Translations under genes and position numbers: made by a program
In this document: positions 1 through 64,000 of the stretch, in pieces
Position numbering within the stretch: position 1 is the first letter of the stretch
How the letters are laid out: every line of letters starts with the position of its first letter
UHGV virus genome: UHGV-0211740
Source of the DNA: a virus
Length of the DNA: 64,000 bases
Direction: 5' to 3' (one strand)
Notes under the pieces: generated by a model
What the model was told of the DNA's origin: nothing
Seen by the model: only the letters and a program-made list of their open reading frames with translations
Databases searched by the model: none

Positions 1-86
1 CAACCTGGTCGAAGTCATAATAGACTATAGCGTCAGGTTCGAGAAGATCAGCAAGACAATCTACAGATTCAATAAGTGGATATTCT

Positions 87-395
87 CTACTCAAAGCCCC
101 TCCTGTTAGTTATTCTGCAAGATGGTTGGATGCTATAATGAAATGCATCATCACTCTCTGCGATAAGTGACTCAACATCCCAATACTTTTCAAAAAGGAA
201 CGGATTAGAACCCCAGTGGTGTGTTATTTTCATCAGAGAGTCTGGTATAAGGTAGCCACAGATCTTAACTACATCACCAGGTTGAATTGTGTTTTCATGA
301 AGGTTGTTTGCCTTCTTCAGAATCATACCTTTGTGATTCTCATTTGCATACAACTGGACAATATCTTTATCTTCAACAATAAAAATTTTAAGCAT
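87..395 (-). CDS. hypothetical protein
   Basis: 102-aa ORF at the start of a dense leftward gene block; no assignable motif. Confidence 0.4.
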   Translation of the reverse strand: MLKIFIVEDKDIVQLYANENHKGMILKKANNLHENTIQPGDVVKICGYLIPDSLMKITHHWGSNPFLFEKYWDVESLIAESDDAFHYSIQPSCRITNRRGFE

Positions 396-454
396 ACCTG
401 GTTCTCCTAGTTAATAAATAGTTAATTGATAATATCAGATTAGAGGCTCATTTG

Positions 455-748
455 TCAAGACTTTTTGGTCTTTCTTGGAGAGCTTTTTGTTGATCTTTTC
501 CTCTTGTGGTAAATTCCAAGTGCAGCATTTTCTTGGGCACACGTTTTAACAGTTTTTAGATCAGAGCTTTCAGCTCTGGACAGATTAAGCTCCCACCAAC
601 CCAGCCAGTAAAGTTCTGATTCCGACAACTGCTCAGATTCAGCCTTCCGGTACAAGGCTTGCATCCCTCTGATGATATCGTCAAGAGGTGTATCGAATAC
701 AAAAGCTGTCTTATCAAATTTCTCTTTTACAGGTTTCTTAGCCATCAA
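455..748 (-). CDS. hypothetical protein
   Basis: 97-aa ORF, basic C-terminus; co-oriented with neighbours. Confidence 0.4.
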   Translation of the reverse strand: MMAKKPVKEKFDKTAFVFDTPLDDIIRGMQALYRKAESEQLSESELYWLGWWELNLSRAESSDLKTVKTCAQENAALGIYHKRKRSTKSSPRKTKKS

Positions 749-1202
749 GGTAACCCTCTATCCACGAAAAGTCAGTCTTCCATTCTGGAACTTTACTAAG
801 CTCGCGCCACTCTGCAAAGCAGTCTCGGTAATAAGCTTCTGCCATACCCTTAGTGATTTTATTCACCTTAGCCAACTGATTAACTGCCTGAGCATACTTT
901 CCACGAATATTTGCTAACCCTGGATGCACCGATGTGTGACAATCTGGGCACAACGCTATCAGCCCGACAAGCCGGATCACTCCATCTTCGAAAGTGTAAA
1001 GTTCATGACACTCAACTGGGTGTTTGCTGCCTTTACCGCCGCACACCTCACAAGTATAGTTGGCTTCTCTGTAGCACTTCTTACGGATCTTATCCCACTC
1101 ACTCTTCTTCACAGCGTTTCTGAGGTTATTATACCAAGCTGTTTCCGGGATCAGTTGCACAATAAGCCTGCGTTCAGACTTCATTAAACGTCCGTCTTCC
1201 AT
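738..1202 (-). CDS. putative HNH-type zinc-finger nuclease-like protein
   Basis: Cys/His cluster CEVCGG..HPVECHELY..LCPDCH resembles a beta-beta-alpha-metal HNH finger; start moved to ATG at 1200-1202, which forms a TGATG overlap with the upstream stop. Confidence 0.35.
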   Translation of the reverse strand: MEDGRLMKSERRLIVQLIPETAWYNNLRNAVKKSEWDKIRKKCYREANYTCEVCGGKGSKHPVECHELYTFEDGVIRLVGLIALCPDCHTSVHPGLANIRGKYAQAVNQLAKVNKITKGMAEAYYRDCFAEWRELSKVPEWKTDFSWIEGYLDG

Positions 1203-1420
1203 CAGCCCTCCAATTTGACCATACAATGACCATCTTTCCACTTAGAAATCGATCTTTCGCCATTAGAGTAATAAACTTCAAGCTTAGCACGGTCATTCTT
1301 GATCTGTATGACCTTCGCTGTTTCTAGGGAACCATAACCGTAGTATACTGCAACAGTATCTCCCACATACACTGCACTCCCACGATAATCGTGAATATAA
1401 TCAGTGCCTTCTAAAGCCAT
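1202..1420 (-). CDS. hypothetical protein
   Basis: 72-aa ORF between the small secreted protein and the HNH-like gene. Confidence 0.4.
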   Translation of the reverse strand: MALEGTDYIHDYRGSAVYVGDTVAVYYGYGSLETAKVIQIKNDRAKLEVYYSNGERSISKWKDGHCMVKLEG

Positions 1421-1430
1421 ATTACCACCC

Positions 1431-1637
1431 TTATTCGAAGAAGTGAGTCCGAGGACAAGATCCAGCCTCGCCTTGTTTCACAAGCTCGTAGAGCTCACCT
1501 TGGCTTGTTTCATAAAGGCAAATACGTTTACCATTGTCCCGATATACATCTACAAGATACGCTGTTTCACCTGCAAACACGACACCACAGGCAAAGCATG
1601 CTGCCATGAATAAAATTGCCAACAGAAAATCTTTCAT
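1431..1637 (-). CDS. small secreted protein (possible lysis accessory)
   Basis: 68 aa with N-terminal signal-like hydrophobic segment LLAILFMAACFACGVVFA and four Cys; directly downstream of the endolysin on the same strand; AAGGAG-like RBS upstream. Confidence 0.4.
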   Translation of the reverse strand: MKDFLLAILFMAACFACGVVFAGETAYLVDVYRDNGKRICLYETSQGELYELVKQGEAGSCPRTHFFE

Positions 1638-1700
1638 GGTTAAACTCTCCTTAACATTTTACTGGGTAACAATACCACATCCGTGTGGTCATGTCAATGA

Positions 1701-2171
1701 TTAATCCAGGACAACACCGCCTGACTTTTTAAACACCTCGATCAACTTTTCGATCTTCTGTTCGTGCTGACCATACCCTGCACCAGGAAGGCTTGCCCAT
1801 CGGGATCTGCAAAGATGGATGGCCTGATGAATACGACCTTCATCGATATCATCGAGCGCCTTGCACTCACGGATCAATTGTAGTGCGATCTTATCCTGAC
1901 TGGCAGGGCCAAAATCTGGTAATCCTAACTGTTTCATATAGTGTTTAGCAAACTTCTCCAAAACTTGGTAGCGCCCCGCAGCAGAGGAGGTAAGTTTAGC
2001 ATTTAGCTTAACGTACACACCTGGATGCTTACTGTAATCGCTAAACAGCTTGCCACCGACTATGACATCATAGCCCCGATCCTTGGTAGGTTGTCTACCA
2101 TTATCTGTACCTTCTGAATATGCGATCATATCTAAGAAAGCTTTTCGTTGAACATTTTTATCAAGTTTCAT
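1701..2171 (-). CDS. endolysin, lambda R-like lytic transglycosylase
   Basis: 156 aa; near-collinear similarity to phage lambda R from memory (QRKAFLDM.A.SEGTDNGRQ, GYDVIVGG.LF.DYS.HP, GAGRYQ, WASLPGAGYGQ). Confidence 0.85.
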   Translation of the reverse strand: MKLDKNVQRKAFLDMIAYSEGTDNGRQPTKDRGYDVIVGGKLFSDYSKHPGVYVKLNAKLTSSAAGRYQVLEKFAKHYMKQLGLPDFGPASQDKIALQLIRECKALDDIDEGRIHQAIHLCRSRWASLPGAGYGQHEQKIEKLIEVFKKSGGVVLD

Positions 2172-2295
2172 TTTTCATACTCTCCAATTTACTCATAACT
2201 AACCCGATCAACAACACTGCATAATGTGGTTATGTAGGTGCCAATTGAAAAACCATCATTCAATTGGCTACCGTTACCTACTAAACCTTCCTACA

Positions 2296-3579
2296 TCATT
2301 CCAGAACCTCCCAAGTGTCAGGGTTAACATTTCGGACGCAGATGCCGACAGGGAATTGGTAGTTGTTGTCTTCTGTCCTTGCTTGATATTTGAAGGTGAC
2401 AAACTTGCCGATCATTTCCTGCATCCTGTCATAGCTACGCTCCTCGTGCGTGCCTTTCATCTTCATTTTAACAACGATACCTTCCTTGTCAACGCAGATA
2501 AGAACACCTTCATCATTCTTATCTTTCTCAACGTCAATAACTTTCACCTCAGCATCGTTGAACTTTTTCCATTTCAATGCTTCAGATGTTCGCTGACCAT
2601 ATTCATATTTACCGCAGAAGTTACGCATGATAGTACCTTCATATCCTTCTGACATGAATACACCAACAGATTCTTCGCAATGATCAACTGTGTACGCAAG
2701 CTCTGCGTCAACAACCTTGATATGGTCAAGCATCAGAGTGGTAATGGTATCTTCTGCATCCATAAGGTCCTTGCATCTTCCAGATTCTGTTTCCGGATCC
2801 CACCATACCTTGTCACTAGGGATGTCGAAAATATGATACTCTAAGTCATAGCTACAGTACCCTCCGTAACGCAAATCATCACGAACAGGCTCAACATCAA
2901 CAGGAATATCTACCTTATTGAAGTTTTTGTATGTTGATAAGCCTGCCTTAATTGCGGCATGACGGCGTTTTTTATCTGCCTCGTAGTCTTTATCTATCTC
3001 GGCCTGAATCTCTTCCTGTGTGCGCCACCGTTTAGCAAGAGACACTATTTTCTGCAGAGGCAGACCATGAATATAGATCTCTCCGTCGAGCTGTTTAATC
3101 CCGGTGGTGAAGTGGAAAGAACGAAGTTGCTCCAGAAGCTTTCCTTGAATAGGGTAGGACTTATTACCACGGGAAATAAATTTAGGCTCACCGTTTTGGA
3201 AAACAACCAGTAGACGAAGGCCATCTAACTTACGCAAGATCCAGCAAGGTAATTTAAGTGCCTTTCCACGCTTCAGGTAGTCATGCATCAGCATGGGTAA
3301 AAGGTCAACCCCCTGCTCGCAATCTTCCATATTTTCAACATACCCCAGACGGACTTGTTTTTCCCACTTACTGATCGCTTCCAGCTCAGCCTGTTGCTCA
3401 GCTGTAGTTTCATTGGCACGGCCCACGTTCTTAGGTGTGCAGATCGTCTCTTTGTATTGCAGTTTACCATCAAGCTTGCCAAACTCTACGATAACCTTAT
3501 CACCATCCGTGAATACTTTCCACTGTTGGTAGCTGCCATCTTTGTTCAGTGCGTACAGTGTTGTTTTGATCTGATGCAT
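2296..3579 (-). CDS. ATP-dependent DNA ligase
   Basis: 427 aa; nucleotidyltransferase motifs in order: I LRKLDGLR, III LDGEIYIHG, IV EGTIMRN, V LKWKKF. Confidence 0.65.
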   Translation of the reverse strand: MHQIKTTLYALNKDGSYQQWKVFTDGDKVIVEFGKLDGKLQYKETICTPKNVGRANETTAEQQAELEAISKWEKQVRLGYVENMEDCEQGVDLLPMLMHDYLKRGKALKLPCWILRKLDGLRLLVVFQNGEPKFISRGNKSYPIQGKLLEQLRSFHFTTGIKQLDGEIYIHGLPLQKIVSLAKRWRTQEEIQAEIDKDYEADKKRRHAAIKAGLSTYKNFNKVDIPVDVEPVRDDLRYGGYCSYDLEYHIFDIPSDKVWWDPETESGRCKDLMDAEDTITTLMLDHIKVVDAELAYTVDHCEESVGVFMSEGYEGTIMRNFCGKYEYGQRTSEALKWKKFNDAEVKVIDVEKDKNDEGVLICVDKEGIVVKMKMKGTHEERSYDRMQEMIGKFVTFKYQARTEDNNYQFPVGICVRNVNPDTWEVLE

Positions 3580-3848
3580 TACTCAGCCTCTTCCTTAAAA
3601 ATTTTAAACATCTCTTCTTTGCTCATTACCAACCAGTCTCCCATAAAGTCAACTAACCAATCCCCTTGGTACAAGACCAGGTTACCAAACGGCTCGACAA
3701 GCTCACACATGCGAAGAATATCTCTGGTCCGAACAGGTGACGGTGTAAACACACCTGTATCAATCCACCGTTGCAGATCAGATACTGATGAAGAGCTTCC
3801 GTCAAACTGGTGTGCTTCTACAGGTTTAGCAAGATTAAATAACGGCAT
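3579..3848 (-). CDS. hypothetical protein
   Basis: 89-aa ORF, start overlaps stop of ligase gene. Confidence 0.4.
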   Translation of the reverse strand: MPLFNLAKPVEAHQFDGSSSSVSDLQRWIDTGVFTPSPVRTRDILRMCELVEPFGNLVLYQGDWLVDFMGDWLVMSKEEMFKIFKEEAE

Positions 3849-4143
3849 TGCAGTCCTCCTTCTCTAATAGGTCTTTTATCGGGTAAACAAGTAGGTGTGG
3901 ATCGTAATAATTTATAGTTTTATTCTGCCACACTATGAACTTAATTACAACTAAATTTACCACATCTTTATCTCCATGTAGTCCAACACACAGATTTGTC
4001 CATATTTTGTGGTTGAAGACCTTACTGTCGATGTAGATCTTAGTGTCAAACTTATCCTCTATCCTGCCTATAAGTTTAACCAATTCTTTCATCTGATCCC
4101 CAAACACAGCATCGTTTTCAAGATACCTAGAGTGCTTGTACAT
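3835..4143 (-). CDS. hypothetical protein
   Basis: 102-aa ORF. Confidence 0.4.
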   Translation of the reverse strand: MYKHSRYLENDAVFGDQMKELVKLIGRIEDKFDTKIYIDSKVFNHKIWTNLCVGLHGDKDVVNLVVIKFIVWQNKTINYYDPHLLVYPIKDLLEKEDCNAVI

Positions 4144-4175
4144 AACTAACTACCTCACTTTCCTACTTTCCACAA

Positions 4176-4199
4176 CAGATAAAGCCGGGTGACCCCGGC
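4176..4199 (-). terminator. rho-independent terminator (leftward)
   Basis: Perfect hairpin GCCGGGTGACCCCGGC at 4184-4199 followed on the minus strand by a T-rich run; lies just after the stop of the 4207-4920 gene. Confidence 0.45.
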
Positions 4200-4206
4200 T
4201 ATGTTG

Positions 4207-4920
4207 TTAAATATACTCTGTTACATCCTTGAAGCTTGAAGGCTTCATAATCTTACCTTTGCTGTCAAGGAAGATGATAACCTTATTACCGTTGTAGAAT
4301 TCTTCTTTAGCAACAAAACCTTCATATCTACCATCGAAGCGTCGCTCAAGATCTTTAATCTCTAACTCTACAAGTTGTTCAACAGGCATATCTGCACTGG
4401 CACCGTGTGAATACCGTAGATGGTTGACCCGTGCAAACTTGCTGTCATTAGATTTGAGAACCTTCCGCATCATCCCGCACACATCACCGCGAAGCTGGAA
4501 TAGCAAAGCTGTTGACAACTCCGCCAGGCGGTAAGCAGAAGCTTTTTGCTTGGAGGTGTTTTTTGCAGCGATCAGTGTGTCATAGAACTCACCGATCTTA
4601 AACTTAAGACCTCGCGGATTATCAAACAGGTTTGACCACTTTTCATGATTATCATTAACAAGATAAGCGGCATAGCTTGTAACAACATGAAGATCGCAGG
4701 CCTCTTTTAGCAGATGATCTCCACCATCACCTTTCTCCAGCTCTTCCAAAACCTCATTAAACTCTTCCTCAATGAAGCTAAGTTGTAATTCGAATGGTGT
4801 GTATGATTTTTTCACTTTAGCTGCCACACGGTTCCAGTTTTCCACCCAGTTGGCAGACCAAAGGTAGTTTTCAGGTTGGGACAGTTTTTCCAGATTGTCA
4901 ATTAACTTAGTATTCAGCAT
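4207..4920 (-). CDS. putative MazG-like nucleotide pyrophosphohydrolase domain protein
   Basis: 237 aa; N-terminal acidic helices IEEEFNEVLEELEKGDGGDHLLKEACDLHVV resemble the paired E-x-x-E / D-L-L motifs of MazG-type NTP pyrophosphatases; tentative. Confidence 0.3.
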   Translation of the reverse strand: MLNTKLIDNLEKLSQPENYLWSANWVENWNRVAAKVKKSYTPFELQLSFIEEEFNEVLEELEKGDGGDHLLKEACDLHVVTSYAAYLVNDNHEKWSNLFDNPRGLKFKIGEFYDTLIAAKNTSKQKASAYRLAELSTALLFQLRGDVCGMMRKVLKSNDSKFARVNHLRYSHGASADMPVEQLVELEIKDLERRFDGRYEGFVAKEEFYNGNKVIIFLDSKGKIMKPSSFKDVTEYI

Positions 4921-4933
4921 TAAAGGTCTCCTT

Positions 4934-5695
4934 TTAAAGTTCCATGAAGTTTTCTACAGTTTCAATCAATGTTTTATCAGAGAAAGCGTCAACCGCACCG
5001 TTAAACCAAACAGGAATGCCGCGATCCTCATACTGGTAAATGTCACTACGTGAAATGCCATTCTCCTCCAAATGCTGTGAGTCATATTTGTTAACAATCA
5101 ACAGCTTAGTTCCCTTGTTACAGGCAGGGAACAGCTCCCAGTTAAAATTGATAACTGTGTTTGAGCACCCTACAAGGATAACCATATCATTGCTTGTCAG
5201 AGAAGTCAACAGATCATACATGTCTGTATACTTTGGAGCAACTTCTCCGAAGAACACCACATTAGGCTTAACCCAAATATACTCGCCTGCATCTACCTCC
5301 GAATACCCAATGTCTTTAATGACATTGCTTCCTTCATCGTCCTCATAGACTATTTCTGGCAAATACCCGTGGACATGTAAAATATCTTCATGTTTTACAC
5401 CAGCACGCTCTAGCAAATCATCTACATTGGTGGTCAGGTTGATCACACGACCAGACCAACGAGAATACCACTCTGCGATCCGGAGATGTGCAAGATTAGG
5501 CTCAACACTGCCCAAAGCTATACGCCGTGCATTGTAAAAGTCATGCACCTTATAATAGTTCTTGGCAAAGGTGTGGATGTTACACACCTCATCGATGCTG
5601 AAATTCTCCCACATTGCAGTGCTACCAGATCGAAAGGTGGGGATACCGGATTCAGCACTCAAGCCAGCACCAGAGATAACAATCAGTCGTCGCAT
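4934..5695 (-). CDS. Sir2-family (sirtuin-like) NAD-dependent protein
   Basis: 253 aa; Sir2 motifs in order: GAGLSAESGIPTFR, TTNVDDLLERAG, HVHG, VVFFGE, ILVGCS; no CxxC...CxxC zinc ribbon visible. Confidence 0.8.
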   Translation of the reverse strand: MRRLIVISGAGLSAESGIPTFRSGSTAMWENFSIDEVCNIHTFAKNYYKVHDFYNARRIALGSVEPNLAHLRIAEWYSRWSGRVINLTTNVDDLLERAGVKHEDILHVHGYLPEIVYEDDEGSNVIKDIGYSEVDAGEYIWVKPNVVFFGEVAPKYTDMYDLLTSLTSNDMVILVGCSNTVINFNWELFPACNKGTKLLIVNKYDSQHLEENGISRSDIYQYEDRGIPVWFNGAVDAFSDKTLIETVENFMEL

Positions 5696-5703
5696 AGGTG
5701 TCC

Positions 5704-6051
5704 TCAGTAAATGTTCTGTTTAATCTCTATTCCAAACTTTTTGAACGAATCTGCAGCAAGCATAAATTTACGAGCTGCCGATGGGTTAGAAGTATGCACG
5801 AAAATCTTCACGTTGTCAACCACAGGTGGCTTGCCAAATACAAATAGCTCTTCCAGTCTCAATAAAACAGCATATCCGTCTTGATCAGAGTCTTCACCCA
5901 AATCGTGGTCAAAGAACCACTCTGTCACTCTTCGATACATTTTAGCAGAATTATTAAGAAACTCCATAGCCTCTTGTGAGGTTTTAAACCAAATTGCATC
6001 TGCCTGTCCGTAGTCAGCTGGGTTACGCAAATCATCTATCCAAACTTTCAT
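5704..6051 (-). CDS. hypothetical protein, receiver-like fold suspected
   Basis: 115 aa; pattern KVWIDD...FFDHDLGED...DGYAVLLRL...KIFVHTSN loosely resembles a CheY-like alternating beta/alpha layout; no confident family. Confidence 0.4.
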   Translation of the reverse strand: MKVWIDDLRNPADYGQADAIWFKTSQEAMEFLNNSAKMYRRVTEWFFDHDLGEDSDQDGYAVLLRLEELFVFGKPPVVDNVKIFVHTSNPSAARKFMLAADSFKKFGIEIKQNIY

Positions 6052-6059
6052 ACATACCT

Positions 6060-6668
6060 CTAAAAATTTTCTATCGGTGTTTTTGAAGATAAAGCTAAAA
6101 CTATCTTATTCTCAATTCTTCGTAATCCTAATAGCAACCTACTATCATCTACAGTTTTAATCAAGTCTCTAAGAAGTTGCAGTTTACATTCTAAGTATCT
6201 CATGTGTGCCTCAATCTGCGTGGGGAAGGTTCCAAGATAAACCTGCGTGTCCTTAACCCCATCTTTGCAATAGGCAGCAAAAGATGGGCCTTTTCTTCTT
6301 ACTCCCATCAAACACTCCCCTCTTTGCGGCATCCTTGCTACAAAGAAGTTGTTTATTTCCCGGGGAACAAAAATACACGCTTCTGGGCAGTATATAAGAT
6401 TATTCTCGAAGAGAATATCTTTATCTAAAAATTTATCCCGCCAATCTTGTTTTTCCATCCAACGCTTGAAGTTGCTGAAGATTTTCCATTCTTCACAAAC
6501 TTCTACCATAGCATAAGCTTCAAATTTCTTGTTTTTAAGGTAGCACCTCCCTAGCATATTTGACCACGTCATATAAAAAGGACACATTATTCTCTTTCCA
6601 GTATCCTTGTCCAAAACCCTGACAGGATAGTCTGCATCATTAACACCAACACCATGTACAAGTTTCAT
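6060..6668 (-). CDS. putative homing endonuclease-like protein with AP2-type DNA-binding region
   Basis: 202 aa; segment KDGVKDTQVYLGTFPTQIEAHMRY fits the AP2 pattern (LGTF.T.EEA..AY) common in phage HNH/AP2 endonucleases; N-terminal GVGVNDADYPV motif. Confidence 0.4.
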   Translation of the reverse strand: MKLVHGVGVNDADYPVRVLDKDTGKRIMCPFYMTWSNMLGRCYLKNKKFEAYAMVEVCEEWKIFSNFKRWMEKQDWRDKFLDKDILFENNLIYCPEACIFVPREINNFFVARMPQRGECLMGVRRKGPSFAAYCKDGVKDTQVYLGTFPTQIEAHMRYLECKLQLLRDLIKTVDDSRLLLGLRRIENKIVLALSSKTPIENF

Positions 6669-6712
6669 ACAGACCTCTTAAGCTGAAATGATTAAAAAGA
6701 ACTTCCCCTTCT

Positions 6713-7669
6713 TCATTGCATATAGTCCTCGTTGTGGAAATAGTAGTCAAGTATCTCACGACGTTCCTGCTCAAGGAGGCAGTTCCACACATCCTCTGTG
6801 TAGTTGTTACGAATGAAGTTTACCATGCCATAAAACTCTTCGTCAATACGTTTAAAGATATCCTCATCCCAAATCTTCCAAGCTCTCCCTCTCATTACGG
6901 CCTTCCGTGCCAGGTAGTATGGAGATTTGATCTTCAACTGCAGGTCATAAGGGTAGTAAGGATTACGGATCATGTACCCTTCGCCCCTTGTTTCTGCAGC
7001 TAATTCTTTTGCATAGCTGAACGGAATTTCACGCACAGTGTGAGGACGTTTTGCACCAAGATACTTGGCAATACCGTCTAAAGCCGCTTCTGGTAGCATT
7101 ATTCCAGAATCATTGTATCTACAACCTATCAAATACGCACCATGATCCTCATGAACAATATGCGGGTCTGAAGGGTGACAAATTTCAAACATAAATGTCA
7201 TGTTTTCATGGCCCATAACCTTCTTGATAAGATCTAAATTGCCACATTGCTCCTGAATGGTTTCCTTTGCAAGGTTACAATATGGAGAATCAAGAGACCC
7301 AGTCGTTGAGAATAATAGTTCACCTTTATGAGAGGATACCACGCCAAGGAACCCGTTCTTTTTCTCTACAGCCGTCACAAGCTTATTGTCAGGTAGGTTG
7401 GTTGAGTTTTCTCCCAAGTTAAACACTTTTGTGAAGGGCCATGCCACAACATTCCCCTCGTTACCGACAACAATGCCTCGGCACTCCAGTAGACGCGGAG
7501 AAAAATGCCATAAATTGTTGTAGAATACTTTTCTGGCATATTTGTAGATCTTTAATCCGAGATCTGGATAATACCGACTGGTTACAAGACCTTTATCCAC
7601 TAAATCATCTGCATTAAAATACTTCATCATGCGTTCCTCATTTGTCATTTTGTTCCACAATCTTCCCAC
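6713..7669 (-). CDS. putative RNA ligase (nucleotidyltransferase superfamily)
   Basis: 318 aa; motif I VEKKNGFLG (K-x-N-G), motif IV EGYMIRN, motif V LQLKIKSP; divergently adjacent to a kinase/phosphatase pair. Confidence 0.5.
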   Translation of the reverse strand: MGRLWNKMTNEERMMKYFNADDLVDKGLVTSRYYPDLGLKIYKYARKVFYNNLWHFSPRLLECRGIVVGNEGNVVAWPFTKVFNLGENSTNLPDNKLVTAVEKKNGFLGVVSSHKGELLFSTTGSLDSPYCNLAKETIQEQCGNLDLIKKVMGHENMTFMFEICHPSDPHIVHEDHGAYLIGCRYNDSGIMLPEAALDGIAKYLGAKRPHTVREIPFSYAKELAAETRGEGYMIRNPYYPYDLQLKIKSPYYLARKAVMRGRAWKIWDEDIFKRIDEEFYGMVNFIRNNYTEDVWNCLLEQERREILDYYFHNEDYMQ

Positions 7670-7691
7670 ACAAACAGTATCATGTCAACAC

Positions 7692-7720
7692 TTGAAATGC
7701 TCAAAAGAACACGGTATACT
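7692..7720 (+). promoter_or_regulatory. sigma70-like promoter
   Basis: TTGAAA (7692-7697), 17-nt spacer, TATACT (7715-7720); about 30 nt upstream of the kinase gene, in the divergent intergenic region. Confidence 0.45.
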
Positions 7721-7748
7721 GTCGTTAAAATTAAAACGGAGGGTCGCT

Positions 7749-8159
7749 ATGTCTAAAATGCTATATATCGTGCGTGGTCTACCAGGGTCTGGCAAATCAA
7801 CACTGGCAAATGCGTTATCTTTAGAAGGTCTGTATCCACATTTTGAGAACGACATGTTCTGGTACGACGATGATGGAAATTACAACTGGGATGCAAGTAA
7901 AGTGACACTTGCTGCAAAATGGTGCAAAGATAATATAGAAGATATGATGCGTATGGGGTACGACCGTGTCGTGGTAAGCAACACATTCACAAAAGAAAAG
8001 CATGTGCAAGAGTATATTGACATGGCGATCCGTAATGGGTATAATTACACAGTAATCGTGGTGGAGAATCGCCACGGTAACAAAAGTATCCACAATGTTC
8101 CAGAAAAGGTTGTGGATCGTATGGAACGTGAACTGAAAAACTGTATTAAACTTAAATGA
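7749..8159 (+). CDS. P-loop kinase, polynucleotide kinase-like
   Basis: Walker A GLPGSGKST near N-terminus as in T4 Pnk kinase domain; start set at ATG 7749 with GGAGG RBS (ORF track start 7629 is upstream in-frame). Confidence 0.55.
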   Translation: MSKMLYIVRGLPGSGKSTLANALSLEGLYPHFENDMFWYDDDGNYNWDASKVTLAAKWCKDNIEDMMRMGYDRVVVSNTFTKEKHVQEYIDMAIRNGYNYTVIVVENRHGNKSIHNVPEKVVDRMERELKNCIKLK

Positions 8160-8166
8160 GGATAGT

Positions 8167-8721
8167 ATGAAATATTTTATAACAAGTGACACACACTTTC
8201 TCCACCAGCGTGTTATGGAGTTCGATTCTTGTCAAAAGCACAGATCGCAGTATAACCACGATCTTGATAGCATGAATGCAGGGATCATAGACAAGTGGAA
8301 CTCAATTGTGTCACCATGGGACACTGTGTTCCACTTGGGAGACATTGCATGCACTAAGGATAAGAATATCAACAACTTACTGCCTGAAATTCTAAATATG
8401 CTGAACGGACATATTATTCTTGTTCGTGGTAACCATGACACAAGGACGACTGTCAGAATTATGAAAGAGTTCTGTCATGAGGTTGTAGATTATTACGAGC
8501 TTCGCCACAACAAGAATCTGATCTGTATGAGCCATTACCAGTTTGCAACGTGGAACAGAAAGCCCCACGGATCAGTTCAACTGTTTGGTCATGCTCACGG
8601 AACCACACAACAGTTATTTGGCAGGCAGTTGGATGTTGGTTGGGATGTATGGGGTAGACTGTTACCACTAGAAGAGGCATACAGCCTTGCAATGAGTTTT
8701 GATATTGACAGCAGGGAGTAA
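8167..8721 (+). CDS. calcineurin-like metallophosphoesterase
   Basis: 184 aa; metallophosphatase motifs SDTHF, HLGDI, GNHD in order. Confidence 0.75.
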   Translation: MKYFITSDTHFLHQRVMEFDSCQKHRSQYNHDLDSMNAGIIDKWNSIVSPWDTVFHLGDIACTKDKNINNLLPEILNMLNGHIILVRGNHDTRTTVRIMKEFCHEVVDYYELRHNKNLICMSHYQFATWNRKPHGSVQLFGHAHGTTQQLFGRQLDVGWDVWGRLLPLEEAYSLAMSFDIDSRE

Positions 8722-8768
8722 TCCCTGCTATATTAAAGAAAATAGCCACACAAGGAGAATCAGGAGAT

Positions 8769-9119
8769 ATGAAAGATGAGGATAAGCTGCCCTATCTTAA
8801 AGTCCCACTTGGGATACTTTCTCTGTCGAAAGTTTTGAATACTACAACTGGAGAGGTGGTTATTCTTGATCTGTATGACAAGGTAGTATACTGCTACCTG
8901 CACAACTGGTATAAGCTTGGAGGAAATTCACGATTCACACCGAGCACAAGGAAAATTGCAGCTGATACAGGGATTAAGAAAACAAAAGCAGCAGAATGCG
9001 TTAGAACTTTAGAGTGTGCGGGGATAGTTGAAACTTCCACACAAGGGAGAGGGAAAAGATGCACATTTTCTAAAGTTTTACCACCAGAAGAAGTGATTCG
9101 CATGTCAACAACTGGTTAG
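8769..9119 (+). CDS. putative winged-helix DNA-binding protein
   Basis: 116 aa; segment STRKIAADTGIKKTKAAECVRTLECAGIVE looks like a helix-turn-helix with wing; immediately upstream of the iteron-like array. Confidence 0.35.
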   Translation: MKDEDKLPYLKVPLGILSLSKVLNTTTGEVVILDLYDKVVYCYLHNWYKLGGNSRFTPSTRKIAADTGIKKTKAAECVRTLECAGIVETSTQGRGKRCTFSKVLPPEEVIRMSTTG

Positions 9120-9194
9120 ACCAGTAAAAACTTAAATATTTGTATTATAAAGGTATGTATGTTTTATGTCCACACCAGCACAAAGATTACAAAC

Positions 9195-16099: not shown

Positions 16100-17656
16100 G
16101 TGTCCAAAAAGAACCGCAGGAAACACAACGCCACAGCCAAAACTGTGAATAAATCTGGGAACGCAGGCGCACCAACTCATAATGTTCGTATGAGTGAGAT
16201 CGGTTCTGGCGCACTTTCCCAAATTATGGCAGAATCGCAATCTATGATGGTTGAGGAATTGCGTTGGCCTCAGCTGATTGCCACAGTGGAGACTATGAAA
16301 TGTGATTCCACAGTTGCTACTGCCTTAGATACAAAATATGTTTTCATCACGAAAGCATTTAATGATTTTAAGATCCTTTATAATGTTAAAAGTGAAGACT
16401 CTAAGAAAGCTGCCGAGCTTATAGAGTATTCTTTGCATAATTTGGCAAACCAACAAACTCTTCGAGATATTGCAAGAAGCGCAGCTACCTTTAACGAGTA
16501 TGGTTTTTCACTGTTTGAGAAAGTATACCGCAGAGAGAAAGAAGGTAAATACGCCGGGATGCTTCTTATTGATAAAATTGCATTCCGACCTCAGGCCAGT
16601 CTGTCCAGATCAGAGCCGTTTGTCTTTGACAAGAACAGTAGAACACTGACAGGTATTTATCAGTCACCTAATGCATTTCTAAACAATCAGAATGCACGCT
16701 GGGCTGGACCTCTTGCTGCAATGCCTTCAAAAGGCTTTAATGAGCCTGAAATTTTCATTCCTGCTAAAAAGCTTATGCTCATGACCCTGTCAGGAACAGA
16801 ATCTAATCCTGCAGGTGTGTCACCGATGATAGGTTGCTACAGATCTTTCCGTGAGAAAGTTCTGATTGAAAACCTTGAGGTTGTTGGCTGCTCCAAAGAC
16901 CTTGGTGGTGTGCTTGAGCTGAAAATTCCTTCCAATATTTTGAATAAGGCCAGTATTGACCCGAATTCGATGGAAGGGAGAATGGTTGCAGATCTGATGC
17001 TTGACGCAGCAAACGCCCACAGTGGTGAGCAAAGTTTCTTTATACTTCCGTCTGATAGGGATAAATCTGGTAAAGAGCTTTACTCTATGACCCTGAAGGG
17101 GGTTGATGGTATTGGTAAGCAGTATTCCACTAAAGATCTGATTGATGCCCGTAAGAAGGCGATTCTTGACCGTTTCGGTGCTGGCTTTATTAACCTCGGT
17201 AACGATAACGTTGGATCCTTCTCTCTGTCTGAGTCAAAACAATCTATCCATGGTCATTTTGTTCAGCGTGATATAGATATTATCACCGAGGCCTTCAATA
17301 AAGATCTTATTCCACAGCTTCTGGCATTGAATGGTATCATCCTTGAAGATGATGATATGCCTAAACTGAAACCCGGTCTGATTGAAGAAGTGGACATGGA
17401 GAGCTTCTCCAAGTTTGTCCAGAGGATCGGTGCTGTAGGTTACTTGCCAAAAACTCCTGCAGTAATTAATAAGATTCTTGAAGTAGGCGGGTTTGATGAA
17501 AGATTTGACGAGGACATGGATCAGGAAGAGCTGATGAAGCTCTTGGGCCAGGATATCAGCAGGGCTGGTGATGGAATGGCTGCAGGATCCACTGGAAACG
17601 GCACTTCTAAGATGTCATCAACCAGAGATAATTCCGTATCCAACATGGAAAATTAA
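16100..17656 (+). CDS. portal protein
   Basis: 518 aa; GTG start with GAGGGG RBS; position directly after terL and before scaffold/capsid genes; size typical of portal proteins. Confidence 0.55.
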   Translation: MSKKNRRKHNATAKTVNKSGNAGAPTHNVRMSEIGSGALSQIMAESQSMMVEELRWPQLIATVETMKCDSTVATALDTKYVFITKAFNDFKILYNVKSEDSKKAAELIEYSLHNLANQQTLRDIARSAATFNEYGFSLFEKVYRREKEGKYAGMLLIDKIAFRPQASLSRSEPFVFDKNSRTLTGIYQSPNAFLNNQNARWAGPLAAMPSKGFNEPEIFIPAKKLMLMTLSGTESNPAGVSPMIGCYRSFREKVLIENLEVVGCSKDLGGVLELKIPSNILNKASIDPNSMEGRMVADLMLDAANAHSGEQSFFILPSDRDKSGKELYSMTLKGVDGIGKQYSTKDLIDARKKAILDRFGAGFINLGNDNVGSFSLSESKQSIHGHFVQRDIDIITEAFNKDLIPQLLALNGIILEDDDMPKLKPGLIEEVDMESFSKFVQRIGAVGYLPKTPAVINKILEVGGFDERFDEDMDQEELMKLLGQDISRAGDGMAAGSTGNGTSKMSSTRDNSVSNMEN

Positions 17657-17724
17657 AAAATTATCAACACAGGGGGTTGCAAAACCTCCTTTGGCGTGAT
17701 AAAATAATCCACATGGGGAATAAG

Positions 17725-18144
17725 ATGCCACAGGAAGAAATGATTTCCTACGAAATCATCTACGAACCTGACACTAAAGATGCTCACGGTGAGTGGATGA
17801 GTAAAGACACCATCAAAAAGGCTAAAGACAACTGGGACGCAGCATACGCCGCAGGACTGGTTTCTGAAAACCTCTTTCACTTGACTTCTACAGATGCTTT
17901 CACTATTGAAAAAACGTGGATTCAAGAAGAGTTTGATGTTGTAGTAATTGGCACTGAGCAGGTCATCAAGGCTGGCTCTTGGGTTGCTAAAGTTAAATAC
18001 AATAATCCTGAGTTATGGGAAGCTAAGAAGGCTGGCATTGTTGGTGGCCTAAGTATTCAGGCAACTGGTAATGTTGATGAAGAAACTGGAGAGATCACCA
18101 ACGTAAATTTCGGGATCAGTGTTGTAGAAGAGGGCAATGAGTAA
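17725..18144 (+). CDS. hypothetical head morphogenesis protein
   Basis: 139 aa from ATG 17725 (GGGGA RBS); between portal and scaffold-like gene; no protease motif recognised. Confidence 0.4.
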   Translation: MPQEEMISYEIIYEPDTKDAHGEWMSKDTIKKAKDNWDAAYAAGLVSENLFHLTSTDAFTIEKTWIQEEFDVVVIGTEQVIKAGSWVAKVKYNNPELWEAKKAGIVGGLSIQATGNVDEETGEITNVNFGISVVEEGNE

Positions 18145-19124
18145 TGTCTGAAAAAACAATCACTATTAAAGAGAAAGGGATTGCCCTGTGCCATAAGGCG
18201 CAAGGCTATAGCGCTAACAATCGACCTGTATCTCTTTTAATGAAGAGCGATCTTCAGCCTGAGCAGTTGACAGAGGATATTGTTAAGGCTCTTCGCCAAG
18301 TCACTGTGGAGCTTAGTTTTGAAGAATACCTGCGTCGTTTCTTCGATATGTGGTATGACGATGCTAAGGCACTGGCTCACCTGCTCGGGTTCGAGATTGA
18401 GGAAGAAGCTTGGGCAAAAGAACACCCAGATTGGGAGTGGGCGCAGGCTGATGCAGAGGCTTGTGTGCAGTGGTTAGAAGAACGTTGTGACAACGTAACC
18501 ATTCACAAAGCTGCTAAAGAAGGTAAAGATTTAAGTATTGTTGACCAATACACTCTGTTAAAAACCCAACAAGTTTTTGAGCAGATGACCGCTGATCTCT
18601 TCGATGAAGAAGGGAAACTTATTAAAGCGGCACAGGAAACCACAGAAGAGGTTGTTACTGATGCTGTGGACAATGTTGATAAATCCGCAAATACCGAGGA
18701 GAATCCGGTGGAAGACGTAACCAAGTCTCAAGAGTACCTGGACCTGCTGAAACAGTTCGAAGAACTGAAGGCTACCAATGAAAAAGCTGAAGAAATCATC
18801 AAGGCTCAGGTAGAAGTTGAAAAAGCTAAAATGCTGGAAAAAGCTCAAGCGTTAAGCTTCGCTACTGAAGAAGATCACACAACTCTGGTCGAATTCATGC
18901 TGGACAAAGCTAATGCTTCTGTTGTTGCATTGCTGGAAAAAGCCCAAGCTCGTATTGCTGAACTGGAAGCTGAAGTTGAAAAAGCTAAAGATGAGTTCGC
19001 AACTACCGAGCAAGGCAAAGATGGTGATGTCGTAGTAGATGACATTGCTAAATCTGCTGAAGATATTATTGCTGAAAACGTCGCTAAAGCTCTGGCTCGT
19101 GCACGTAAAGAATCTAATAAATAA
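18144..19124 (+). CDS. putative scaffolding protein
   Basis: 326 aa, strongly acidic, long helical/coiled-coil-like stretches (AELEAEVEKAKDEF); located between portal and capsid genes. Confidence 0.5.
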   Translation: MSEKTITIKEKGIALCHKAQGYSANNRPVSLLMKSDLQPEQLTEDIVKALRQVTVELSFEEYLRRFFDMWYDDAKALAHLLGFEIEEEAWAKEHPDWEWAQADAEACVQWLEERCDNVTIHKAAKEGKDLSIVDQYTLLKTQQVFEQMTADLFDEEGKLIKAAQETTEEVVTDAVDNVDKSANTEENPVEDVTKSQEYLDLLKQFEELKATNEKAEEIIKAQVEVEKAKMLEKAQALSFATEEDHTTLVEFMLDKANASVVALLEKAQARIAELEAEVEKAKDEFATTEQGKDGDVVVDDIAKSAEDIIAENVAKALARARKESNK

Positions 19125-19142
19125 TTTGCGTAATAGGGGAAA

Positions 19143-19520
19143 ATGATGATCACCACTCAATATTCTGATATCGTGCTCGGCAAAGTAGATGCAAGCGATG
19201 CAGGTTTCAACTTTAAAGAGATTGAAATTACCCTTACTGCTGATCACGTTGCTGGCGCAGTAGTTACCAAAACTGGCACTCTGGCTAATCAAGATGGCAC
19301 AGATACCTTTGGTGTACTGGTTGACCGCGCTCTTCTGCCTGACGATTCTGGTAAAGTTAATCTGGCAGAGCCTCTGAAAGTTGGCGAGAAGTATAAACTG
19401 GTTGTTGCTGTTCGTGGCGTTACTTTCGCTAAAAAACATCTGAAAGTGGCTGGCGGTACGGCTGCACCTGCTGCAGTTCTGGAAGCTCTCGAAGCCAAAG
19501 GCAACAAAGTTCAGGAATAA
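19143..19520 (+). CDS. putative head decoration protein (lambda D-like position)
   Basis: 125 aa, Gly/Ala/Thr-rich beta-type composition, immediately upstream of the major capsid gene as in lambda D-E. Confidence 0.4.
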   Translation: MMITTQYSDIVLGKVDASDAGFNFKEIEITLTADHVAGAVVTKTGTLANQDGTDTFGVLVDRALLPDDSGKVNLAEPLKVGEKYKLVVAVRGVTFAKKHLKVAGGTAAPAAVLEALEAKGNKVQE

Positions 19521-19567
19521 TCCTAGATCTTTGGGAAACAAAATTTTAAAGTTATTTGGAGAAAATA

Positions 19568-20569
19568 ATGCGTAAAGATGATTTTGGTATTGTTGATTTA
19601 GGTGCTACTCTTGAACTGGTTCCGCGCCAATATCGCCTGATTACTGGTATGGATCTGTTTGAAACCCATCTCGGCACCTCAACAATTGCACAGATCGAAC
19701 GTGTTGATGAGGTGGTTGGTGATATTGCCGCTCGTCGTCGTGGTGGTGAACGTAACTACGTTGATAGCGAACGTTCACAGATCAAAAACCTGAACATCCC
19801 GTTCTTCCCACTGGATAAGGGAATCACTGCTGCGGACGTTCAGAACTTCCGTCGCTACTTCACTCCGGATGCACCGAAAACTGTGCAAGACGTGGTTACT
19901 CGTGTAGTTCGTCGTATTCGTCTGAGCCACGAAACCTTGCGTGAAAAAGCTCTTTTTGCTGCAGTTCTGGGTAAATCCTATGCACCTGGTGATGCAACCT
20001 GTCAGTATGACTATTACAAACTGTGGGGCGTTTCCCAGAAATCTATCGAAATCGATCCTAAAAATGCAGCACAGGACCCGATGGAAGTAATCGAAGATGC
20101 ACGTCTGCACATTGCTCTGCAGGCTGGTGACAACGCTGGTGCTTACAACATCATCGCGCTGTGCTCTCCGAAATTCTTCTCTGCACTGGTTCATCATCCG
20201 CTGGTAGAGCTGGCTTACACCTACTACAGCTCTTCTCAGGAACCGCTGCGTCGTCGTCTGGGTGCAGGTGGCGAACAGAGCATTTACCGTGTGTTTGAAC
20301 ACAAAGGCATGACCTTCATCGAAGACATCTCTGGCAACATTCCGGACGGTGAGGCTCGCCTGATGCCTATGGGTATTGACCAGATGTTCCAGCTGCACTT
20401 TGCTCCTGCTGACACTGTGGAAGATGCAAATACCCCAGCTCAAGAACTGTATATGTGGTATAAACACTCTGCCTACCTGAGAGAACAGAAAATCGAATCT
20501 GAAACCTCTATGCTGGCAGTTAACACCCGTCCAGAGCTGGTTGTTAAAGCAACTCTGAAAAGTGAATAA
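19568..20569 (+). CDS. major capsid protein (lambda E-like family suspected)
   Basis: 333 aa from ATG 19568 (GGAG RBS); size and position match lambda gpE; loose motif resemblance to gpE; followed by a strong terminator. Confidence 0.6.
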   Translation: MRKDDFGIVDLGATLELVPRQYRLITGMDLFETHLGTSTIAQIERVDEVVGDIAARRRGGERNYVDSERSQIKNLNIPFFPLDKGITAADVQNFRRYFTPDAPKTVQDVVTRVVRRIRLSHETLREKALFAAVLGKSYAPGDATCQYDYYKLWGVSQKSIEIDPKNAAQDPMEVIEDARLHIALQAGDNAGAYNIIALCSPKFFSALVHHPLVELAYTYYSSSQEPLRRRLGAGGEQSIYRVFEHKGMTFIEDISGNIPDGEARLMPMGIDQMFQLHFAPADTVEDANTPAQELYMWYKHSAYLREQKIESETSMLAVNTRPELVVKATLKSE

Positions 20570-20593
20570 TCACTAAGGTGATTCATCCCATAT

Positions 20594-20621
20594 GGGGAGG
20601 GGGTTCTCCCCTCCCCTTTTT
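20594..20621 (+). terminator. rho-independent terminator
   Basis: GGGGAGGGGG-TTCT-CCCCTCCCC hairpin then TTTTT, directly after the capsid gene. Confidence 0.7.
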
Positions 20622-20649
20622 ATTTATTAGGGTTTAACAGGAGTGTCCC

Positions 20650-21492
20650 GTGAAGAGAGCCGTATATCCAGTCGAGTATGATCCTCTATTAAGAGTTTTC
20701 AATAACCAGTTAAGTTTTTATCAATTTTTAGCACAATATAACCCAGAAATCAATGTTGGTTTATCAGCCCTGCTGCCACCAACAGAATTCGTTATTGGCA
20801 GTGTTCATTACCCGTGCAGAACAATTGTAGACTTCTTCAAGAAGATTGCAAAACATACGGGCCTGCCAATCGATACTGGTATTTCAACTATCCGTATGGG
20901 TGTTATTCTTCTGTTCTTCACAGAGAACCTTGATGAAAGCACTTTAACACTGCAAAGCGGTGATGTCAATATCACACTCACCCCGTCAGTCTTTAAAGAA
21001 GTAGATGCTGCTTTCAAGGTTTCCGTGGCAGAAGGTTATCTGTGGGATCCTGAAGGGATGCCTAAAAAAGTGACCATAAACGATGAGCAATGCGATGTTG
21101 TTTATGCAGCTGATACCCAAACTTTCACCATTGAGTGGCCTAAGAAACGTTCTCAGGTTGTAAATCTTGGTTTGACCTCTACAGTGGCACCGGAACCAGC
21201 TCCACCTGTGCCGCCTGTAGGTCCTACTGAACCTGGTGGTGGTGAAGAATCCCAAGGTCCGACTGTACCGGAGGAAGGCACTGAGCAGGATCCTGAACAG
21301 GCACAAGAATCAAGATCTTCTCGTAGTGATGTTGATGCCGTGCTACAGCAGGCCGCAGCTCTTAACAACGAAGATGACAAAAGTGGTTCAAAAGATGCAC
21401 TCCAAACCTTCGCCAAAGAGCACGGTGTTACCTTAAGTAAGGCAAAAACTTTCCAAAATATGATGAAAGATTTTGAGGCTGCACTGGCATAA
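20650..21492 (+). CDS. hypothetical virion-associated protein
   Basis: 280 aa, GTG start with AGGAG RBS; contains a Pro-rich linker (APEPAPPVPPVGPTEPGG). Confidence 0.45.
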   Translation: MKRAVYPVEYDPLLRVFNNQLSFYQFLAQYNPEINVGLSALLPPTEFVIGSVHYPCRTIVDFFKKIAKHTGLPIDTGISTIRMGVILLFFTENLDESTLTLQSGDVNITLTPSVFKEVDAAFKVSVAEGYLWDPEGMPKKVTINDEQCDVVYAADTQTFTIEWPKKRSQVVNLGLTSTVAPEPAPPVPPVGPTEPGGGEESQGPTVPEEGTEQDPEQAQESRSSRSDVDAVLQQAAALNNEDDKSGSKDALQTFAKEHGVTLSKAKTFQNMMKDFEAALA

Positions 21493-21501
21493 TTTTGTTA
21501 A

Positions 21502-21537
21502 GGCCCCTTCCAAATCAGGAATGGGGCTTTATTTTTA
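21502..21537 (+). terminator. terminator-like hairpin
   Basis: GCCCC ... GGGGC stem with 15-nt loop followed by TTTATTTTTAT. Confidence 0.4.
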
Positions 21538-21551
21538 TGAGGTATTTTCAA

Positions 21552-22172
21552 ATGGCATGGTATGAAGATGAAGAGATTATCCCGTCCCCTCCTAACCATG
21601 ATGGTGTAGTCGATACCCCAGAAGATCCACCAAAAGAAGATCCTGTGCCTCCAGAACCTGATCCGGACCAACCTCTTATTGATATTATGAGGTTATTGCT
21701 TGGCAATGTTGATGAGGAAACACTACCCGATGAGGTAATTAAAACATTCCTCGACATGGAGAAGCTGAAACTAAATTACCCGGCAAACCCTGATAAGCTA
21801 CCTCTGCTTAAGTACAATGTGCTTGTGCAGCTTGTGCGGTGGCTGATGATGCAAGAAGTGTCCAGCGGTAATGCAAGTATAACTTCCCGTCTGGAAAAAA
21901 TAGGTGATGAGACCATAGAGATTCGTGGTGGATCTTCCTACGCCCAGTGGAAAGATTTCCTTGATTGGCTGCTGGCACACCCCGACTATGTAGATTCTGA
22001 TCTGGATGCTTATAGCAGAATGATCATTATCGGTGGTGTTCGTGTAGACGAAGGAGTTCGGGTTAAATTTAATGAAAACAGTAACGGCCCGTTCGATGTT
22101 CAGGGGATTACACCTATTAGTGGTCTAAATAATCAACCTCCTCGCCACCCAAGACGCAAACGCAGTTTTTAA
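21552..22172 (+). CDS. putative head-tail connector/adaptor protein
   Basis: 206 aa from ATG 21552; acidic Pro-rich N-terminus; position between capsid and tail genes; function tentative. Confidence 0.3.
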   Translation: MAWYEDEEIIPSPPNHDGVVDTPEDPPKEDPVPPEPDPDQPLIDIMRLLLGNVDEETLPDEVIKTFLDMEKLKLNYPANPDKLPLLKYNVLVQLVRWLMMQEVSSGNASITSRLEKIGDETIEIRGGSSYAQWKDFLDWLLAHPDYVDSDLDAYSRMIIIGGVRVDEGVRVKFNENSNGPFDVQGITPISGLNNQPPRHPRRKRSF

Positions 22173-22178
22173 AAATTG

Positions 22179-22207
22179 TTGCTTTTGATGCATCTTTGTG
22201 GTAAAAT
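22179..22207 (+). promoter_or_regulatory. promoter with conserved TGGTAAAATA extended -10
   Basis: TTGCTT (22179-22184), 17-nt spacer including TGG, TAAAAT (22202-22207). Confidence 0.45.
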
Positions 22208-22226
22208 ACATTAGTGAGGAATAATA

Positions 22227-22691
22227 ATGCTAAAGGTTAAATGTCAAACAAGGTTCAACCTAAAGCGTTTAGATCGCTTTTACAAAGAACTTGTGAAACT
22301 TGAGAGCAAAACAATAACCTACGGCTTTTATGACGAACCTCACCCTTCGGGCTTAAATATGGCGACATTGGCAGCTATTCACAACTTCGGTTGGAACGGG
22401 CTGCCTGTTCGCAATTTTATGGAGACAGCCTTTGCATTTCACAGCACTCAGCTGCAGACCTTAACAGAAAAATTGTTGAGAGCTATGGCTAGAGGGTCAA
22501 ATGCAGAGGCCATTCTTAGGCAGATGGGGGATACAGGGGCCAAAGCTATCCAGTTTGTTATTGAGGCTGGGCAGTTTAGTAATCCTACGGTTAGTGAGCA
22601 GTGGGCACAAGAGAAGGGCTTCAACGAAGCTATGCGGCATTATGATGTGCTGCTTGAATCTGCAACCTTTAAAATTGGACAGCAAAAATAA
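22227..22691 (+). CDS. hypothetical neck/head-completion protein
   Basis: 154-aa ORF with GAGGA RBS, in head-tail joining region. Confidence 0.45.
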   Translation: MLKVKCQTRFNLKRLDRFYKELVKLESKTITYGFYDEPHPSGLNMATLAAIHNFGWNGLPVRNFMETAFAFHSTQLQTLTEKLLRAMARGSNAEAILRQMGDTGAKAIQFVIEAGQFSNPTVSEQWAQEKGFNEAMRHYDVLLESATFKIGQQK

Positions 22692-22700
22692 GGGGGTTGA

Positions 22701-23126
22701 GTGGCAGCAGGTTATAGGCTGATAGGAAAGAACAGGCTAATACCTCGTAAAACATTCAAAGGTCGCCACAGAGTGTATAACAAAACAATTGGTGGGCCTT
22801 TTGTCAACGAGGGGTTAGAACTTGAATATGAAGAGTTTGATGTCTTAGAGTGTGTTGTGCAGCCGTTGACAGGAAGGGCAGCTAAAGATTACTCCTCTCA
22901 AATAAACCCTGAGGGTGACAGACAGTATGAGGCTTTTACAGTTTACTCATCAACCAAGTTGTATAGTCCGGATGAAGGAACGTATGCAATGGCTGATCAA
23001 ATTCAACTGCCTGACATACGTGGTGACTTGAAATGGTTTACCGTTTTAAAGTGTGATGCATATGTCACGTCTGGTGGGGGAAGATATAGATTTTTTGTGG
23101 TAGAAGAGCCTGAAGGAGAAAACTAA
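22701..23126 (+). CDS. hypothetical neck protein
   Basis: 141-aa ORF, GTG start after AAGGGGG RBS. Confidence 0.4.
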   Translation: MAAGYRLIGKNRLIPRKTFKGRHRVYNKTIGGPFVNEGLELEYEEFDVLECVVQPLTGRAAKDYSSQINPEGDRQYEAFTVYSSTKLYSPDEGTYAMADQIQLPDIRGDLKWFTVLKCDAYVTSGGGRYRFFVVEEPEGEN

Positions 23127-23677
23127 TGGAAGCTTTCGAAAAAGTTTTTTCTGATCTTGAAACCACTATTGCTAAACTCGTCAAGGTTGCTACAGGAAGA
23201 ACTGTGGTTCTGGCAGAAAGTTCTACCATACCGAAGCCGGAAGGTGAGTTTGTACTTTTACAAACATTGGCGATCAATCCTACCACTTGGGAAGACAATG
23301 AGTTTCAAGATGCGGAGGGTAATGCTTACGTCACCCACAGTTACACTGTTACTTATCTGTTAACAGCTTATCGTGGCAGGGCATATGCTGCACTGAGTAG
23401 AGTACTGCAAGCAATCAATCTCCCAATGTTTTATGACAAGTATTTCCCTCTGGGATCGTGCTTTGCCTACTCTAACAATTCAACAATCTCACCTCAAAGG
23501 GTGCCGTTGAATAAGCAGACGTATGAAAATAGAGCCACTGTAATGTTGACATTTAACGTAAGGTTTGTTGAGACAGACATTGGGGCTTTTGAAGATCTCC
23601 AGGGAATCAAGGCTGAAGTAACCACACATTTCCCTTCACCCGATGCTGGTCAAGCGGTTACAGACAGCGGTCAGTAA
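23126..23677 (+). CDS. hypothetical neck/tail terminator-like protein
   Basis: 183-aa ORF immediately upstream of the large tail protein. Confidence 0.4.
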   Translation: MEAFEKVFSDLETTIAKLVKVATGRTVVLAESSTIPKPEGEFVLLQTLAINPTTWEDNEFQDAEGNAYVTHSYTVTYLLTAYRGRAYAALSRVLQAINLPMFYDKYFPLGSCFAYSNNSTISPQRVPLNKQTYENRATVMLTFNVRFVETDIGAFEDLQGIKAEVTTHFPSPDAGQAVTDSGQ

Positions 23678-23749
23678 TCGTTATAATTGTGTAGTGTAAT
23701 GATTACACTGCGTGTTTGATATCCGTGCACAGATATTAAGAGGAAACAA

Positions 23750-25126
23750 ATGCCATATTTAGATAAAGTGGTAGATGTTACAGTTAACCTCGGAACCCAG
23801 CCTATTGACACTGTAGGTTTCGAAACTCCCCTGTTCATCGCTATCCACAATAACTTTACTGAGCGAGCTCGCGTATATGCTGAGCTGGACCAGATGGTGG
23901 AAGATGGTTTCGCACAAGGCTCTGCAGCATATGAGTTTGCAGCAAAAGCTTTTGGTGGTGTATTCCCTCCACAATATGTTATGATCGGCAGACAAGCCAA
24001 AGAAAAAACCACTGTAGATTTTAAAGGTATTGCTGCCGCAGCCGATACCGATGTCGTAATGACTATTGCAAAAGGTGACTACAATACTGCCTTGATAGTC
24101 CCTGTTTCTGGTGGAACAGCTGCAACTCAGATTGCAGAATCAATGAAGACCAAAATTGAAGCAGATGATAGCTTGAACGATATCACTGTAGTGGCTTCTG
24201 AAGGTGTTCTCACCATCACTGGTGACTGCACTGTTGGTTATCATACTGGTAACTATACCATTAAGAATGTCCCTAATGCTGAAAAACCTTCTACAGTAAT
24301 TGACAAGATCAATGCTGAGCGAGACAATTGGTACTTCCTGTGCCATGAAGACCACACTGACATTGAAGCGTGTGCTAAGTGGGCTCAGGCTAACTACAAG
24401 TTGCATGTCTACTCTACTTCAGAAGATGTAACTGGTAAAGACAGCAACATCGCCGCTAAACTGAAAGCTGCAAAATATGACAGTGTTGGTATGTACGACC
24501 CTCGCGCCGACAAAGACTTCCCAGAGGGCGGTATTATCGGTGCTATGGCATCCAACGACCCATCTTACGGCGACAGCTTACACTTAAAACAGATGCCTGG
24601 TGTGCTTGCACCATCACTGACATTGACCCAGCGCATGGCGATTTGGGAGAACAACATTAACTTCTACAGAACAATCAACGGTGTTGGTGCTTTCTGGGAA
24701 GGTAAATGTGCCTCTGGTCAGTATGCAGATGCTATCCGCTTCGCTCACTGGATTAAGTTTAGATCTGAAGAGTCCATGTTCGGATATATGCACCGCCGCT
24801 CTAATATGGGCCTGAGCATGAAGATGTCTGATGATGATCTGCCAGTTATCAAGTCTGTTCTGATGAACAACCCGATCAATACGGGCATTAAGAACGGTGC
24901 GATCCTGACAGGTTTTGACGAAGACAATAATGTATTCTACGACCCGATCATTACAGTTCCAAAACGTGCAGAAATCCCGACCAACCAGTTGGCTGCTCGT
25001 GTTCTGGAAGGTGTGAAAGTAGAACTGGTGTATAACAACGCTCTGCACTTCGTTCGTATCCGGATCAACGTTCTTCTGGACAAAGTTGGTTCTAAATCCA
25101 CCAATGCTGTTGCAATGACTGAATAA
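23750..25126 (+). CDS. major tail structural protein (tail sheath-like; assignment tentative)
   Basis: 458 aa; followed by a 157-aa gene, a chaperone pair and the tape measure, the order expected for sheath-tube-chaperone-TMP; a C-terminal segment (FWEGKCASG) is reminiscent of sheath proteins from memory. Confidence 0.4.
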   Translation: MPYLDKVVDVTVNLGTQPIDTVGFETPLFIAIHNNFTERARVYAELDQMVEDGFAQGSAAYEFAAKAFGGVFPPQYVMIGRQAKEKTTVDFKGIAAAADTDVVMTIAKGDYNTALIVPVSGGTAATQIAESMKTKIEADDSLNDITVVASEGVLTITGDCTVGYHTGNYTIKNVPNAEKPSTVIDKINAERDNWYFLCHEDHTDIEACAKWAQANYKLHVYSTSEDVTGKDSNIAAKLKAAKYDSVGMYDPRADKDFPEGGIIGAMASNDPSYGDSLHLKQMPGVLAPSLTLTQRMAIWENNINFYRTINGVGAFWEGKCASGQYADAIRFAHWIKFRSEESMFGYMHRRSNMGLSMKMSDDDLPVIKSVLMNNPINTGIKNGAILTGFDEDNNVFYDPIITVPKRAEIPTNQLAARVLEGVKVELVYNNALHFVRIRINVLLDKVGSKSTNAVAMTE

Positions 25127-25136
25127 GGAATACTAG

Positions 25137-25610
25137 ATGGAAACTCAAATTTTAACTCCTTATGCGTATGACCCTAAAAAGGTCAAACTGTATCTGATGC
25201 AGCAGCGTGTCACTGGCTTCGCTGCTGACACCAAGATCGTTGTTTCAAGAAATGAAGACAACATCTACCCTCACGTCGGTGTGGATGGCGAAATGTCTGC
25301 GGCTCTGTCTCGTAACCAATCCGGTGTTATGACTGTATCTTTGCAGAACACTTCTGTATGGAACGCCTACCTTTCTGACTGGCAGAAACAGGCATCAATC
25401 ACTGGTCTGGTATTCTTCCCGGTTCTGTTGGAAGGTAGCCAGGGTCCTGGTATTGCCACAATCGGTTGGATCCAGAAACAGCCCGACCTGACTTATGGAA
25501 CCGAAGTAGGTCAGCTGGACTGGGATATCGGTATCCTGGATGCATGGCTCAACCGTGACAACATCACTGGTGCTCTCACTGGCCTCGCAGGTCTTGCAGG
25601 TATTATCTAA
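25137..25610 (+). CDS. putative tail tube protein
   Basis: 157 aa directly after the sheath-like gene. Confidence 0.4.
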   Translation: METQILTPYAYDPKKVKLYLMQQRVTGFAADTKIVVSRNEDNIYPHVGVDGEMSAALSRNQSGVMTVSLQNTSVWNAYLSDWQKQASITGLVFFPVLLEGSQGPGIATIGWIQKQPDLTYGTEVGQLDWDIGILDAWLNRDNITGALTGLAGLAGII

Positions 25611-25628
25611 GAGCACACTTCAGCATAA

Positions 25629-25659
25629 GCCTCACCTTCAGGTGGGGCTTTTTGCTTTT
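25629..25659 (+). terminator. rho-independent terminator
   Basis: GCCTCACC-TTCA-GGTGGGGC hairpin then TTTTTGCTTTT. Confidence 0.6.
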
Positions 25660-25700
25660 ATGGTTCTGACACACGTTCTTGAATTGCTTGAAAGGTTAAA

Positions 25701-25729
25701 TTGACAATGCACCATAATCATGGTAAAAT
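25701..25729 (+). promoter_or_regulatory. promoter with conserved TGGTAAAATA extended -10
   Basis: TTGACA (25701-25706), 17-nt spacer, TGGTAAAAT (25721-25729). Confidence 0.5.
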
Positions 25730-25772
25730 ACACAAATATGGTGCACAACATGACTAATAAGGATGCTATAAA

Positions 25773-26246
25773 ATGGCTATAAACTTTAGACCTACAACAG
25801 AGATTGACTTAGCAGGGCACAACTTCGTGATCACCCACTGGGGGCCGATGAAGGCAATGAAAAACATGCCTAAGATTGGCAAGATTGTGGCTGTCCCGTT
25901 GGGTGCTATCGGTGGATCTATTATCTCAGGCGGTCAGAATATGGCAGAGGTCCTTCCTACTGCTCTGGCCTACCTGTTCCAGGAACTTGATGATAACTCT
26001 ATTGAAGAGTTATTTAAAATCTTGTTCGAAGATATTACTGTAGACGGTGTGGATAGGCTTAATCCCGATGTCGTGTTTGCAGGGCATCTGCTGGAAATGA
26101 TTAAACTGGCAGGTAAGGTTCTGGAGGTTAACTACGGCTGTTTTTTCACACAAGACGGTTTAGGAAGCCTTCTGGAGATGTTACAGCAGATGGGTATGAT
26201 TCAGCAGGTGAACAATCTGGATCAGACTCCGGAAGAGCAGGAATAA
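25773..26246 (+). CDS. tail assembly chaperone
   Basis: 157 aa, acidic C-terminus, directly upstream of tape measure; overlapped at its 3' end by an open -1 frame. Confidence 0.55.
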   Translation: MAINFRPTTEIDLAGHNFVITHWGPMKAMKNMPKIGKIVAVPLGAIGGSIISGGQNMAEVLPTALAYLFQELDDNSIEELFKILFEDITVDGVDRLNPDVVFAGHLLEMIKLAGKVLEVNYGCFFTQDGLGSLLEMLQQMGMIQQVNNLDQTPEEQE

Positions 26247-26506
26247 GCAAAGTTGTTGTGAGAGCCAGTGAGTGGGCAGCTAAGAATAGCTCACTTAACT
26301 GGTTCGACTTTCTTTGGTGTAGGGTGCTCAAGAACTTTAAAGGGGAAAATTTTGAATCGCTTAATCTTGCAGATATGGCGTATTTCCTCAAGCTCTGTGA
26401 GTATCTTGATATCGAAGAATTCCTAGATACCGTCCAAAACAGGGAAATGGAGCGGGAGCAGAAGGCTGCCGCAGCTGCTGCGAAAGCTAAGCGCAGGAGA
26501 GGATAA
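26132..26506 (+). CDS. tail assembly chaperone frameshift extension (GT-like, -1 frame)
   Basis: Frame open from 26132 to 26506 overlapping the last 115 nt of the chaperone gene; slippery heptamer T_TTT_TTC at 26141-26147 in the chaperone frame. Confidence 0.5.
   Translation, partial: LRLFFHTRRFRKPSGDVTADGYDSAGEQSGSDSGRAGISKVVVRASEWAAKNSSLNWFDFLWCRVLKNFKGENFESLNLADMAYFLKLCEYLDIEEFLDTVQNREMEREQKAAAAAAKAKRRRG
26141..26147 (+). other. candidate -1 programmed ribosomal frameshift slippery site
   Basis: TTTTTTC read as tgT TTT TTC (YGCFF) in the zero frame; matches X_XXY_YYZ. Confidence 0.5.
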
Positions 26507-26511
26507 TCTAA

Positions 26512-26549
26512 GGGCCGGATTCCTTTTCTGGGATCTGGCCCTTTTTATT
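26512..26549 (+). terminator. terminator-like hairpin
   Basis: GGGCC ... GGCCC stem followed by TTTTTATT. Confidence 0.4.
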
Positions 26550-26560
26550 ATGAGGAAAAC

Positions 26561-28900
26561 ATGGCTACAAATAAGATAGTTGCCACAACAGTCAACAAGA
26601 TTGGCTTTGAGATAGAGAACTCCTCCTACAAAAAAGCTGTAGAGAAAATTCGCAGTATCGGGAAGGAGTTCAGGAAACTGGGCGAGGATTTTAACTCAGC
26701 CAACCCCATGAGCAGATGGCAGGCAGTGGCTGTTAAAACTCAGCAGACAATGCAACGTGTTGCCAGACAGCAATCCCAAGCAAATGCTAAACTACACAGG
26801 GAGAGCGTTGCTCAGGCCAAGAAAGAGGCTGCAGTAAAGGCTGCAATAGAGCGCAGGGAGAATGCAAGACGTAAGCAAGCTGTAGGCAATCTTACCGCCA
26901 AAAACCCAGAGATGGCTAGGATGCGTAAGTTCTACCAGCAGCAAGCTAAAGAGGCCAAAAAAGCTGCCAAATCTGCACCAGTATCCTATGGTGGTTATAA
27001 GGCACCTAAGGCAAGAGTTCTTGCTAACGCCAAGTCTTTCAGATATATTCCCGGCAACCCTAACATGGGTGGGGTGGCTTCAGATCCTAATCTTGTGAAA
27101 GCCCAGACTGCTGCCATGAACCGTTATCACAGACAGCTAAGAAGGGACAGCAAGGCTGGGATGGATAATAGGCTTATGGCAGATCGTGAGGCAAGGAGAA
27201 CCCACCTCTACAACTCTGCGATAAGACTTTCTGCTAAATATGGTGCCGGATTCCGTGGCAGATTGTCTGGGTATTCGGAGTTAGAGTCCCGATTTGCTCG
27301 CGGGGAAATGAGTAAGTCAACCTTTAACGCCCACCTGTCTGCGTTGCAGTCTGGATTCAAAAGTGCCACCAGCCAAACTCTGACCCTCGGTGATGCTATG
27401 AGGGATTTGCGTAGATCTGTGATCAACGCTACAGCTGCGTATACAGCTTTTTCTGGATTTGCTGCAGTTAACAGATCCGGTCATATGATGGAGGGGGCAA
27501 GTGCTGCTCTTACTGCTGTTACTGGAGATCCAAACAAAGCCAACAGTGAAGTTGCGTTTGTCCAGCAGGAGGCTATGCGTCTTGGTTTTGACCTCAAGTC
27601 TGGTCTTCAGGGTTATTCTCAGATGGCGGTAAACGCCAAAAATCAGATGACAAACCAAGAGGTGCATGAGCTATTCTCTGCATACTCCCAATATGCTGCT
27701 GCTTACGGTGCCGATGAGGTAAAATACCAGCGCGGTATTATGGCAATCCAGCAAATGCTCGGTAAAGGGCAAGTAATGTCCGAAGAACTGAAGCAACAAC
27801 TTGCTGAAGCATTACCTGGTGCATACGAACCTTTTATCAAAGCTACCCAAGAGGCTTTTGGTCTTGCTGAGCTCTCCATGGATCAGTTCATGGACATGAT
27901 GAAAAAAGGTGAAGTTAAAACAGCCAAGATAATGAAGTATGTGGCTAAGTACATGAATGAGGCATCTGCAGCTGGTTATGAAAGAATGCAGAAGTCTAAC
28001 GTACTGGCAGAAAACAGACTGAAAACCTTCATCGAACTGTCCCGTCAGAAACTGTTCACACGTTGGGCAGATGAACTGACAGAGTTCTACTACACCCTGA
28101 TCCGCACAGGGGAAACTTTCCAGTTCCTATGGGACGCTTCTGGTGACTTTGTCAGCGGATTTGTGAGAGGTTTGAACTGGGTTGTTGGTGAACTAAACAA
28201 CACTATAGTTAAGATCCGTTTGTTTTTCCTTGAATGGGGAATTAAATGGGGGCTCATAACCGCCAAGACGAAGGAATATTCTGAAGAGATACATGACACC
28301 TTTAGCATGGCTAAATGGGCAGGGTATGCTGCTGCAATCATGCTGGTAGTGAACGCCCTTACAAAAGGGTTTGTTATGGCATCCATGCTTGTAAAAACAT
28401 TTAAGTTCCTCAGCAACCTGAGAGGTGCAGCTGGAGCTGCAGGTGCTGGTGCAGTAACCGCAGACGGCTCTGGAGGAGGAGCAGCCGGAAAAGGTGGTGG
28501 TGGCCTCAAGACACCTGGTGGCAAAGTTGGTCTGCTCGGTAAGCTGGGCATTATCGGTACAATACTAAGCGCCGGGGAATTATTTAATGACCGTTTCAAC
28601 CCGCTGAGTGAAAGAAATCAACAGCTGGATACCATCGGCGATATGATTCGTAAAGACATCATATCTGGAGGTAACGGGTTTGTTGATCCTCTAAGCACCT
28701 TGCCGGGAGGTACTCTTCCGTTACCAGGTGGCCCTGGTTTTGCTTCTCAGTTAAGAACTATGGAAATGCTACCTTTAGAGATCAGTGATGGTAAAATCAC
28801 GATTTCAATAGATGAGGGCGAGTTTAGCAAAATATTTGATGCAAAACTTGAGTGGGAGAACAGTAAAGATATCAACTTTATGTCCACAGATCTTTGGTAA
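26561..28900 (+). CDS. tail tape measure protein
   Basis: 779 aa; immediately after the chaperone frameshift pair; helix-rich N-terminal half with basic repeats, C-terminal Gly/Ala-rich hydrophobic segment (GAAGAAGAGAVTADGSGGGAAGKGGGG). Confidence 0.75.
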   Translation: MATNKIVATTVNKIGFEIENSSYKKAVEKIRSIGKEFRKLGEDFNSANPMSRWQAVAVKTQQTMQRVARQQSQANAKLHRESVAQAKKEAAVKAAIERRENARRKQAVGNLTAKNPEMARMRKFYQQQAKEAKKAAKSAPVSYGGYKAPKARVLANAKSFRYIPGNPNMGGVASDPNLVKAQTAAMNRYHRQLRRDSKAGMDNRLMADREARRTHLYNSAIRLSAKYGAGFRGRLSGYSELESRFARGEMSKSTFNAHLSALQSGFKSATSQTLTLGDAMRDLRRSVINATAAYTAFSGFAAVNRSGHMMEGASAALTAVTGDPNKANSEVAFVQQEAMRLGFDLKSGLQGYSQMAVNAKNQMTNQEVHELFSAYSQYAAAYGADEVKYQRGIMAIQQMLGKGQVMSEELKQQLAEALPGAYEPFIKATQEAFGLAELSMDQFMDMMKKGEVKTAKIMKYVAKYMNEASAAGYERMQKSNVLAENRLKTFIELSRQKLFTRWADELTEFYYTLIRTGETFQFLWDASGDFVSGFVRGLNWVVGELNNTIVKIRLFFLEWGIKWGLITAKTKEYSEEIHDTFSMAKWAGYAAAIMLVVNALTKGFVMASMLVKTFKFLSNLRGAAGAAGAGAVTADGSGGGAAGKGGGGLKTPGGKVGLLGKLGIIGTILSAGELFNDRFNPLSERNQQLDTIGDMIRKDIISGGNGFVDPLSTLPGGTLPLPGGPGFASQLRTMEMLPLEISDGKITISIDEGEFSKIFDAKLEWENSKDINFMSTDLW

Positions 28901-28911
28901 TTAAACTATGT

Positions 28912-28937
28912 GGGGGGGCTCTGGCCCCCTTTATTTT
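28912..28937 (+). terminator. rho-independent terminator
   Basis: G5/C5 stem (GGGGG-CTCTGG-CCCCC) followed by TTTATTTT. Confidence 0.5.
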
Positions 28938-28944
28938 ATCAGTG

Positions 28945-28973
28945 TTGTAAAAACGGCTATTTTATGATACAAT
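28945..28973 (+). promoter_or_regulatory. sigma70-like promoter with extended -10
   Basis: TTGTAA (28945-28950), 17-nt spacer, TGaTACAAT (28965-28973). Confidence 0.4.
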
Positions 28974-29006
28974 ATCTAAATGGTATCGGAGTGTCCTGGA
29001 GAGGTT

Positions 29007-29891
29007 ATGCCAAGTAATATAGTTGATGAAAAAGACCTGTACAAGCCTCAAGAGGTTAAATCTCCAAAGGCTGAAAAGGCAGAGCAGCAAACTGAAAGTG
29101 ATGTAAAGTATACTATGTTTGTCAGCGGTCTTAACTACGGCGGTCGCAATATAGAGATGAAGGGTAAAAACTTCACTAACGACCTTGCCATTATCTTCGA
29201 TCAGGTTGAGAATTATTCTTTTAAACAAACGGTCGATAAGTCAGATTTTGCAGTAGAAGATAAGTCTACCCTGTCAGATCATGCAGTGGTTAAGGATGGG
29301 GTATTTTCTTTCACTGGTCGGGTAAATACATCCCCTCATATAATTTATGAGCAAAACTACATTGATAGAAACACTGACTCCAAAAACCCTGCAGCGTCTA
29401 TGCGACCTGGTGCGGCATTAGAAGCTTTGACAGAGATCATTAATAAGCGACAGTTGGTTTCTTTAGTTACCGAGGAGAGACTCCTTGAAAACTACATTAT
29501 AACCAGTCTTTCTGCCAACAAGTCTGTTGGTGAAGGTGCTGCAATGGTGTTTGATGTGGAACTTACAGAATTCCGCACATTCTACTTGAACAAGGTTGTT
29601 AATGCAACTGTATACAGCAATCCTAAGAAGGTCGGCAAGACTCAGCAAAAAGGTGCTGTCAACGATTGCAAGAATGGTAGTAACGTAGGTAACAAGAGAG
29701 ACACAGGGGCATTTGCAGACACCGCGTCCACAAATGCTGCAGAAGAGTGGCAGCCATACAAATCTATGATGTGGACAGATGAAAACGGTGTTACCCAATC
29801 GGCTGCAGATTGGTACTATCAGGAATATGGAAGACCTTCCACCATAGTCCCATCTGAGCAGGGAAACTACAACAAAGTTAACGGAAAATAA
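29007..29891 (+). CDS. hypothetical tail/baseplate protein
   Basis: 294 aa from ATG 29007 (GGAGAGG RBS); first gene after the tape measure. Confidence 0.4.
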   Translation: MPSNIVDEKDLYKPQEVKSPKAEKAEQQTESDVKYTMFVSGLNYGGRNIEMKGKNFTNDLAIIFDQVENYSFKQTVDKSDFAVEDKSTLSDHAVVKDGVFSFTGRVNTSPHIIYEQNYIDRNTDSKNPAASMRPGAALEALTEIINKRQLVSLVTEERLLENYIITSLSANKSVGEGAAMVFDVELTEFRTFYLNKVVNATVYSNPKKVGKTQQKGAVNDCKNGSNVGNKRDTGAFADTASTNAAEEWQPYKSMMWTDENGVTQSAADWYYQEYGRPSTIVPSEQGNYNKVNGK

Positions 29892-29903
29892 GGGGAGCGT
29901 GTA

Positions 29904-30284
29904 ATGGAGCTTAAAGATTGGTGCGTAATCACCTTTGTGTGGGACATTGACGGCTTTCCTGATCAGACTATGCGTGTGGTTTTAGATAATGAAACCTATG
30001 AAATGCGTATGCAATGGAACGAGAGGGATGAGTCCTGGTGGTTATCTCTTGGTCCAGTAGGCGACAGTCCTTTAGTAACCAGAAAAGTAACAGCTTGTCA
30101 AGACATTTTAGACGGGCTGCATTACAGAGACGATTTACCGAAGGGTAGGCTAATGGCTCTGTCGTTTAAAGACGATCAATATTGGGGCAGGGTTGGAAGA
30201 TACAACCTTGGGGCCAGATCTGAGCTACAACTTGTATACGGCACCCCGGTTGATCTTTACAAGGAACAGCAAGGGTTAGACTAA
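29904..30284 (+). CDS. hypothetical tail/baseplate protein
   Basis: 126-aa ORF, Trp-rich, tightly packed in the tail module. Confidence 0.4.
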   Translation: MELKDWCVITFVWDIDGFPDQTMRVVLDNETYEMRMQWNERDESWWLSLGPVGDSPLVTRKVTACQDILDGLHYRDDLPKGRLMALSFKDDQYWGRVGRYNLGARSELQLVYGTPVDLYKEQQGLD

Positions 30285-31288
30285 TGGCAGAGTATAGACG
30301 TAGAACATGGCGATTGTTGTTTGGTCGCCCTGTAGAACATGGCGGAAAATCAAAAACCAATATCCCAAAATCTGTTGAAAAGAAAGGAGAAAGTGATTCT
30401 GGAGTTTATGAGGTTAGCTCAGACACAGGTGCTGCCAATATAGAGTTCGACATACAAAAGGATAACACCAAAGAGCCAAACAAAGGCTATGTGATAGTTT
30501 ACAACCTGTCTGACGATACGGTTAACTATCTGGACATGCACCAAGCTGATGCTCTTGCAGTGATGTTTGAGGCTGGCTATGATAATGAGAACCAGTTGAT
30601 ATTCTCAGGAACTGTAGAGTTTGTTGAAGATAGGTGGGAAGGCCCGACTAGGAAAACTAAGTTCATCTTCGGAGACGGCACTGAGAATATCATTAAGTGC
30701 CAAAGCACCAGATCTTATCAGAAAGGCACACCTCTGGACTCTGTGCTTAATGACCTCCTGAAGGATATGAACTTACCAAAAGGTAGGGTTGTTGGTTTTG
30801 GAAACCAAACTTTGCAATACTCTATGGCTTTCTCTGGGAACACTGCAGAGAACCTCCGCAGATTTGCAAGACTGACCAACTCAACATTTAGCGTTCAGGA
30901 TGGGGCTTTGTATTGGACCAAGGTTGGGAAAAGGTTCAAGGACTCTGTATTTGAAATCAGTGCAGAGTCTGGGATGCACGGATCGCCCACCCCTAAAAAC
31001 CCAGAGCCTGCGAGAAAACGAAAAGCTAAAGCTGCTGCAAAAGGCGGTTCAACATCTAAAAAGAAAAAGAAAAACCCGAAAGAGGACGTTGGTCTTACCG
31101 TGACAACATGTCTTAACGGGGCTATCCTCCCAGAGTCAACCATCTATCTTAAGAGCAGGCAATATACAGGCTTCTACAAGGTGATCACAGTGCACCACAA
31201 GGGCACCATCGAAGGAGGTGATTACATTACAGAGCTTGGACTTGGGGAAGCTGTTGGTGGGGTTGTTGACAAAACTGAGGAGGTATAA
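30284..31288 (+). CDS. hypothetical baseplate protein
   Basis: 334 aa; contains a Lys-rich stretch (KRKAKAAAKGGSTSKKKKKNPKE); ATGA overlap with upstream gene. Confidence 0.4.
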   Translation: MAEYRRRTWRLLFGRPVEHGGKSKTNIPKSVEKKGESDSGVYEVSSDTGAANIEFDIQKDNTKEPNKGYVIVYNLSDDTVNYLDMHQADALAVMFEAGYDNENQLIFSGTVEFVEDRWEGPTRKTKFIFGDGTENIIKCQSTRSYQKGTPLDSVLNDLLKDMNLPKGRVVGFGNQTLQYSMAFSGNTAENLRRFARLTNSTFSVQDGALYWTKVGKRFKDSVFEISAESGMHGSPTPKNPEPARKRKAKAAAKGGSTSKKKKKNPKEDVGLTVTTCLNGAILPESTIYLKSRQYTGFYKVITVHHKGTIEGGDYITELGLGEAVGGVVDKTEEV

Positions 31289-31965
31289 TGGCAATAAACA
31301 GGAAAGATGCTGCTGTAAGATCCTTTATAGAAAAGATAATGAGGGACTACCACACCAGTATTAGAGCCAGAGTTGTCAGTGTAGATTACAGTATCCCCTC
31401 TGCAGCCGTGCAGCCAATAGCCGAAACCATGTTTGACGATGGGGATGTAGAAAGGTACCCTCTTATCTATGATGTCCCAATTCAGGTGATGTCTGCAAAT
31501 GGTGGTAAGGCAAGGTTAACACTTCCTATTAAAGCTGGTGATGTTGTAGGGCTGCAATTTTCAGAGAGAAATGAAAACAATAACGATGACCAGCAAACCC
31601 ACGGCCTGTTTCCAGGATGGGCTATCACCTCTGTTCATTCTGACTCTAATGCCTTGCAGATCGACCCTGATAATGTAGAGTTATGGAACGACAGGGTTTA
31701 TTTTAAACTAACACCTTCTGGTGATTTTGAGCTTCAAACACCGGGCGGAACATTACGGTGCGACAGTAGCGGGGAGTTTTCTTTTACTAACGGAGCTGCC
31801 AATTTACGCGCTGCCGTAGATGGGAATATTAGAATGAATGGTGCCACAATAGATCCGTCAGGTAGAATCATAACGGCTGCTGGTGTGGATTTGGATTCAT
31901 TCTATGCAGAATATAAAGGTCATACTCACTCTTGCCCTGATGGCGAGACCAGTGGACCGCACTAA
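31288..31965 (+). CDS. hypothetical baseplate protein
   Basis: 225-aa ORF with GAGGAGG RBS. Confidence 0.4.
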   Translation: MAINRKDAAVRSFIEKIMRDYHTSIRARVVSVDYSIPSAAVQPIAETMFDDGDVERYPLIYDVPIQVMSANGGKARLTLPIKAGDVVGLQFSERNENNNDDQQTHGLFPGWAITSVHSDSNALQIDPDNVELWNDRVYFKLTPSGDFELQTPGGTLRCDSSGEFSFTNGAANLRAAVDGNIRMNGATIDPSGRIITAAGVDLDSFYAEYKGHTHSCPDGETSGPH

Positions 31966-31977
31966 TAGAGGGCTTGC

Positions 31978-32694
31978 ATGGCTACGCTTTATAGTGATAT
32001 ATTGATGGACCCGCAGACAGGCGATTTGGCAATAGACAACGGTCTTGAGTTGATAGATTCAAACCAAATAAGTCTGCGCCAGCGCCTGTGGATGAGGTTT
32101 AACACATGGAAGGGGAGCTGGTACTTTGACGAGTTGTTTGGCTTCCCTTATATGGACTTTCTTAGTAAGAAGGTCATGAAGACTGTTCTTGATAACAAGA
32201 TTATGGAGGTGGCAAGACAGGAGCCTGATGTGCTAAACATCATAAACTTCCAGTCTACCATGGATCGAAGATCGAGAACATACCAGGCGTTCTTTGAGGT
32301 TGTTACCAAGGAGAACGAAATTGTAAGACTGGCCTTCGTAGGTCTTGATCAGTTCACTTACCCACAACCTGATGATGGAGCAACTTCTCTTTGTGATGAT
32401 GAAGGCTGGATTAAGTGGGCTAATAAGCTGTACTACCTAATCAACTTCAGACTACCGAGGACAGGTGATGCCACATGGTGGAACCAGTATGCTGGCCCTG
32501 AGATGGAAAACCCGATCCCTGTAGGCTCTTTGTTGACTCAGGATAAAGATCTGCTGATGACTGAGGCAGAACAAACCATTAACCGTAATACCTGGACGCT
32601 TGCTCCAGATGAGCGCGAATACTCTGGCGTTATTGCTACCTCTAATGATGAGGCTATTGCCAACCAGTCTGGTCGTGCTATTGATGTTAACTAA
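31978..32694 (+). CDS. hypothetical baseplate protein
   Basis: 238-aa ORF; translationally close to neighbours. Confidence 0.4.
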   Translation: MATLYSDILMDPQTGDLAIDNGLELIDSNQISLRQRLWMRFNTWKGSWYFDELFGFPYMDFLSKKVMKTVLDNKIMEVARQEPDVLNIINFQSTMDRRSRTYQAFFEVVTKENEIVRLAFVGLDQFTYPQPDDGATSLCDDEGWIKWANKLYYLINFRLPRTGDATWWNQYAGPEMENPIPVGSLLTQDKDLLMTEAEQTINRNTWTLAPDEREYSGVIATSNDEAIANQSGRAIDVN

Positions 32695-32703
32695 GGAGAA
32701 ATC

Positions 32704-33372
32704 ATGGCTGTAGCTTATCCTACAATACCAATTCCAGATCTTGAAGATGCAGAAACAGTCTTGAGCGATGACTTCTTGGTTGTCAACCAGACTGATGGGA
32801 CAAGAAAGGCTAAGATTGATGATGTTGTCAATGATCTTAGTATTACTAAGATAGTTTATTTCACAGAGGGTGGTTATCTTAAAAGTAAGAAAGATTTTGC
32901 CTACGATCCTGAGACTAAGCGCTACTACACGTGGAACGGGGATTATCCTAAAATAATCCTTCCTGATTCCACTGTGGAGGGGGCAGGAGGGGTATCTGCA
33001 AAAGCCTGGTCTGTTTTTGGAGAGCTTGCTGCAACTTCTTCAGGCAGGATAGTTGACTACGGGTCTATCGGCGGTCAGTTGGACATGGATCTTAACGTTG
33101 CAGACACATTTAAAGTTAGGCTTACTTCGAATACCACAATCTCTTTTGAAAATCAAACAGAGGGGCTTAACGAGGTGGCAAGAACTGTGACTGTATGCAT
33201 TACCCAGTCCTCTGGCGGCAACAAGGTTTATTGGCCTGACAATGTTAAATGGGCCTACGGAAGAGATCCTATCCTAACATTCACAGCTGGTGCAACAGAC
33301 ATTTTCAAGTTAGAAACCTACGATAATGGACTAACTTGGTACGGGGCACTGATTATAGCAGGAGCTATCTAA
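32704..33372 (+). CDS. putative fibre/spike adaptor protein with virion-anchor N-terminal domain
   Basis: 222 aa; N-terminus (DDFLVVNQTDGTRKAKIDDVV ... FTEGG ... DFAY ... YTWNG) is paralogous to the N-terminus of the Stf-like fibre at 36007. Confidence 0.45.
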   Translation: MAVAYPTIPIPDLEDAETVLSDDFLVVNQTDGTRKAKIDDVVNDLSITKIVYFTEGGYLKSKKDFAYDPETKRYYTWNGDYPKIILPDSTVEGAGGVSAKAWSVFGELAATSSGRIVDYGSIGGQLDMDLNVADTFKVRLTSNTTISFENQTEGLNEVARTVTVCITQSSGGNKVYWPDNVKWAYGRDPILTFTAGATDIFKLETYDNGLTWYGALIIAGAI

Positions 33373-33373
33373 G

Positions 33374-35971
33374 ATGCGTATTCAACACAACATTGATAAC
33401 GTATTTCAGATGATTGAGGGGCACAGGAAGTGCCTCGATAATAACACAGGTATTACCAACACCACTACACAAAATAAGCTAGTAAACCCTGATGGTCTTA
33501 TAGCTGCAGGGTGGGCAGGTAATAAGATAAACAATGATTGGGCAATGCATGAGGCCCAAGCTGTGTTGATTCTGGGGTACATTGAAGCATATAGGGCATC
33601 GAAAAGCGATTTCTATCTGGACAGGGCAAAAGAGGCTTGGGAAGCTTACAATAGTCATCTCTTGGGAGTATACGCAGTAGAAAGTAAAATGCAAAGACTA
33701 TCCCACTACCCGTTATCTACTGATGGGGTTCCATCCCATGGTGGGTTTAAAGATGTGGTGGTGTCTTTTAACAAAGGTAGAGGAAAAATTCCGGCGGGAT
33801 CTCCGACATGGGGTGAATACCTGGATAAAGCATTCCAGGCGTATAACGGTGTGTTGGGAAGAAACACAGTTGATGCGGATGTTTACGGCGGCACAGATGC
33901 TAACCCCAACTGGACAACATCCGGATTAAGTTGGTGGGTTGAATGGTATATAGCGTGGGACGGTAACCGCTATTGGGCCAACGGCAGCATAGCTGACAGT
34001 GGGCACACATCTGCAGAGTTTGGCACAATACAGCTGCAAGATAAGGGCGTTACAGGTAGCCATAAGGTAACCTACTGTGTGAGATTGCCTCAAGAGCAAG
34101 GTGGATCTGTGATACCTTCAGGATCTCCAGTAGTTGTAAACCCTATAAACGTGGTTGCAGATAATCAGGCTCCGGAATTGGACGGAGAAGAGATGTGGTG
34201 TGACGCTTGTTATCAACTCTACTCTTTGACAGGCGAGGAGAAGTATTACACTGCGTTTAAACAGTCTTACGACAAGCTGCTTAATTTCAGTGATATAAAC
34301 GCCTACGACAAACTGTTTAGAAAGACCACGTTGATTAAGGCACCGTTTACAGATGGTACTTGTCTTGTTGCAGGAACAGTTCCTGCTATGAGCAGGGACA
34401 GTGACGGATATATCAACTTTAGAATGAACGCACGCCAGCCCTGCGAGATAATTCAAAAAGGTACCACCTACAAAATAGGTAGAGATACTGAAATTGTTAT
34501 GAATTTCGGGGGAGAAGGTGTTCTGTTCCAGCCTCATTTCATCATTAACGATGGCAACAATAATAAAAAACAATACAGAATAGGGGTTCCTTTTGGTGCG
34601 GCAGATGTAACAGAGGTAGTTGCCAAAGTTACTGATTTCGTCGAGGTGGTGGGGAAGGATGGTAACCCGTACCTCCTGCCTGAGGAGGAGAACATTGTCG
34701 TAACTGGTGGCGCTAGTGTTAGTATGCAATACGCTACTGACATTTACAACCACTCTGACAACTTCTCCCGTTGCAATATAGCAAAAGGTAAAGTAACTTT
34801 CAATTTCGGAAGAGAGATTTCTTTAAACTCAGTGACTTACCGATCAGATGATGAAATGGTAAGAGTCAAATTCCTTGACAAAGATCGTTGGTTATGGTAT
34901 GCTGATCTATATGCTACTAACGGACAATGGGTAACAGAAACTCTTACTTTAGGGGATTTCAAACTAGACCCAACACAACCTCATCACACCGAGGAGGAGA
35001 TTAAGCCTTTCTTTGCTAACACCAAAGGTATTACCTCTGTAGATTTCAGTCTGAGCGATAGACAGATAGGAAATGGCCTGTTTGATCTGTATTGCGTCAA
35101 TACGCTGCCTCAATTCTATATTGCAGATATGGATGCTTACCTAATCTGGTTTAGTGTATGGATGGCAAGCAAGACAGAATCGGTTGCTAAAGTTGGCGAT
35201 TGCTATGTCAGAAACTACAAGCAAGGGGCATACAGACACACTCCAGGTGTGTTCCCTGCAGGGAAGGTGATAGATAAGGAAAGTTATCTTCTGGAAGAAA
35301 AGCCAAATTGGCCCTACCCAGGCATGCAATACCCAGCGGTATATTGTATGGGCGCGGAAAACATAGATCGCCTCAGGTTGTCAAATACAATTGGGTTTAT
35401 GTACGACTCTCAAGTTTGGTATAATAACACATTTAAAACCGAAGGACCAGTCGCATCCCGCTACGTGTGGCAGAGAGGTAATGAGGGATTGTCTGGTTGG
35501 TGGGAGATGGTAGATAACTCTAAACTCCAGTCAAGATCTTTTGTTGCTGCGTGCCGCACAATATATGAGCTCAAGAAACATAAAGAGCCTGTTGATGAAA
35601 AACTTTTCCTGTTCTGCCAGAGATGGGCATGGTTCCTCAACAGATTCCAATCATCTCATTCTGGAAATCTTCCCACAGACTTTAACACCTCTGGAGGATA
35701 TTCTTATCAAGACAGAGGAGACAGGATGTGGGTGGTCGGTGAGTGGCTTGCAGGTTGCTGCTGGTTAGGCTTGTGTGGGTATTCAGAGACAATACCTCAA
35801 ATAGATATTGTTGTAGAAGCTTGCATGAAGCTGCTGCAAAAGCACCACTTCATTAATGGCGATAATGTTTTAAACGGCTGCTGGGCAGTTTCTGATCCGG
35901 TAGGCTATCACTCTGGCGAAATCCTTCGCGGTCTAGGCCTTTATGCTCAATACCGTGGATTGTACCTTTAA
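33374..35971 (+). CDS. putative tail spike / glycan-degrading enzyme-like protein
   Basis: 865 aa, very Trp/Tyr/Asn-rich; ATG overlaps the stop of the adaptor gene (TAAGATG); enzymatic role is a guess from composition. Confidence 0.35.
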   Translation: MRIQHNIDNVFQMIEGHRKCLDNNTGITNTTTQNKLVNPDGLIAAGWAGNKINNDWAMHEAQAVLILGYIEAYRASKSDFYLDRAKEAWEAYNSHLLGVYAVESKMQRLSHYPLSTDGVPSHGGFKDVVVSFNKGRGKIPAGSPTWGEYLDKAFQAYNGVLGRNTVDADVYGGTDANPNWTTSGLSWWVEWYIAWDGNRYWANGSIADSGHTSAEFGTIQLQDKGVTGSHKVTYCVRLPQEQGGSVIPSGSPVVVNPINVVADNQAPELDGEEMWCDACYQLYSLTGEEKYYTAFKQSYDKLLNFSDINAYDKLFRKTTLIKAPFTDGTCLVAGTVPAMSRDSDGYINFRMNARQPCEIIQKGTTYKIGRDTEIVMNFGGEGVLFQPHFIINDGNNNKKQYRIGVPFGAADVTEVVAKVTDFVEVVGKDGNPYLLPEEENIVVTGGASVSMQYATDIYNHSDNFSRCNIAKGKVTFNFGREISLNSVTYRSDDEMVRVKFLDKDRWLWYADLYATNGQWVTETLTLGDFKLDPTQPHHTEEEIKPFFANTKGITSVDFSLSDRQIGNGLFDLYCVNTLPQFYIADMDAYLIWFSVWMASKTESVAKVGDCYVRNYKQGAYRHTPGVFPAGKVIDKESYLLEEKPNWPYPGMQYPAVYCMGAENIDRLRLSNTIGFMYDSQVWYNNTFKTEGPVASRYVWQRGNEGLSGWWEMVDNSKLQSRSFVAACRTIYELKKHKEPVDEKLFLFCQRWAWFLNRFQSSHSGNLPTDFNTSGGYSYQDRGDRMWVVGEWLAGCCWLGLCGYSETIPQIDIVVEACMKLLQKHHFINGDNVLNGCWAVSDPVGYHSGEILRGLGLYAQYRGLYL

Positions 35972-36006
35972 CATAAGGGGGCTGTTTGCCCCCTTCAGGA
36001 GAAAGA

Positions 36007-38487
36007 ATGGCTGATATTAAAGTTGTCAGAATTGAATCTCTTCCTGCCACCACAGCAGTGGCAGAGGATGATTACCTGGTTGTTCAACAACCAGACCTGA
36101 CCCGTCGTGTAAAAATTGGCGATGTTGTCCATGTGGATGGGACTGTTTCTCATGTGATCTCCTTTAAGGAAGGTGGTAAGTTAAATGGCCCAATGGATTT
36201 TGCCTACTTCGAAGAGGAAGACCTCTACCTGCGTTGGAAGGGCGAATTCCCGCACACTGTTCCTGCACTGTCCTCACCATACTCTGATGGCGGTATTACT
36301 GATGCCACATGGATGGTATATACAGACCCTTCCTTAAGAGAGGAGCTGGAATCAACAATTGGCGCATCCATGATTATGACAGCCGAAGGGCAGTCTGTCC
36401 AGGATGTAATGGATGTTACAGTTAAGACAGCCAACGATGCTAAAGCGCTTGCACAGCGGGTGGATTTTGGCACTGTGCACACAGTGGGTGATGTTATTCA
36501 CCTGGATAATTTTGTTGGCCCTGCAGTTATTGAAGAGGGAAGAACCACCAACTATCCTTCTGAAGCCACTGGTGAAAAATTTCTGAACGGTGTGGTATCT
36601 CGTCGTGATACTACAACTGTTGATGGCATTTTCCGTGGCGCTACCTCTGGAGCTATGTACACCATTGCAGTAACCAACGGTGTCGCAACAACAAAAAGAA
36701 TAGCCCTTCGTGATGAATTTAAACGCCTGGAGGCAAGCAACCCAACAAGAACAGTTATCCGTGCTGGAGATGATTTAAACACGGCAGGGTACTTGCAGCT
36801 TGATGCAACAGGCCGTTGGGGTATGTGGAACCAACAAACAGCTTCGTGGCAACCTCTTGCTATAGAGCAAGGCGGTACAGGGGCCAGAGATGCCGCAGGT
36901 GCACGTATTAACTTAGGGGCTTTCTATAAGCAACGTGCAGCCCTTGAGCCAAATTTCAATATCAATAACTTGACTGGTAATCAGGATGGTGTATACTACC
37001 AGCCGATGACTGCTTATGCAACCGAGGCAAATGGTTACCCTGCAGGTTCTGGTGCTGGTCACTTGATTGTTTGGCAGAACAATGCTAACGGCGGTACAGG
37101 TTGTCGTCAGGAATACTACCCGTTCTCTAACGTGGATGTTTGGTATCTGAGAACCTACCAAGCCAACACAAACCAGTGGACTGCATGGCAGCCGATGGTC
37201 AGACCTCGTAACGATGATACCTTTAGAGCGCACATCGGTCTTGGTTCCAGAAATTCCCCTACCTTCGGGCACCTTTACCTGTCTCAAAGCTCTGCGGATG
37301 TTAAGTCAGCATCAGGTATTGTTCACGGAGACAAATACAGTGCTGACGGCGTTCTTGAGCATGGGTATAGAATTTACTCCGAGGTAAGAAACGACAATAA
37401 GGCTTGGTTGACAATCCACCTCCACAAAGGTGCAAAAGGGTCTGAAACTCATAGATATTTAGGCTTCCGTGAAGACGGTGTGTTAGATTGTCCTAAATAT
37501 ATGCAGGTTGGTGATCTGAACGGTCAGCTGGCAAACTGGGGACTTGGAGAATGGATCCGCAGTTCAGGAGCAGAAAGAGGTTTCTGGGGATCCAAGAAAG
37601 CCGCCAAGATGGTCATCTGGGATGGCGGTATGGATGAGCAAGGTGAAGGCACTCTGGAATGGGGTGTTTATAACAACCGCAAGGCTAAATGGGAACCTTT
37701 GCCGATAGGTTGCGGTGGCACCAGTGCTAGGACTGTGGGAGATGCCCAGGCACAATTCAGAATCCCTCTTGCAGCAGGTGTCAGACCATATATAAACCTG
37801 CCTAGAACTGCAGCGATGCAGGATGGCAAGTATTATCCGATTATTGTCAGAACAGATCCTAACCATGCGCCAACAATCGGGACAGATTTAACCATCGTTA
37901 CCAGATCTTCTTCTGGCAGCGATCCTATGAACTGTGCTACACTGCAGTGCCACTACAGAACTGGTGGCTGGACTGATCGTGGTGACTTCTTTACCGGGTC
38001 GATAAATTTCTACCAGAAGGAGAAGGCGATACTTGGGTGCGTTGCTCCAACAAGGGGTAAACAAGAGTATGTTGCGTTCTATGTAGAGGCACGTGCCTTC
38101 CCTGTAACAGTGTATGCCAGCGCTGACGTAATAGAGGTGTCAACAAGAGAGGCAGACTGGCAGGTTGGCAATGTAACAGACAACCAAGACGGTGTTAAAT
38201 TCTGTGCACCTCTAGCATCTGCTGACTTGAATCTAGCAATCAAAGGTGACAATGTAACAAACACTCGACCTCTGGCTGAATTTAATGGTGTAACAGGTTT
38301 CTACACCAATCAGTGGATGTATCGTGGGTCTTCTGACAGATATTTCCTGTCCAATAAAACAGAGTTTGGCCTGACAGAGTTATGGTGCAACGGTCTTAAC
38401 TACATCTGCCCAGGTAGTCAGACTACTCGAAAAGCACTGTTCTCTAACGCAGGGTTCCAGGCTGATAGGAAAGAACAGAGGATCTGA
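36007..38487 (+). CDS. side tail fibre protein, lambda Stf-like
   Basis: 826 aa from ATG 36007 (AGGAG RBS); segment YYPIIVRTD...SDPMNCATL...GGWTDRGDFFTG...YQKEKAILG matches the conserved lambda Stf region from memory (YYPVVVMRS...GDPMNNCEF...GGWTDRG...NNERAILG). Confidence 0.6.
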   Translation: MADIKVVRIESLPATTAVAEDDYLVVQQPDLTRRVKIGDVVHVDGTVSHVISFKEGGKLNGPMDFAYFEEEDLYLRWKGEFPHTVPALSSPYSDGGITDATWMVYTDPSLREELESTIGASMIMTAEGQSVQDVMDVTVKTANDAKALAQRVDFGTVHTVGDVIHLDNFVGPAVIEEGRTTNYPSEATGEKFLNGVVSRRDTTTVDGIFRGATSGAMYTIAVTNGVATTKRIALRDEFKRLEASNPTRTVIRAGDDLNTAGYLQLDATGRWGMWNQQTASWQPLAIEQGGTGARDAAGARINLGAFYKQRAALEPNFNINNLTGNQDGVYYQPMTAYATEANGYPAGSGAGHLIVWQNNANGGTGCRQEYYPFSNVDVWYLRTYQANTNQWTAWQPMVRPRNDDTFRAHIGLGSRNSPTFGHLYLSQSSADVKSASGIVHGDKYSADGVLEHGYRIYSEVRNDNKAWLTIHLHKGAKGSETHRYLGFREDGVLDCPKYMQVGDLNGQLANWGLGEWIRSSGAERGFWGSKKAAKMVIWDGGMDEQGEGTLEWGVYNNRKAKWEPLPIGCGGTSARTVGDAQAQFRIPLAAGVRPYINLPRTAAMQDGKYYPIIVRTDPNHAPTIGTDLTIVTRSSSGSDPMNCATLQCHYRTGGWTDRGDFFTGSINFYQKEKAILGCVAPTRGKQEYVAFYVEARAFPVTVYASADVIEVSTREADWQVGNVTDNQDGVKFCAPLASADLNLAIKGDNVTNTRPLAEFNGVTGFYTNQWMYRGSSDRYFLSNKTEFGLTELWCNGLNYICPGSQTTRKALFSNAGFQADRKEQRI

Positions 38488-39806
38488 TCAACAACACCTT
38501 TACCTCTAAATGTGGCAATGGTGCCGCGCTGAAAGGTCAGGCAGAGTTCAGATCTACTCCAGAGGCTGGTCAGGTTATTGTTCGTGATGTTGTAGGCACA
38601 GCCCATAGATTCTACAATTTCAACAAAGATGGCACTTTCTCAGCCCCTGGTGGTTTTGTATGCCACACGGGTGGTGACTGGAACAACCAGTTTGGGCCTA
38701 ACAACCCGTCAAAAATAATGGCTGGTAATGTCAATGGGCCTGAGGGTTCGATGGTCGTTGGTGGATTGTCTGTGGCGTTTTCTGGAAACTATGCTTTCCA
38801 AATGGCTGGTCGCCTTGATCGATTATACACCAGGTCTATCGAGGGAGGTAACCATAGGGCGTGGAACAAAGTCATACAACACAGAGGCCAGGGTCTGGGG
38901 ACAGACGATCTTAATAGCTATGATGGAACTCGTGACGGTATCTATCATCAGGGTGCAAATTCTGACGCACTCACATCCCGTCATTATCCTGCTCCGTACG
39001 CTGGTACGCTGATTGTTTATCAGAACACTGCTAACCAGTTGACAGGGTGTGTGCAGGAGTATATAACCTATTTTGGTGACAGGTATACTCGTGCTGGCAA
39101 CACGAATGGTGAAGATTTTGTTTGGGAAGAGTGGAGACACGATGCGGGTAAGGGAATCCAGTTAAGACCTAATTACACTTTTGGTGAAACCAGTAATCAA
39201 CTGGAAATTCATGTCGGTGCTAATGGTCTTCCCTCCAACGCAGATGGCTTACCTAAGAATGATGCTGTACTCCATTATTGGGGTAACGGCAGCACAGGGG
39301 ATCGTCCAAACGTGTTAGAGTTTAAGGTTCGTGACGAGTCTCAAGCAAATTGGGTATGGCATTGCGGTACCTTGCCAGATAACTCAAGATATCTTTCTGT
39401 AAATGGTGCTGTGAATTGCACATCTGTCAATCAGAGTTCTGACAGAGACCTGAAAGATAACATATCTGTTATTCCTGATGCGTTAGAAGCTATCCGGAAG
39501 ATGAAGGGTTATACTTACACTCTTAAAGAGAACGGTATGCCTTATGCAGGTGTTATAGCACAAGAGGTGCTTGAAGCGCTGCCGGAAGCAGTTAGCTCTT
39601 TCGTGCAAAGAAAGGAAATCCCAAACCCTGATCAAGATGGAACTCCTTTGATAACAGAGGAAAGATTCTACAGCGTGGATTACGCAGCCGTAACAGGCTT
39701 GCTTGTCCAGGTTTGCAGGGAACAGGATGATAAAATAACCGCCCTTGAGGAGCAGGTTAAAAAATTGACAGAGGTTGTTACTGGGTTGCAAGAGAAATTG
39801 AAGTAA
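38469..39806 (+). CDS. tail fibre C-terminal segment with S74-type intramolecular chaperone domain (no own start codon upstream of 38718)
   Basis: Frame open from 38469; protein-like sequence with no ATG/GTG/TTG until 38718; C-terminus SDRDLKDNISVIPDALEAIRKMKGYTYTLKENGMPYAGVIAQEVLEALPEAV fits the fibre auto-chaperone signature; contains a repeat of the GTLIVYQN.AN..TGC.QEY domain also present in the 36007 protein. Confidence 0.55.
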   Translation, partial: ERTEDLINNTFTSKCGNGAALKGQAEFRSTPEAGQVIVRDVVGTAHRFYNFNKDGTFSAPGGFVCHTGGDWNNQFGPNNPSKIMAGNVNGPEGSMVVGGLSVAFSGNYAFQMAGRLDRLYTRSIEGGNHRAWNKVIQHRGQGLGTDDLNSYDGTRDGIYHQGANSDALTSRHYPAPYAGTLIVYQNTANQLTGCVQEYITYFGDRYTRAGNTNGEDFVWEEWRHDAGKGIQLRPNYTFGETSNQLEIHVGANGLPSNADGLPKNDAVLHYWGNGSTGDRPNVLEFKVRDESQANWVWHCGTLPDNSRYLSVNGAVNCTSVNQSSDRDLKDNISVIPDALEAIRKMKGYTYTLKENGMPYAGVIAQEVLEALPEAVSSFVQRKEIPNPDQDGTPLITEERFYSVDYAAVTGLLVQVCREQDDKITALEEQVKKLTEVVTGLQEKLK

Positions 39807-39813
39807 CTGTTTT

Positions 39814-39843
39814 GCCCTCGCTTCGGCGGGGGCTTTTTGTTTG
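39814..39843 (+). terminator. rho-independent terminator
   Basis: GCCCTCGC-TTCG-GCGGGGGC hairpin then TTTTTGTTTG. Confidence 0.65.
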
Positions 39844-39845
39844 TA

Positions 39846-39874
39846 TTGCGTATTAACTTAAAATCTGGTAAAAT
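39846..39874 (+). promoter_or_regulatory. promoter with conserved TGGTAAAATA extended -10
   Basis: TTGCGT (39846-39851), 17-nt spacer, TGGTAAAAT (39866-39874). Confidence 0.45.
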
Positions 39875-39905
39875 AACTATCATACTTGTTTAACCTGGAG
39901 GCACA

Positions 39906-40496
39906 ATGTTTTTATGGGAAAGGCCTAGATACCTTCCAGATATTAGATTAGAGTTGCTGGCAGATATTGTCACGTTTAAAAGCCCGTTTACAGGTAAAAC
40001 GCAAAAAGTAACCTATGCCACACCTAACTGGAAAGGCACTTTGACGGTTTCCAATATTAGCGAATCGCAGTTGCTTGAGCTCAAGAGTTTTGTTGACCAA
40101 GTTTACAAAGATGGGAATATCTTTCTTATCAAAACTTATGGTCATTCGGTGACAGCCAATGAGCCAATCGCTCTCGGACCGACTGGTAACGACGATTTTT
40201 TGAAGACGGTTGGTTGGGAGCCGAACAGGGATATAGCCAGAGCTGGGGATAAGATATCTGTTAATGATGAGTTGAAAGTGGTAACAGCTCCAGTACGTAG
40301 TGATGGTGTTGGGGCCGCTGTTATAAACATATCTCCAAGACTTAGGAAACCTATTGCAGCAGGGGATACTATGAAGATAATAACTCAATCCCCGAAGGGT
40401 AGGTTTCATATCAGAGATATTTATAAAATTAAGCAAAAAGTTGATGCTATGCAAAAAGGCGATAATATAGTTATCAATTTCTTTGAGGATTTCTAA
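39906..40496 (+). CDS. putative minor tail / tail-tip protein
   Basis: 196-aa ORF with GGAGG RBS; first of three small genes preceding the J-like gene. Confidence 0.4.
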   Translation: MFLWERPRYLPDIRLELLADIVTFKSPFTGKTQKVTYATPNWKGTLTVSNISESQLLELKSFVDQVYKDGNIFLIKTYGHSVTANEPIALGPTGNDDFLKTVGWEPNRDIARAGDKISVNDELKVVTAPVRSDGVGAAVINISPRLRKPIAAGDTMKIITQSPKGRFHIRDIYKIKQKVDAMQKGDNIVINFFEDF

Positions 40497-40497
40497 G

Positions 40498-41049
40498 ATG
40501 ATCAGAGCTCCATTAGATAATTTATTTATTGAAAATATAGAGCTTGATGGCGTTGAGATCTTAATTGCTGCAAAACTGGAGCTACCAACAGGAACTGTCA
40601 GGGTGTGCTCAGGCACTGGTGTTGTAGTAATTGAAGGGCAACATTTTATAGGTATAGGTGGATCAGCTACATTAACTGCTGTGTCGGAGAAAGATGCCAC
40701 CAACTTCGGATCTGTGGTAGCAACATTGAACGGGTTTGACCCTAAATATGTTGGTGATTTGTTGAAGACTGAGTATTCAGGTTGTCGTGCCACGTTATAC
40801 ATTACAGCCATGGAGAATGGTCTGCCAGTAACCACTAATGGCTTGTTTGACGGACTTATAACAGATATGGCTATTCAGACAGGAGAGAATAGTGCTCTAT
40901 CTATATCCATATCTTCAATCTTCAACAGCTGGCTAAGAGGGTTCCCTTATCGCTACACAGAAGAAAGTCATAGCTCAAGAAACGACAACGATAGATTTTT
41001 TAAATATGTGGATCAGGTGGCTAGTCGCCCGATCATTTGGGAGGTTTAA
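40498..41049 (+). CDS. putative minor tail / tail-tip protein
   Basis: 183 aa from ATG 40498; stop overlaps next start (TAATG). Confidence 0.4.
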   Translation: MIRAPLDNLFIENIELDGVEILIAAKLELPTGTVRVCSGTGVVVIEGQHFIGIGGSATLTAVSEKDATNFGSVVATLNGFDPKYVGDLLKTEYSGCRATLYITAMENGLPVTTNGLFDGLITDMAIQTGENSALSISISSIFNSWLRGFPYRYTEESHSSRNDNDRFFKYVDQVASRPIIWEV

Positions 41050-41477
41050 TGAGTATCATACATCCTCGTTTAGTAGACTGGCAAGAAAGATTGTTGAAGG
41101 TGTTTGACGAAGAGTCAGCCGTTCCGTTCGAGTGGGGATTTCACGATTGTTGCACTTTTGCAGCCAAGTGTGTTGATGCTCAGTATGGAACAGATATTCT
41201 CTCTAACTTCGAAGGCACGTACAAAACAGAACTGGAAAGTAAGAGATGGTGTATGTTACATTTCAAAACCACCAACTTGCCTACCATTTTTGATCTCTTT
41301 ATGACCAGACTGGATACTCCTAAACAGGTTCAGCGTGGAGATATTGTTATTTTCAAAGGTCTGAACGGACTTACCGCTGGCGTGTTTTGGAACAATCAGA
41401 TTTGGTCAAAAGGTGATAAAGGGGTCTTTATGTTTGACATGAAAGATTCTATCGTTGTTGATGTCTGGAGGTATTAA
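41049..41477 (+). CDS. putative tail-associated NlpC/P60-like peptidase
   Basis: 142 aa; candidate catalytic Cys context GFHDCCTFAAKCV resembles the G-x-D-C motif of NlpC/P60 peptidases; position directly upstream of the J-like gene. Confidence 0.4.
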   Translation: MSIIHPRLVDWQERLLKVFDEESAVPFEWGFHDCCTFAAKCVDAQYGTDILSNFEGTYKTELESKRWCMLHFKTTNLPTIFDLFMTRLDTPKQVQRGDIVIFKGLNGLTAGVFWNNQIWSKGDKGVFMFDMKDSIVVDVWRY

Positions 41478-44400
41478 TGCCAATTGCAATGATTGATAAC
41501 ATCGTTGCTTCTGCAAGATCTTCGAGCTATGACTGGAACGCATCCAAGGCGGCTCTGGCTGACAGTCTGAACACTGTTACCACCAGAACTCTGGATAAGA
41601 TTTTTGAGGGCAACAAATCTTACAGAGGCCAGCAAGATAGACAAAAGCTTCTCAGATCTTCAGCTGCACCTTGTTCTGTAGTGTATGGGAAGACACGCAC
41701 ATCGGGATTGCTTGCGTTTTTGGAGCAGGACAGGGACAGAACCCTCCATTGTGCCATTGTTCTTGCCAATCACCCTCTGGAAGGTGTAGAAGACATACTT
41801 ATCGACGGTAATCCTATTTCTTCATATGGAGATTTGGTATCGTGGGAGCTGCATAACGACAGAAAAACATCTGATCCTTTCATGGGGACACACTGCCCTT
41901 CGTGGTCACCAGACATGATAGGTAGAGGGATCAGTTGGCTGCGTGCCAGCTTCAAATTTGACCCTAACAAGTTTCCTTTTGGGTTGCCAAACGTTACACT
42001 CGTCAAGGTTGGTAAAAAATGCTATGATCCTCGCATCAGCAAAGAGGTGTATACCAATAACGCGGCCTTGGTGATTCTGGACTATTTAAGAACATACCTT
42101 AAATGTCCTGACGAAACCATCAACTGGGAGTCCTTCAAGGAAGCTGCCAACATATGTGACGAGGCTGTAAGAAACGCTGACGGAACCAGTGAGCGTCGTT
42201 ACACCATCAATGGTGAGTTCGACATGGATGAGGCTCCAGCAAGCATCATGGCAGAAATGCTGAAAGCCTGTGGTGCAGATCTTAGCTATGTGGCTGGTAA
42301 GTATGGATTGCTGGTTGGGGCCTATTATGGACCAGCAACAATGACACTGGGTGAGGATTGTGTTTGTGGTGAAGTCAAGATCTATCCAGAAGCTTCCTTT
42401 GACAAAAGATCCAACACAATAACTGGTAGATTCACCAGTCCTGCCAAAGGATACTCTGAAACAGATTTCCCATCAGTGTTTGTTCCAGAGTGGATAGAGA
42501 AGGATGGGGAAAGAAAGATAATCGATATAGATTATCGTTTTGTCACCAGTCCTTATCAGGCCCAGCGTGTTTCCGCGATATTCTTAAGACGTGCCAGAGC
42601 TGGTAGGATTATTGAAGTCACGTGCAATATGCGTGGTTTTAAATTTAAGCCTGGACGCTACGTCACAATGAACCTCCCAAGTATTGGCATAGTAGGCCAA
42701 GAGATGAGAGTTCTTGAGTGGGAGTTCACTAAAAAGGGCGGTGTTAAGGTAAAACTTCGTCAAGATGCGAAAGAGTGGAATGATGCCACAGGTCAACTTC
42801 CTGACTCTGGTGATGTAGATATTCCTGTGTCCCCATCTGGTGTGGCTCAACCGCAAAACTTCAGATTCTCTGTTCTTCAAGCTGGAGAAGTAACTCATGG
42901 TGTTTTAGCTTGGGACAACGTTGGGACTTACGCTCAAAACATTGTGCAGGTCAGGAAAAATGGAGAGATTGTCTGGACAGCACAGACAGTTGAGCAGTTT
43001 GTCCGTGTTGAAGGTCTGACTAAAGGGTCTTACACAGCCACTGTTGTTGCAACATCTTATAAAGGCGGTGTATCTCCAGAAGCGTACTGTGAGTTTAACA
43101 TTCAGGCACCTGAGGCTCCGGTTTCTGTAGAAGTTAAGCAGGGATATTTTGCTATCACCTTAATTCCGCACAGCAGGGATTTAGCAAGTGTCAGCACCCA
43201 GTATGACTTTTGGACATCCGGCATGACAAGGTTGCCTGACACTAGTGATGCAACCGTCACTTCAAAAGCTACTCGCATGGGTGTTGGTTCAACTTGGACA
43301 TCTGAAGGTCTGCAGAACGATAAGGTTTATTATTGGTATATTCGAACCACAAACGCTTTTGGTAGTTCTCAGTTTGTAGAGTGTGCTGCACGCTGCTATA
43401 CCTCTATTGAAGATTTGATGCCTCAGATAGATGCTGAATTTAAAAAGACAGAGACTTATAAAGAGTTGATGAGCACTTTAGATTCTTCTATCGAAGAGGT
43501 TGAAAATCGGGTCACAGAACTTAACAAGTACATGGATGGTAGAGTTGATGAAGCTTTTGATCACATGGAAAGTGAGTTCTCTAGAGTAGACAAGCTGTAT
43601 GCTCAGCTGGGAGATAGGGTAGGGGTATTCATCCAAGAAACCAGTGAAAACTTCCAAGATGTTAATGGAACGCTTACCGCTCTCGACCAGAAACTGGTAG
43701 CCACTCAGAACAAGTTTACAGATGATCTCTCTAAAGAAAGTGGCAAGCTAACCTCTCTGATCCAGACCACTAACAAAGCTACAACTGATCTTCTTAATAA
43801 GAAAACAGAAGCTTTGGACGAGAAGATTGTTTCGACCAGGGGCGAGTTGGAAGATGCTTTAGCACAGGAAAGCGCTGAGCTGAACTCTCTGATTGTATCT
43901 ACCAATAAAACGACTACAGATCTCCTTAATCAGAAAACCGAGGCACTGGACAATAAGCTGACGGCAACGAAAGGTGAGTTGACCAACAACTTGAATAATG
44001 AGAGTGCTAAACTGTCGTCGTTGATTGAGACAACCAACAAATCCACCACTGATCTTCTTAACAAGAAAACAGATGCGTTGGATGAAAAACTGGTTGCTGC
44101 ACAGGGTGAGCTAACTGAGCAGATTGGCGATGTTGAAAAAGGTTATCTGGCTGGAGATAAGAGCCTAGAAGGTAAGTTGAATACTCAGAGATCTGAGTTG
44201 GATGCAAGCATTCTGAGTACTAATCAGGCTACTGTGGATTTGCTGAATAGAACTTCTCAGACTCTTGACCAGAAGATTAGCCAGACTAACGCCACGGTAT
44301 CTAAAAACTACACCACTCTAGATGGCAAGATCAACACCACCAAATCTGATCTCAATACGTTGATCTCTACCACCAACAAGGCCACAACGGACCTGCTGAA

Positions 44401-45622
44401 TCAGAAAACTGCAGCCTTATCTGAACAATTAACCTCTGCTAAAGGGCAGATTACAACCAACACCAATAATATTACGGGGTTGGATAATAAGCTTACCCAA
44501 GCTAAGAAAGATTTGTCTGCAAATATTTCTGAAACTAATCAGGCCACTGTTGACCTGATTAACGGAACAGCGTCAGCTATTCGTCAAGAACTTGCTGTTG
44601 CTAAGCAGGAGATCATTGATGATGTTGGAGATGTGTCCGAGATCAGGGCTGCAGTAGCTACAACATCTAAGGCTGTAACCGACTTAGAGGGCAAAGTAAA
44701 CGCTCAGTGGGGCACAAAAATACAGGTAGACTCCGCAGGGAATAAATATGTTGCAGGTATCCAGTTGGGGATGGAAGGGTCTGGGGGCCAAGTTCAATCC
44801 TACTTCATGGTTAGTGCAAACAATTTTGCGGTATATAACCCTGGGAATGGAACAGCAACCCTTGCCTTTGCAATCAAGAACAACCAGGCGTTCTTGAAAG
44901 ATGCCTTCATAGAGAATGGCACAATCTCTTCAGCCAAGATTGCACAAGAGATTTCGTCAAACAACTACGATGGCAACGGGTACCACAAATACGGCTGGTA
45001 TATTAACAAGAATGGGCACGCCCAGTTTATGGATGTGTGGGTGAAAGGCAACATCAACGCTAGTGCAGGTAACTTCACAGGAGCAGTTAACGCCACCAGC
45101 GGTACCTTCCGTGGCGATGTTTATGCCAACAACGGTAGTTTTAGAGGTACCATAGACGCAACAGGTGGTACTTTCCGTGGGCGTGTAGAAGCTTCTGTTA
45201 TCCGTGCCAACCAGTTTGAAGGTGCAATTGTTGCACACAGGACCTATGGTGACTGTCCTCCGGTATATAACTCCCAGCAGAGGGTTTGCCGCTGGAAATG
45301 GAGATATGTGGATAACGTGCAAGGCCAAGGTAAGAACGTAACATTCTTCTTTAAACTGAACGGTACGCTCGCCAGCTCCCAGCTTAACGTTTGGATAGCC
45401 GGACATCAAATCCTTGCAGGTAAGAAGTACGGAAACGACAACAACGGCATGTGTGCGGTAGGGATAACGGGTCTAGGTGAACAGACCATAGACATTATCG
45501 TTGAAATTTACACACCATGGTCAACGTCAAGCGTGACAGGAGTTACAATATCTTGTCCTACTGTTGTGGTGAGCCGATCCAACTCAAGTTTCCAAGGCCC
45601 TTGGAACGAGTCTCACGACTAA
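41477..45622 (+). CDS. tail tip / central fibre protein, lambda J-like (host specificity protein family)
   Basis: 1381 aa; several blocks match lambda gpJ from memory (GYFAITLIPH, WYIRTTNAFGSSQFVE, KYVAGIQLGMEGSGGQVQSYFMVSANNFAVYNP...AFLKDAFI); central run of about ten degenerate repeats (TTNK.TTDLLN.KTEALD.KL). Confidence 0.75.
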   Translation: MPIAMIDNIVASARSSSYDWNASKAALADSLNTVTTRTLDKIFEGNKSYRGQQDRQKLLRSSAAPCSVVYGKTRTSGLLAFLEQDRDRTLHCAIVLANHPLEGVEDILIDGNPISSYGDLVSWELHNDRKTSDPFMGTHCPSWSPDMIGRGISWLRASFKFDPNKFPFGLPNVTLVKVGKKCYDPRISKEVYTNNAALVILDYLRTYLKCPDETINWESFKEAANICDEAVRNADGTSERRYTINGEFDMDEAPASIMAEMLKACGADLSYVAGKYGLLVGAYYGPATMTLGEDCVCGEVKIYPEASFDKRSNTITGRFTSPAKGYSETDFPSVFVPEWIEKDGERKIIDIDYRFVTSPYQAQRVSAIFLRRARAGRIIEVTCNMRGFKFKPGRYVTMNLPSIGIVGQEMRVLEWEFTKKGGVKVKLRQDAKEWNDATGQLPDSGDVDIPVSPSGVAQPQNFRFSVLQAGEVTHGVLAWDNVGTYAQNIVQVRKNGEIVWTAQTVEQFVRVEGLTKGSYTATVVATSYKGGVSPEAYCEFNIQAPEAPVSVEVKQGYFAITLIPHSRDLASVSTQYDFWTSGMTRLPDTSDATVTSKATRMGVGSTWTSEGLQNDKVYYWYIRTTNAFGSSQFVECAARCYTSIEDLMPQIDAEFKKTETYKELMSTLDSSIEEVENRVTELNKYMDGRVDEAFDHMESEFSRVDKLYAQLGDRVGVFIQETSENFQDVNGTLTALDQKLVATQNKFTDDLSKESGKLTSLIQTTNKATTDLLNKKTEALDEKIVSTRGELEDALAQESAELNSLIVSTNKTTTDLLNQKTEALDNKLTATKGELTNNLNNESAKLSSLIETTNKSTTDLLNKKTDALDEKLVAAQGELTEQIGDVEKGYLAGDKSLEGKLNTQRSELDASILSTNQATVDLLNRTSQTLDQKISQTNATVSKNYTTLDGKINTTKSDLNTLISTTNKATTDLLNQKTAALSEQLTSAKGQITTNTNNITGLDNKLTQAKKDLSANISETNQATVDLINGTASAIRQELAVAKQEIIDDVGDVSEIRAAVATTSKAVTDLEGKVNAQWGTKIQVDSAGNKYVAGIQLGMEGSGGQVQSYFMVSANNFAVYNPGNGTATLAFAIKNNQAFLKDAFIENGTISSAKIAQEISSNNYDGNGYHKYGWYINKNGHAQFMDVWVKGNINASAGNFTGAVNATSGTFRGDVYANNGSFRGTIDATGGTFRGRVEASVIRANQFEGAIVAHRTYGDCPPVYNSQQRVCRWKWRYVDNVQGQGKNVTFFFKLNGTLASSQLNVWIAGHQILAGKKYGNDNNGMCAVGITGLGEQTIDIIVEIYTPWSTSSVTGVTISCPTVVVSRSNSSFQGPWNESHD

Positions 45623-45630
45623 CCTTTAAA

Positions 45631-45656
45631 GCCCCGCTTCGGCGGGGTTTATTTTT
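45631..45656 (+). terminator. rho-independent terminator
   Basis: GCCCCGC-TTCG-GCGGGGT hairpin then TTTATTTTT. Confidence 0.65.
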
Positions 45657-45665
45657 ATGCTCAGA

Positions 45666-45694
45666 TTGACTATTGTTACAAAATTTGGTAAAAT
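45666..45694 (+). promoter_or_regulatory. promoter with conserved TGGTAAAATA extended -10
   Basis: TTGACT (45666-45671), 17-nt spacer, TGGTAAAAT (45686-45694). Confidence 0.5.
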
Positions 45695-45727
45695 ACCTTG
45701 TAGAGATTTTCATACCGGAGGAGTGAA

Positions 45728-47218
45728 GTGGCTAAGTATGGATTGACAGAGGCTGGTTTCGTTATACCAACCCTAAATGACCTGATCGTTGAAACTAAGC
45801 AAAGCCTGATCCGTGCTTTTGGCGAAAACTTCAACGTACAGAGTAACTCAGTTGCAGATAAGCTGACCACTATCTTCAACGAGCGAGAGTATCAACTTAT
45901 TCTTATGGCAGCGTCTGTGTATGCATCGCAGACACTGTATGGGGCAGAGGGTATTTACCTTGATGAACTTCTTGGAAGACAAGGTATTTACCGAAGAGGT
46001 CGTTCTAAATCATCAGGTACCTGCCAGTTGACAATTAACACAACTGTGCCGTACAATATGATTTATGATTCCAAAACTTACACGCTGGACAGTGGCAACT
46101 TTGTCCTCAGTAATGACGTGCAGGTAGCTGGGAATCTGATTGCTCACAGAATAAACGCTCCAGACCTAAGAATTGGGAAATACAATTTTCAAATTACCAA
46201 CCAGACAGATGGAAGTATCAAAACAAAAAGTCTGGTTTTAACAGATAAGGCCCTGGACTCTTCTGATCTTCCCAGCTTTTACGGGGAGATTAAGCAATTT
46301 ATTGTCGATAATACAACCCTGTTGAACGACGATTTGATCCAGATCGATATGTTGACAGGTACGTTGTGGATAGGTTACAATTCTAACCTTGATCAAGTTG
46401 GGCTTAATAGTAGGGTGGATTTCAGAGTATCTCCGATTGTAGGGGAAAGAACTATCACCCTGGATGTTATCGCTAACGAGGCTGGTGAGCTGTCAAGAGA
46501 GGCAGAAACTGTAACAACAATGTCACCTACCCCTAGTGGGTTTATTAAACTCACCAACCGAGAAAGATTCAATGAGGGCAGGGATGTTGAGAAAGACTCT
46601 GAGTATCGCTTAAGAGCTACCAGCACTAAACAGCTGACATCTAAAGCTACTCGCCCTGCAATCCTTAGCGCCGTAAGCGAGGTGAAAGGTGTTGAGAAAG
46701 TGAGAGTGTTCTCTAACAACACCGATAAAACGGATGCGAAAGGTATACCACCTTACAAATTTCAAGTGGTGGTGTTTGGTGGTACAACAGAGGATATCTG
46801 TCAAGCATTGTATCAAACCATAGCTTGCACAAACAGAACTTATGGTAATATCTTCTACGATATTAATACATCAGACGGTCAAACTGAAAGGATTTATTAT
46901 TCTAAGGCAAACACTTACCGTCTGGATATGAGGATTACCTACTCAGGTGCTGCGCTTTCCACGACTGAAAAAGATGCTATTACAGAGGCCCTTCTGCAGG
47001 TTGTTAATGGACTAGATGTTGCCGATACGTTGTATAATATCCAATTGGTTGGTGCTGCATCTGCGGCTGTTTCTATAGGCAGATTTAACAGACTGGTAAT
47101 TCAAGTTAAACCTGTAGGGGCTTCTGATGAAGCTTACACCACAAACGACATTGTTGCAAACATGACCGAGGTGTTTGACCTCGACGAAAGTAATATAACT
47201 TTCCAACAAACTATTTAA
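45728..47218 (+). CDS. putative baseplate wedge protein (baseplate J-like family)
   Basis: 496 aa, GTG start with GGAGG RBS; N-terminal region pattern resembles P2 gpJ / T4 gp6-type proteins as I recall them; followed by a gpI-like gene. Confidence 0.45.
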   Translation: MAKYGLTEAGFVIPTLNDLIVETKQSLIRAFGENFNVQSNSVADKLTTIFNEREYQLILMAASVYASQTLYGAEGIYLDELLGRQGIYRRGRSKSSGTCQLTINTTVPYNMIYDSKTYTLDSGNFVLSNDVQVAGNLIAHRINAPDLRIGKYNFQITNQTDGSIKTKSLVLTDKALDSSDLPSFYGEIKQFIVDNTTLLNDDLIQIDMLTGTLWIGYNSNLDQVGLNSRVDFRVSPIVGERTITLDVIANEAGELSREAETVTTMSPTPSGFIKLTNRERFNEGRDVEKDSEYRLRATSTKQLTSKATRPAILSAVSEVKGVEKVRVFSNNTDKTDAKGIPPYKFQVVVFGGTTEDICQALYQTIACTNRTYGNIFYDINTSDGQTERIYYSKANTYRLDMRITYSGAALSTTEKDAITEALLQVVNGLDVADTLYNIQLVGAASAAVSIGRFNRLVIQVKPVGASDEAYTTNDIVANMTEVFDLDESNITFQQTI

Positions 47219-47229
47219 GGCGGCGAGAT

Positions 47230-47916
47230 ATGGCAGAGATTAAGTCGGATGTCAACCACATCCACACTCTGCCAGATTTTGTTCAGGGAGGTCTTGACTA
47301 CCTGCCTGGAGATTTTCTGGCTGAGAAGGTTAATTTGGTCACATTCTTAACCGTGTACCTTAAAAGGTTGGAGGATGTTGATAAGATGCTGGTAGGTTTG
47401 GCTGAAGGAAGATTGCTTAACAATGCCAGCGGAAGATACCTTGACGAGGTAGGAAATCAGCTTGGCATTCTTAGGAACGGGCTTTCAGATGCCGATTTTC
47501 GTGCCACACTAATTATTCAGCAGGCAGCATCCTCAAGGGGTGGGACTAGAGAAGATGTCATCTCCACTTTGCGACAATTGTTCGGAAGAAATAATTTCGA
47601 TACGTGGAAAGGTGACAACTTCAGGTTTGACATAAATATTAGAAAAACTTGCTTTGATATACTGCAGTCTATCGATCAGATCTTAGATATGCTACCGCTG
47701 CCTTGCCATTTGCGGCTTACAGAGTCGCAGGGGCAAGCTTTTGGCTTTGAAGGGGACTCAACAGCTCTCGGTTTCGGATCAGTGTGGGAAGAAAACCAGT
47801 TCGGAGTTGGTGGATTGGCTACTTTATTGTACGTTCCTGACGTAAGACCTGATTGGGACACCACAACCATTTATTGTGAAAGTATTACAGTGAACGCAAC
47901 TAGACAGGAGGGTTAA
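47230..47916 (+). CDS. putative baseplate protein (P2 gpI-like)
   Basis: 228 aa; segment SRGGTREDVISTLRQLFG...W..DNFRFDINI resembles the gpI family block (KGT...V.EW...FRLDI) from memory. Confidence 0.45.
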   Translation: MAEIKSDVNHIHTLPDFVQGGLDYLPGDFLAEKVNLVTFLTVYLKRLEDVDKMLVGLAEGRLLNNASGRYLDEVGNQLGILRNGLSDADFRATLIIQQAASSRGGTREDVISTLRQLFGRNNFDTWKGDNFRFDINIRKTCFDILQSIDQILDMLPLPCHLRLTESQGQAFGFEGDSTALGFGSVWEENQFGVGGLATLLYVPDVRPDWDTTTIYCESITVNATRQEG

Positions 47917-49988
47917 TGGCAACAGCTATTTTTAAACCTTACCGTGATTACTCTACAATGGCTGCACGGTTTCATTACCGCACAGTTCAGGATACTGCCG
48001 TTCCAGGTAGGGATTATGATCATGTTGAGGGAGATGTAACTATTCCGGTTGGAGCAACCAGCATTGAGATCCCAGTAGAAATTGTTGACAAATTGCCCAA
48101 CAGGTTGCCAAGAAGCTTCTTCATGGAGTTTTCATCAGAGTCTCAAGGGGTGATGATCGGGACGCAAAAAGCAAAATGCACAATAGTCTCGGATGAGAAT
48201 CTTGACAGATTATCCTGGGATACTGTTGAGGAGAGAATGTTCCACCCAAGGTATTGGGTTACAACCACTCAACAAACTGAAAGTACCTGTATTGTTGCAG
48301 ATAACAACTGTTGTATTAACCGTTTGGTGTCAAGAACGTATGGGGGTATGGCAGGTTGCATTTGGGAAACAGTTGACAAGTATGACCATTTCGGTATTGG
48401 ATTTGATGATCATTATGAAATGAGAAACACCAAGCTTTGGTTCAGAATGTCAATAAACAACGCCACCAACTTCTCCACCCCTGAAAAGATGATTATGACT
48501 GTGGACCTTGTTGATGGCACAATCATCTATGTTCCTTTAGCTCAATATGCCGCCAGCATTTCAGAAGATAAAAATGTTGCAGAGATTCATATTGACTTTG
48601 AGGATTGCATTGGGATGGACCAGCACAACAACATGATGGGTGTTGATCCTCGGCAGGTGAGAAGGATTCTAATTCCGCTTATGCCTAAAGATTGGGTAAG
48701 CAACAGCACAGACCCAAGGACGGAAAATGTAGAGTGCGAGTTGCGCCTAGACCTGCTTCAGCCAGACACAGGCTGGAAAATGATGCAACTTAACAATATT
48801 CAGGTGAAAGAGCACGACGTCGGGATCTGCACTGCATATGATGATATGTGGAACGTATCACCTTTGAGAGTGTTGAACAATATTAAGCGTTTGGGCTACA
48901 CGGGGATCATAAATCACTATGTTGGGATGAGTCATTACTATGACTACACGTGGACTGGTACTCAATGGTCTATAAACAAAACAGGGGCCTTGAACGCAGC
49001 AGCTTATAAATGGCATGATGACTTTATGTATAATGCCAAACAGCATGGCTTCGAGGTTATGCAATCTGTAAGTTTTGAGCTTTACAGTGATGCCTGCCCG
49101 TTAGAATGGACCCAAAGAGATTGGAATGATAACTATGCTAAAACAGGGTACACCCCTTGCAGCTACCTTCTATCTCCGACCATTGAAGAGGGTATGAATT
49201 TCCTTACGGCAGTGTTTAAGAATTTTGCATCGGCAGCTATGCGAAACAATCTGCCAGTGATTATGCAGATCGGGGAGCCGTGGTGGTGGTTCAACACCGA
49301 CACTCGTAAACCTTGTATTTATGATTATCCTACAAAACAAGCGTTTTATGACGAGACTGGAGAATATGCGCTAGATATTGGAACTATTGACGATCCTAAA
49401 ACTGGCGGGGTTTACGACAAGTATGTAGCATTTTGTCGTGGCAAGCTCGGAGCTCGTATTGCAGCCATTTCAAAAGCAATCAAGGCACACGCTGCATCGG
49501 CTCAGATGACAGCTTTGCTGTTTTTCCCAACCATTATGGAAACCGAGCTTACGCAGAAACTGAACCTTGCTGACCAATATAAAAAGGAAGCAGGAGCTCT
49601 TGATTTCTTCTGCACTGAGTGCTACGATTGGGTGATGCAGGGCGGTATTGAAAAGGCAAAAGAGTCTGTAAACATACCTATCGTTAAGTTAGGTTGGCAA
49701 CCGTCTGAAATACAATACCTTGCAGGGTTCGTTCCTAGTAAAGAGCTTGCTCCGGTATATGGCTACGACCCAACCAGGAATTACCAAGAATTTTTATGGA
49801 GATGTATTTGCGGAAACATGGCAACCATAGAGTATAGATACCCTGAGGTAAAACAGTATGTGTGGGCATACCCACAAGTGATGTCTGATAGTATTACTGT
49901 TACTGCCAGGGAGTCTACTGTGCTTCATATGGGGCAGGTTGCTCTGAAAGGGTATGTAGAAGATGTTGTTCCGCCAGACTTCTCATAA
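47916..49988 (+). CDS. putative tail fibre / baseplate-attached enzyme-like protein
   Basis: 690 aa in the position P2 gpH occupies after J and I; Cys/Trp/Tyr-rich body suggests a globular, possibly enzymatic, domain; assignment is positional. Confidence 0.35.
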   Translation: MATAIFKPYRDYSTMAARFHYRTVQDTAVPGRDYDHVEGDVTIPVGATSIEIPVEIVDKLPNRLPRSFFMEFSSESQGVMIGTQKAKCTIVSDENLDRLSWDTVEERMFHPRYWVTTTQQTESTCIVADNNCCINRLVSRTYGGMAGCIWETVDKYDHFGIGFDDHYEMRNTKLWFRMSINNATNFSTPEKMIMTVDLVDGTIIYVPLAQYAASISEDKNVAEIHIDFEDCIGMDQHNNMMGVDPRQVRRILIPLMPKDWVSNSTDPRTENVECELRLDLLQPDTGWKMMQLNNIQVKEHDVGICTAYDDMWNVSPLRVLNNIKRLGYTGIINHYVGMSHYYDYTWTGTQWSINKTGALNAAAYKWHDDFMYNAKQHGFEVMQSVSFELYSDACPLEWTQRDWNDNYAKTGYTPCSYLLSPTIEEGMNFLTAVFKNFASAAMRNNLPVIMQIGEPWWWFNTDTRKPCIYDYPTKQAFYDETGEYALDIGTIDDPKTGGVYDKYVAFCRGKLGARIAAISKAIKAHAASAQMTALLFFPTIMETELTQKLNLADQYKKEAGALDFFCTECYDWVMQGGIEKAKESVNIPIVKLGWQPSEIQYLAGFVPSKELAPVYGYDPTRNYQEFLWRCICGNMATIEYRYPEVKQYVWAYPQVMSDSITVTARESTVLHMGQVALKGYVEDVVPPDFS

Positions 49989-50000
49989 TCAGGAGATAAA

Positions 50001-51041
50001 ATGTCAAAACCTAGTTTTCCATTAGAGATTTGGGCAGAGGAGGATCAGGTTCTGCCTAACACCCACAGACAGAACAGGCTGCGCCCGATTGATGATTTGT
50101 GGAGAAAAGGTTGGGATCTTGGTCAAAAGCCCTCATGTGAAGAGCTTAACTATATTTTTAATATGCTTGGAACTTGGGCAAAATATATTGCTGACGAGCA
50201 GATCCCCGCTCAAGAAGGTCGCTATCTGGTACGGGATAATAACTTGAGCGATCTTTTGAACATCCCTGTTGCCCGTAAAAACCTTGGGATTATTACTAAG
50301 GAAGAGGCAGATGCCCGGTATGTAAAAGTTACAGGGGATACAATGACAGGCCCTTTAGGTCTGCAACGTATCAACTTTAAAGCTGCCGAGACGGACAAGG
50401 CTTGGATAGAGACAACCATTGGTCCAGACAAGACAACTCTTGATTTTGGTTTGAGTGACAATACAGGGTCGTTCGATGATGGTGGAACATCTACAGTAGA
50501 CGCATTCCGCTGGAGATTTCAACCAACTCAGCCGGACATTAACCCTGAGTTTACCTTGATGTACCTGAATGCCATCACAGCTAACCGTGCACTGCTGAAA
50601 GTGATAGGTAATGTTGAAATTGTAGACAACATGAGGTGCAATAACCTTACCATTACCAGCACAGCAACATTCACCAACTGCAATGTGGGAAGCCAGTTAA
50701 CTACAGGGTCACTGTATGTCAATGGAGGCACCAGCTGCGATAGTTTGGTTGTGAGAAGTCAGCACTGTGTTGTTGGTAACCGAAATGTGGTCCGCTCTGT
50801 GAACGGTGTAACCGCCAACGGCAACGGCGATGTGACGATCACTATTCCGCAAACAGGTGTGCAAGACATCAGAATTGGTGCAAGACTTGTTGACGGTGTT
50901 TCTGAATCTCCAGTCCGCAATGGCTACGTTGTCACAGGATGGCATTTTGGTGATAAAAAAGAAATGCGTGGTTCAACTTACTGGGCAGGACCTTTACAAA
51001 AACTTGTAAACGGTCAATGGATCACTGTTAATTATGCGTAG
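50001..51041 (+). CDS. short tail fibre protein (paralog A)
   Basis: 346 aa; classic fibre motif VTGDTMTGPLGLQR; N-terminal 60 aa and C-terminal 20 aa (YWAGPLQKLVNGQWITVNYA) conserved with the 52056 paralog. Confidence 0.55.
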   Translation: MSKPSFPLEIWAEEDQVLPNTHRQNRLRPIDDLWRKGWDLGQKPSCEELNYIFNMLGTWAKYIADEQIPAQEGRYLVRDNNLSDLLNIPVARKNLGIITKEEADARYVKVTGDTMTGPLGLQRINFKAAETDKAWIETTIGPDKTTLDFGLSDNTGSFDDGGTSTVDAFRWRFQPTQPDINPEFTLMYLNAITANRALLKVIGNVEIVDNMRCNNLTITSTATFTNCNVGSQLTTGSLYVNGGTSCDSLVVRSQHCVVGNRNVVRSVNGVTANGNGDVTITIPQTGVQDIRIGARLVDGVSESPVRNGYVVTGWHFGDKKEMRGSTYWAGPLQKLVNGQWITVNYA

Positions 51042-51055
51042 ATCGGAGGACTAGC

Positions 51056-51640
51056 ATGAAAATACTTCAAGAGTTTAAGCTTTACCAGCCAGGATCTGGC
51101 GAATACTCCGCCAATGAGGAAACCAAAGAGTTGACCCCTCAAGAGGTTGAGGATTACACTGCATACACAGGGTATTTTTTACGTAATGATGATGGAGATT
51201 GGTATGTGCAGTCCAGAACATTACGACAAGAAAACCCAGGGTGTATCTTCCTACTTGTTGACGAGAAGGGTATTCTTAAGACATCTACAGAAGAGCCTGA
51301 TGCCTTATGGCCTGCTCCAGGTCTTCGTGTGGTTATCGCCAAAAAAGAAGAGGTACCAGAAAACATTATGCTCCACCACGACGCTTTGCGTTTAGTTGGT
51401 GATGAATTTGTCACAGATAATGAATTCTTTGTTCAACAGGCAGAGGGTGTCATAGAGACAGAACTTGCTTGGGCTACTGCTAGAATTGGTGCCTATCAAG
51501 ACATGATTGACCTTGAATATGATCTTACTGATGACCAAAAACGCAACATCAGAGATTTGAAAATGTACAGGGTAAAACTTCTTGAAATAGATACATCTAA
51601 AGCCCCTGACATTTTCTTCCCGGAACGACCTACCCTCTAA
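51056..51640 (+). CDS. tail fibre assembly protein (Tfa-like chaperone)
   Basis: 194 aa; C-terminus LKMYRVKLLEIDTSKAPDIFFPERP fits the tail-fibre-assembly family ending (W..YR..L...D...AP.I.WP..P) recalled from lambda Tfa / Mu U. Confidence 0.55.
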   Translation: MKILQEFKLYQPGSGEYSANEETKELTPQEVEDYTAYTGYFLRNDDGDWYVQSRTLRQENPGCIFLLVDEKGILKTSTEEPDALWPAPGLRVVIAKKEEVPENIMLHHDALRLVGDEFVTDNEFFVQQAEGVIETELAWATARIGAYQDMIDLEYDLTDDQKRNIRDLKMYRVKLLEIDTSKAPDIFFPERPTL

Positions 51641-51651
51641 GAGGAGGTGTT

Positions 51652-51966
51652 GTGGAGTTGGATTTGGCGGCGTTGTACGGTATCTGCATGGGTACCGTTG
51701 TCCCGATCTGTGTATGGGCTTTCAACCAGTGGCACACCAAATGGAAAGGTATTTCCAAGAGGTTGGATGAGCTGGAGAAAGACCTCATCCTAGTGAAAAA
51801 TAGCATGGTTACAAAAGATAGACTTGATTCCATTATCGAGACCCGGTTAAGTAAGCTAGAGGCCGATATTAACGACCTTAAGCAAGATGTCAGAACAGAT
51901 GTCTCCGGTATCCGAGCTGACGTGCAAAAGATTTTGCACATGCTTGTAGAGCATAGTAAAAGGTAA
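51652..51966 (+). CDS. small membrane protein (holin or superinfection-exclusion candidate)
   Basis: 104 aa, GTG start with GAGGAGG RBS; one N-terminal transmembrane segment (LAALYGICMGTVVPICVWAF) followed by a coiled-coil-like region. Confidence 0.35.
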   Translation: MELDLAALYGICMGTVVPICVWAFNQWHTKWKGISKRLDELEKDLILVKNSMVTKDRLDSIIETRLSKLEADINDLKQDVRTDVSGIRADVQKILHMLVEHSKR

Positions 51967-51996
51967 ACAAAGGTCAGGACGGAAAGGACTCCGTTC

Positions 51997-52025
51997 TTGC
52001 ATTTTGTTCTCTAAAGTGTTAAAAT
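51997..52025 (+). promoter_or_regulatory. sigma70-like promoter with extended -10
   Basis: TTGCAT (51997-52002), 17-nt spacer, TGtTAAAAT (52017-52025). Confidence 0.4.
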
Positions 52026-52055
52026 AGTCCTAAGGAATTTTCTCAGGAGAACGTG

Positions 52056-53099
52056 ATGGCTAAACCAGTTATCCCTCTTGATATTTGGGCCAATCAGGAT
52101 GTTGTGCTTGAAAATACAGGAGAGTTGAATAAGTCTCAACCAAAAAAAGAAGAGAGACTGAAAGGTTGGGATATGACACAAAGGGTGGCATGTGAAGTTG
52201 TTAACTTTGAACTTCACATGCTCTCTGCGTGGTTAAGACATTTAACAGAAGATGTTATTCCAGGGTGGGATAATAGATTTTTAAGGGTTACCAATAATCT
52301 AGCAGACGTTCCAGACAAAGCTGCTGCACGCCAAGTCCTCAATGTATACTCCCCTGAAGAAATGGACGACCTATATGTTGACAAATCTGGGGACACAATG
52401 ACCCAAACTCAAACTTTAGGTCTTCAAAGAATACAGTTCGCATCTGCGTCCACAGATAGTGCGGCAATATATACCACTATAACTCCAGACAAGACGCTGA
52501 TGGATTTCTGGATTATGGACAATATTGGTGGTGCAGACGGTGCAGATCTTGATGATTCTTCTAATCAAATAGATGGGTTTCGTTGGAGATTCCAGCCTTC
52601 TGGTGGACAGCCTGTATTTTCTGCCATGAAGCTTAATGCTATAACTGCCAATCGTGCAAGACTGGCTATTCAGGGGAATCTTGAATGCAACGACGCAAAA
52701 AGTTCCTCTGCAAATGCTAATGCGGTCACGATACCAAGAGCTACCGTCAATGGACAACAATCTTGCGGTAATGCCCAAGTTGGTGGAAGATTGGATTGTA
52801 ATGATGGAACTGTACGAGGTCAGTATTCGATAGTCGGCGGTAGAAACGTGGTTCGTAGGGTGAACGGTAATAGTGCAGACAGCAGCGGTAACCTTACTAT
52901 TCCTATGCCAAGTAGGGGAGTTGACGATGTAAGGATAGCAAACCGCTTCAGAACCACCTACAGAGAATCAAGAGTCTACGTAGGACATGTAATGTGTTCT
53001 GGTAATTACGCTTACAAACACCCATATCAAGGCGACTATTGGACAGGTGCTATCCAAAAACTTGTAAACGGTCAATGGATCACTATATCTTATGCTTAA
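52056..53099 (+). CDS. short tail fibre protein (paralog B)
   Basis: 347 aa from ATG 52056 (AGGAGA RBS); motif KSGDTMTQTQTLGLQR; termini conserved with paralog A, centre divergent. Confidence 0.55.
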   Translation: MAKPVIPLDIWANQDVVLENTGELNKSQPKKEERLKGWDMTQRVACEVVNFELHMLSAWLRHLTEDVIPGWDNRFLRVTNNLADVPDKAAARQVLNVYSPEEMDDLYVDKSGDTMTQTQTLGLQRIQFASASTDSAAIYTTITPDKTLMDFWIMDNIGGADGADLDDSSNQIDGFRWRFQPSGGQPVFSAMKLNAITANRARLAIQGNLECNDAKSSSANANAVTIPRATVNGQQSCGNAQVGGRLDCNDGTVRGQYSIVGGRNVVRRVNGNSADSSGNLTIPMPSRGVDDVRIANRFRTTYRESRVYVGHVMCSGNYAYKHPYQGDYWTGAIQKLVNGQWITISYA

Positions 53100-53110
53100 A
53101 AAGAGGGTAA

Positions 53111-53377
53111 ATGAAACTAACTCAGTTTTTATGGGGACTGGTTGCGGCATCTGATGACCCTACAAAAGTGTCCCAATCTAAGCTATGGTCGAACATCGGC
53201 ATGGCAGTGATGACTGGGGTGTTTATTCACATGGGGTACAATGATACACTTCCTGAATGGTATGCGTGGATATACGCACCATCGGTAGCCTGTCCCCAGC
53301 TTATTAGCAAATTCATCTCGCTCCGGTGGGGTTGCCAGCACCCTGACCACGTTAAAAGCGAAGAGCAAAAAGCTTAA
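53111..53377 (+). CDS. small membrane protein (holin or exclusion candidate)
   Basis: 88 aa with two hydrophobic segments (IGMAVMTGVFIHMGY and WYAWIYAPSVA); lies between fibre genes. Confidence 0.35.
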   Translation: MKLTQFLWGLVAASDDPTKVSQSKLWSNIGMAVMTGVFIHMGYNDTLPEWYAWIYAPSVACPQLISKFISLRWGCQHPDHVKSEEQKA

Positions 53378-53386
53378 GGAGAAATC

Positions 53387-55132
53387 ATGGCGCAAGACAT
53401 GACAAGCTTCGAGCAGGCGGTAGATCAAGTAATTGTGGATTCTGAACGTCTGCACTTGGTTGTCAACGGTAACGCTGTGGATGAAGTTGTCGTAGAGGAT
53501 GGTACCACCATCCCTACGGTACGGAAAGCCATGCTTGACAACCTTTATTTTAAAACGCCACCGATTCCTTGGGCGTACGGGGCATCCACAACAGTTTTTA
53601 ACCAACTTTATGAGTTTAAAGGTGACACAGGTCCTCAGTGGTGGTACGCGCCTGCGGCATCAAAAGCTAATCCGGTTAGAATGCCAGCAGACCCTTCACA
53701 ATCTGCAAACTGGAGATTGTATACCGACTCTGCAGTAATGGCAAAGTACTATGCAAAACTTAACAGCCCGAGGTTTGAAGGTGACCCGCGAGTACCTACA
53801 CCTCCAATGGATGATAAGTCAGAGTCTATAGCAAACACGGAGTTTGTTGTTGACTACGTGGATAGTATATTTGAAGCTATGGAGGGGATGAAAGTTACCG
53901 TAGGTTCTTTGGTGGTAAAAGGTCTTTCAGAGCTTGCCAATACCATAGTTGGAGGGACTCTTACCTTACAAGGGCCTGTCAACGGAGCAGACTCTACGGC
54001 ACGCTTCAGAAACCTAATCCTCACGGCAAATACTTCTACACTTACCTTCGCTTGGAGCGATCCTAAGCATACGGACTGGAAAAGCACAGAACTGCAGCCT
54101 CACGAGGTGTCAACGCACAGGGTTATAGCTGACACTATAACATCTGGAAAACCTGTGGCAAACAACAATGATGTGCATTTTAATGGTCTTGGAAACAACT
54201 TCTTTGACTATGTGTATATCCGTGGTAATGCCATGAAGGCGGCGACCGAACCAACACTGCAGGTTGATGGTATCACCAGGGTTAAAAACCTGGAAGTGAC
54301 AGGCACTGTTACAGGGATAACCTACTCTGTTGATGGCACCATGATTTACCCTAGCTACATCGAAAGCACAGGGGATGCACTGATCAATGGAGATTTAGAG
54401 GTTGGCGGGGCAATAGTTATTCGTGGTACAGCCTCTGTGCAGAACTTGTCCTTAAACACTCTGAGTGTGAACGAGCGTGCCACTTTTGAAGGAGAAGGAA
54501 TTACAGCCAATAAGGGTGCAATTACCTCCCTGACTGCCACCACTTTAACGGCAACAACTGCAAACGCTGAAAACTGCAACGTTAGCAGAAACTTGCAAGT
54601 TAATGGGGATGTGAGTTTGAACGCAGCAGGGACTGGAACTACCTACCTCCACAACCTTGAAATATCAGGTGCCGTCACCGGGTGGTTGCCAGACTTCTCT
54701 AATGTTAACTTTGTCTGTAATGGTATCAACTCTAGTGGTAAGATAACCACCTCTCAAGGAATTGAGGCTGGTAAAACTATCACTGCCCCTGCTTTCCACG
54801 CAGGAAAAGTAGACTTTGACTTAGAAGAGGTTGATGCATCCAGTGGGACATGGACACCTAACGGGCAGGCCAATATGTATGTTGTCCACGCAAAAGGTGA
54901 CTTTACAATAGGTCAGTGGCCTGGAACATCGGCTGAAGATAAACCTTACCCGTTCACTGCAATCATCTATGTCATTCAGGATGCTGTAGGTCACAACGTG
55001 ACTTTACACGATAAGTATGCCATCTTGTCGGCAACGCCTGTTATTAACAACAAGGCCAACAGCGTCACCTTACTACAATTGACATATTGTGGTGTTGGTG
55101 ATATTGTGGATGTGGTTATTGCACAACGTTAA
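53387..55132 (+). CDS. tail fibre protein
   Basis: 581 aa; fibre-type N-terminal motif (DPRVPTPPMDDKSESIANTEFV) and long Gly/Thr/Asn-rich beta-type repeats. Confidence 0.55.
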   Translation: MAQDMTSFEQAVDQVIVDSERLHLVVNGNAVDEVVVEDGTTIPTVRKAMLDNLYFKTPPIPWAYGASTTVFNQLYEFKGDTGPQWWYAPAASKANPVRMPADPSQSANWRLYTDSAVMAKYYAKLNSPRFEGDPRVPTPPMDDKSESIANTEFVVDYVDSIFEAMEGMKVTVGSLVVKGLSELANTIVGGTLTLQGPVNGADSTARFRNLILTANTSTLTFAWSDPKHTDWKSTELQPHEVSTHRVIADTITSGKPVANNNDVHFNGLGNNFFDYVYIRGNAMKAATEPTLQVDGITRVKNLEVTGTVTGITYSVDGTMIYPSYIESTGDALINGDLEVGGAIVIRGTASVQNLSLNTLSVNERATFEGEGITANKGAITSLTATTLTATTANAENCNVSRNLQVNGDVSLNAAGTGTTYLHNLEISGAVTGWLPDFSNVNFVCNGINSSGKITTSQGIEAGKTITAPAFHAGKVDFDLEEVDASSGTWTPNGQANMYVVHAKGDFTIGQWPGTSAEDKPYPFTAIIYVIQDAVGHNVTLHDKYAILSATPVINNKANSVTLLQLTYCGVGDIVDVVIAQR

Positions 55133-55141
55133 TATATCTGA

Positions 55142-55166
55142 CCGCTCCTGACGGGGCGGTTTTCTT
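55142..55166 (+). terminator. terminator-like hairpin
   Basis: CCGCTCC-TGAC-GGGGCGG hairpin then TTTTCTT. Confidence 0.45.
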
Positions 55167-55180
55167 ATCTGGAGAACACA

Positions 55181-58100
55181 ATGCTTCCAATCCCTTTGCT
55201 AAAACTTGGTCGTCATTTCCTCGATAAGAGGGGTGGAGTTAAGGAACTTGCTGTTCTGTCATACCCAATAGACAACAGTGACGGTACAAGCACTACAGTA
55301 GCCTATGTAAATAGCTTAGCTATACTTTTTGATAACGGTCAACTCAATATTACAGGTTACAACAGGTTCGGGGAGTGCAGGACTGGAGATCTTGACACGA
55401 TAAACTACCCAAATGAGGCTGCCTGGAACGTTGACCATGTGTGGAGAGCAGACCGTGCGTTTGTGATCCGAACTTTTGATAATCAGTTTTTCTACATCGG
55501 CTGCACTGCAGGGCTTATTGGGTCTGATGCTGCAGGTGGTAATGATGTTTGTGTAAGGGAGTGGACACCTCTTCCTGAACAGATTGTTAAAGGATTGCAC
55601 CTTGACACCCACCCAGAGCGCCTTGTTGAGGTGATGGGCGGTATTAACAACACCGTCTGGGTTATGGCAGAGGCAGAAGGCACTGGCATTTTACACCTGT
55701 ACGGATCTGGTAACAACACCTACGGATCTTTGCATGTGGATAAAAACCAGCATGCAACCCCTGTAAAGATTGGTGAAACATCGGAAAATCCTGAAACAGG
55801 TCCTTGGAAAAACCCAAGCATCAACTGTGAGGTGCATGATAACTCTGTTATTTTCGGCGGTCCTAGAGGTTTCTGGATTGCGGGATACGACTTTCTGAGA
55901 AACAACAGCAGAAACGACCTTGTTTGGCCTCCTGCTCAGATTACCCGTGACGATTTGAGAGGTATTCCTGCAGATGAGGAGTGGAAAGGGTTCATGTGCG
56001 GTCCGAACGGGGCAGTGGTTGTAACACAAAGAATGCACAGACCTGATGACCAGCAACTTGTTAACGTATTCTACGGGCAAAACATCTGGGGAGATGATAC
56101 ATGGCGTTCCTTAAATCTTACCTACACCCATGAAGTAATAATGGCGCGTGGGTACGGAACAAGCGGCATTTTCTTCAATAATGGCACTAAGCAGTATCGT
56201 GGATTCTCTCGCAACTTATGTAATGATATTGGTGCACAGTCTGCAAACAATAGCCCTAGGGATAATTTTATCCACTATCAAGCCCTTGCCACAGCTAAAT
56301 ATGTTGAGCAAAGACTGCCAGTCAGCTGGACAGAGAGTGTTTATTTCCAGGGCATTCACAGAGAGGGTTTTTTAGGGACCTTTACTGTTGTTAATGGTAA
56401 ACTTTGGTGGTCAGGTATCCCAAGGGGAAGTTTTGCAGGCTCTAATAACTTGTTTGGGGGTAGACTTAATAGTCAAGGGTTCACAGAGGTTCCTGAGAAT
56501 TGGTATAAAAATGTTCCAGTAGACAGTTGGGATATTGAGGATATTTTTGACGTTAACGGTGTTAGCAGCGTTAGCAATATTTACATTGGTGACACGGTCA
56601 AGATGAAATTGAAGCCTCAGCCAGAGGGTGCTACGTTCATTATTGACAAGATTGAACTGGTAAATGCTGCAGGCACGGTTGTTACAGATGCAAATTATCA
56701 ATTCTCCACCAACTGGAACCACGGTGGTGCCAACGAAGTTATTGTTACCCAGTATAACAGGAATGTTAACAGACGTGGCCTGTACTCTGTAAAAATAACC
56801 TATCATGACAAGCATGGCACAGGTAGAACTCACACGACAAGGACTTTGAACTGGAACACCATAGTTCCTGCGTATCCGTCTAACGGTAAGTGGCATACTG
56901 TCGGTAGAAACAAGCAGTTCCATGTTAACGATACTGTGTACTTTGGGCTGAATGGTACTCAGCCTGCAGTAGAAGGGGATACATCGTATATGGTCAGACT
57001 CCATAGAATGGATGCTGGATCAGTAACTTATGATGTTACCCAAGAGATTTATGATCAGCGACGAAATACCTACAATAACTTGGTGCAGACACAGGCCTTA
57101 TGGGAGTTCAACCCCAACGGCAGAGGTGGTAAAATGTTGCAGGTCAACGAACAAAACGGGACATCGTTGACTGTACACGAACATTCAGATCCTTGGCCTG
57201 ATCCTGGAAAACCTCACCCAGGCGCTCGTACACTAAAAATTGTCAGCCATGACGTAGGATATTTCGGAATACGCTGGGAAGCTACGGTAAGATATGCCGA
57301 CGGGACGACAAACAATATTGGGATTACTCTTGGCGGCACCAGTGAGGATAACTCGCTGAAAATTGCCTACACACCCAGAGGCATCTCTATTGACAATATG
57401 GATGTTGTTCGCAATGGTTACGGAGATGTAAACATCAAAGTTACTCTTGGTGAGCATCTCGGCGGAGAGAGGATCATTATGTATGCCTTTGATCATGACC
57501 CGCGAACCAACGGAACTTATGCGAATCAGGCCTGGAGTTACCTGATAAGTGCGCCTGAGCCAAATACTAAAGAATTCTACTACGGTATGAAGCGAGATGT
57601 GTGCAAGAAAACAGGAACACATGACTGGATTGCTATCTGCGTTAAAGATGAGAGAACAGCTTGGGATGAGCCTGTTAACAGATGGTTCATAGGTATTCCC
57701 ACTCGAAGTGATAAATACGTTGAAGAATATATTGTGTGCATGGGTGGCACCAACCTCAATATGTGTTGGAACGAGGATGCAAACAAATACTCTGATTATG
57801 ACTATATGAGGGACTACTCTTGCAATCAATGGTTTAACCAAACCGGGTATGCTAATCGGCAGTCAAGAGTAAACCCTGCAATCTTTACAGATACGCAGGT
57901 TTTCTTGACAAAACAGGCAAACGAGGTTCAGACCTTCAAGAACAACTATGACCCTAACAAGTGGTTCTATAACTGCTATGGGGCATTTTTCTGGGGACCC
58001 GGGGAATTACCTGGTGGTGGCTCTTGTTTTGAGGCTGCAACTTACGCCAGTGACAGATTTATGGGCCAGGTCAAGAAATACAAGATAATTCCAGGGCCTG

Positions 58101-60814
58101 AAACTTTAGGTAACGCTGTCGACCCCTATATCATCATGAGTGATCTAAGATCGAACATGGATGGAACATCCATATCTATGCAAGTTCCGGTAACAAACGG
58201 ATACAAGCGTGTTGTGATGATCATTAAGTGCGATCTGATAGGTAAGCAAGTTCTTGCAGAGAACGGAACTTCCACCCACCTATTTGAGACTGCTCTGCAC
58301 TATCAGTTTGCTGATTCCCCTTTTGCAGGGGATAAGAGAATATCTGACACAGACGCTGTGCGATGCAAGAAATTTATGCTAGGTGGTGGGTGGTGGTGGT
58401 ATGAATTTGACTTAACAGACAAATTCACCGACACGTCTAAAGTAGTGACGGGGCTTCGTCTAGACCTTGGCGAAAACATGCACAAAAGTGTTTGTGATGG
58501 CACCTACGGTGACCCAACAATCTACTTAAAGTATGTCTCTTTTGAGCACCCAGAGGATGTTGTTTATGGTCCAAAACTGAGACTGTTTGGCAATTGGATT
58601 GCTAAAGACAGGGTAGGTATGGGCAAGAAGGTAAGAGGTTTCTTAATGGATGCCGGTACAGAGGACATGCTAGTTAATGCAGTGTGGCCTGAATTACCCG
58701 GAACTCAGTGGAACAACTCCGCTAAATCTATAAACTGGTTCAATATCCACAGGGCTATGTGGACAACCAACTGTTATCTGTGGAAAGAGCTGAATGACGG
58801 CGCTTTCGGGTTCACAGGTGGCAGAAGAATGGCAATCATTTGCTGGACAACGTTGCAAAGATGTTATGAACATGACTACGAGATTGGAGGTAGGGCATGG
58901 AAAAATATTAGGGATAGAATCATAACCAACTTTGCAGATCCTAACGGTGGTGGAGCGTATGGCTTTGACTGCAGCAGGCTCATCCATTTGAACGGATCCT
59001 CTGCCTACAAGAAAGAAGGTTACTCTGGGTCTATGATAGAATGGGGCCTGGTGAAAGATGCTCGCGTGCTGATGGGTCAACAACTTGCTGCTGCAATAGG
59101 TCCTAATGCAGTGCAATCTGTTAAACCTGCGTGGTTTGATATCCCATTGTGGTCATCCGGTACACCAGGGACCGCTGCAATCAACCCGACCACGGGGGAT
59201 CTGGAAATATCTTGGGAGGACTTGAAGCAGGTTGGAGGCTGGGATAAAACAGGGTATCAGGTTCAGTGGTGGAGGGCTGACGGATCTTTAGCTGCTGATG
59301 AGTTTGTTAAGGACAACTTCTACACCATGTCCTCTGCAAAAGCACAGCAACTGTTTGGTCAGGCTACTCCGTCAACGATTACCATGTCCATGTGCTGTAA
59401 AGACAACAGGACTGGAGCTTTGGGGCCAAGGGTTGCTAAAGTTTTCTCAGGTATTAAATGGAATCTCCCTGTTCAAAGTGTTTCATGGAAGCAAATAGGT
59501 GATAACAAGCTACTAGTTACTCCTGCCTGCCAGTTCAACGCAACCCTCAACGTTGATCCGGCTGTTGCAGCAAACTCAGCTAAAGCTTCTGACTTCTCTG
59601 TGTCTAACACTGCCATGGCAGATGTGAGAAAGATTGATACACTGAATGCCAGAATTACCTGTAAAAACACTTACGGCACATTCCAGATCATCAACAACTT
59701 CACAGATACTGATTCTAAGGTAGTGAGGACAGCAAGCCAGACTATGCAGTTGGGAACTCTGGCATACTCTGCCCTGATCACTGAACAATCTCCTACCCTT
59801 CAGGGTGGAGGTGTTGGTAAGTTGATCACAACACCTGTGTGGAAGCCAAATGAGTGGGTTGTGTTTGATTTGACTGTAGACTTCTCCAGTGACAATAACT
59901 GGACATGGGTAAGGAATTGCTTGTCACAGTTGATGGGTGGTCCAAGCTCTGTTAGTGATAGCCACGACTCTACGGACCCGAGCGTGTTCCAGGTGGGTAA
60001 AACTCATCCAGAAACTGGGGCACAGTTGCCTGACAGGAAGTATGCTTTGGTTTGCATCTCCAACGGCAAGGCAGATGTAACCTTCTCAGGGACACACGCA
60101 TATAACGGCACTTACAACTTCTCTAAAAAGTACAGCCTCAAGGCAGGTAACATTGTAGATGAAGTTGGTGCGTTGTATAATCCAGGTAACGGCATAGGGA
60201 TTGTGGGTGGTAAACTGCAGATGCAGGAACCTTCTATTACCCCTTCCAATGTGCCAGGGATTAGAAAGACTTGGGAAAGTAGTAATACTAACATTGCAAC
60301 AGTGGATGCTACCACAGGATTGGTAACATTTAAAGCCCCTGGTAATGTCACTATAAAGTTTGTAGTTACGGATGATGCAGGCCGCAAAACGTCTTCAACA
60401 TCTTTCACTGTAAGACAGATGGCACCTCAGTGGAGAATGTGGATAGGCACAGCAACAAACGGGGCATACCCTAATCCGGCAGGGACTTCTGGTATGAAGA
60501 CTTTCTCTACAAGCAAGCCGATGGAGTACGGCAGCGGTCCTAAGGTAGGGCAGATGGTGTACTTTGGTGCATATATTCCTGAAATTATAGGGCTTCCGAG
60601 AAGTCAGCTTCAGTTGCTGTTTGGGGCTGGTGTTGACGATCTTGCCACTTTCGGGTATAGCGACAACATCGAGGCTGCAAGAAGTTCAGGATGGGTAGGG
60701 TTCAGAATGGAGTCTGGAAAGGAAGGCAGGATTCTAGGGACAGCCTCTATAGGTGTTATGTTCCCTGGTGACCAGCAGTATCGTCTGGGAGCCTACGCAA
60801 CTTTCTCTCTTTAG
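55181..60814 (+). CDS. giant virion-associated protein (putative adhesin/fibre) with beta-propeller-like N-terminus and Ig-like C-terminal region
   Basis: 1877-aa uninterrupted ORF; N-terminal repeats of the type G.N..G.LG (RCC1-like impression); near C-terminus a segment (NTNIATVDATTGLVTFKAPGNVTIKFVVTDDAGRKTSSTSFTVR) resembling bacterial Ig-like group 2 domains. Confidence 0.5.
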   Translation: MLPIPLLKLGRHFLDKRGGVKELAVLSYPIDNSDGTSTTVAYVNSLAILFDNGQLNITGYNRFGECRTGDLDTINYPNEAAWNVDHVWRADRAFVIRTFDNQFFYIGCTAGLIGSDAAGGNDVCVREWTPLPEQIVKGLHLDTHPERLVEVMGGINNTVWVMAEAEGTGILHLYGSGNNTYGSLHVDKNQHATPVKIGETSENPETGPWKNPSINCEVHDNSVIFGGPRGFWIAGYDFLRNNSRNDLVWPPAQITRDDLRGIPADEEWKGFMCGPNGAVVVTQRMHRPDDQQLVNVFYGQNIWGDDTWRSLNLTYTHEVIMARGYGTSGIFFNNGTKQYRGFSRNLCNDIGAQSANNSPRDNFIHYQALATAKYVEQRLPVSWTESVYFQGIHREGFLGTFTVVNGKLWWSGIPRGSFAGSNNLFGGRLNSQGFTEVPENWYKNVPVDSWDIEDIFDVNGVSSVSNIYIGDTVKMKLKPQPEGATFIIDKIELVNAAGTVVTDANYQFSTNWNHGGANEVIVTQYNRNVNRRGLYSVKITYHDKHGTGRTHTTRTLNWNTIVPAYPSNGKWHTVGRNKQFHVNDTVYFGLNGTQPAVEGDTSYMVRLHRMDAGSVTYDVTQEIYDQRRNTYNNLVQTQALWEFNPNGRGGKMLQVNEQNGTSLTVHEHSDPWPDPGKPHPGARTLKIVSHDVGYFGIRWEATVRYADGTTNNIGITLGGTSEDNSLKIAYTPRGISIDNMDVVRNGYGDVNIKVTLGEHLGGERIIMYAFDHDPRTNGTYANQAWSYLISAPEPNTKEFYYGMKRDVCKKTGTHDWIAICVKDERTAWDEPVNRWFIGIPTRSDKYVEEYIVCMGGTNLNMCWNEDANKYSDYDYMRDYSCNQWFNQTGYANRQSRVNPAIFTDTQVFLTKQANEVQTFKNNYDPNKWFYNCYGAFFWGPGELPGGGSCFEAATYASDRFMGQVKKYKIIPGPETLGNAVDPYIIMSDLRSNMDGTSISMQVPVTNGYKRVVMIIKCDLIGKQVLAENGTSTHLFETALHYQFADSPFAGDKRISDTDAVRCKKFMLGGGWWWYEFDLTDKFTDTSKVVTGLRLDLGENMHKSVCDGTYGDPTIYLKYVSFEHPEDVVYGPKLRLFGNWIAKDRVGMGKKVRGFLMDAGTEDMLVNAVWPELPGTQWNNSAKSINWFNIHRAMWTTNCYLWKELNDGAFGFTGGRRMAIICWTTLQRCYEHDYEIGGRAWKNIRDRIITNFADPNGGGAYGFDCSRLIHLNGSSAYKKEGYSGSMIEWGLVKDARVLMGQQLAAAIGPNAVQSVKPAWFDIPLWSSGTPGTAAINPTTGDLEISWEDLKQVGGWDKTGYQVQWWRADGSLAADEFVKDNFYTMSSAKAQQLFGQATPSTITMSMCCKDNRTGALGPRVAKVFSGIKWNLPVQSVSWKQIGDNKLLVTPACQFNATLNVDPAVAANSAKASDFSVSNTAMADVRKIDTLNARITCKNTYGTFQIINNFTDTDSKVVRTASQTMQLGTLAYSALITEQSPTLQGGGVGKLITTPVWKPNEWVVFDLTVDFSSDNNWTWVRNCLSQLMGGPSSVSDSHDSTDPSVFQVGKTHPETGAQLPDRKYALVCISNGKADVTFSGTHAYNGTYNFSKKYSLKAGNIVDEVGALYNPGNGIGIVGGKLQMQEPSITPSNVPGIRKTWESSNTNIATVDATTGLVTFKAPGNVTIKFVVTDDAGRKTSSTSFTVRQMAPQWRMWIGTATNGAYPNPAGTSGMKTFSTSKPMEYGSGPKVGQMVYFGAYIPEIIGLPRSQLQLLFGAGVDDLATFGYSDNIEAARSSGWVGFRMESGKEGRILGTASIGVMFPGDQQYRLGAYATFSL

Positions 60815-60825
60815 CAAGCAGTAAA

Positions 60826-60857
60826 TAAAAAAGGGGCCGTTTGGCCCCTTTCTTTTT
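60826..60857. terminator. bidirectional rho-independent terminator
   Basis: AAAAAAA-GGGGCC-GTTT-GGCCCC-TTTCTTTTT, symmetric A-run and T-run, between convergent genes. Confidence 0.75.
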
Positions 60858-60861
60858 ATAG

Positions 60862-61062
60862 TTAGTAATACTCCCAACATGCCCCATCTTCAGACGGCTT
60901 GACTCGCTTACCCTTGTGGTCCACATAGGTGTAACCGCAACCTTCACAAATAACAGGTGCTGCATAACCTTCTTTCCACTGATCCTCAGTGATCAGACCT
61001 TCCAAATCTTTGCAGTCAAAGCCAAACAACTCTTCAGAACAATTTTTGCAAAAATCAGCCAT
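60862..61062 (-). CDS. small zinc-ribbon protein
   Basis: 66 aa with CKNC ... CEGC pairs. Confidence 0.45.
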   Translation of the reverse strand: MADFCKNCSEELFGFDCKDLEGLITEDQWKEGYAAPVICEGCGYTYVDHKGKRVKPSEDGACWEYY

Positions 61063-61065
61063 TTC

Positions 61066-61473
61066 TCAGTCCTCGCATTTAACAAATTTTTCTACAGATC
61101 CACCAAGCACAGCTTGTTGTTTGATGGCACTTTCTTCATCATAGTGGATAGACTTATGTTCCGTACCTCCGAACTTACCTGTGTGGAAGGTGTGCACCCA
61201 AATCTCTTTGGGAAGGGATTTATTCTCTTCTTCCACCAATTCCCACATACCCCACAAGTGATCTGTGATATCTTTGATGAAATATCCCTCGCCGAGGTTT
61301 GTATTCACACTATAGGCCGATTCGTGATCTCCGTGAATATAACGGAAGGCAGTATACTCTTTCCCTGGCGTGAAGTGGGTATCCATCAGTATGGCTGTTA
61401 AAGAATTAGGGTCTCGAAATCCCAAGAACTTTAGTTTAACAATTTCGACGTTTACACTTGCAAGATTCTCCAT
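61066..61473 (-). CDS. hypothetical protein
   Basis: 135-aa ORF, His-rich; the overlapping plus-strand ORF 60916-61401 looks non-protein-like. Confidence 0.45.
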   Translation of the reverse strand: MENLASVNVEIVKLKFLGFRDPNSLTAILMDTHFTPGKEYTAFRYIHGDHESAYSVNTNLGEGYFIKDITDHLWGMWELVEEENKSLPKEIWVHTFHTGKFGGTEHKSIHYDEESAIKQQAVLGGSVEKFVKCED

Positions 61474-61636
61474 GACAGTCTCCTCTGTTTGGTAGGTGAG
61501 AGAATCATATACAAACCCGGTGTCGGTGTCAAGCTTAATTTTAAGGGATCTGAGAGGGTATTTTATTCAGGAAGGTAATCACACAGGGTGGGGCAATTTA
61601 TGAAGGCACAGGCCTCGTTTGAGGCCTTAAATTTTA

Positions 61637-62017
61637 TTATGGCACCTTGACATAGCGCTCTGACAAAGCTGGGAAGCCAAAAGTGGTGCCTATACTGCCG
61701 TACGCTATCCACCATTGAAGTTCATCGTGACACCATTTTCCGATCAGAAAGGTGCTGGGGTATCGGGTCAGTATTTTGGCATAATCTTTAGGATCTGCAC
61801 CTTCTGGGATAATGATGCTTGGAACATCTTTGTTATGACCGCAGCAGCAGTTTAGCGTTTTCAAACCTGCTGCCCACAAGCTCATGATAGGCTTAGCCAT
61901 ACACTTATCAAGGCACACACGTTTTTTGCCGTCACGAAGATTTTTAGGCACATCAACGATAACATTTGGGCGCTTGGCACCTTTCACTTTCCAATTGTAG
62001 GATTTACACTTACACAT
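61637..62017 (-). CDS. hypothetical Cys-rich protein
   Basis: 126 aa with nine Cys. Confidence 0.4.
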   Translation of the reverse strand: MCKCKSYNWKVKGAKRPNVIVDVPKNLRDGKKRVCLDKCMAKPIMSLWAAGLKTLNCCCGHNKDVPSIIIPEGADPKDYAKILTRYPSTFLIGKWCHDELQWWIAYGSIGTTFGFPALSERYVKVP

Positions 62018-62234
62018 TTCATTAGTCTCCGTCTAGAAAGCCGCACTATATGTTTTTGAGGTATATTTTACTTAAAGTCTTTATCACCTGCCACGATTGC
62101 ATGAATCCACTCGTTGTGATGCTTAATGGCGGTGAGGTGTAGCATAATGTAGTGATTGTCATTACCAAGCATGGTGAGATAAGCTTTAGCAGCACCATGA
62201 TATAACTTCCACATTAAGTAATGATACCTTCGTT

Positions 62235-62714
62235 TCATGGCTCTTTCTCCGGTTCAGGATCTGGGTAATCTTCAATAATAAAAGGCCATCCATTACGCTT
62301 TGCGTCAGACTTATACTTAATCTCCTTCATTGCGAACTCTAACTGATTTTTAGCAGGAATGCAAGCCGGAGAATCATCCACCCAGATGTCAGGGTAGATA
62401 TCGAACTGTGCCAAGTAGGCTGCCTTTTGTACACCGCCTGTGTAGAACACACCTACATCCAACTCCTTGCGCCAATACTCAATGTCCACGTTGTCTTGAG
62501 TGATGAACCGAGAAGTCACAAGGTATACTGTCCACCCTTCCTTTTTCAAGTCCTTAATCAGGCGGGAGAAGATGAAAGGACTCGCATTAAACGTTCCATC
62601 AAAGTCAATGGCAATGATGTGTGTGCCGTGGCGAGTCTCATATGGATTGCTCGTGGTGAGATTGCTGTAGTTAAAAGGGACCTCTTCCCCGCAGTAGCTG
62701 TAGTCCATATTCAC
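62235..62714 (-). CDS. HAD-superfamily phosphatase (nucleotidase or polynucleotide 3'-phosphatase-like)
   Basis: 159 aa; HAD motif I IIAIDFDGT, motif II VYLVTSR, later acidic motif IWVDDSP. Confidence 0.5.
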   Translation of the reverse strand: MNMDYSYCGEEVPFNYSNLTTSNPYETRHGTHIIAIDFDGTFNASPFIFSRLIKDLKKEGWTVYLVTSRFITQDNVDIEYWRKELDVGVFYTGGVQKAAYLAQFDIYPDIWVDDSPACIPAKNQLEFAMKEIKYKSDAKRNGWPFIIEDYPDPEPEKEP

Positions 62715-63040
62715 ACCTTCTCGTTGATAAATTTACGGGCGGTTTGGTGAGTTGTTTCTGCTGTCTTCAGGATGATATTAATTTTATCGTCAAGATCATT
62801 CATCTCAGCAGTTAATTCAGGAATCTCTCCGGCATGCATGGTGAAATCATACATAGACATACCCAGGATCTCGTTGATTCGGCGGTTGCATTCTGCAGCA
62901 CGCTGGTTCATTTTCCAGGCTAACACTAAAGCCTCTTGTGTAGCCTCCAGTGCAAAGTCTAATACGTCAGCTTCTTCTTTCGTCATCTCAGTCTCTCTTG
63001 TTGTATTTGTTGGTAGGTGCATGAACACCTTATATCTCAC
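62711..63040 (-). CDS. hypothetical protein
   Basis: 109-aa ORF, start overlaps next gene. Confidence 0.4.
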   Translation of the reverse strand: MRYKVFMHLPTNTTRETEMTKEEADVLDFALEATQEALVLAWKMNQRAAECNRRINEILGMSMYDFTMHAGEIPELTAEMNDLDDKINIILKTAETTHQTARKFINEKV

Positions 63041-63042
63041 TT

Positions 63043-63615
63043 TTATTCAAACTGCAATAGCAAGTCCACCACCGCACTAGGCCTGTCAACAAATTCCCCA
63101 GGTCCACATGCCCATAGAGGGTATCCGTCAACATACCTCCATATCCAACCTGCAGTGTGGAGCTCAAGCAGGGCAGTGCCGTCCTTACTGTCAACCACTC
63201 TTTCCCACAGTGTTGGGCAGCGAAGCTTGAGAATCGGGTCCCCGCCCTTATACCCGTCCATGTAGATACCCATTGCAAAGTTCAGCATCATCTTTTTGTG
63301 CATAGATCTTTTACTGAGGGTGCTCATCACTTCCTCTTTGTGAATGCTTGTAAGCTTCTCCTTAGCTATCCGTAGATCGTTGCAACCATTGTTCAGCAGA
63401 TCTTCCAGGCACTTGATCCGAAGGTCGTGAATGTCTTTGTCGTGTACCGTTGGCACAGGGTCGTAGCGATATAGCACTGTTGATACAAGGTTGCTAGGGT
63501 GTGGGTCTGATAGCAACCCATACCCCCAGTACTCTTCTGTATCTGAAAGGACAAGACACCCAATGTCTCTGTCAAGCTTTCCTGTGTTGTAAGCCACATT
63601 GACCGCCATGATCAT
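63043..63615 (-). CDS. hypothetical protein
   Basis: 190-aa ORF. Confidence 0.4.
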   Translation of the reverse strand: MIMAVNVAYNTGKLDRDIGCLVLSDTEEYWGYGLLSDPHPSNLVSTVLYRYDPVPTVHDKDIHDLRIKCLEDLLNNGCNDLRIAKEKLTSIHKEEVMSTLSKRSMHKKMMLNFAMGIYMDGYKGGDPILKLRCPTLWERVVDSKDGTALLELHTAGWIWRYVDGYPLWACGPGEFVDRPSAVVDLLLQFE

Positions 63616-63857
63616 AACTCCACTAGCAAAGTACTTTCAAAATGCCTCTCATGTAGACCATTATAAGGAACCACTTCCACAACACCATCACGGATATATG
63701 GAGTCATCATAGTGATATAATCCCCGAACGGGTTGGTATTATCACTAACCACAACAACATGCTGCCCTTCCTTGGCAGAGTGCCAGATAGATCTGCACTT
63801 CATCATGTGCTCTAGGGCACCTGGTAAAATTTTGTTACGTTCTTTACGAGTTTTCAT
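63612..63857 (-). CDS. hypothetical protein
   Basis: 81-aa ORF; AAGGAG RBS on minus strand about 11 nt upstream of ATG. Confidence 0.4.
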   Translation of the reverse strand: MKTRKERNKILPGALEHMMKCRSIWHSAKEGQHVVVVSDNTNPFGDYITMMTPYIRDGVVEVVPYNGLHERHFESTLLVEL

Positions 63858-64000
63858 AATAGAAATAGCTCCTTATGAAAATGGGCTTTCAATTTCTCAC
63901 CAAGAAACTTCTTAATGCCTTCTTCAAGGGTGTTCTCGATGTAGTCCAACTTAACCGCTTCGATGGACATATCATAGATCGCCAGCTCTAAGCTGTCAAG

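What the first reader, a model, noticed from the sequence alone, without database searches (positions are those of the whole stretch)
26132..26506. Tail chaperone -1 frameshift with a canonical T_TTT_TTC slippery heptamer
The -1 frame is open across the last 115 nt of the chaperone gene and continues 260 nt beyond its stop. The slippery site sits 9 nt into the overlap, as in lambda G/GT and many other tailed phages. This fixes the chaperone identity and gives a testable site.
Basis: partly seen in the sequence, partly recalled or inferred. Interest (0 to 1): 0.45.

Follow-up and report, generated by a model that had tools for sequence, protein, structure and literature searches.

The report
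Tail chaperone -1 frameshift site
This is the standard two-proteins-from-one-gene ribosomal frameshift that long-tailed phages use to build their tails; it is here in an rV5-like coliphage, very well conserved, but missing from the public annotations sampled for this phage group.

Summary
The tail assembly chaperone gene runs 25773-26246. Its -1 frame is open from 26132 to 26506: 115 nt of overlap and 260 nt beyond the stop. An in-phase T_TTT_TTC lies at 26141-26147.

The window is an rV5-like Vequintavirus with the gene order sheath, tube, chaperone, -1 ORF, tape measure. Pfam PF21822, PHROG 3840 and fold matches to YqbN and the HK97 chaperone independently confirm the chaperone.

All 51 related loci examined (about 40 distinct, down to 28% protein identity) keep a -1 ORF of 191-296 nt beyond the stop and an in-phase slippery heptamer at the same place. 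It is TTTTTTC in 49, C_CCT_TTT in one and G_GGA_AAG in one. Codon choice is fixed (TTT-TTC in 14/14, preceding codon always ending in T). The downstream ORF is under purifying selection (dN/dS 0.03-0.2) and has no conserved start codon.

I found no significant or conserved downstream RNA structure. A GGAGG lies 13 nt upstream and is only partly conserved.

No sampled public record, and no protein among the hits of one database search, carries the fusion. A 2025 paper describes the same device in sister clades. The verdict is a correct but ordinary finding: a new member of a known kind.

The parts
23750..25126 (+). Tail sheath gene (context)
   Evidence: phrog_205 tail sheath, E 3e-119; PF11863. 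Annotated as tail sheath in Murica.
25137..25610 (+). Tail tube gene (context)
   Evidence: PF11681, E 4e-9; phrog_280. rV5 gp52 was identified as tail tube by mass spectrometry.
25627..25650 (+). Intrinsic terminator after the tube gene
   Evidence: 10-pair stem followed by a T run. Equals t052 in rV5 Table S4.
25701..25729 (+). Sigma-70-type promoter in front of the chaperone gene
   Evidence: TTGACA-17-TAAAAT, 11 of 12 matches, with an extended -10 TG. Equals P051 in rV5 Table S4.
25773..26246 (+). Short chaperone product (G / TAC-N), 157 aa, 17.3 kDa, zero frame
26123..26127 (+). Internal Shine-Dalgarno-like GGAGG, 13 nt 5' of the heptamer (possible stimulator; inferred)
   Evidence: Read from the sequence. 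GGAGG density is 0.81 per kb. It is conserved in only some lineages and overlaps the Leu-Glu-Val codons.
26129..26131 (+). TAA in the -1 frame that sets the 5' limit of the overlap
26141..26147 (+). Slippery heptamer T_TTT_TTC, in phase (zero frame TGT TTT TTC)
   Evidence: The homologous site holds an in-phase heptamer in 51 of 51 relatives. Codons are fixed in 14 of 14.
26147..26506 (+). -1 frame part (T) of the long product. GT / TAC-NC joins 25773-26147 to 26147-26506: 244 aa, 27.1 kDa. It has a Gly/Ser-rich linker, then a conserved domain of about 85 aa with a basic C-terminus.
   Evidence: Translation. phrog_10409, E 2e-51. Alignment of T parts. dN/dS 0.03-0.2.
26510..26543 (+). Intrinsic terminator 4 nt after the -1 frame stop
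   Evidence: 14-pair stem followed by a T run. Equals t050 in rV5 Table S4, -24.2 kcal/mol.
26561..28900 (+). Tape measure protein gene (context; presumed client of the chaperone)
   Evidence: PF20155 TMP_3, E 2e-18; phrog_5255, E 0.

Best explanation
Gene 25773-26246 encodes the tail assembly chaperone of an rV5-like myovirus.

Most ribosomes read it to its TAA and make the 157-aa short form (G / TAC-N). A minority pause with tRNA-Phe on UUU (P site) and UUC (A site) at 26142-26147. These slip back one base to UUU-UUU and continue in the -1 frame to 26506. The result is a 244-aa long form (GT / TAC-NC), ...NYGCFF|HTRRFRKPSG..., ending in a conserved domain of about 85 aa.

By analogy with lambda G/GT, the shared N-terminal domain is expected to coat the tape measure protein (26561-28900), and the T domain is expected to recruit the tube protein. 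Both forms should leave before the virion is finished, and the frameshift sets their ratio.

Shown here: the sequence architecture, the family and fold assignment, conservation of the site and of the -1 ORF, selection on codon choice, and purifying selection on the T part.

Inferred, not shown: that the fusion protein is made, its proportion, the binding partners, and any role of the upstream GGAGG.
For: Architecture and phase.

Chaperone identity:
- PF21822, E 3e-23; phrog_3840, E 1e-68.
- Position between tube and tape measure.

Conservation:
- The 13 GenBank relatives (28-54% identity; several genera of Vequintavirinae, plus Stephanstirmvirinae, Plateaulakevirus, Barbavirus and KLEP7), 6 metagenome loci and 31 IMG/VR loci all keep a -1 ORF overlapping by 85-157 nt and extending 191-296 nt.
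- All have an in-phase heptamer 57-105 nt before the chaperone stop.
- TTTTTTC is replaced by other canonical heptamers, C_CCT_TTT in KLEP7 and G_GGA_AAG in Barba19A. This is expected if the slipperiness of the site is what selection preserves.

Codon level:
- Phe124 is TTT in 14/14 and Phe125 is TTC in 14/14.
- The preceding codon ends in T in 14/14 even though its amino acid varies (TGT, TCT, CCT, AGT).
- Another conserved Phe splits TTT 7 : TTC 6.

The T part is coding: dN/dS is 0.03 (window vs L015) and 0.10-0.20 in other pairs.

No conserved start codon:
- The first ATG/GTG/TTG after the chaperone stop lies at +12 to +144 nt.
- In Kpn_K54rec2, PBES02, KLEP7 and phiA009 it lies inside the conserved domain.

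Domain boundary: the shift site sits at the end of the folded domain. AF2 pLDDT is below 50 for residues 124-157.

Heptamer class: UUN A-site codons and all-pyrimidine heptamers are among the frameshift-prone classes in E. coli (PMC4066793).

Virion data: rV5 gp50 and gp51 carry no virion MS evidence, and the phiTE virion paper contains no mention of a chaperone. Both fit a chaperone that leaves the particle.

The same device with a GTTTTT motif is reported in sister clades (PMC12846349).
Against: - There is no experimental evidence of the fusion protein for this phage group.
- No significant local RNA structure lies downstream (z = +0.11 and +0.27 for 53 and 83 nt, -1.58 for 113 nt). No conserved structure was found either (consensus -4 kcal/mol, covariation term unfavourable). 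Any stimulation is therefore unexplained, although lambda G/GT also works without a strong stimulator (my own knowledge).
- The upstream GGAGG is absent from the Certrevirus-like, Klebsiella, Plateaulakevirus and Barbavirus relatives, and it is confounded by the conserved Leu-Glu-Val codons.
- The Phe-Phe dipeptide is itself invariant in the protein, so part of the nucleotide conservation is protein-level.
- The IMG/VR loci were partly retrieved with a pattern containing NYG[CS]FF. That biases them towards the dipeptide, though not towards the codons.
Confidence: 0.88

Rival explanations
1. Separate gene. The downstream ORF is translated on its own from an internal start (GTG 26258 as in most records, GTG 26324, or the CTG at 26138 as in the original rV5 annotation), and the heptamer is incidental.
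For: Public records annotate it this way. Gene callers report proteins of 80-82 aa. The window has a GTG 12 nt after the chaperone stop.
Against: - Annotated starts differ from record to record, and no start codon is conserved.
- In several relatives the first possible start lies inside the conserved domain (+144 nt in Kpn_K54rec2, +87 in PBES02, +108 in KLEP7).
- The window has no ATG/GTG/TTG in the -1 frame between 26132 and 26258.
- The nearest SD-like AGGA is 15 nt upstream of GTG 26258, which is poor spacing.
- This reading does not explain the 85-157 nt of open overlap, nor the fixed TTT-TTC codons in every relative.
Confidence: 0.04
2. Transcriptional slippage. RNA polymerase adds one extra U at the T6 run, so a fraction of mRNAs encode the fusion by standard translation.
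For: The site is a homopolymer run, and adding one nucleotide gives the same -1 product. Transcriptional slippage on A/T runs is known in bacteria and IS elements (PMC5009743).
Against: - Six T is shorter than the runs known to slip efficiently in bacteria (about 9 or more; my own knowledge).
- Barba19A has G_GGA_AAG and KLEP7 has C_CCT_TTT at the homologous place. These are tandem-tRNA slippage motifs without a long homopolymer.
- The strict phase of the heptamer relative to the zero frame in 51 of 51 loci matters for ribosomes, not for RNA polymerase.
Confidence: 0.05
3. Chance. The open -1 frame and the heptamer are coincidences with no function.
For: A single in-phase heptamer in a 38-codon overlap has p of about 0.1 by itself.
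Against: - Both features are conserved in 51 of 51 loci down to 28% protein identity.
- dN/dS in the -1 ORF is 0.03-0.2.
- The terminator is placed just after the -1 frame stop, not after the chaperone stop.
Confidence: 0.01

Closest known systems
Phage lambda G / GT tail assembly chaperones (Levin et al. 1993; Xu, Hendrix & Duda 2004, 2013, 2014; summarised in PMC5009743)
   Same: - Two overlapping ORFs lie directly upstream of the tape measure gene.
[quoted passage not shown]
- The long form shares its N-terminal domain with the short form and adds a C-terminal T domain.
- No strong RNA stimulator is evident.
   Different: - The heptamer is T_TTT_TTC, not G_GGA_AAG.
- The host tail is contractile (sheath and tube), not a siphovirus tail.
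- There is no detectable sequence similarity to lambda G; the family is PF21822.
- The ratio and the binding partners have not been measured here.
TAC-N / TAC-NC frameshift with an invariant GTTTTT motif in Vandenendeviridae (Pakpunavirus Adele) and Andersonviridae (Mooglevirus) (PMC12846349; PMC4319497)
   Same: - Large lytic myoviruses described in that paper as evolutionary relatives of Vequintavirinae.
- The downstream ORF is routinely mis-annotated as a hypothetical protein.
- The -1 frame is uninterrupted in every genome.
- A poly-T slippery motif sits at the 3' end of TAC-N.
   Different: That study does not report the site for Vequintavirinae, Stephanstirmvirinae or Plateaulakevirus. 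I did not compare its sequences directly with this window.
E. coli dnaX -1 frameshift (A_AAA_AAG with an upstream SD-like element and a downstream hairpin)
   Same: A slippery heptamer is preceded by an internal Shine-Dalgarno-like sequence at about 10-14 nt. Here it is GGAGG, 13 nt upstream.
   Different: Here there is no downstream hairpin. The SD-like element is only partly conserved and untested.
T4-like phage tail assembly chaperones (Vladimirov, Gautam & Davidson 2022, as summarised in PMC10885494)
   Same: A contractile-tailed phage needs both a short and a long chaperone form.
   Different: Some T4-like phages carry separate genes for the short and long forms instead of frameshifting. 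This phage has the single-gene overlapping layout.

Membership tests
Frameshifted tail assembly chaperone pair (lambda G/GT type) | Located between the major tail/tube gene and the tape measure gene, on the same strand | tested here: met
   Tube 25137-25610, chaperone 25773-26246, -1 ORF to 26506, tape measure 26561-28900. The order is the same in the relatives with annotated neighbours.
Frameshifted tail assembly chaperone pair (lambda G/GT type) | Second ORF overlaps the 3' end of the first in the -1 frame and lacks its own conserved start | tested here: met
   115-nt overlap plus a 260-nt extension. There is no conserved start codon across relatives, and in some the first start lies inside the conserved domain.
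Frameshifted tail assembly chaperone pair (lambda G/GT type) | In-phase slippery X_XXY_YYZ heptamer inside the overlap | tested here: met
   T_TTT_TTC at 26141-26147. Present in 51 of 51 relatives, with two substitutions by other canonical heptamers. Codon choice is fixed.
Frameshifted tail assembly chaperone pair (lambda G/GT type) | Both a short and a long protein are made, at a fixed low ratio (about 30:1 in lambda) | not testable with these tools
   Needs a western blot, mass spectrometry or a reporter assay. No fusion protein appears among the database hits.
Frameshifted tail assembly chaperone pair (lambda G/GT type) | Required for tail assembly but absent from mature virions | tested here: inconclusive
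   rV5 gp50 and gp51 carry no 'MS evidence' flag in Table S3. The phiTE and phi92 virion structure papers contain no mention of a chaperone. This is absence of evidence only; the requirement itself was not tested.
Pfam PF21822 Phage_TAC_15 | Whole-protein score above the curated gathering threshold (22 bits) | tested here: met
   83.1 bits, E 3.1e-23, residues 15-129 matching profile positions 2-125 of 127.
Tail assembly chaperone fold (HK97 gp / YqbN-XkdN type) | Predicted structure superimposes on solved chaperones | tested here: inconclusive
dnaX-type SD-stimulated -1 frameshift | Conserved SD-like element about 10-14 nt 5' of the heptamer | tested here: inconclusive
   GGAGG lies 13 nt upstream in the window. 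It is also present in close and intermediate relatives, Av-05 and phAPEC8. It is weakened or absent in 4MG (GGAG), Kpn (GAAG), Certrevirus-like phages, Plateaulakevirus and Barbavirus.
dnaX-type / IS-type stimulated -1 frameshift | Stable hairpin or pseudoknot 5-9 nt 3' of the heptamer | tested here: not met
   z-scores of +0.11, +0.27 and -1.58 against shuffles. Consensus fold -4.0 kcal/mol with no supporting covariation. No Rfam match.

The most novel reading that the evidence does not exclude
The Vequintavirus site may work without any downstream RNA structure and depend instead on the internal GGAGG 13 nt upstream pairing with 16S rRNA, as in dnaX. That would make it a natural phage chaperone frameshift tuned by an upstream SD alone. 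Lineages that lack the GGAGG would then run at a lower G:GT ratio or use a different stimulator.
Probability: 0.25. Interest if true: 0.3.

Novelty: new member of a known kind. Interest (0 to 1): 0.2.

Why it matters
The main value is for annotation.
- In the 60 of 118 Vequintavirus records sampled, the downstream ORF is labelled 'hypothetical protein' or left uncalled. None of the other records inspected annotates a joined gene either.
- No protein among the hits of one search of a 5.8-billion-cluster database covers more than 62% of the fusion.
- Annotating a joined coding sequence at 25773..26147,26147..26506 would correct this across rV5-like therapeutic and biocontrol phages and their relatives in Stephanstirmvirinae and Plateaulakevirus.

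The finding also extends the reported poly-T chaperone frameshift of Vandenendeviridae and Andersonviridae to further large-myovirus clades. It gives a clean, testable site for anyone engineering these phages. It does not reveal a new mechanism.

Tried and rejected
- **Downstream stimulatory structure.** I folded 26148-26200, -26230, -26260 and 26120-26260 and ran a consensus fold of six Vequintavirinae sequences. Nothing was significant or conserved. The 141-nt fold pairs the heptamer itself, which is not a stimulator geometry (z -0.95).
- **Rfam scan of 25500-26700 at E up to 1.** It returned only a chance sRNA hit below threshold.
- **Fusion protein in public databases.** A search with the 244-aa product found only proteins of 149-159 aa. 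A search with the T part found only three proteins of 80-82 aa.
- **Solved structures by sequence.** None.
- **Single-sequence AlphaFold of the fusion.** pLDDT was 37.9, so the model is unusable and says nothing about the T domain.
- **Literature.** Searches for an explicit report in rV5, Vequintavirinae, PVP-SE1, phAPEC8, phi92 or Certrevirus found none. The rV5 paper mentions neither a frameshift nor a chaperone.
- **Exact frameshift rate of U_UUU_UUC in E. coli.** It is given only in a figure of PMC4066793, which is not held as text.
- **Vladimirov et al. 2022.** The paper is not held.
- **Synonymous-rate suppression inside the overlap.** I considered it but did not pursue it. The linker part of T is highly variable, and dS is saturated in most pairs.

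Full report
**1. What is in the sequence**

The window carries, on the + strand, ORFs at 23750-25126, 25137-25610, 25773-26246, 26258-26506 and 26561-28900. The 25773-26246 ORF encodes 157 aa.

Its -1 frame has a TAA at 26129-26131 and is then open from 26132 to the TAA at 26504-26506.

TTTTTTC lies at 26141-26147, 9 nt into the overlap. The zero frame reads GGC TGT TTT TTC ACA, so the heptamer is in the X_XXY_YYZ phase: P-site UUU, A-site UUC, and both can re-pair with UUU after a one-base backward slip.

A shift here gives a 244-aa product...KVLEVNYGCFF|HTRRFRKPSGD... (27.1 kDa, against 17.3 kDa for the short form). The +1 frame is open for only 25 nt beyond the stop.

**2. What the genes are**

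The region is 98.8% identical to a Vequintavirinae genome and 96% identical to rV5-like coliphages such as Murica.

Family scans give the following assignments:

| Coordinates | Assignment | Evidence |
|---|---|---|
| 23750-25126 | tail sheath | phrog_205, E 3e-119 |
| 25137-25610 | tail tube | PF11681 |
| 25773-26246 | tail assembly chaperone | PF21822 Phage_TAC_15, E 3e-23, 83 bits vs cut-off 22; phrog_3840, E 1e-68 |
| -1 ORF to 26506 | unknown function | phrog_10409 |
| 26561-28900 | tape measure protein | PF20155; phrog_5255 |

Chaperone identity is therefore established independently of the frameshift. Residues 124-157, which is everything after the Phe-Phe at the shift site, have pLDDT below 50. 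The shift thus occurs at the end of the folded domain.

**3. Is it more than chance?**

Within the window, this is the only one of 52 long + strand ORFs that combines a long overlap, a long -1 extension and an in-phase heptamer in the overlap. TTTTTTC occurs only four times on this strand.

The comparative evidence is decisive. I examined three sets of related loci:
- 13 GenBank relatives found by tblastn at 28-54% protein identity, plus close relatives. They cover Vequintavirus, Seunavirus, Avunavirus, Certrevirus, an unclassified Vequintavirinae phage, three Stephanstirmvirinae, two Plateaulakevirus, Barbavirus and Pseudaeromonas phage KLEP7.
- 6 metagenome loci at 42-88% identity.
- 31 IMG/VR loci. 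Some duplicate the GenBank phages, so about 40 of the 51 loci are distinct.

Every locus has a -1 ORF overlapping the chaperone gene by 85-157 nt and running 191-296 nt past its stop. Every locus also has an in-phase X_XXY_YYZ heptamer 57-105 nt before the stop. The heptamer is TTTTTTC in 49 loci, C_CCT_TTT in KLEP7 and G_GGA_AAG (the lambda heptamer) in Barba19A. Replacement of one canonical slippery heptamer by another at the homologous position is what selection for slipperiness predicts.

At codon level, in a 14-sequence alignment:
- Phe124 is TTT in 14/14 and Phe125 is TTC in 14/14.
- The preceding codon always ends in T, although it encodes Cys, Ser or Pro (TGT, TCT, AGT, CCT).
- Another conserved Phe in the same gene splits TTT 7 : TTC 6.

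One caveat applies. One of the two peptide patterns used to retrieve the IMG/VR loci contained NYG[CS]FF. That set is therefore biased towards the dipeptide, though not towards its codons.

**4. Is the downstream ORF a separate gene?**

Its translation aligns across all relatives. After a variable Gly/Ser-rich linker comes a conserved domain of about 85 aa (...KNSSLxWFDYLWCRxLKxFKGE...SL..ADM.YLLKLNEYLDIEEF...) with a basic C-terminus. It is under purifying selection: dN/dS is 0.03 against an 88%-identical relative and 0.10-0.20 in other pairs.

There is no conserved start codon, however.
- The first ATG/GTG/TTG after the chaperone stop ranges from +12 nt to +144 nt.
- In Kpn_K54rec2, PBES02, KLEP7 and phiA009 that first start lies inside the conserved domain.
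- In the window there is no ATG/GTG/TTG in the -1 frame between 26132 and 26258, and the nearest AGGA is 15 nt upstream of that GTG.

Public annotations disagree on the start. Murica uses the GTG at 26258 and rV5_ev146 uses the GTG at 26324. The rV5 paper lists gene 50 as 122 aa overlapping gene 51 by 109 nt, which corresponds to a CTG at 26138. Independent initiation is therefore a poor explanation.

**5. Stimulatory elements**

I found none.
- Minimum free energies for 53, 83 and 113 nt downstream give z-scores of +0.11, +0.27 and -1.58 against dinucleotide shuffles.
- A consensus fold of six Vequintavirinae sequences gives -4.0 kcal/mol with an unfavourable covariation term.
- Rfam finds nothing.

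Upstream, a GGAGG at 26123-26127 lies 13 nt 5' of the heptamer. From my own knowledge (Larsen et al. 1994), this is the range in which an internal Shine-Dalgarno sequence stimulates the dnaX -1 shift. GGAGG occurs 0.81 times per kb in the window, so finding one in a 5-nt spacing band has p of about 0.004.

That element also encodes the conserved Leu-Glu-Val. It is weakened or absent in 4MG, the Klebsiella phage, the Certrevirus-like phages, Plateaulakevirus and Barbavirus. I treat it as a possible lineage-specific enhancer, not shown.

Sharma et al. 2014 report that UUN A-site codons and all-pyrimidine heptamers are among the more frameshift-prone classes in E. coli, even without stimulators (PMC4066793). 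The phage tRNA set in the window has no tRNA-Phe, so host tRNA-Phe would decode both codons.

**6. Ribosomal or transcriptional slippage?**

A T6 run could in principle let RNA polymerase add a U. Three points argue against this:
- Six bases is short for bacterial transcriptional slippage (my own knowledge).
- The heptamer is in strict codon phase in every locus.
- Two lineages have heptamers without a long homopolymer.

I give this rival about 5%.

**7. Transcription context**

An intrinsic terminator follows the tube gene (25627-25650). A near-consensus promoter, TTGACA-17-TAAAAT with an extended -10 TG, sits at 25701-25729. A strong terminator (26510-26543) begins 4 nt after the -1 frame stop, not after the chaperone stop. 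The rV5 paper already lists these as t052, P051 and t050. The terminator's position fits a transcription unit that ends with the T part.

**8. Comparison with what is known**

The mechanism is the classic lambda G/GT device. The short and long forms share a domain that binds the tape measure protein. The T domain binds the major tail protein. The ratio of about 30:1 matters, and neither product is in the virion (PMC5009743).

The closest published case is a December 2025 paper. It shows a conserved -1 frameshift with an invariant GTTTTT motif in the chaperone locus of 159 Vandenendeviridae and 231 Andersonviridae genomes, clades it relates to Vequintavirinae. It notes the same mis-annotation of the downstream ORF as a hypothetical protein (PMC12846349). 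[quoted passage not shown]

For Vequintavirinae themselves I found no report.
- The rV5 paper mentions neither a frameshift nor a chaperone and leaves genes 50 and 51 without function.
- The phiTE and phi92 virion structure papers contain no mention of a chaperone.
- In 60 of 118 Vequintavirus records sampled evenly, the T region is 'hypothetical protein', 'Phage protein' or uncalled.
- No protein among the hits of a 5.8-billion-cluster database search covers more than 62% of the fusion.

**9. Verdict**

This is a programmed -1 ribosomal frameshift in the tail assembly chaperone gene of an rV5-like phage (confidence about 0.88).

It is a new, unannotated member of a very well known kind. The main consequence is a corrected annotation (join 25773..26147,26147..26506) that applies to a large group of phages. 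Interest is low, at 0.2.

The most novel reading still open is stimulation by the upstream SD alone. It is modestly probable and only modestly interesting.

Noticed in passing
window 25600-26600 vs GenBank MG0656xx records: About 18-23 records named 'Campylobacter phage' (host C. jejuni) are about 96% identical at nucleotide level (100% for one chaperone protein) to this rV5-like coliphage region. The naming or host assignment of those records looks doubtful.
   Followed up: no
window 25627-25650, 25701-25729, 26510-26543, 28912-28931: The chaperone/T unit has its own near-consensus sigma-70 promoter and is bracketed by intrinsic terminators, and another terminator follows the tape measure gene. 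These match P051, t052, t050 and t049 predicted in the rV5 paper. Such a strong host-type promoter inside a late structural module is unusual.
   Followed up: partly
window 11660-12468: The tRNA cluster has six genes (Arg-tct, Tyr-gta, Ser-tga, Thr-tgt, Met-cat, Pro-tgg). Table S3 of the rV5 paper lists five, without tRNA-Ser. The 90-nt tRNA-Ser at 11937-12026 may be an addition, or it may have been missed in rV5.
   Followed up: no
window 26138 (rV5 gene 50, 47514..47882 in rV5 coordinates): The original rV5 annotation called the downstream ORF as 122 aa overlapping gene 51 by 109 nt. By my coordinate mapping that implies a CTG start three bases before the slippery heptamer. The long overlap was thus recorded but not interpreted.
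   Followed up: yes
L011 2120-2758 (Rheinheimera phage Barba19A): An HNH endonuclease gene on the opposite strand is inserted between the end of the T ORF and the tape measure gene. This shows the chaperone-tape measure junction tolerates a mobile insertion.
   Followed up: no
L017 1-1397 and L018 1-1444 (human gut metagenome relatives): A 512-621 aa protein with DUF723 hits lies directly upstream of the chaperone gene, where the tube gene sits in other relatives. It may be an inserted homing-endonuclease-like gene.
   Followed up: no
window 26129-26131: The -1 frame TAA that opens the overlap comes from the conserved Val-Asn codons (GTT AAC), only 9 nt before the heptamer. The same 9-nt spacing recurs in Murica, Av-05, Kpn_K54rec2, KLEP7 and the gut-metagenome group. 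Ribosomes that shift early would therefore terminate at once.
   Followed up: partly
L009 1872-1881, L012 1872-1881 and L014 1824-1833 (Stephanstirmvirinae): These phages carry two overlapping in-phase heptamers, C_CCT_TTT followed by T_TTT_TTC (CCCTTTTTTC), giving an extended slippery tract.
   Followed up: no

Follow-up and report, generated by a model that had tools for sequence, protein, structure and literature searches.

In branched receptor-binding systems such as CBA120 TSP1–4, G7C gp66/gp63.1, K1-5/SP6, and KP32/KP34, an N-terminally anchored protein is combined with an anchorless, enzyme-type second receptor-binding protein (RBP), and the anchors of K1-5/SP6 and KP32 contain the T7 gp17 N-terminal domain. 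A fiber with a separately encoded, tip-bound protein is known from T2/T6 (gp37–gp38) and Mu (gpS–gpU), the arrangement also proposed here, in which the downstream product would be bound noncovalently at the C-terminus of the fiber encoded before it and would make the host contact; the T2/T6 and Mu partners are small, about 170–260 aa, and are adhesins or chaperones. Direct orthologues of the gene pair described here are rV5 gp43/gp42, phi92 gp140/gp141, and PVP-SE1 gp051/gp050, all in the tail-fiber locus of Vequintavirinae and Stephanstirmvirinae. Coliphages of the rV5-like and phi92-like types rank with the most frequent isolates and are candidates for phage therapy.

Earlier papers give the two genes separate entries, as "tail fiber" and "tail protein", and phi92 gp141 has already been listed as a glycosidase, by prediction only. 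Both gp42 and gp43 were detected by mass spectrometry in rV5 virions (PMC3606486). Two proteins of S144, ORF16 (21 kDa) and ORF17 (111 kDa), are probable counterparts of the pair, equated with it by size and position only; both were detected in virions, the ORF17-type probable gp42 homologue with 25 peptides (PMC7432712). The assignment of genes to fibers in rV5-like and phi92-like phages was called unclear in the BASEL study of 2021 (PMC8594841), and the pair's proteins were left unassigned in cryo-EM work on Bas49/Bas54 and on phi92. The 2026 cryo-EM study of phi92 describes one fiber density without an assigned protein, the "short, thick, rigid" fiber II, to which the study could fit no single protein; gp140 was fitted alone and not together with gp141 (PMC13450770). 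We found no statement of the pairing rule described below in the papers on these phages that we covered. The gp43 and gp42 genes are themselves already known, and what is new here is a modest variant of the branched receptor-binding systems.

Results

The window, by which we mean the whole 64,000-nt stretch of DNA that was analyzed, comes from a Vequintavirus, an rV5-like E. coli phage; by sequence comparison it is 98% identical to OX460980 and 90% identical to rV5. The two ORFs proposed in the initial annotation were recovered exactly, at 222 and 865 aa (Table 1). The pair is 96% identical at the amino acid level to that of rV5 and 34–42% identical to that of phi92, and it occupies the same position as in rV5, phi92, and PVP-SE1, directly 3′ of the sheath-initiator gene, with no gene-level difference. 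A terminator is annotated in rV5 at the site matching the upstream hairpin, which likely marks the upstream end of the transcription unit holding gp43 and gp42; the strong downstream hairpin is likely its other end. The stop codon of gp43 had been thought to overlap the ATG of gp42, but the two are 1 nt apart and the junction reads TAA-G-ATG (TAA at 33370–33372, a single G at 33373, ATG at 33374), with AGGAG 9 nt upstream. True stop/start overlaps (TAATG, ATGA) are present at the pair's junction in other phage lineages, and across 18 junctions with an unambiguously placed start of the large gene the stop-to-start gap lies between −10 and +1 nt. The close TAA-G-ATG spacing in the window, together with a Shine–Dalgarno sequence inside the gp43 gene, would allow gp43 and gp42 to be made together.

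Table 1. Features of the gp43/gp42 locus and its surroundings (window coordinates)
Feature	Position	Strand	Remarks
Upstream hairpin, intrinsic-terminator-like	28912..28931	+	3′ of tape-measure gene
Shine–Dalgarno-like AAGGAG	32693..32698	+	5′ of 222-aa ORF; read from the sequence
gp43, 222 aa, putative adaptor / short stalk protein	32704..33372	+	homologue of rV5 gp43 and phi92 gp140
N-terminal anchor peptide, gp43 aa 1–48	32704..32847	+	motif I.I.DL....V..DDFLVV.Q.D.TRK.KI.DVV
PF18668 Tail_spike_N, gp43 aa 51–104	32854..33015	+	CBA120 TSP / G7C gp66 N-terminal type
Conserved C-terminal domain, gp43 aa ~115–222	33046..33369	+	~105 aa; proposed docking domain for gp42
AGGAG Shine–Dalgarno for 865-aa ORF	33360..33364	+	inside 3′ end of 222-aa ORF
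gp42, 865 aa, tail protein with predicted six-hairpin (α/α)6 glycosidase fold	33374..35971	+	homologue of rV5 gp42 and phi92 gp141
Family-conserved N-terminal segment of gp42	33374..33547	+	helix aa 2–23 and NTG.T motif; no virion-anchor homology
First helical hairpin of predicted gp42 barrel, aa 59–96	33548..33661	+	conserved E60, Q62 at start
Second helical hairpin of predicted gp42 barrel, aa 269–305	34178..34288	+	conserved D270 at start
β-Sandwich subdomain, gp42 aa 482–580	34817..35113	+	within large β-rich insertion; phrog_23426, E 8.7e-14
C-terminal helices of predicted gp42 barrel, aa 655–864	35336..35965	+	conserved Q680, W699, R721, E849
gp41, next fiber, 826-aa ORF from ATG 36007	36007..38487	+	rV5 gp41 homologue (its N-terminal 822 aa)
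Downstream hairpin, strong, intrinsic-terminator-like	39814..39833	+	3′ of fiber genes

The small protein, gp43, is 96.4% identical to rV5 gp43 and matches phrog_7760, "tail fiber protein", with an E value of 4.5e-117. Its N-terminal anchor peptide is also present in gp41, in phi92 gp140, and in the phi92 endosialidase gp143, and an HMM of this peptide matches gp43 and gp41 only across the whole window. The PF18668 domain that follows (E 2.8e-10; 40.6 bits against a curated gathering cutoff of 25) is above the curated Pfam cutoff in gp41 as well, and the PDB sequence matches of this region are N-terminal regions of tailspikes. The suggestion that the small protein shares its N-terminus with the Stf-like fiber gp41 holds (37% identity over 99 aa, E 5e-18), but the further claim that it carries only this anchor does not: residues ~115–222 form a second conserved domain. 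The domain has the signature Q-x-x-G-x-N-K-V-x-W-P...K-W...P-x-L...D...(T/S)-x-D-x-G-x-T-W-x-G, with one Asp-box within it, and gave no Pfam or PDB sequence match; at the sequence level, the same Pfam and PDB searches detected no T4 gp10-like (XD) branching domain. We note that this putative dedicated docking domain is the element that the initial annotation had missed.

BASEL lists the 222-aa protein as a "sialidase domain protein". We reject this label because the C-terminal domain has a single Asp-box only (one S/T-x-D-x-G-x-T-W motif). The Pfam BNR model reaches E 0.055 at best, in one of seven homologues, and ~105 aa is below the size needed for a β-propeller. Both proteins are under strong purifying selection. 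Relative to rV5, dN/dS is 0.048 for gp43 overall and 0.009 in its N-terminal half; for gp42 it is 0.037. Every Vequintavirus relative of gp43 that we found has the same length, 222 aa, at 74–97% identity.

As first described, the large protein, gp42, is rich in Trp and Tyr (8.7%, the highest among the window's + strand ORFs with 200 aa or more) and lacks the anchor, to which its best BLASTP match has an E value of 0.66. An AF2 model built from a 51-sequence alignment (a 5-sequence run with a pLDDT of 54 was discarded as poor) predicts a glycoside-hydrolase-type (α/α)6 six-hairpin barrel with β-sandwich insertions, in which β-rich insertions of ~170 aa and ~345 aa interrupt the barrel. The first hairpin gives a profile match to the corresponding hairpins of cellobiose 2-epimerase and GH76 (E 3e-4); in Pfam, gp42 matched none of the GH families by sequence. 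The β-sandwich subdomain recurs at the C-terminus of the phiEa21-4 fiber gp70, as a three-piece tblastn match. Near the N-terminus, G16, F20, G26, and N38 are present in at least 80% of the 51 sequences; we regard this segment as a candidate contact surface for the adaptor's C-terminal domain. Acidic or polar residues are kept in the family-conserved columns at E60, D270, E849, R721, and Q680; in the model, E60, D270, and R721 fall on helix starts or immediately ahead of them. These five are candidate catalytic residues. The Vequintavirus protein departs from the family consensus at conserved aromatic and acidic positions (W100Y, W274M, Y622H, W643K, Y651M, D703N, W715N) and may therefore bind without cleaving. 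Its relatives are 865–1700 aa long.

In every lineage examined, the C-terminal domain of gp43 forms the end of the gene directly 5′ of a gp42-like gene. These lineages are Vequintavirus, Phapecoctavirus, Justusliebigvirus, the podophages Pienvirus and Crifsvirus, Rosemountvirus, Kolesnikvirus, the jumbo phage Asteriusvirus, and phages of Vibrio, Photobacterium, and Achromobacter. The same arrangement was found in an independent sample (25/25 IMG/VR loci), and tblastn with the two proteins returned 525 and 523 phage records with a near-equal distribution over genera. Across hosts from Vibrio to Escherichia, the C-terminal domain retains 35–45% identity; it stays constant while the N-terminal anchor differs between lineages, being PF03906 (T7 tail-fiber N), PF12571 (tail-collar fiber N), PF18668, or coiled coils. 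The T7-like phage phiR8-01 carries the pair in the gp17 slot, with the T7 tail-binding domain in the small protein only. Most gp42 relatives begin at one conserved N-terminus with no extension, though the tails that bear them differ greatly. Some members of the gp42 family are fused to PF05939, a lambda gpM-like tail protein domain, which shows that tails display the module.

We found no Rosetta-stone fusion of the C-terminal domain to a gp42-like protein. Goslar-type gp42 relatives (Goslar gp92, P0037, P0038, P0043) carry N-terminal extensions of ~280 aa, which were considered as such a fusion and rejected for want of detectable homology: hmmsearch was insignificant and picked up the last β-strand motif only, and hhalign gave a probability of 0.8%. 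In a mirror-tree comparison, pairwise identities of the C-terminal domain and of gp42 correlate with Pearson 0.54–0.61 and Spearman 0.20–0.25, values inseparable from shared ancestry; we give this correlation no weight because it is weak and confounded by phylogeny.

Discussion

We propose, at a probability of roughly 0.7, that gp43 and gp42 together make up a receptor-binding appendage on the virion in two parts, an anchored stalk and a docked (α/α)6 head. On comparative evidence, the adaptor role suggested in the initial annotation gains support from the invariant pairing, the swapping of anchors, the anchorless partner with its predicted (α/α)6 fold, and the detection reported in rV5 virions (PMC3606486). 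In this proposal, gp43 would be a short, presumably trimeric stalk whose N-terminal peptide and PF18668 domain plug into the tail at the type of site also used by gp41, and whose C-terminal ~105 aa would serve as a dedicated docking domain. We infer that the anchorless gp42 is held on this domain, probably via its family-conserved N-terminal segment. The head, a predicted six-hairpin glycosidase fold decorated with carbohydrate-binding-like β-sandwich insertions, would face the host surface polysaccharide, which it would bind and probably cleave. Docking domain and large protein would move as a cassette, with only the small protein's N-terminal anchor exchanged to suit each virion. The most likely reason for finding the pair again and again in unrelated phages is that the stub attaches gp42 to the tail. 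A point against the model is stoichiometry: six-hairpin enzymes are usually monomers, whereas the presumed stalk is trimeric.

The likeness to branched systems is close in several respects. CBA120 TSP1 and G7C gp66 are the eponyms of the PF18668 domain in gp43, and the small protein of phiR8-01 has the T7 gp17 N-terminal domain, like the anchors of K1-5/SP6 and KP32. A virion-binding N-terminal domain is found in the first protein (PF18668 in gp43; PF03906 and PF12571 elsewhere), and gp42 is, like their second RBP, anchorless with a conserved N-terminal segment. Unlike in these systems, the proposed docking element is a distinct ~105-aa C-terminal domain, and the adaptor appears limited to one type of cargo, with obligate pairing across lineages. 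The cargo itself is predicted to be a six-hairpin (α/α)6 protein, whereas that of the CBA120, G7C, and KP32 type is a trimeric β-helix tailspike. Compared with gp38- and gpU-type partners, gp42 is four times larger than its fiber and has a predicted enzyme fold. Among six-hairpin (α/α)6 proteins, gp42 is only 9–14% identical to GH8, GH48, GH76, GH88, GH105, and the AGE family, from which it also differs in that β-rich insertions of ~170 and ~345 aa split its barrel.

We also entertain, tentatively and at somewhat less than even odds, a broader reading in which the C-terminal domain and gp42-type protein constitute an obligate, portable plug-and-socket cassette that has spread over at least 10 lineages by anchor exchange and that also accounts for fiber II of phi92-like and rV5-like phages. 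This reading takes in podo-, myo-, and jumbo phages of Escherichia, Salmonella, Erwinia, Yersinia, Vibrio, Photobacterium, and Achromobacter. Should the pairing rule be true, it would supply a concrete candidate complex for existing cryo-EM maps and a previously undescribed docking domain with which an enzyme-fold head could be grafted by swapping a short anchor, and it would point to a widespread, uncharacterized family of virion-borne six-hairpin proteins.

The adaptor model could also hold with a noncatalytic head, Vequintavirus gp42 having lost catalysis and binding a conserved glycan only. We consider this rather unlikely. The consensus departures at W100, W274, Y622, W643, Y651, D703, and W715 fit such a lectin, as do the lack of a GH family assignable from sequence and the presence of nonhydrolytic epimerases among the best structural neighbors of the gp42 model. 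However, the most conserved acidic residues (E60, D270, E849) are kept, gp42 is under strong purifying selection, and the listing of phi92 gp141 as a glycosidase, although by prediction only, argues in the same direction.

An improbable alternative is that the two are independent virion proteins, with the C-terminal domain of gp43 as a receptor-binding tip, gp42 bound independently to baseplate or tail, and adjacency reflecting shared regulation or inheritance only. That domain does lie at the distal end of a fiber-like protein, the usual place of receptor-binding domains, and contains an Asp-box; gp140 alone was named as a fiber candidate by the phi92 authors. Independent proteins would nevertheless have to account for a pairing that is invariant over podo-, myo-, and jumbo phages while the anchor changes in the small protein only, for a single conserved N-terminus in gp42-like proteins despite unrelated virion attachment sites, and for phiR8-01, where gp42 has no other evident route to a T7-type tail. 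Moreover, 35–45% identity from Vibrio to Escherichia is atypical of a host-specific receptor-binding tip.

We regard it as very improbable that gp42 is an assembly factor, a large chaperone or transient cap that folds gp43 and has no role in the mature particle. Fiber chaperones are typically encoded directly 3′ of the fiber C-terminus that they serve and covary with it, a pattern that the gene order and tight coupling of the pair match. Yet gp42-like proteins have 865–1700 aa, a complete predicted glycosidase fold, and carbohydrate-binding-like insertions, and to our knowledge no fiber chaperone resembles gp42 in size and fold. Fusions to structural tail proteins also occur among its relatives, and gp42 itself is present in purified rV5 virions (PMC3606486), as is its probable homologue in those of S144 (25 peptides, PMC7432712). 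A Tfa/gpU/gp38-type assembly chaperone pair is likewise a poor description of a locus whose partner protein has 865 aa, a predicted enzyme fold, and a place in virions. The "transient chaperone cap" of an Alteromonas phage, considered as a parallel after a BFVD match from an Alteromonas phage, belongs to a different fiber/chaperone pair.

Finally, there is a negligible chance that the 222-aa gene is a pseudogene left over from a truncated Stf-like fiber, the outcome named at the outset as fatal to the adaptor idea: only the first ~100 aa are common to gp43 and its long neighbor fiber, but gp43 has a dN/dS of 0.048 overall and 0.009 in its N-terminal half, a constant length of exactly 222 aa in every Vequintavirus relative found (74–97% identity), its own Shine–Dalgarno sequence, a widely conserved second domain, and a documented presence in virions (PMC3606486).

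The gp43−gp42 Locus

Megablast of the region spanning the genes for gp43 and gp42 matched 120 phage records, with Vequintavirinae sp. EcoIv14a_Aya as the best (98.4%) and rV5 and its relatives next (∼90%). The rV5 counterparts, whose names we use here, are a "tail fiber protein" of 222 aa (gp43, 96.4% amino acid identity) and a "tail protein" of 865 aa (gp42, 95.8%), and in rV5 their genes come immediately after those for the baseplate hub, spike, and sheath initiator and precede that for the long fiber gp41. BASEL phages carry the labels "sialidase domain protein" for the 222-aa protein and "lateral tail fiber protein with glycosidase domains" for the 865-aa protein. Both ORFs are present with the coordinates and lengths listed in the table. 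The initial annotation had the stop codon of gp43 overlapping the ATG of gp42, but the sequence reads TAA, a single G, and ATG, with an AGGAG 9 nt upstream. Terminator-like hairpins flank a unit that extends from the genes for the baseplate hub to gp41 and includes gp43 and gp42. At a dS of ∼0.5 relative to rV5, dN/dS is 0.048 for gp43 and 0.037 for gp42; this strong purifying selection on both genes rules out gp43 as a pseudogene.

Coordinates of the features discussed, in the window unless another phage is named
Feature	Coordinates	Strand	Remark
Upstream terminator-like hairpin	28912−28931		
gp43−gp42 region	32704−35971		megablast query
gp43	32704−33372	+	222 aa
gp42	33374−35971	+	865 aa
β-sandwich sub-domain of gp42	34817−35113		phrog_23426
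GC-rich hairpin	35976−35995		GGGGGC-TGTTT-GCCCCC
gp41 homologue	36007−39806	+	826-aa and 362-aa ORFs, break near 38464
gp41 anchor	36007−36150		
Downstream terminator-like hairpin	39814−39833		
Tail-tip genes	39906−45622		196, 188, 146, and 1381 aa
phi92 gp143 anchor	19765−19900		phi92 locus L037
phiEa21-4 gp70	2909−4417		phiEa21-4 locus L006
JWF pair	4180−6418		JWF locus L039

The N-terminal ∼100 aa of gp43 are 37% identical to the N-terminus of gp41 (E = 5e-18), and both proteins match PF18668 (Tail_spike_N) above the Pfam threshold. An anchor HMM made from the first ∼45 aa of gp43, gp41, phi92 gp140 and gp143, and phiEa21-4 gp70 and gp71 selects no ORFs in the window other than gp43 and gp41, which bears out the proposal that gp43 and the Stf-like fiber have an anchor in common. 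However, gp43 had been described as an anchor only, which is wrong because residues ∼115−222 form a second conserved domain (hereafter the C-domain). Searches with the C-domain gave no Pfam match and no PDB sequence match. It contains a single Asp-box, which is probably the source of the "sialidase domain" label; with one such box only, that annotation does not hold.

A Conserved C-Terminal Domain Precedes gp42-like Genes across Phage Lineages

By tblastn, gp42-like matches occur in 525 phage records from very different viruses. A small gene (157−269 aa) lies directly 5′ of the gp42-like gene in Pienvirus phiR8-01, Crifsvirus GAP52, Rosemountvirus UPF_BP2, Kolesnikvirus phiEa21-4, Phapecoctavirus nepoznato, and Vibrio phage D509. 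The N-terminal parts of these small proteins are mutually unrelated, and their final ∼105 aa are 35−45% identical to the C-domain of gp43 (BLASTP E = 1e-15 to 1e-19 or HMM E = 1e-29 to 1e-33). When the C-domain alone was searched by tblastn, it was found in 523 records with almost the genus distribution of gp42, and the two matches are adjacent wherever the coordinates of both are listed. An independent sample from IMG/VR agrees; in 25 of the 25 loci with upstream sequence, the C-domain sits at the very end of an ORF that stops ≤45 nt before the gp42-like match. At the 18 junctions with an unambiguously placed start of the large gene, −10 to +1 nt separate stop from start. A search for proteins that join the C-domain to a gp42-like protein found none.

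Apparent outliers conform, in that Photobacterium PhCF1.2 and the jumbo phage PBECO4 both carry the pair. So does Achromobacter JWF, where the partner is a 537-aa barrel-only relative of gp42; this relative retains only the N-terminal segment and the helices of the barrel, lacks the β insertions, and still follows a gene whose 3′ end encodes the C-domain. This minimal version marks out what is conserved in the pair.

Gp43 as a Putative Adaptor

Lineage by lineage, the N-termini of the small proteins are different recognized virion-attachment domains: PF03906 (T7 tail-fiber N-terminal domain) in phiR8-01, PF12571 (tail-collar fiber N-terminal) in one IMG/VR phage, PF18668 in Vequintavirus-type phages, and Ala-rich coiled coils elsewhere. 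In the T7-like phiR8-01, the pair occupies the gp17 position, flanked on one side by the internal virion protein and on the other by the holin, and the tail-binding domain is on the small protein only. In all these types of virion the large protein has one and the same conserved N-terminus, and it therefore cannot itself be attaching at sites specific to a lineage; this N-terminus opens most of the 236 gp42 relatives recovered when 1.84 billion cluster representatives were searched exhaustively with HMMER. In the simplest reading, the small protein would be an adaptor, its conserved C-domain the socket, and the large protein the cargo. Comparative genomics and fold prediction support this adaptor reading well, with the docking itself putative, and the initial observation was largely right. 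A few gp42-family members are fused directly to a lambda gpM-like tail protein domain (PF05939) without an adaptor, and these fusions place the module on the tail. Fusions among the relatives P0097, P0080, P0038, and P0142 involve the gpM-like minor tail domain PF05939, the non-contractile tail sheath domains PF23844 and PF23845, and Calx-beta.

Virion proteomics of rV5 detected both gp42 and gp43 (PMC3606486). In S144, a Rosemountvirus relative, 21-kDa and 111-kDa "tail proteins" were both detected (PMC7432712), and we equate these with the pair by size and position only.

Phage phi92 has this pair as genes 140 (157 aa) and 141 (958 aa). Gp141 is the gp42 orthologue (34% identity, E = 1e-176) and appears in a review list as a predicted glycosidase (PMC5380687). 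Gp140 is made up of a ∼40-aa anchor peptide and, immediately after it, the C-domain, and the anchor motif of gp140, gp43, and gp41 also opens the phi92 endosialidase gp143. This sequence similarity suggests that a single common type of docking site may serve several different fibers. A 2026 cryo-EM study of phi92 assigned no protein to fiber II, described as "short, thick, and rigid" and attached at the base of fiber I; gp15, gp140, gp150, and gp151 were tried singly with no good fit, and a gp140−gp141 heterocomplex was not considered (PMC13450770). We infer that this heterocomplex is an obvious candidate for fiber II. The RBPseg maps of Bas49 and Bas54 resolve three fibers only (PMC12143355).

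The gp43 and gp42 genes themselves are known and annotated, and the pair is a variant of the known adaptor-plus-enzymatic-RBP theme, with docking and enzyme roles predicted from sequence and fold. New relative to the literature consulted is that, in many phage lineages, a dedicated putative docking domain is obligately coupled to a family of six-hairpin tail proteins, with the adaptor's anchor swapped between lineages.

Predicted Fold and Conserved Residues of gp42

As initially noted, gp42 lacks similarity to the anchor and is rich in Trp and Tyr (8.7% combined, the highest among the window's large plus-strand ORFs). Searches of Pfam and of PDB sequences gave no match to it. The AlphaFold2 model, from a 51-sequence alignment, is confident (pLDDT 89.1, pTM 0.84) and predicts a barrel formed by aa 59−96, 269−305, and 655−864, split by β-rich insertions at aa ∼100−268 and ∼306−650. 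In an independent profile search of PDB sequences, gp42 matched the hairpins of cellobiose 2-epimerase and GH76 (E = 3e-4). Six-hairpin barrels are usually monomeric; the gp43 stalk is presumably trimeric. The family-conserved polar residues, among them E60, D270, R721, and E849, are all retained in gp42, and the first three lie at or just before helix starts in the model, but at several positions with an aromatic or acidic consensus residue gp42 departs from the family, so that catalysis is plausible but uncertain.

The β-sandwich sub-domain at aa 482−580, which is part of these β-rich insertions, recurs as the C-terminal end of a separate fiber, phiEa21-4 gp70, which suggests that it may be a mobile carbohydrate-binding-like module. 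The N-terminus of gp70 is common to the adaptor gp71, paralleling the gp41/gp43 arrangement in the window.

Neighboring Genes and Related Records

Between the gp42 stop and the gp41 Shine−Dalgarno sequence lies a perfect GC-rich hairpin, which the terminator scan did not call because it has no T-run; it could act in attenuation or in stabilizing the RNA. Gp41 is a single 1272-aa ORF in rV5, whereas here the loss of 1 nt compared with rV5 and MaxTheCat (CAGGCTG-ATAGG) breaks its homologue in two. Upstream, the second frame remains open to ∼38470, and the C-terminal piece carries a Peptidase_S74 chaperone domain. The break may stem from an error in assembly or sequencing, may be a genuine inactivation, or may mark a split fiber.

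Downstream, siphophage-type tail-tip genes lie inside the myophage baseplate/fiber region and correspond to rV5 gp40−gp37 (distal tail protein, tail protein, cell-wall hydrolase, and central fiber J), a block that is known from rV5 and architecturally odd. We note also that this region of an E. coli Vequintavirus is matched at ∼90% identity by ∼20 GenBank records entered as "Campylobacter phage" (MG0656xx), with Campylobacter jejuni given as the host, and it seems likely that these records are mislabeled or contaminated.

Follow-up and report, generated by a model that had tools for sequence, protein, structure and literature searches.

A lateral tail fibre gene split across two frames in an rV5-like Vequintavirus from human gut virome data: a probable recent loss-of-function allele

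Split tail fibre genes and self-chaperoned fibres

Laboratory lambda is viable with a broken side tail fibre gene (stf) because the fibre is accessory: orf401 and orf314 of lambda PaPa are, as Hendrix and Duda reportedly described in 1992, a single stf that is split by a frameshift when compared to Ur-lambda. A different type of fibre carries an S74 chaperone, which normally drives trimer folding and afterwards cleaves itself off, the Ser...Lys dyad of its S-D-x-x-x-K motif being catalytic. Fibres and spikes of this type (K1F endosialidase, T5 pb1 and S16 gp37; PDB 3GW6, 6F45) exhibit a C-terminal PF13884 domain with this motif and a terminal helix, and keep the chaperone in frame with the fibre body. 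In case of Vequintavirus rV5, gp41 is a protein of 1272 aa that was detected in the virion proteome and whose C terminus is like that of the K1F endosialidase chaperone (PMC3606486). Vequintavirinae possess three sets of lateral fibres, the gp41-type gene being among the strongly variable ones (PMC8594841), and infection of K-12 maps to a different fibre and to the LPS core. Here, we analysed a stretch of 64,000 nucleotides (the window) from an rV5-like Vequintavirus that was assembled from human gut virome data (as a metagenome assembly, TPA MAG) and in which a tail fibre gene lies across two reading frames (Table 1).

Gene identity and layout

By sequence comparison, the two ORFs are collinear halves of an rV5 gp41-type lateral tail fibre gene (PHROG 6578). 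Both halves matched this family in a profile search: the N-terminal part covers positions 35–750 of 1210 (E = 0), and the distal part matches over three stretches (E = 6e-166), the best of which spans profile positions 932–1202. Residues 1–822 of the BP9 fibre align to 36007–38463 with 92% identity and residues 825–1270 to 38469–39803 in the -1 frame with 91% identity; since the latter alignment runs in frame through the stretch between 38469 and the ATG at 38718, this stretch is real coding sequence and not a chance open frame. Synteny is also maintained, with the gene placed between those for an 865-aa glycosidase-like protein and a 196-aa protein: the flanks are conserved in WM, EduardKellenberger, Murica and BP9, and in each of these phages a single 3813-nt CDS is annotated at this place. 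rV5 gp41 and its Vequintavirus orthologues (Murica gp40, EduardKellenberger bas59_0026, BP9 WXX17762.1) occupy the same slot, show 85–93% DNA identity with the window gene and share with it the N-terminal Tail_spike_N domain, the internal repeat and the C-terminal S74 chaperone. However, the fibre of the intact relatives is one unbroken ORF of 1264–1272 aa, whereas the window gene is not a single ORF, since a 1-nt deletion and two substitutions interrupt it after codon 820.

A sequence-only reading of this DNA had located the end of the first ORF, the extent of the -1 frame, the lack of a start codon in it until 38718 and the 19-nt overlap, and every one of these coordinates was confirmed on the sequence. 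A TTG is present at 35986, upstream of ATG 36007. The -1 frame is closed ahead of the distal opening by TGA 38463–65 and TAG 38466–68, and from 38469 until ATG 38718 it contains no ATG, GTG or TTG, with near-cognates only (CTG 38484, ATC 38487, CTG 38529, ATT 38577 and ATA 38715). Any -1 ribosomal shift or compensating +1 insertion would need to fall within the stretch that is open in both frames.

Table 1. Features of the split fibre gene in the window
Feature	Position	Strand	Description and evidence
Proximal fragment, gp41-type lateral tail fibre	36007..38487	+	826 aa; ATG 36007 to TGA 38485-38487
Tail_spike_N (TSP1/Gp66-type) N-terminal domain	36142..36315	+	Pfam PF18668, 38 bits against a cut-off of 25
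Repeat motif, copy 1	36958..37125	+	..GAGHLIVWQNNANGGTGCRQEY..; BLASTP of N-terminal part against distal part
Compound lesion	38464..38472	+	missing C and two substitutions; alignments with homologous DNA and the intact proteins P0004 and P0010
Out-of-frame read-through tail of proximal ORF	38464-38484	+	last 6 codons (DRKEQRI), ended by TGA 38485-87
Stretch open in both frames	38469..38487	+	19 nt, GAAAGAACAGAGGATCTGA
Distal fragment of the same gene, -1 frame	38469..39806	+	445 codons; stop 39804-06
Repeat motif, copy 2	38907..39071	+	..YAGTLIVYQNTANQLTGCVQEY..; BLASTP against N-terminal part; BP9 alignment
Peptidase S74 intramolecular chaperone, then C-terminal helix	39438..39803	+	Pfam PF13884, SSDRDLK motif
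Terminator-like hairpin and T-run	39814..39843	+	directly 3' of distal stop

Pfam identified only Tail_spike_N and Peptidase_S74 in the fibre. The former is presumed to be the attachment domain of the fibre, and its region matched PDB sequences in the N-terminal parts of tailspike and fibre chains. The proposal that the distal part ends in an S74-type chaperone was borne out by PF13884 at distal residues 324–375 (53.2 bits against a gathering cut-off of 22): S324, D325, R326, L328 and K329 of its SSDRDLK motif are invariant among 36 homologues, and the motif aligns to SSDRRIK of PDB 6f45, a 'long tail fiber distal subunit'. A repeated domain shared by the two parts, which had likewise been proposed, was recovered by BLASTP between residues 318–373 of the N-terminal part and distal residues 147–201 (45% identity over 56 aa, E = 2e-9). 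Natural 617-aa alleles of the fibre exhibit their junction exactly at the copy-1 repeat motif. For the repeated motif, 'pyocin knob', the NCBI name for distant homologues, is a candidate lead; neither half was matched in an NCBIfam search. For the distal 445 aa, an AlphaFold2 monomer prediction with a 36-sequence alignment reached a mean pLDDT of 56.8 and a pTM of 0.34, which is too poor for a fold search. The Murica record has a terminator annotated at the place homologous to the hairpin downstream of the distal stop.

The lesion and its possible origins

Compared to homologous DNA, one base (C in the homologues) is absent between 38464 and 38465; it is present in all ten independent homologous DNAs, which remain in one frame and read through at the lesion (..GCA TCG GAA GGA ACA GAG..). 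The lesion-free counterpart string is ..GCTGCATCGGAAGG.., against which the window shows two substitutions in addition to the deletion: C>A at 38467, which generates TAG 38466–68 in the repaired frame where homologues have a Ser codon (TCG/TCT/TCA), and G>A at 38472, by which a Gly codon (GGA) becomes an Arg codon (AGA) in the same frame. The ancestral codons at the lesion were inferred from the P0004 and P0010 protein sequences and from more distant DNA. Restoring the missing C alone would leave the in-frame amber codon. All other indels in the gene relative to four homologues are multiples of 3, and the repaired protein differs from the intact P0010 protein (1266 aa) at 5 residues only, with the distal 443 residues of P0010 differing from the repaired distal part only in the two substitutions of the lesion. 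This near-identity indicates that the break is very recent, and for this reason the clean distal ORF is uninformative on expression: it still looks perfect because there was too little time for decay. Three changes within 10 nt of an otherwise near-identical gene are unusual for a simple point mutation and would need a complex event.

The explanation that we favour, at a probability of roughly 0.8, is that the fibre gene carries a recent and genuine inactivating mutation, making it an ordinary loss-of-function allele and not a programmed frameshift. The sequence-only reading had left a programmed shift, a genuine frameshift mutation and a sequencing error side by side; the evidence selects the second of these, a 1-nt deletion relative to intact relatives. 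Its comparison with the frameshifted stf of laboratory lambda stands insofar as a single-base deletion splits one fibre ORF into two and leaves the distal part without its own start codon at the junction, but not as regards the gene, which is of the rV5 gp41 type, or the lesion, which is compound and comes from gut virome data, whereas that of lambda comes from a laboratory stock. Unlike lambda, the window phage is a myovirus with several fibre sets, and its fibre uses an S74 chaperone in cis where lambda Stf uses the separate Tfa; the label 'Stf-like' for this fibre is a functional analogy only.

It is unlikely that the break is an artefact of sequencing, amplification or assembly and that the true phage genome has an intact single ORF. 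In favour of an artefact, the window is a metagenome assembly and other 'split' versions of the fibre gene in public data are artefactual: the split gene of A51.2 was rejected as a pair of separate genes, being due to an exact 55-nt tandem duplication, and the short 'homologue' P0033 was rejected as a separate gene since it derives from a 100-N gap in an ENA scaffold. Against it, the same lesion recurs in Logan contigs of two runs, with 100% identity over 10.5 kb for SRR7892471 and over 35785–38628 for SRR7892473. Judging from the accession range, both runs appear to share one study, the Cameroon gut virome of Yinda et al. 2019, seemingly with random amplification, so that common contamination or a single phage population may underlie both and their independence is incomplete. 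The lesion context is also devoid of a homopolymer, the three changes occur together, and the missing base combined with the amber codon that its restoration leaves behind is evidence against a simple indel miscall. Furthermore, comparison of ~70 BP9 CDSs with the window revealed the fibre gene to be the sole frameshifted one across 64 kb, the only other split gene being TerL, which is interrupted by an endonuclease-bearing insert. The exact lesion had no match in IMG/VR, JGI metagenomes or GTDB genomes, and the JGI metagenomes were also without a match to the intact junction of the nearest type.

We consider it very improbable that the distal part is made alone from ATG 38718 (362 aa) or ATG 38751 (351 aa) as a functional product, for example a free receptor-binding trimer or a trans-acting chaperone. 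Gene callers annotate both of these ORFs, fibres of one and of several polypeptides are both known in phages (PMC8594841), and a lambdoid prophage does carry the module as a gene of its own, encoding 500 aa (GpJ, 924 aa, 88 aa, 500 aa, integrase). Independently initiated homologues, which the sequence-only reading had regarded as decisive, are thus found in the lambdoid prophage lineage, but there are none in Vequintaviruses, where Met 38718 is internal in all intact homologues. A product starting at this position would miss the first ~83 residues of the module together with the short N-terminal segment of the stand-alone genes, and at the place matching the start of those genes the window lacks both a start codon and a Shine-Dalgarno sequence. 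Moreover, ATG 38718 itself is not preceded by a Shine-Dalgarno sequence (..caaaaataATG), no promoter-like site is present on the + strand between the halves, and there has been too little time since the break for any adaptation. In a protein search with the distal part, the module was present in many E. coli prophage fibres; the closest full-length clusters were not among the matches listed.

Least credible of all is a programmed -1 ribosomal frameshift or transcriptional slippage within 38469–38487 yielding a full-length fibre with its chaperone: while the overlap is short and just ahead of the stop, SD-like AGGA/GAGG strings are close by and weak re-pairing of the Lys codon in AGG AAA G is conceivable in the -1 frame (GAA, via G.U), there is no X XXY YYZ heptamer in GAT AGG AAA GAA CAG AGG ATC TGA and no A or T run in the overlap, the predicted fold of the 95 nt downstream is not distinctive when compared to shuffled sequences (MFE -27.9 kcal/mol, z = -1.17; 23/200 shuffles as stable), the phage's own tRNA-Arg(UCU) makes it unlikely that AGG is a hungry codon, near-identical relatives are intact and none of the ten homologous DNAs conserves the two-frame arrangement.

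Consequences for the fibre and its annotation

With a genuine inactivating mutation as the preferred reading, the lesion at 38464–38472 would shift the frame such that translation from ATG 36007 stops at TGA 38485–87 after 826 residues. At its N terminus the predicted product would still have the attachment domain, followed by the proximal shaft, but it would be devoid of the distal ~443 residues, which carry the receptor-binding tip in addition to the second repeat domain and, at the C terminus, the S74 chaperone. The S74 chaperone is encoded in another frame than the 826-aa product and is not fused in cis to the fibre C terminus, where other S74 fibres keep it in frame. Given the role of S74 chaperones, the gp41-type fibre set is presumably absent from the virion or non-functional on it. 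The phage probably tolerates this loss because its other fibre genes and receptor-binding proteins are intact: comparison with the BP9 CDSs indicated that every other tail and fibre gene in the window is intact.

Truncation of the gp41-type fibre is not confined to the window. The same gene has independently acquired an amber codon (GAG>TAG at codon 544) in a phage otherwise identical to A51.2 (ENA ERZ14213571 NODE_22; Logan SRR18825471_385), in which the fibre is likewise truncated in an otherwise intact Vequintavirus; the called ORFs are of 543 aa and 665 aa and, unlike the lesion in the window, the cause is a single G>T nonsense change with no frameshift. Two independent and easily revertible truncating alleles could mean that Vequintaviruses switch fibre sets, with truncation of the gp41-type set being recurrent and adaptive and not accidental, and point lesions switching one of three sets off and on in hosts; we regard this as a doubtful idea of low probability. 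As a minor variant, low-level -1 slippage at AGG-AAA-G might supply sub-stoichiometric amounts of full-length fibre.

In the GenBank record of the window's contig, the 826-aa product is DAU99061.1 ('tailspike protein', an exact match) and the 362-aa ORF from 38718 is DAU99030.1 ('endosialidase chaperone'). These entries are halves of one broken fibre gene, and the annotation should read pseudogene or disrupted gene, not two proteins. This is otherwise a routine case in which a phage with multiple fibre sets has had one accessory fibre gene knocked out, and for host-range prediction the window phage should be treated as being without the gp41-type receptor-binding tip.

Identity and two-frame layout of the fibre gene

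The window is an rV5-like Vequintavirus, with an identity to OX460980 of about 95–96% outside the fibre gene and 92.7% inside it. In WM, EduardKellenberger, Murica and BP9 the syntenic slot, flanked by an 865-aa glycosidase-like protein on one side and a 196-aa protein on the other, holds one annotated 3813-nt CDS each (1270 aa; 'lateral tail fiber protein' or 'tail fiber protein'). Gene order from the tape measure gene identifies it as rV5 gp41, a 1272-aa protein seen in the virion proteome, whose C terminus resembles the K1F endosialidase chaperone (PMC3606486). PHROG 6578 is matched by the proximal and the distal part alike; in Pfam, the former has a Tail_spike_N domain near its N terminus and the latter a Peptidase_S74 domain near its C terminus, where the sequence-only reading had seen such a chaperone. 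By sequence, the gene belongs to the rV5 gp41/PHROG 6578 family and the S74-chaperone fibres, although the window allele lacks the single ORF and the chaperone in cis expected of members.

Features of the window located by coordinate
Feature	Coordinates	Strand	Remarks
Proximal fibre ORF	ATG 36007 to TGA 38485–38487	+	frame 1, 826 aa
Distal fibre part, -1 frame	open 38469 to stop 39804–39806	+	preceded by TGA 38463–38465 and TAG 38466–38468
Six tRNA genes	11660–12468		Arg-tct, Tyr-gta, Ser-tga, Thr-tgt, Met-cat, Pro-tgg
Large terminase gene (split)	13569–15999
BP9 TerL residues 1–142	13569–13994		99% identity
BP9 TerL residues 143–515	14878–15996		99% identity
216-aa ORF in TerL insert	14153–14803		PHROG endonuclease VII families, E = 1.9e-32
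202-aa ORF	6060–6668	-	absent from BP9 between two flanking conserved genes
76-aa BP9 hypothetical protein	62535–62708	-	aligns over first 58 residues only

Re-reading of the sequence bore out the earlier coordinates for both frames, as well as the absence of an early distal start (ATG 38718 is the earliest ATG, GTG or TTG in the -1 frame), the overlap of only 19 nt open in both frames (38469–38487) and the repeat common to both parts (N-part 318–373 against distal 147–201; 45% identity over 56 aa, E = 2e-9). An in-frame TTG lies upstream of the proximal ATG, at 35986. The BP9 fibre aligns in two different frames, residues 1–822 to 36007–38463 and residues 825–1270 to 38469–39803, and hence the stretch before Met 38718 is homologous coding sequence rather than a frame left open by chance. 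GenBank contains the exact proteins of 826 and 362 aa (DAU99061.1 and DAU99030.1, MAG TPA Caudoviricetes), which group with full-length proteins of 1264–1270 aa.

Nature and age of the lesion

Against four homologues, one base is absent between 38464 and 38465, the sole indel in the gene that is not a multiple of 3. In the comparison with intact homologues proposed at the outset, all 10 independent homologous DNAs are single-frame and carry the extra base, reading ..GCT GCA TCG/TCT/TCA GAx GGx ACA GAG GAT.. at the position where the window reads GCTG-ATAGGAAAGAACAG. Parsimony favours an alignment that pairs the deletion with two substitutions, C>A at 38467 and G>A at 38472; restoring the C alone leaves a TAG at codon 38466–38468 (Ser in relatives), and thus the lesion is compound, which is more than a simple miscall of one base can explain. 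The conceptually repaired protein shows five differences from an intact 1266-aa relative, P0010 (T188A, A430E, K671N, stop/Ser 821, R823G), and its 443 residues downstream of the lesion are identical: such near-identity indicates that the gene was broken very recently. Whether the distal ORF is expressed cannot be read from its intact appearance. Of the three options in the sequence-only reading, we therefore favour the genuine mutation (probability about 0.8), a recent compound frameshift that inactivates an accessory lateral tail fibre gene, over a sequencing error or a programmed shift.

That the lesion is an artefact rather than a real allele appears improbable. It recurs identically in Logan contigs from two sequencing runs, SRR7892471 (10,512 nt at 100% identity to the window) and SRR7892473 (identical across 35785–38628), although these runs, which we infer from their accession range to stem from the gut virome study in Cameroon (Yinda et al. 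2019), are not fully independent of one another. The lesion context contains no homopolymer, and a tblastn check of assembly quality with ~70 BP9 CDSs revealed only two that are split, the fibre gene and the insert-interrupted large terminase, so the assembly is not indel-prone. The terminase insert (~883 nt) looks like an intron or homing-endonuclease insertion; the terminase is listed twice in some GenBank relatives too. Elsewhere, the AP2-like motif 'YLGTFPTQIEA' suggests that the 202-aa ORF may be a free-standing homing endonuclease.

Expression of a separate distal gene from ATG 38718 was rejected, as there is no Shine-Dalgarno sequence and this Met is internal in all intact relatives. 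On the + strand the sequence between the fibre halves shows no promoter-like site, and the distal stop is directly followed by a strong terminator, in agreement with one transcription unit. An independently initiated homologue, which had been named as evidence for such a gene, does exist in a lambdoid prophage (order: GpJ, 924 aa, 88 aa, 500 aa, integrase), but the 500-aa gene begins ~35 residues upstream of the break-equivalent point and has a short N-terminal segment of its own that is absent from the window distal part. This stand-alone S74 gene (L016 5001–6503; ENA ERZ27237434 k141_90782) adjoins the prophage integrase and shares about 42% identity with the window distal module across 99% of 445 aa; the module is common to many E. 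coli prophage tail fibres.

A programmed -1 frameshift was likewise rejected, since two of the three features tested for such a site are lacking: the 19-nt overlap (GAT AGG AAA GAA CAG AGG ATC TGA, zero frame) contains no X XXY YYZ heptamer or homopolymer run, and the two-frame layout is found in none of the 10 homologous DNAs. For the third, downstream RNA structure, the 95 nt after the overlap fold no better than shuffles (z = -1.17). The phage encodes tRNA-Arg(UCU), and thus AGG decoding need not be slow; at the tRNA-cluster site BP9 has five annotated tRNAs, without Ser.

Other interrupted and shortened alleles

In laboratory lambda, stf, an accessory side fibre gene, is split by a one-base deletion; this is the closest analogue in mechanism. 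A second, independent truncation of a gp41-type fibre is found in ENA ERZ14213571 NODE_22 (L017 2192–5998) and in Logan contig SRR18825471_385 (L018): the gene differs from that of A51.2 only by G1630T (GAG to TAG, codon 544) and is called as 543 aa + 665 aa. In A51.2 itself (L007; GenBank ON286973.1, 3696–3805) the record lists two 'putative tail proteins' for the gene, owing to an exact 55-nt tandem duplication; with one copy removed a 1268-aa ORF is regained, and thus the split probably arose as a k-mer overlap artefact of the assembler. In one ENA scaffold the gene is split by a 100-N gap.

Natural 617-aa alleles (L020 3001–4854, ENA ERZ28615013 scaffold_63; proteins P0034 and P0036) occupy the same syntenic slot. 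In them the N part runs straight into the distal part at GAG(H/T)LIV, the repeated motif, a junction that suggests an in-frame deletion through recombination between the two repeats. Everything between the repeats is deleted and the tip and chaperone are always retained, which is consistent with the C-terminal module being the part that a functional fibre cannot do without.

Predicted effect on the fibre and its tolerance

The 826-aa product would retain the attachment domain and proximal shaft and would lose the second repeat domain, the distal tip and the S74 chaperone, whose SSDRDLK motif (invariant in 36 homologues) is intact in the distal part. In endosialidases and T5 pb1 the S74 domain is reportedly required in cis for trimer folding (Schwarzer 2007, Schulz 2010, Garcia-Doval 2015), and by analogy the truncated fibre probably misfolds, or at best forms a stump unable to bind a receptor. 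Four observations would make such a loss tolerable: Vequintavirinae carry three sets of lateral fibres, with the gp41-type gene among their highly variable genes (PMC8594841); K-12 infection relies on the deacetylase-domain fibre and the LPS core (PMC8594841); every other tail or fibre gene of the window is intact (tblastn with BP9 CDSs); and the natural 617-aa alleles dispense with all that lies between the repeats, yet never with the tip and chaperone. The break in the fibre gene is ordinary biology, and matters chiefly for correcting annotation.

Follow-up and report, generated by a model that had tools for sequence, protein, structure and literature searches.

Paired short tail fibres, a single chaperone gene and a candidate lysis gene in the gp33–gp29 block of an rV5-like Vequintavirus

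For phages related to rV5, the duplication of the short tail fibre, its single chaperone and the idea of "two LPS chemotypes" had already appeared in print in 2013 and 2021. Virions of rV5 were shown to contain both fibres and gp32, and "two chemotypes of LPS" were proposed as their targets (PMC3606486). The BASEL study described the paralogues and their chaperone, reported little allelic variation, drew the fibre/chaperone homology to Mu S/U and found that the same LPS glucose is required by all tested Vequintavirus (PMC8594841). In the cryo-EM model of phage phiTE, short-fibre residues 3–92 bind wedge proteins (PMC11972413). Spanins have been reported in the LL12 and CB7 papers; for the holin of the rV5 group, the literature (including PMC3606486) offers no identification or differing guesses.

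The DNA analysed here (the window, 64,000 nt) is genome sequence of an rV5-like virulent myophage of the genus Vequintavirus. Positions 50001–53377 are, with near certainty, the rV5 gp33–gp29 short tail fibre block, as they have the same gene order and 94–99% protein identity to gp33, gp32, gp31, gp30 and gp29; there is no substantive difference from the "short tail fiber" locus of rV5 and the BASEL Vequintavirus. The whole 3.4 kb is matched at 90–99% identity by 117 phage records, most relatives being ~92% identical to the present isolate in DNA and EcoIv14a_Aya 98.6%. The five open reading frames of the first-pass annotation were confirmed; all have strong Shine-Dalgarno sequences, and the genes are real. 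They are listed here with the gene that follows.

50001-51041, + strand: STF1, short tail fibre, 346 aa; orthologue of rV5 gp33 (96.5% identical); phrog_4465, E=1e-170
51056-51640, + strand: Tfa (rV5 gp32), tail fibre assembly chaperone; Pfam Caudo_TAP, E=8e-12; phrog_136, E=3e-36
51652-51966, + strand: gp31, bitopic membrane protein, 104 aa; phrog_5345, E=1e-48
52056-53099, + strand: STF2 (rV5 gp30, 94% identical), second short tail fibre, 347 aa; phrog_4465, E=6e-162
53111-53377, + strand: gp29, small membrane protein, 88 aa; phrog_1322, E=5e-32
53387..55132, + strand: gp28 tail fibre, 10 nt after gp29; phrog_4549; orthologues match Pfam Phage_phiTE_241_N and Phage_phiTE_241_C

STF1 and STF2 are 43% identical over their full length (E=3e-94), which bears out their earlier description as paralogues. 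They appear to be old paralogues, with STF1 the probable ancestral copy; blastn similarity in DNA is confined to the last 62 nt (82% identical). The first-pass annotation had also described conserved ends around a divergent centre. At the C-terminus this is correct, as the last 20 residues of STF1 are truly conserved (75% identity), but the N-terminal 60 residues are only as conserved as the overall mean (43.3%). The centre is not divergent: residues 61–326 are 40.6% identical, and within them residues 106–200 are the best-conserved stretch (53.5%), residues 201–250 (24%) and 301–326 (27%) being among the least conserved. The last ~20 residues (..LQKLVNGQWIT..) form a family-wide element that is likely to be a folding or chaperone determinant. 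Compared with the divergent lineages L013 and L015, STF2 is 77% and 49% identical and STF1 88% and 74%, and STF2 appears to be the faster-evolving copy.

STF1 residues 1–108 match the phiTE short tail fibre (PDB 9CUY, E=1.6e-19), as does a fibre profile over residues 1–112 (E=8e-30), and residues 1–~105 of STF1 are a predicted N-terminal baseplate anchor. The anchors of STF1 and STF2 are of different types (38% identity over 90 aa), so the two fibres probably dock at different baseplate sites. The anchor type of each copy is stable across lineages, as judged from a tree and from identity by alignment thirds. At the other end, STF1 residues 286–343 match Mu tail fibre protein S (PDB 5YVQ, E=3.6e-6); the STF2 tip has no sequence match to Mu S. 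The STF2 of L015 has an N-terminal third of the STF2 type (60–63% identical to window STF2) and a C-terminal third 75% identical to its own STF1, with the last 269 nt of the two genes likewise 75% identical. Between STF1 and a phi92-like fibre, identity is 58% in the tips but only 32% in the anchors. Where exchange can be seen, in one metagenomic lineage and between genera, it involves the C-terminal tip, not the centre; tips rather than centres as the exchangeable fibre module appear to be a new observation.

The different tip types (45% identity over the last 60 residues) make distinct STF1 and STF2 specificities, as proposed in the first-pass annotation, plausible, while the LPS glucose needed by all tested Vequintavirus counts against them. 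The fibres are not alternatives, since both are present in rV5 virions (PMC3606486). The Tfa matches Caudo_TAP with a score of 45.8 bits (curated cut-off 22.1). We consider it likely that two co-displayed fibres with different tips are served by one chaperone. The particle would probably read two LPS-core variants, as first proposed in 2013.

In sister genera, one fibre is followed by gp31-like, X and gp29-like genes, with the polytopic protein X lying within this conserved three-gene membrane set. X is absent from Vequintavirus, and two fibre copies occur in Vequintavirus records only. By position, STF1 is orthologous to the one short fibre that the sister genera have; STF2 is a paralogue specific to Vequintavirus, distinct in both anchor type and tip type. 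Transcription signals delimit two units.

45686..45695, + strand: late-promoter core motif TGGTAAAATA, upstream of the baseplate wedge gene; rV5 P036
51976..52007, + strand: terminator-like hairpin and T-run (terminator scan), closing the STF1-Tfa-gp31 unit
52003..52039, + strand: late promoter P030, core TGTTAAAATA at 52017-52026, driving STF2-gp29-gp28
55140..55161, + strand: intrinsic terminator, rV5 t028 (also found by terminator scan), ending the STF2-gp29-gp28 unit

P036, P030 and t028 are tabulated in rV5 Table S4 (PMC3606486), and the window P030 sequence is identical to that of rV5. The late-promoter motif has five matches in the window, all on the + strand, with 0.5 expected by chance; the match at 45686..45695 would mark the start of a unit comprising wedge, gp35, gp34, STF1, Tfa and gp31. 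The P030 core, recovered in this motif scan, is kept in L013 and L015, as is the TTGCATTTT tail of the terminator at 51976..52007. STF2 would have arrived with its own late promoter, at the position of X in sister genera, and the replacement of X in Vequintavirus by terminator, late promoter and STF2 seems not to have been described before.

Lysis genes were located elsewhere in the window.

1431-1637, - strand: 68-aa ORF directly downstream of the endolysin gene; N-terminal hydrophobic segment (Kyte-Doolittle 2.7); phrog_4641, unknown function
1701..2171, - strand: endolysin, from sequence and position; the syntenic gene beside the DNA ligase gene is annotated endolysin in JohannBauhin (bas53_0204)
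12851-13285, + strand: i-spanin; annotated spanin in JohannBauhin
13282-13569, + strand: o-spanin with lipobox LLCGC; annotated spanin in JohannBauhin

The endolysin has no N-terminal hydrophobic segment and is soluble, and it would therefore need a holin to reach the periplasm. The first-pass annotation was wrong in finding no small membrane protein next to it, as the 68-aa ORF adjoins it; this ORF is a rival candidate for a small membrane or secreted lysis-associated protein. The spanin pair lies just upstream of the large terminase gene, away from the endolysin, and the lysis genes are thus dispersed in the genome. Proteins of the rV5 gp129 type (75–78 aa, two strong TMDs) are encoded next to a putative glycosidase.

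The two hydrophobic segments noted earlier in gp29 are both present but weak (Kyte-Doolittle ~1.0), and TMHMM and Phobius called no TMD (PMC3606486). Its AlphaFold model is poor (pLDDT 58). The gene belongs to a late transcription unit and in Vequintavirinae is far from the endolysin. In its family, phrog_1322, the core is conserved and the charged C-terminal tail varies. Members lie between endolysin and spanin genes in Bise, RS138, Dolphis and RP13, and the adjoining endolysins are soluble; embedded o-spanins with a lipobox are also present in Bise and RS138. In at least 28 of 80 IMG/VR loci, a peptidoglycan hydrolase gene ends 4 nt inside the phrog_1322 gene, and the overlapping hydrolases are of at least seven enzyme types. 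Neighbouring hydrolases assigned by Pfam are Peptidase_M15_4, M15_3, Amidase_2, Amidase_3 and GH108 (in RP13); GH19-like (Pfam below cut-off), lambda-R-like and transglycosylase enzymes were identified only by PHROG or BLAST. The gene adjoins the DNA polymerase gene in Menderavirus and Busanvirus, where it has no recognisable lysis or late context. RP13 and Dolphis have another holin-like gene 5' of the endolysin and phrog_1322 after it, so phrog_1322 could be an antiholin or accessory protein. P2 LysA, which is of the antiholin/accessory type, occupies the same cassette position.

Because its family lies after soluble endolysins and before spanins, gp29 ranks first among candidates for the missing rV5 holin or a partner of it. 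Expressed late, it would give the soluble endolysin (1701-2171) access to the wall, or act as a tightly coupled holin partner. Family membership suggests that gp29 probably has a lysis function; that it is the holin proper falls slightly short of an even chance. The placement of gp29 in a family found in lysis cassettes of Mu-like and other phages appears to be new. The earlier suggestion that the two small membrane proteins might be the missing holin/antiholin is strengthened for gp29 (phrog_1322, endolysin/spanin cassettes). For gp31 we detected no significant homology to known lysis proteins.

A single clear hydrophobic segment is present in gp31 (residues 5–23, Kyte-Doolittle 1.9; TMD given as 5–24), as described in the first-pass annotation; the coiled coil described with it is a heptad-like charged helix as judged by eye only. 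Four residues precede the TMD, and ~78 charged helical residues follow it. The topology predicted by the positive-inside rule is N-out/C-in in gp31 and all its homologues, opposite to that predicted for the phage's true i-spanin. The gene is kept 3' of the Tfa gene in six genera. Relatives of gp31 match phrog_462 (E=5.7e-7 to 0.018), a member of which occupies the place of Mu gp25 in the lysis cassette of Bise. By this analogy gp31 may, tentatively, be a lysis regulator: a membrane-tethered cytoplasmic helical protein of releasin-like architecture that would probably modulate the gp29/endolysin step. gp31 and gp29 are neither virion parts nor morons. Taken as a whole, co-displayed fibres with gp29 as lysis protein and gp31 as its modulator is the explanation we favour, and we regard it as probable.

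The model of the first-pass annotation, in which the fibres are alternative receptor cassettes recombined between conserved ends and interchanged or swapped, draws on the C-terminal 20 residues and last 62 nt conserved between the copies and on the tip conversion between paralogues in one metagenomic lineage. It is largely refuted and now very improbable: the N-terminus shows average conservation only, the best-conserved stretch lies in the centre, each copy keeps its own anchor type across lineages, both fibres are in virions (PMC3606486), the cassette variation expected among isolates is absent from the 117 records, and no invertase or inverted repeats were noticed in the region, judged by gene content. 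Equally remote is a reading that takes up and widens its receptor-masking proposal (T5 Llp, T1 Cor): gp31 and gp29 would protect infected cells or progeny by superinfection exclusion or receptor masking, like T5 Llp, T1/phi80 Cor or T4 Imm. cor and llp do sit beside receptor-binding genes, PHROG files phrog_1322 under "moron/host takeover", and the family member of Moby and ACP17 is close to the DNA polymerase gene, in the region of T4 imm. However, T4 Imm belongs to another family (phrog_1039) on the opposite side of gene 43, and phrog_1322 is embedded in lysis cassettes elsewhere. Neither gp31 nor gp29 has a lipobox or a signal peptide; both are conserved as core genes in genera that differ in host and receptor, and they lie under late promoters in late fibre operons, whereas known exclusion genes are early genes. 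The receptor here is an LPS/ECA glycan, which a small inner-membrane protein could not mask.

A reading of gp31 and gp29 as inner-membrane assembly factors for folding or attachment of short fibres or baseplate is improbable, if less so. It would account for their constant position next to STF and Tfa, given the strict STF-Tfa synteny in Vequintavirinae, phi92-like phages and Aeromonas Plateaulakevirus and their co-transcription with fibre genes; moreover, both went undetected in CB7 virions in which structural neighbours were detected, as did CB7 Tfa. Against it, the gp29 family occurs in lysis cassettes of Mu-like siphophages and myophages with no fibre gene near, the phi92-like gp29-like gene lies apart from STF, and we know of no fibre chaperone that is an integral membrane protein. 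Somewhat more credible, though still unlikely, is that the true holin lies elsewhere (gp129 type, bas53_0113 or the 68-aa ORF) and that gp29 and gp31 are antiholins or timing factors. bas53_0167 (Kyte-Doolittle 2.4/2.5, charged C-terminus) and bas53_0113 are strongly hydrophobic proteins with two TMDs, published guesses name gp129-like genes and bas53_0113 (BASEL "putative holin"), the hydrophobic 68-aa ORF abuts the endolysin, and RP13 and Dolphis have their separate holin-like gene. But the gp129- and bas53_0113-type genes lie in a small-gene block (~88–103 kb in rV5) with host-type TTGACA/TATAAT promoters, which suggests early expression, and confirmed holins are late genes (PMC9239132). 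The 68-aa ORF, with its signal-like N-terminus and Cys-rich soluble part, is unlike a holin, and the interval from Mor to the soluble endolysin contains no other membrane gene in Bise and RS138.

Among known systems, the phiTE short tail fibre (PDB 9CUY/9MJN) is homologous to the window fibres in its N-terminal ~110 residues, which in phiTE form a trimeric wedge-bound joint, and it carries the same C-terminal ..IQKKVNGVWVTI motif. The phiTE fibre is a single-copy protein of 554 aa with a coiled coil and Ig-like domains, whereas the window has two copies of 346 and 347 aa with different shafts and tips. The STF1 tip (286–343) corresponds to residues 440–501 of Mu S (PDB 5YVQ), and the chaperone likeness to Mu S/U lies in the window Tfa with its Caudo_TAP domain. 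Unlike Mu, the window lacks an invertible G segment, and its two fibres are both expressed and share one chaperone.

Mu gp25 releasin (DUF2730) has 99 aa, with 4 residues outside and a 73-aa cytoplasmic domain. Similarly, gp31 has 104 aa, 4 residues outside, an N-out/C-in TMD, a basic junction and a ~78-aa acidic helical cytoplasmic domain. gp31 has no Pfam DUF2730 match, however, and an hhalign probability of 2% against Mu gp25; it is not within five genes of the endolysin, and the window endolysin is soluble rather than a SAR endolysin. phrog_1322 genes resemble P2 lysA in cassette position, following the endolysin and preceding the spanins. In P2, LysA is encoded between endolysin K and the spanin genes lysB/lysC, and the holin is the product of a separate upstream gene, Y; no such upstream holin occurs in Bise and RS138.

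gp29 has no Pfam match, no sequence similarity to T, gp17.5 or S21 was found, and its hydrophobic segments are weaker than in typical holins. By analogy it resembles S21 68 and pinholin-type class II holins in having two weakly hydrophobic helices and a charged tail. T4 t follows gene 38, T7 17.5 follows gene 17, and the T7 spanins lie next to terminase. Like t and 17.5, gp29 is encoded by a small late membrane-protein gene right after fibre genes and far from the endolysin, and the likeness to T7 extends to the window spanins, which also lie next to terminase.

The whole 3.4-kb region (50001–53377) was matched by 117 phage records at 90–99% DNA identity, nearly all of them Vequintavirus (rV5-like) coliphages, and corresponds gene for gene to rV5 gp33 (fiber), gp32 (Tfa), gp31, gp30 (fiber), and gp29. 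All five open reading frames (ORFs) of the first-pass annotation are present, with good ribosome-binding sites.

50001–51041, STF1, short tail fiber of 346 amino acids (rV5 gp33)
51056–51640, Tfa, starting 14 nt past the STF1 stop codon (rV5 gp32)
51652–51966, gp31, small membrane protein
51976–51997, terminator-like hairpin
52017–52026 (+), core of late promoter P030, from the motif scan and the rV5 match
52056–53099, STF2, short tail fiber of 347 amino acids with its ATG at 52056 (rV5 gp30)
53111–53377, gp29, small protein of family phrog_1322
55140–55161 (+), terminator t028, ending the STF2-gp29-gp28 unit

The baseplate wedge gene, gp35, and gp34 lie 5' of the region, and the gp28 fiber gene followed by the 1877-amino acid gp27 lies 3' of it. 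Tfa matched Pfam Caudo_TAP (PF02413) with 45.8 bits against a cut-off of 22.1; PDB sequence searches with Tfa, gp31, and gp29 returned chance matches only. For rV5, gp30 and gp33 were reported to be 42.3% identical, gp30, gp32, and gp33 were detected in virions by mass spectrometry, and recognition of two LPS chemotypes was suggested (PMC3606486). Little allelic variation has been noted in the short tail fiber paralogs, and the terminal receptor has been assigned to the first glucose in the outer core of LPS (PMC8594841).

Several observations concern the surroundings of the locus. The gp34 protein (47916–49988) pairs a Calx-beta domain with two domains, the N-terminal one and the TIM barrel, of the N4 gp65 non-contractile tail sheath protein (Pfam E=5e-80), and recent work has linked this protein to ECA/NGR glycan recognition. 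Between 16 and 21 GenBank records named "Campylobacter phage" (host C. jejuni, MG0656xx series) have ~92% DNA identity to the window across the fiber locus, and their host assignment looks doubtful. HNH/zinc-finger-like ORFs at 14153–14803 and 738–1241 (−) split or border the large terminase gene and the region of the endolysin, in keeping with published reports of introns and homing endonucleases in rV5-like phages.

STF1 and STF2 matched phrog_4465 over their full length (E=1e-170 and 6e-162, respectively) and are 43% identical to each other from end to end (E=3e-94), as expected of the duplication noticed at first pass. Protein identity to rV5 is 96.5% for STF1 (gp33) and 94.2% for STF2 (gp30); against rV5 and JohannBauhin (a BASEL Vequintavirus) alike, it is 96.5% and about 94%, at a DNA identity of ~89–90%. 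That protein identity lies above DNA identity indicates purifying selection, and its high level agrees with the little allelic variation published. Identity between the two copies is unevenly distributed.

Identity to STF2 along STF1
Residues 1–60: 43%, equal to the mean
Residues 106–200: 54%, the best-conserved part
Residues 201–250: 24%
Residues 301–326: 27%
Last 20 residues: 75%

The proposed pattern of conserved ends around a divergent center therefore does not hold: of the two ends, only the C-terminus stands out, the N-terminal 60 residues are average, and the center (106–200) contains the best-conserved longer stretch. At the DNA level, detectable likeness is confined to the last 62 nt (82%). 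Most of the genera sampled have the C-terminal motif LQ..VNG.W.T in their short fibers, as does the solved phiTE fiber, and the Aeromonas Plateaulakevirus fiber lacks it; the motif reflects a family-wide constraint rather than a recombination flank. The N-terminal anchor matched the phiTE short tail fiber (PDB 9CUY chain c; STF1, E=1.6e-19; STF2, E=4.2e-9), as did the fiber family profile (E=7.8e-30), with homology spanning residues 1–~110 of both copies. Residues 3–92 of the phiTE fiber form the wedge-binding joint in the cryo-EM model (PMC11972413). The STF1 tip (286–343) matched Mu S (PDB 5YVQ; E=3.6e-6), a structure that the family profile did not recover, and the STF2 tip gave no match to Mu S in the PDB sequence search.

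In a family search of phage records, two fiber copies were found in Vequintavirus only. The STF1 clade is sister to the STF2 clade in a distance tree, with the single fibers of Seunavirus-like and Mydovirus phages outside. Two divergent metagenomic Vequintavirus-like lineages keep the gene order of the window; their STF1 is 88% and 74% identical to that of the window and their STF2 77% and 49%, and STF2 is the faster-evolving copy. In one of these lineages (L015), the STF2 anchor is 60–63% identical to window STF2 and 41% to STF1, and it is the anchor third that defines the paralog. The C-terminal third of the same protein is 75% identical to the lineage's own STF1, and its last 269 nt are 75% identical at the DNA level. 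Likewise, the tip of window STF1 is 57–58% identical to the tips of a Seunavirus-like fiber and a phi92-like fiber, while the phi92-like anchor is only 32% identical to the STF1 anchor. This likeness of tips despite divergent anchors, together with the L015 tip, indicates that modular exchange exists and that the module is the last ~60 residues. What the first-pass annotation noticed about the fibers is genuine, though known before, and in its details the cassette reading is incorrect: the exchangeable unit is the C-terminal tip, not the well-conserved center. Any co-variation between the type of Tfa and the type of tip, which was also looked at, was too weak to claim. The fiber result is mostly a correction; for host-range engineering, it points to the C-terminal tip and the fast-evolving STF2 as targets.

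Downstream of the hairpin that follows gp31, the sequence 5' of STF2 is the same as that of P030, a predicted late promoter of rV5. In the window, the core motif, TGKTAAAATA, has five copies, all on the + strand, compared with 0.5 expected; one copy is 5' of the wedge gene and one 5' of STF2. The hairpin and P030 suggest that STF2, gp29, and gp28 constitute a separate late unit ending at t028. Predicted late transcription thus places gp29 between P030 and t028 with two fiber genes.

Seunavirus-like R7, Mydovirus KpS8, Certrevirus CB7, and Aeromonas Plateaulakevirus share the order STF, Tfa, gp31-like, X, gp29-like, next fiber, in which X is a polytopic membrane protein of ~155 amino acids with 4–5 transmembrane domains (TMDs; phrog_7451). 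Between the gp31-like and gp29-like genes, X occupies ~4495–4935 in Aeromonas phage 2L372X (locus L012), 4500–4973 in locus L009, 4505–4978 in locus L010, and 5519–5977 in locus L005; the ORF is unannotated in the 2L372X record. X was sought and not found in the Vequintavirus and phi92-like loci examined. Where the sister genera carry X, Vequintavirus has the terminator, the promoter, and STF2. The gp31-like gene keeps its place after Tfa in phi92-like phages and phAPEC8, and the gp29-like gene is instead 5' of the wedge gene there. Both gp31 and gp29 are conserved in all Vequintavirinae and relatives, and their synteny across genera argues that they are core genes rather than morons. MS/MS of CB7 confirmed the neighboring structural proteins but not Tfa and the three membrane proteins. 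Among the peptides searched in the rV5 virion MS supplement, none belonged to gp29 or gp31, which is weak evidence given that only 19 proteins are listed.

The 88-amino acid gp29 matched phrog_1322 (E=5e-32) and no other PHROG. AlphaFold2, run with a 14-sequence alignment, gave a poor model (pLDDT 58) with a 20-residue helix at 22–41. Pfam searches with gp29 and its homologs gave no match up to E=10, and the name "DUF2644" given to one homolog by one source was not reproduced by Pfam. A profile search of 1.84 billion representatives yielded 72 relatives, which have in common a core bearing an SHTKxWxN motif, a helix of 20 residues followed by a second short hydrophobic helix, and an SKFxxLRYG motif; some have an extra strong N-terminal TMD. 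For distant gp29 relatives in metagenome assemblies, the contigs were too short to show a useful gene context. The C-terminal tail, which is long, variable, and highly charged, is clear across the family. In the divergent Vequintavirus-like lineages (L015 6076–6432; proteins P0004–P0013), the homolog is 113–126 amino acids in length, the additional length being a 30–40-residue tail in which Tyr, Asp, Arg, and Ser are abundant, with the core unchanged.

Outside the rV5 group, annotated phages carry the phrog_1322 gene within lysis cassettes.

Gene order of lysis cassettes with a phrog_1322 gene
Pseudomonas phage Bise: Mor, M15 endolysin, phrog_1322, i-spanin with embedded o-spanin, TMD and coiled-coil protein, Mu gp26 homolog, terminase
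Ralstonia phage RS138: endolysin, phrog_1322, Rz-like spanin with embedded o-spanin
Pseudomonas phage Dolphis: hol-like protein, GH19-like endolysin, phrog_1322, two small genes
Ralstonia phage RP13: holin-like gene, GH108 endolysin, phrog_1322, Rz-like genes

The endolysins of all four lack an N-terminal hydrophobic segment. An IMG/VR pattern scan based on a 7-sequence alignment found 231 relatives, from which 80 loci were kept; the family ORFs all match phrog_1322 (E=1e-17 to 1e-25). A peptidoglycan hydrolase gene ends 4 nt inside the phrog_1322 gene in at least 28 of the 80 loci, and an i-spanin-like ORF is found 3' of it in the representative loci inspected. The partner hydrolases are M15_4, M15_3, Amidase_2, Amidase_3, lambda-R-like, GH19-like, and RS138-type transglycosylase enzymes, such that the soluble endolysins overlapped by phrog_1322 genes comprise at least seven catalytic types. 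Retention of a small membrane protein next to an enzyme that changes is the hallmark of holin-type lysis genes.

The first-pass annotation had offered gp31 and gp29 as the missing holin or antiholin, and this is its valuable part: the cassettes now provide specific, testable support for gp29 as a candidate. Against it, the two hydrophobic 19-mers of gp29 are weak (KD 1.0–1.05 only), and TMHMM and Phobius called no TMD in the rV5 paper. Moreover, its gene (53111–53377) is at a different place in the window from the endolysin (1701–2171) and the spanins (12851–13569), and in Menderavirus and Busanvirus the phrog_1322 gene is beside the DNA polymerase gene. The presence of another holin-like gene in RP13 and Dolphis makes an antiholin or accessory role for phrog_1322, and hence for gp29, possible. 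The literature on these phages agrees on no single holin, and others have been put forward: gp129 in the rV5 paper (PMC3606486), a different gene in BASEL, and two unnamed small proteins in the BME3 paper, while the LL12 genome paper stated that no positive identification of the holin could be made. The rival genes proposed so far lie in a small-gene block with host-type promoters (rV5 table), and gp29 lies in the late unit. A further rival is next to the endolysin itself, where the first-pass annotation had seen no holin or antiholin: a 68-amino acid ORF at 1431–1637 (−) directly adjoins it 3', its product having a segment at the N-terminus that is strongly hydrophobic (KD 2.7) and a soluble part that contains Cys (phrog_4641). 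The alternative that gp29 and gp31 mask receptors in the manner of T5 Llp or Cor, also raised at first pass, is unlikely, as neither has a lipobox, their context is that of late promoters, and both are conserved across Vequintavirinae and relatives. Kinship of gp29 to T4 Imm was rejected as well; Imm is phrog_1039, not phrog_1322, and lies on the opposite side of gene 43.

JohannBauhin has further candidate lysis genes. At 103229–103456 and 103487–104011 (L008 7230–8012), a 75-amino acid protein that has two strong TMDs and is charged at its C-terminus is encoded directly 3' of a "putative glycosidase", a second holin-plus-hydrolase-like pair in a small-gene region outside the window. At 58269–58769 (L007 11270–11770), 5' of rIIA/rIIB, is a SleB-like "putative cell wall hydrolase" whose hydrophobic N-terminus is signal-peptide-like or SAR-like (MKIKIFAIILSALLSLPVVAAP); it could be a secreted second muralytic enzyme and a partner for a releasin-like protein.

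All gp31 homologs have an acidic N-terminus of 4–12 residues, one TMD, a K/R cluster (4 K/R), and a charged helical domain of ~75 amino acids. The acidic N-terminal and basic C-terminal flanks predict an N-out/C-in topology, the reverse of that of the phage's own i-spanin. An i-spanin role for gp31 was accordingly rejected, the true spanins being at 12851–13569, and no window ORF with a lipobox overlaps gp31. The predicted architecture, an N-terminal TMD, N-out/C-in, with a cytoplasmic domain of ~70 amino acids, resembles that of the Mu releasin gp25 (DUF2730), which has 99 amino acids, four periplasmic residues, and a 73-amino acid cytoplasmic domain (PMC9239132). However, homology could not be demonstrated. 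No Pfam DUF2730 match was obtained for gp31, and when the gp31 family was compared by hhalign with Mu gp25, Dolphis gp36, and the phrog_462 protein of Bise, the probabilities were 1–2% (2% for Mu gp25), so that only the architecture is shared. Matches to phrog_736 were marginal (E=0.12 for the window protein, 0.0099 for the R7 homolog), and relatives of gp31 matched phrog_462 with E=5.7e-7 to 0.018; in the Bise cassette, a phrog_462 protein occupies the exact position at which Mu carries gp25. Unlike the partner of a releasin, the window endolysin is ~50 kb away from gp31 and lacks a hydrophobic segment at its N-terminus. That gp31 takes part in the control of lysis is a lead rather than a finding. 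Mu-like cassettes bearing phrog_1322 also encode a small one-TMD coiled-coil protein, with the TMD C-terminal and XhlA-like in RS138 (L023 6026–6247) and N-terminal in Bise (L022 5704–5982; phrog_462, at the Mu gp25 position).

These observations can be combined in a tentative reading, which we consider plausible but somewhat short of an even chance. In it, phrog_1322 would be a widespread, unrecognized holin family serving at least seven interchangeable endolysin types, its members having a small core (SHTKxWxN), a pair of weakly hydrophobic helices, and a charged tail that varies. The gene would have moved into the late tail-fiber operon of rV5-like, phi92-like, and related large myophages along with releasin-like gp31 and X, coupling the lysis clock transcriptionally to fiber synthesis. 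A second, faster-evolving short fiber with its own late promoter would then have taken the place of the middle gene of the set in Vequintavirus. Among coliphages, the rV5-like phages belong to those most frequently isolated and employed in therapy and biocontrol, and their lysis system is incomplete on paper. The genomic context of gp29 turns the search for a holin into a one-gene experiment, and a role for gp29 would also give an annotation to several hundred genes of Mu-like and large myophages that are listed as "hypothetical/membrane protein".

The arrangement has parallels in well-known phages. The holin genes t of T4 and 17.5 of T7 sit after fiber genes, and gp29 similarly follows a fiber gene in a late unit. 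The spanins of rV5-like phages adjoin the terminase, as they do in T7.
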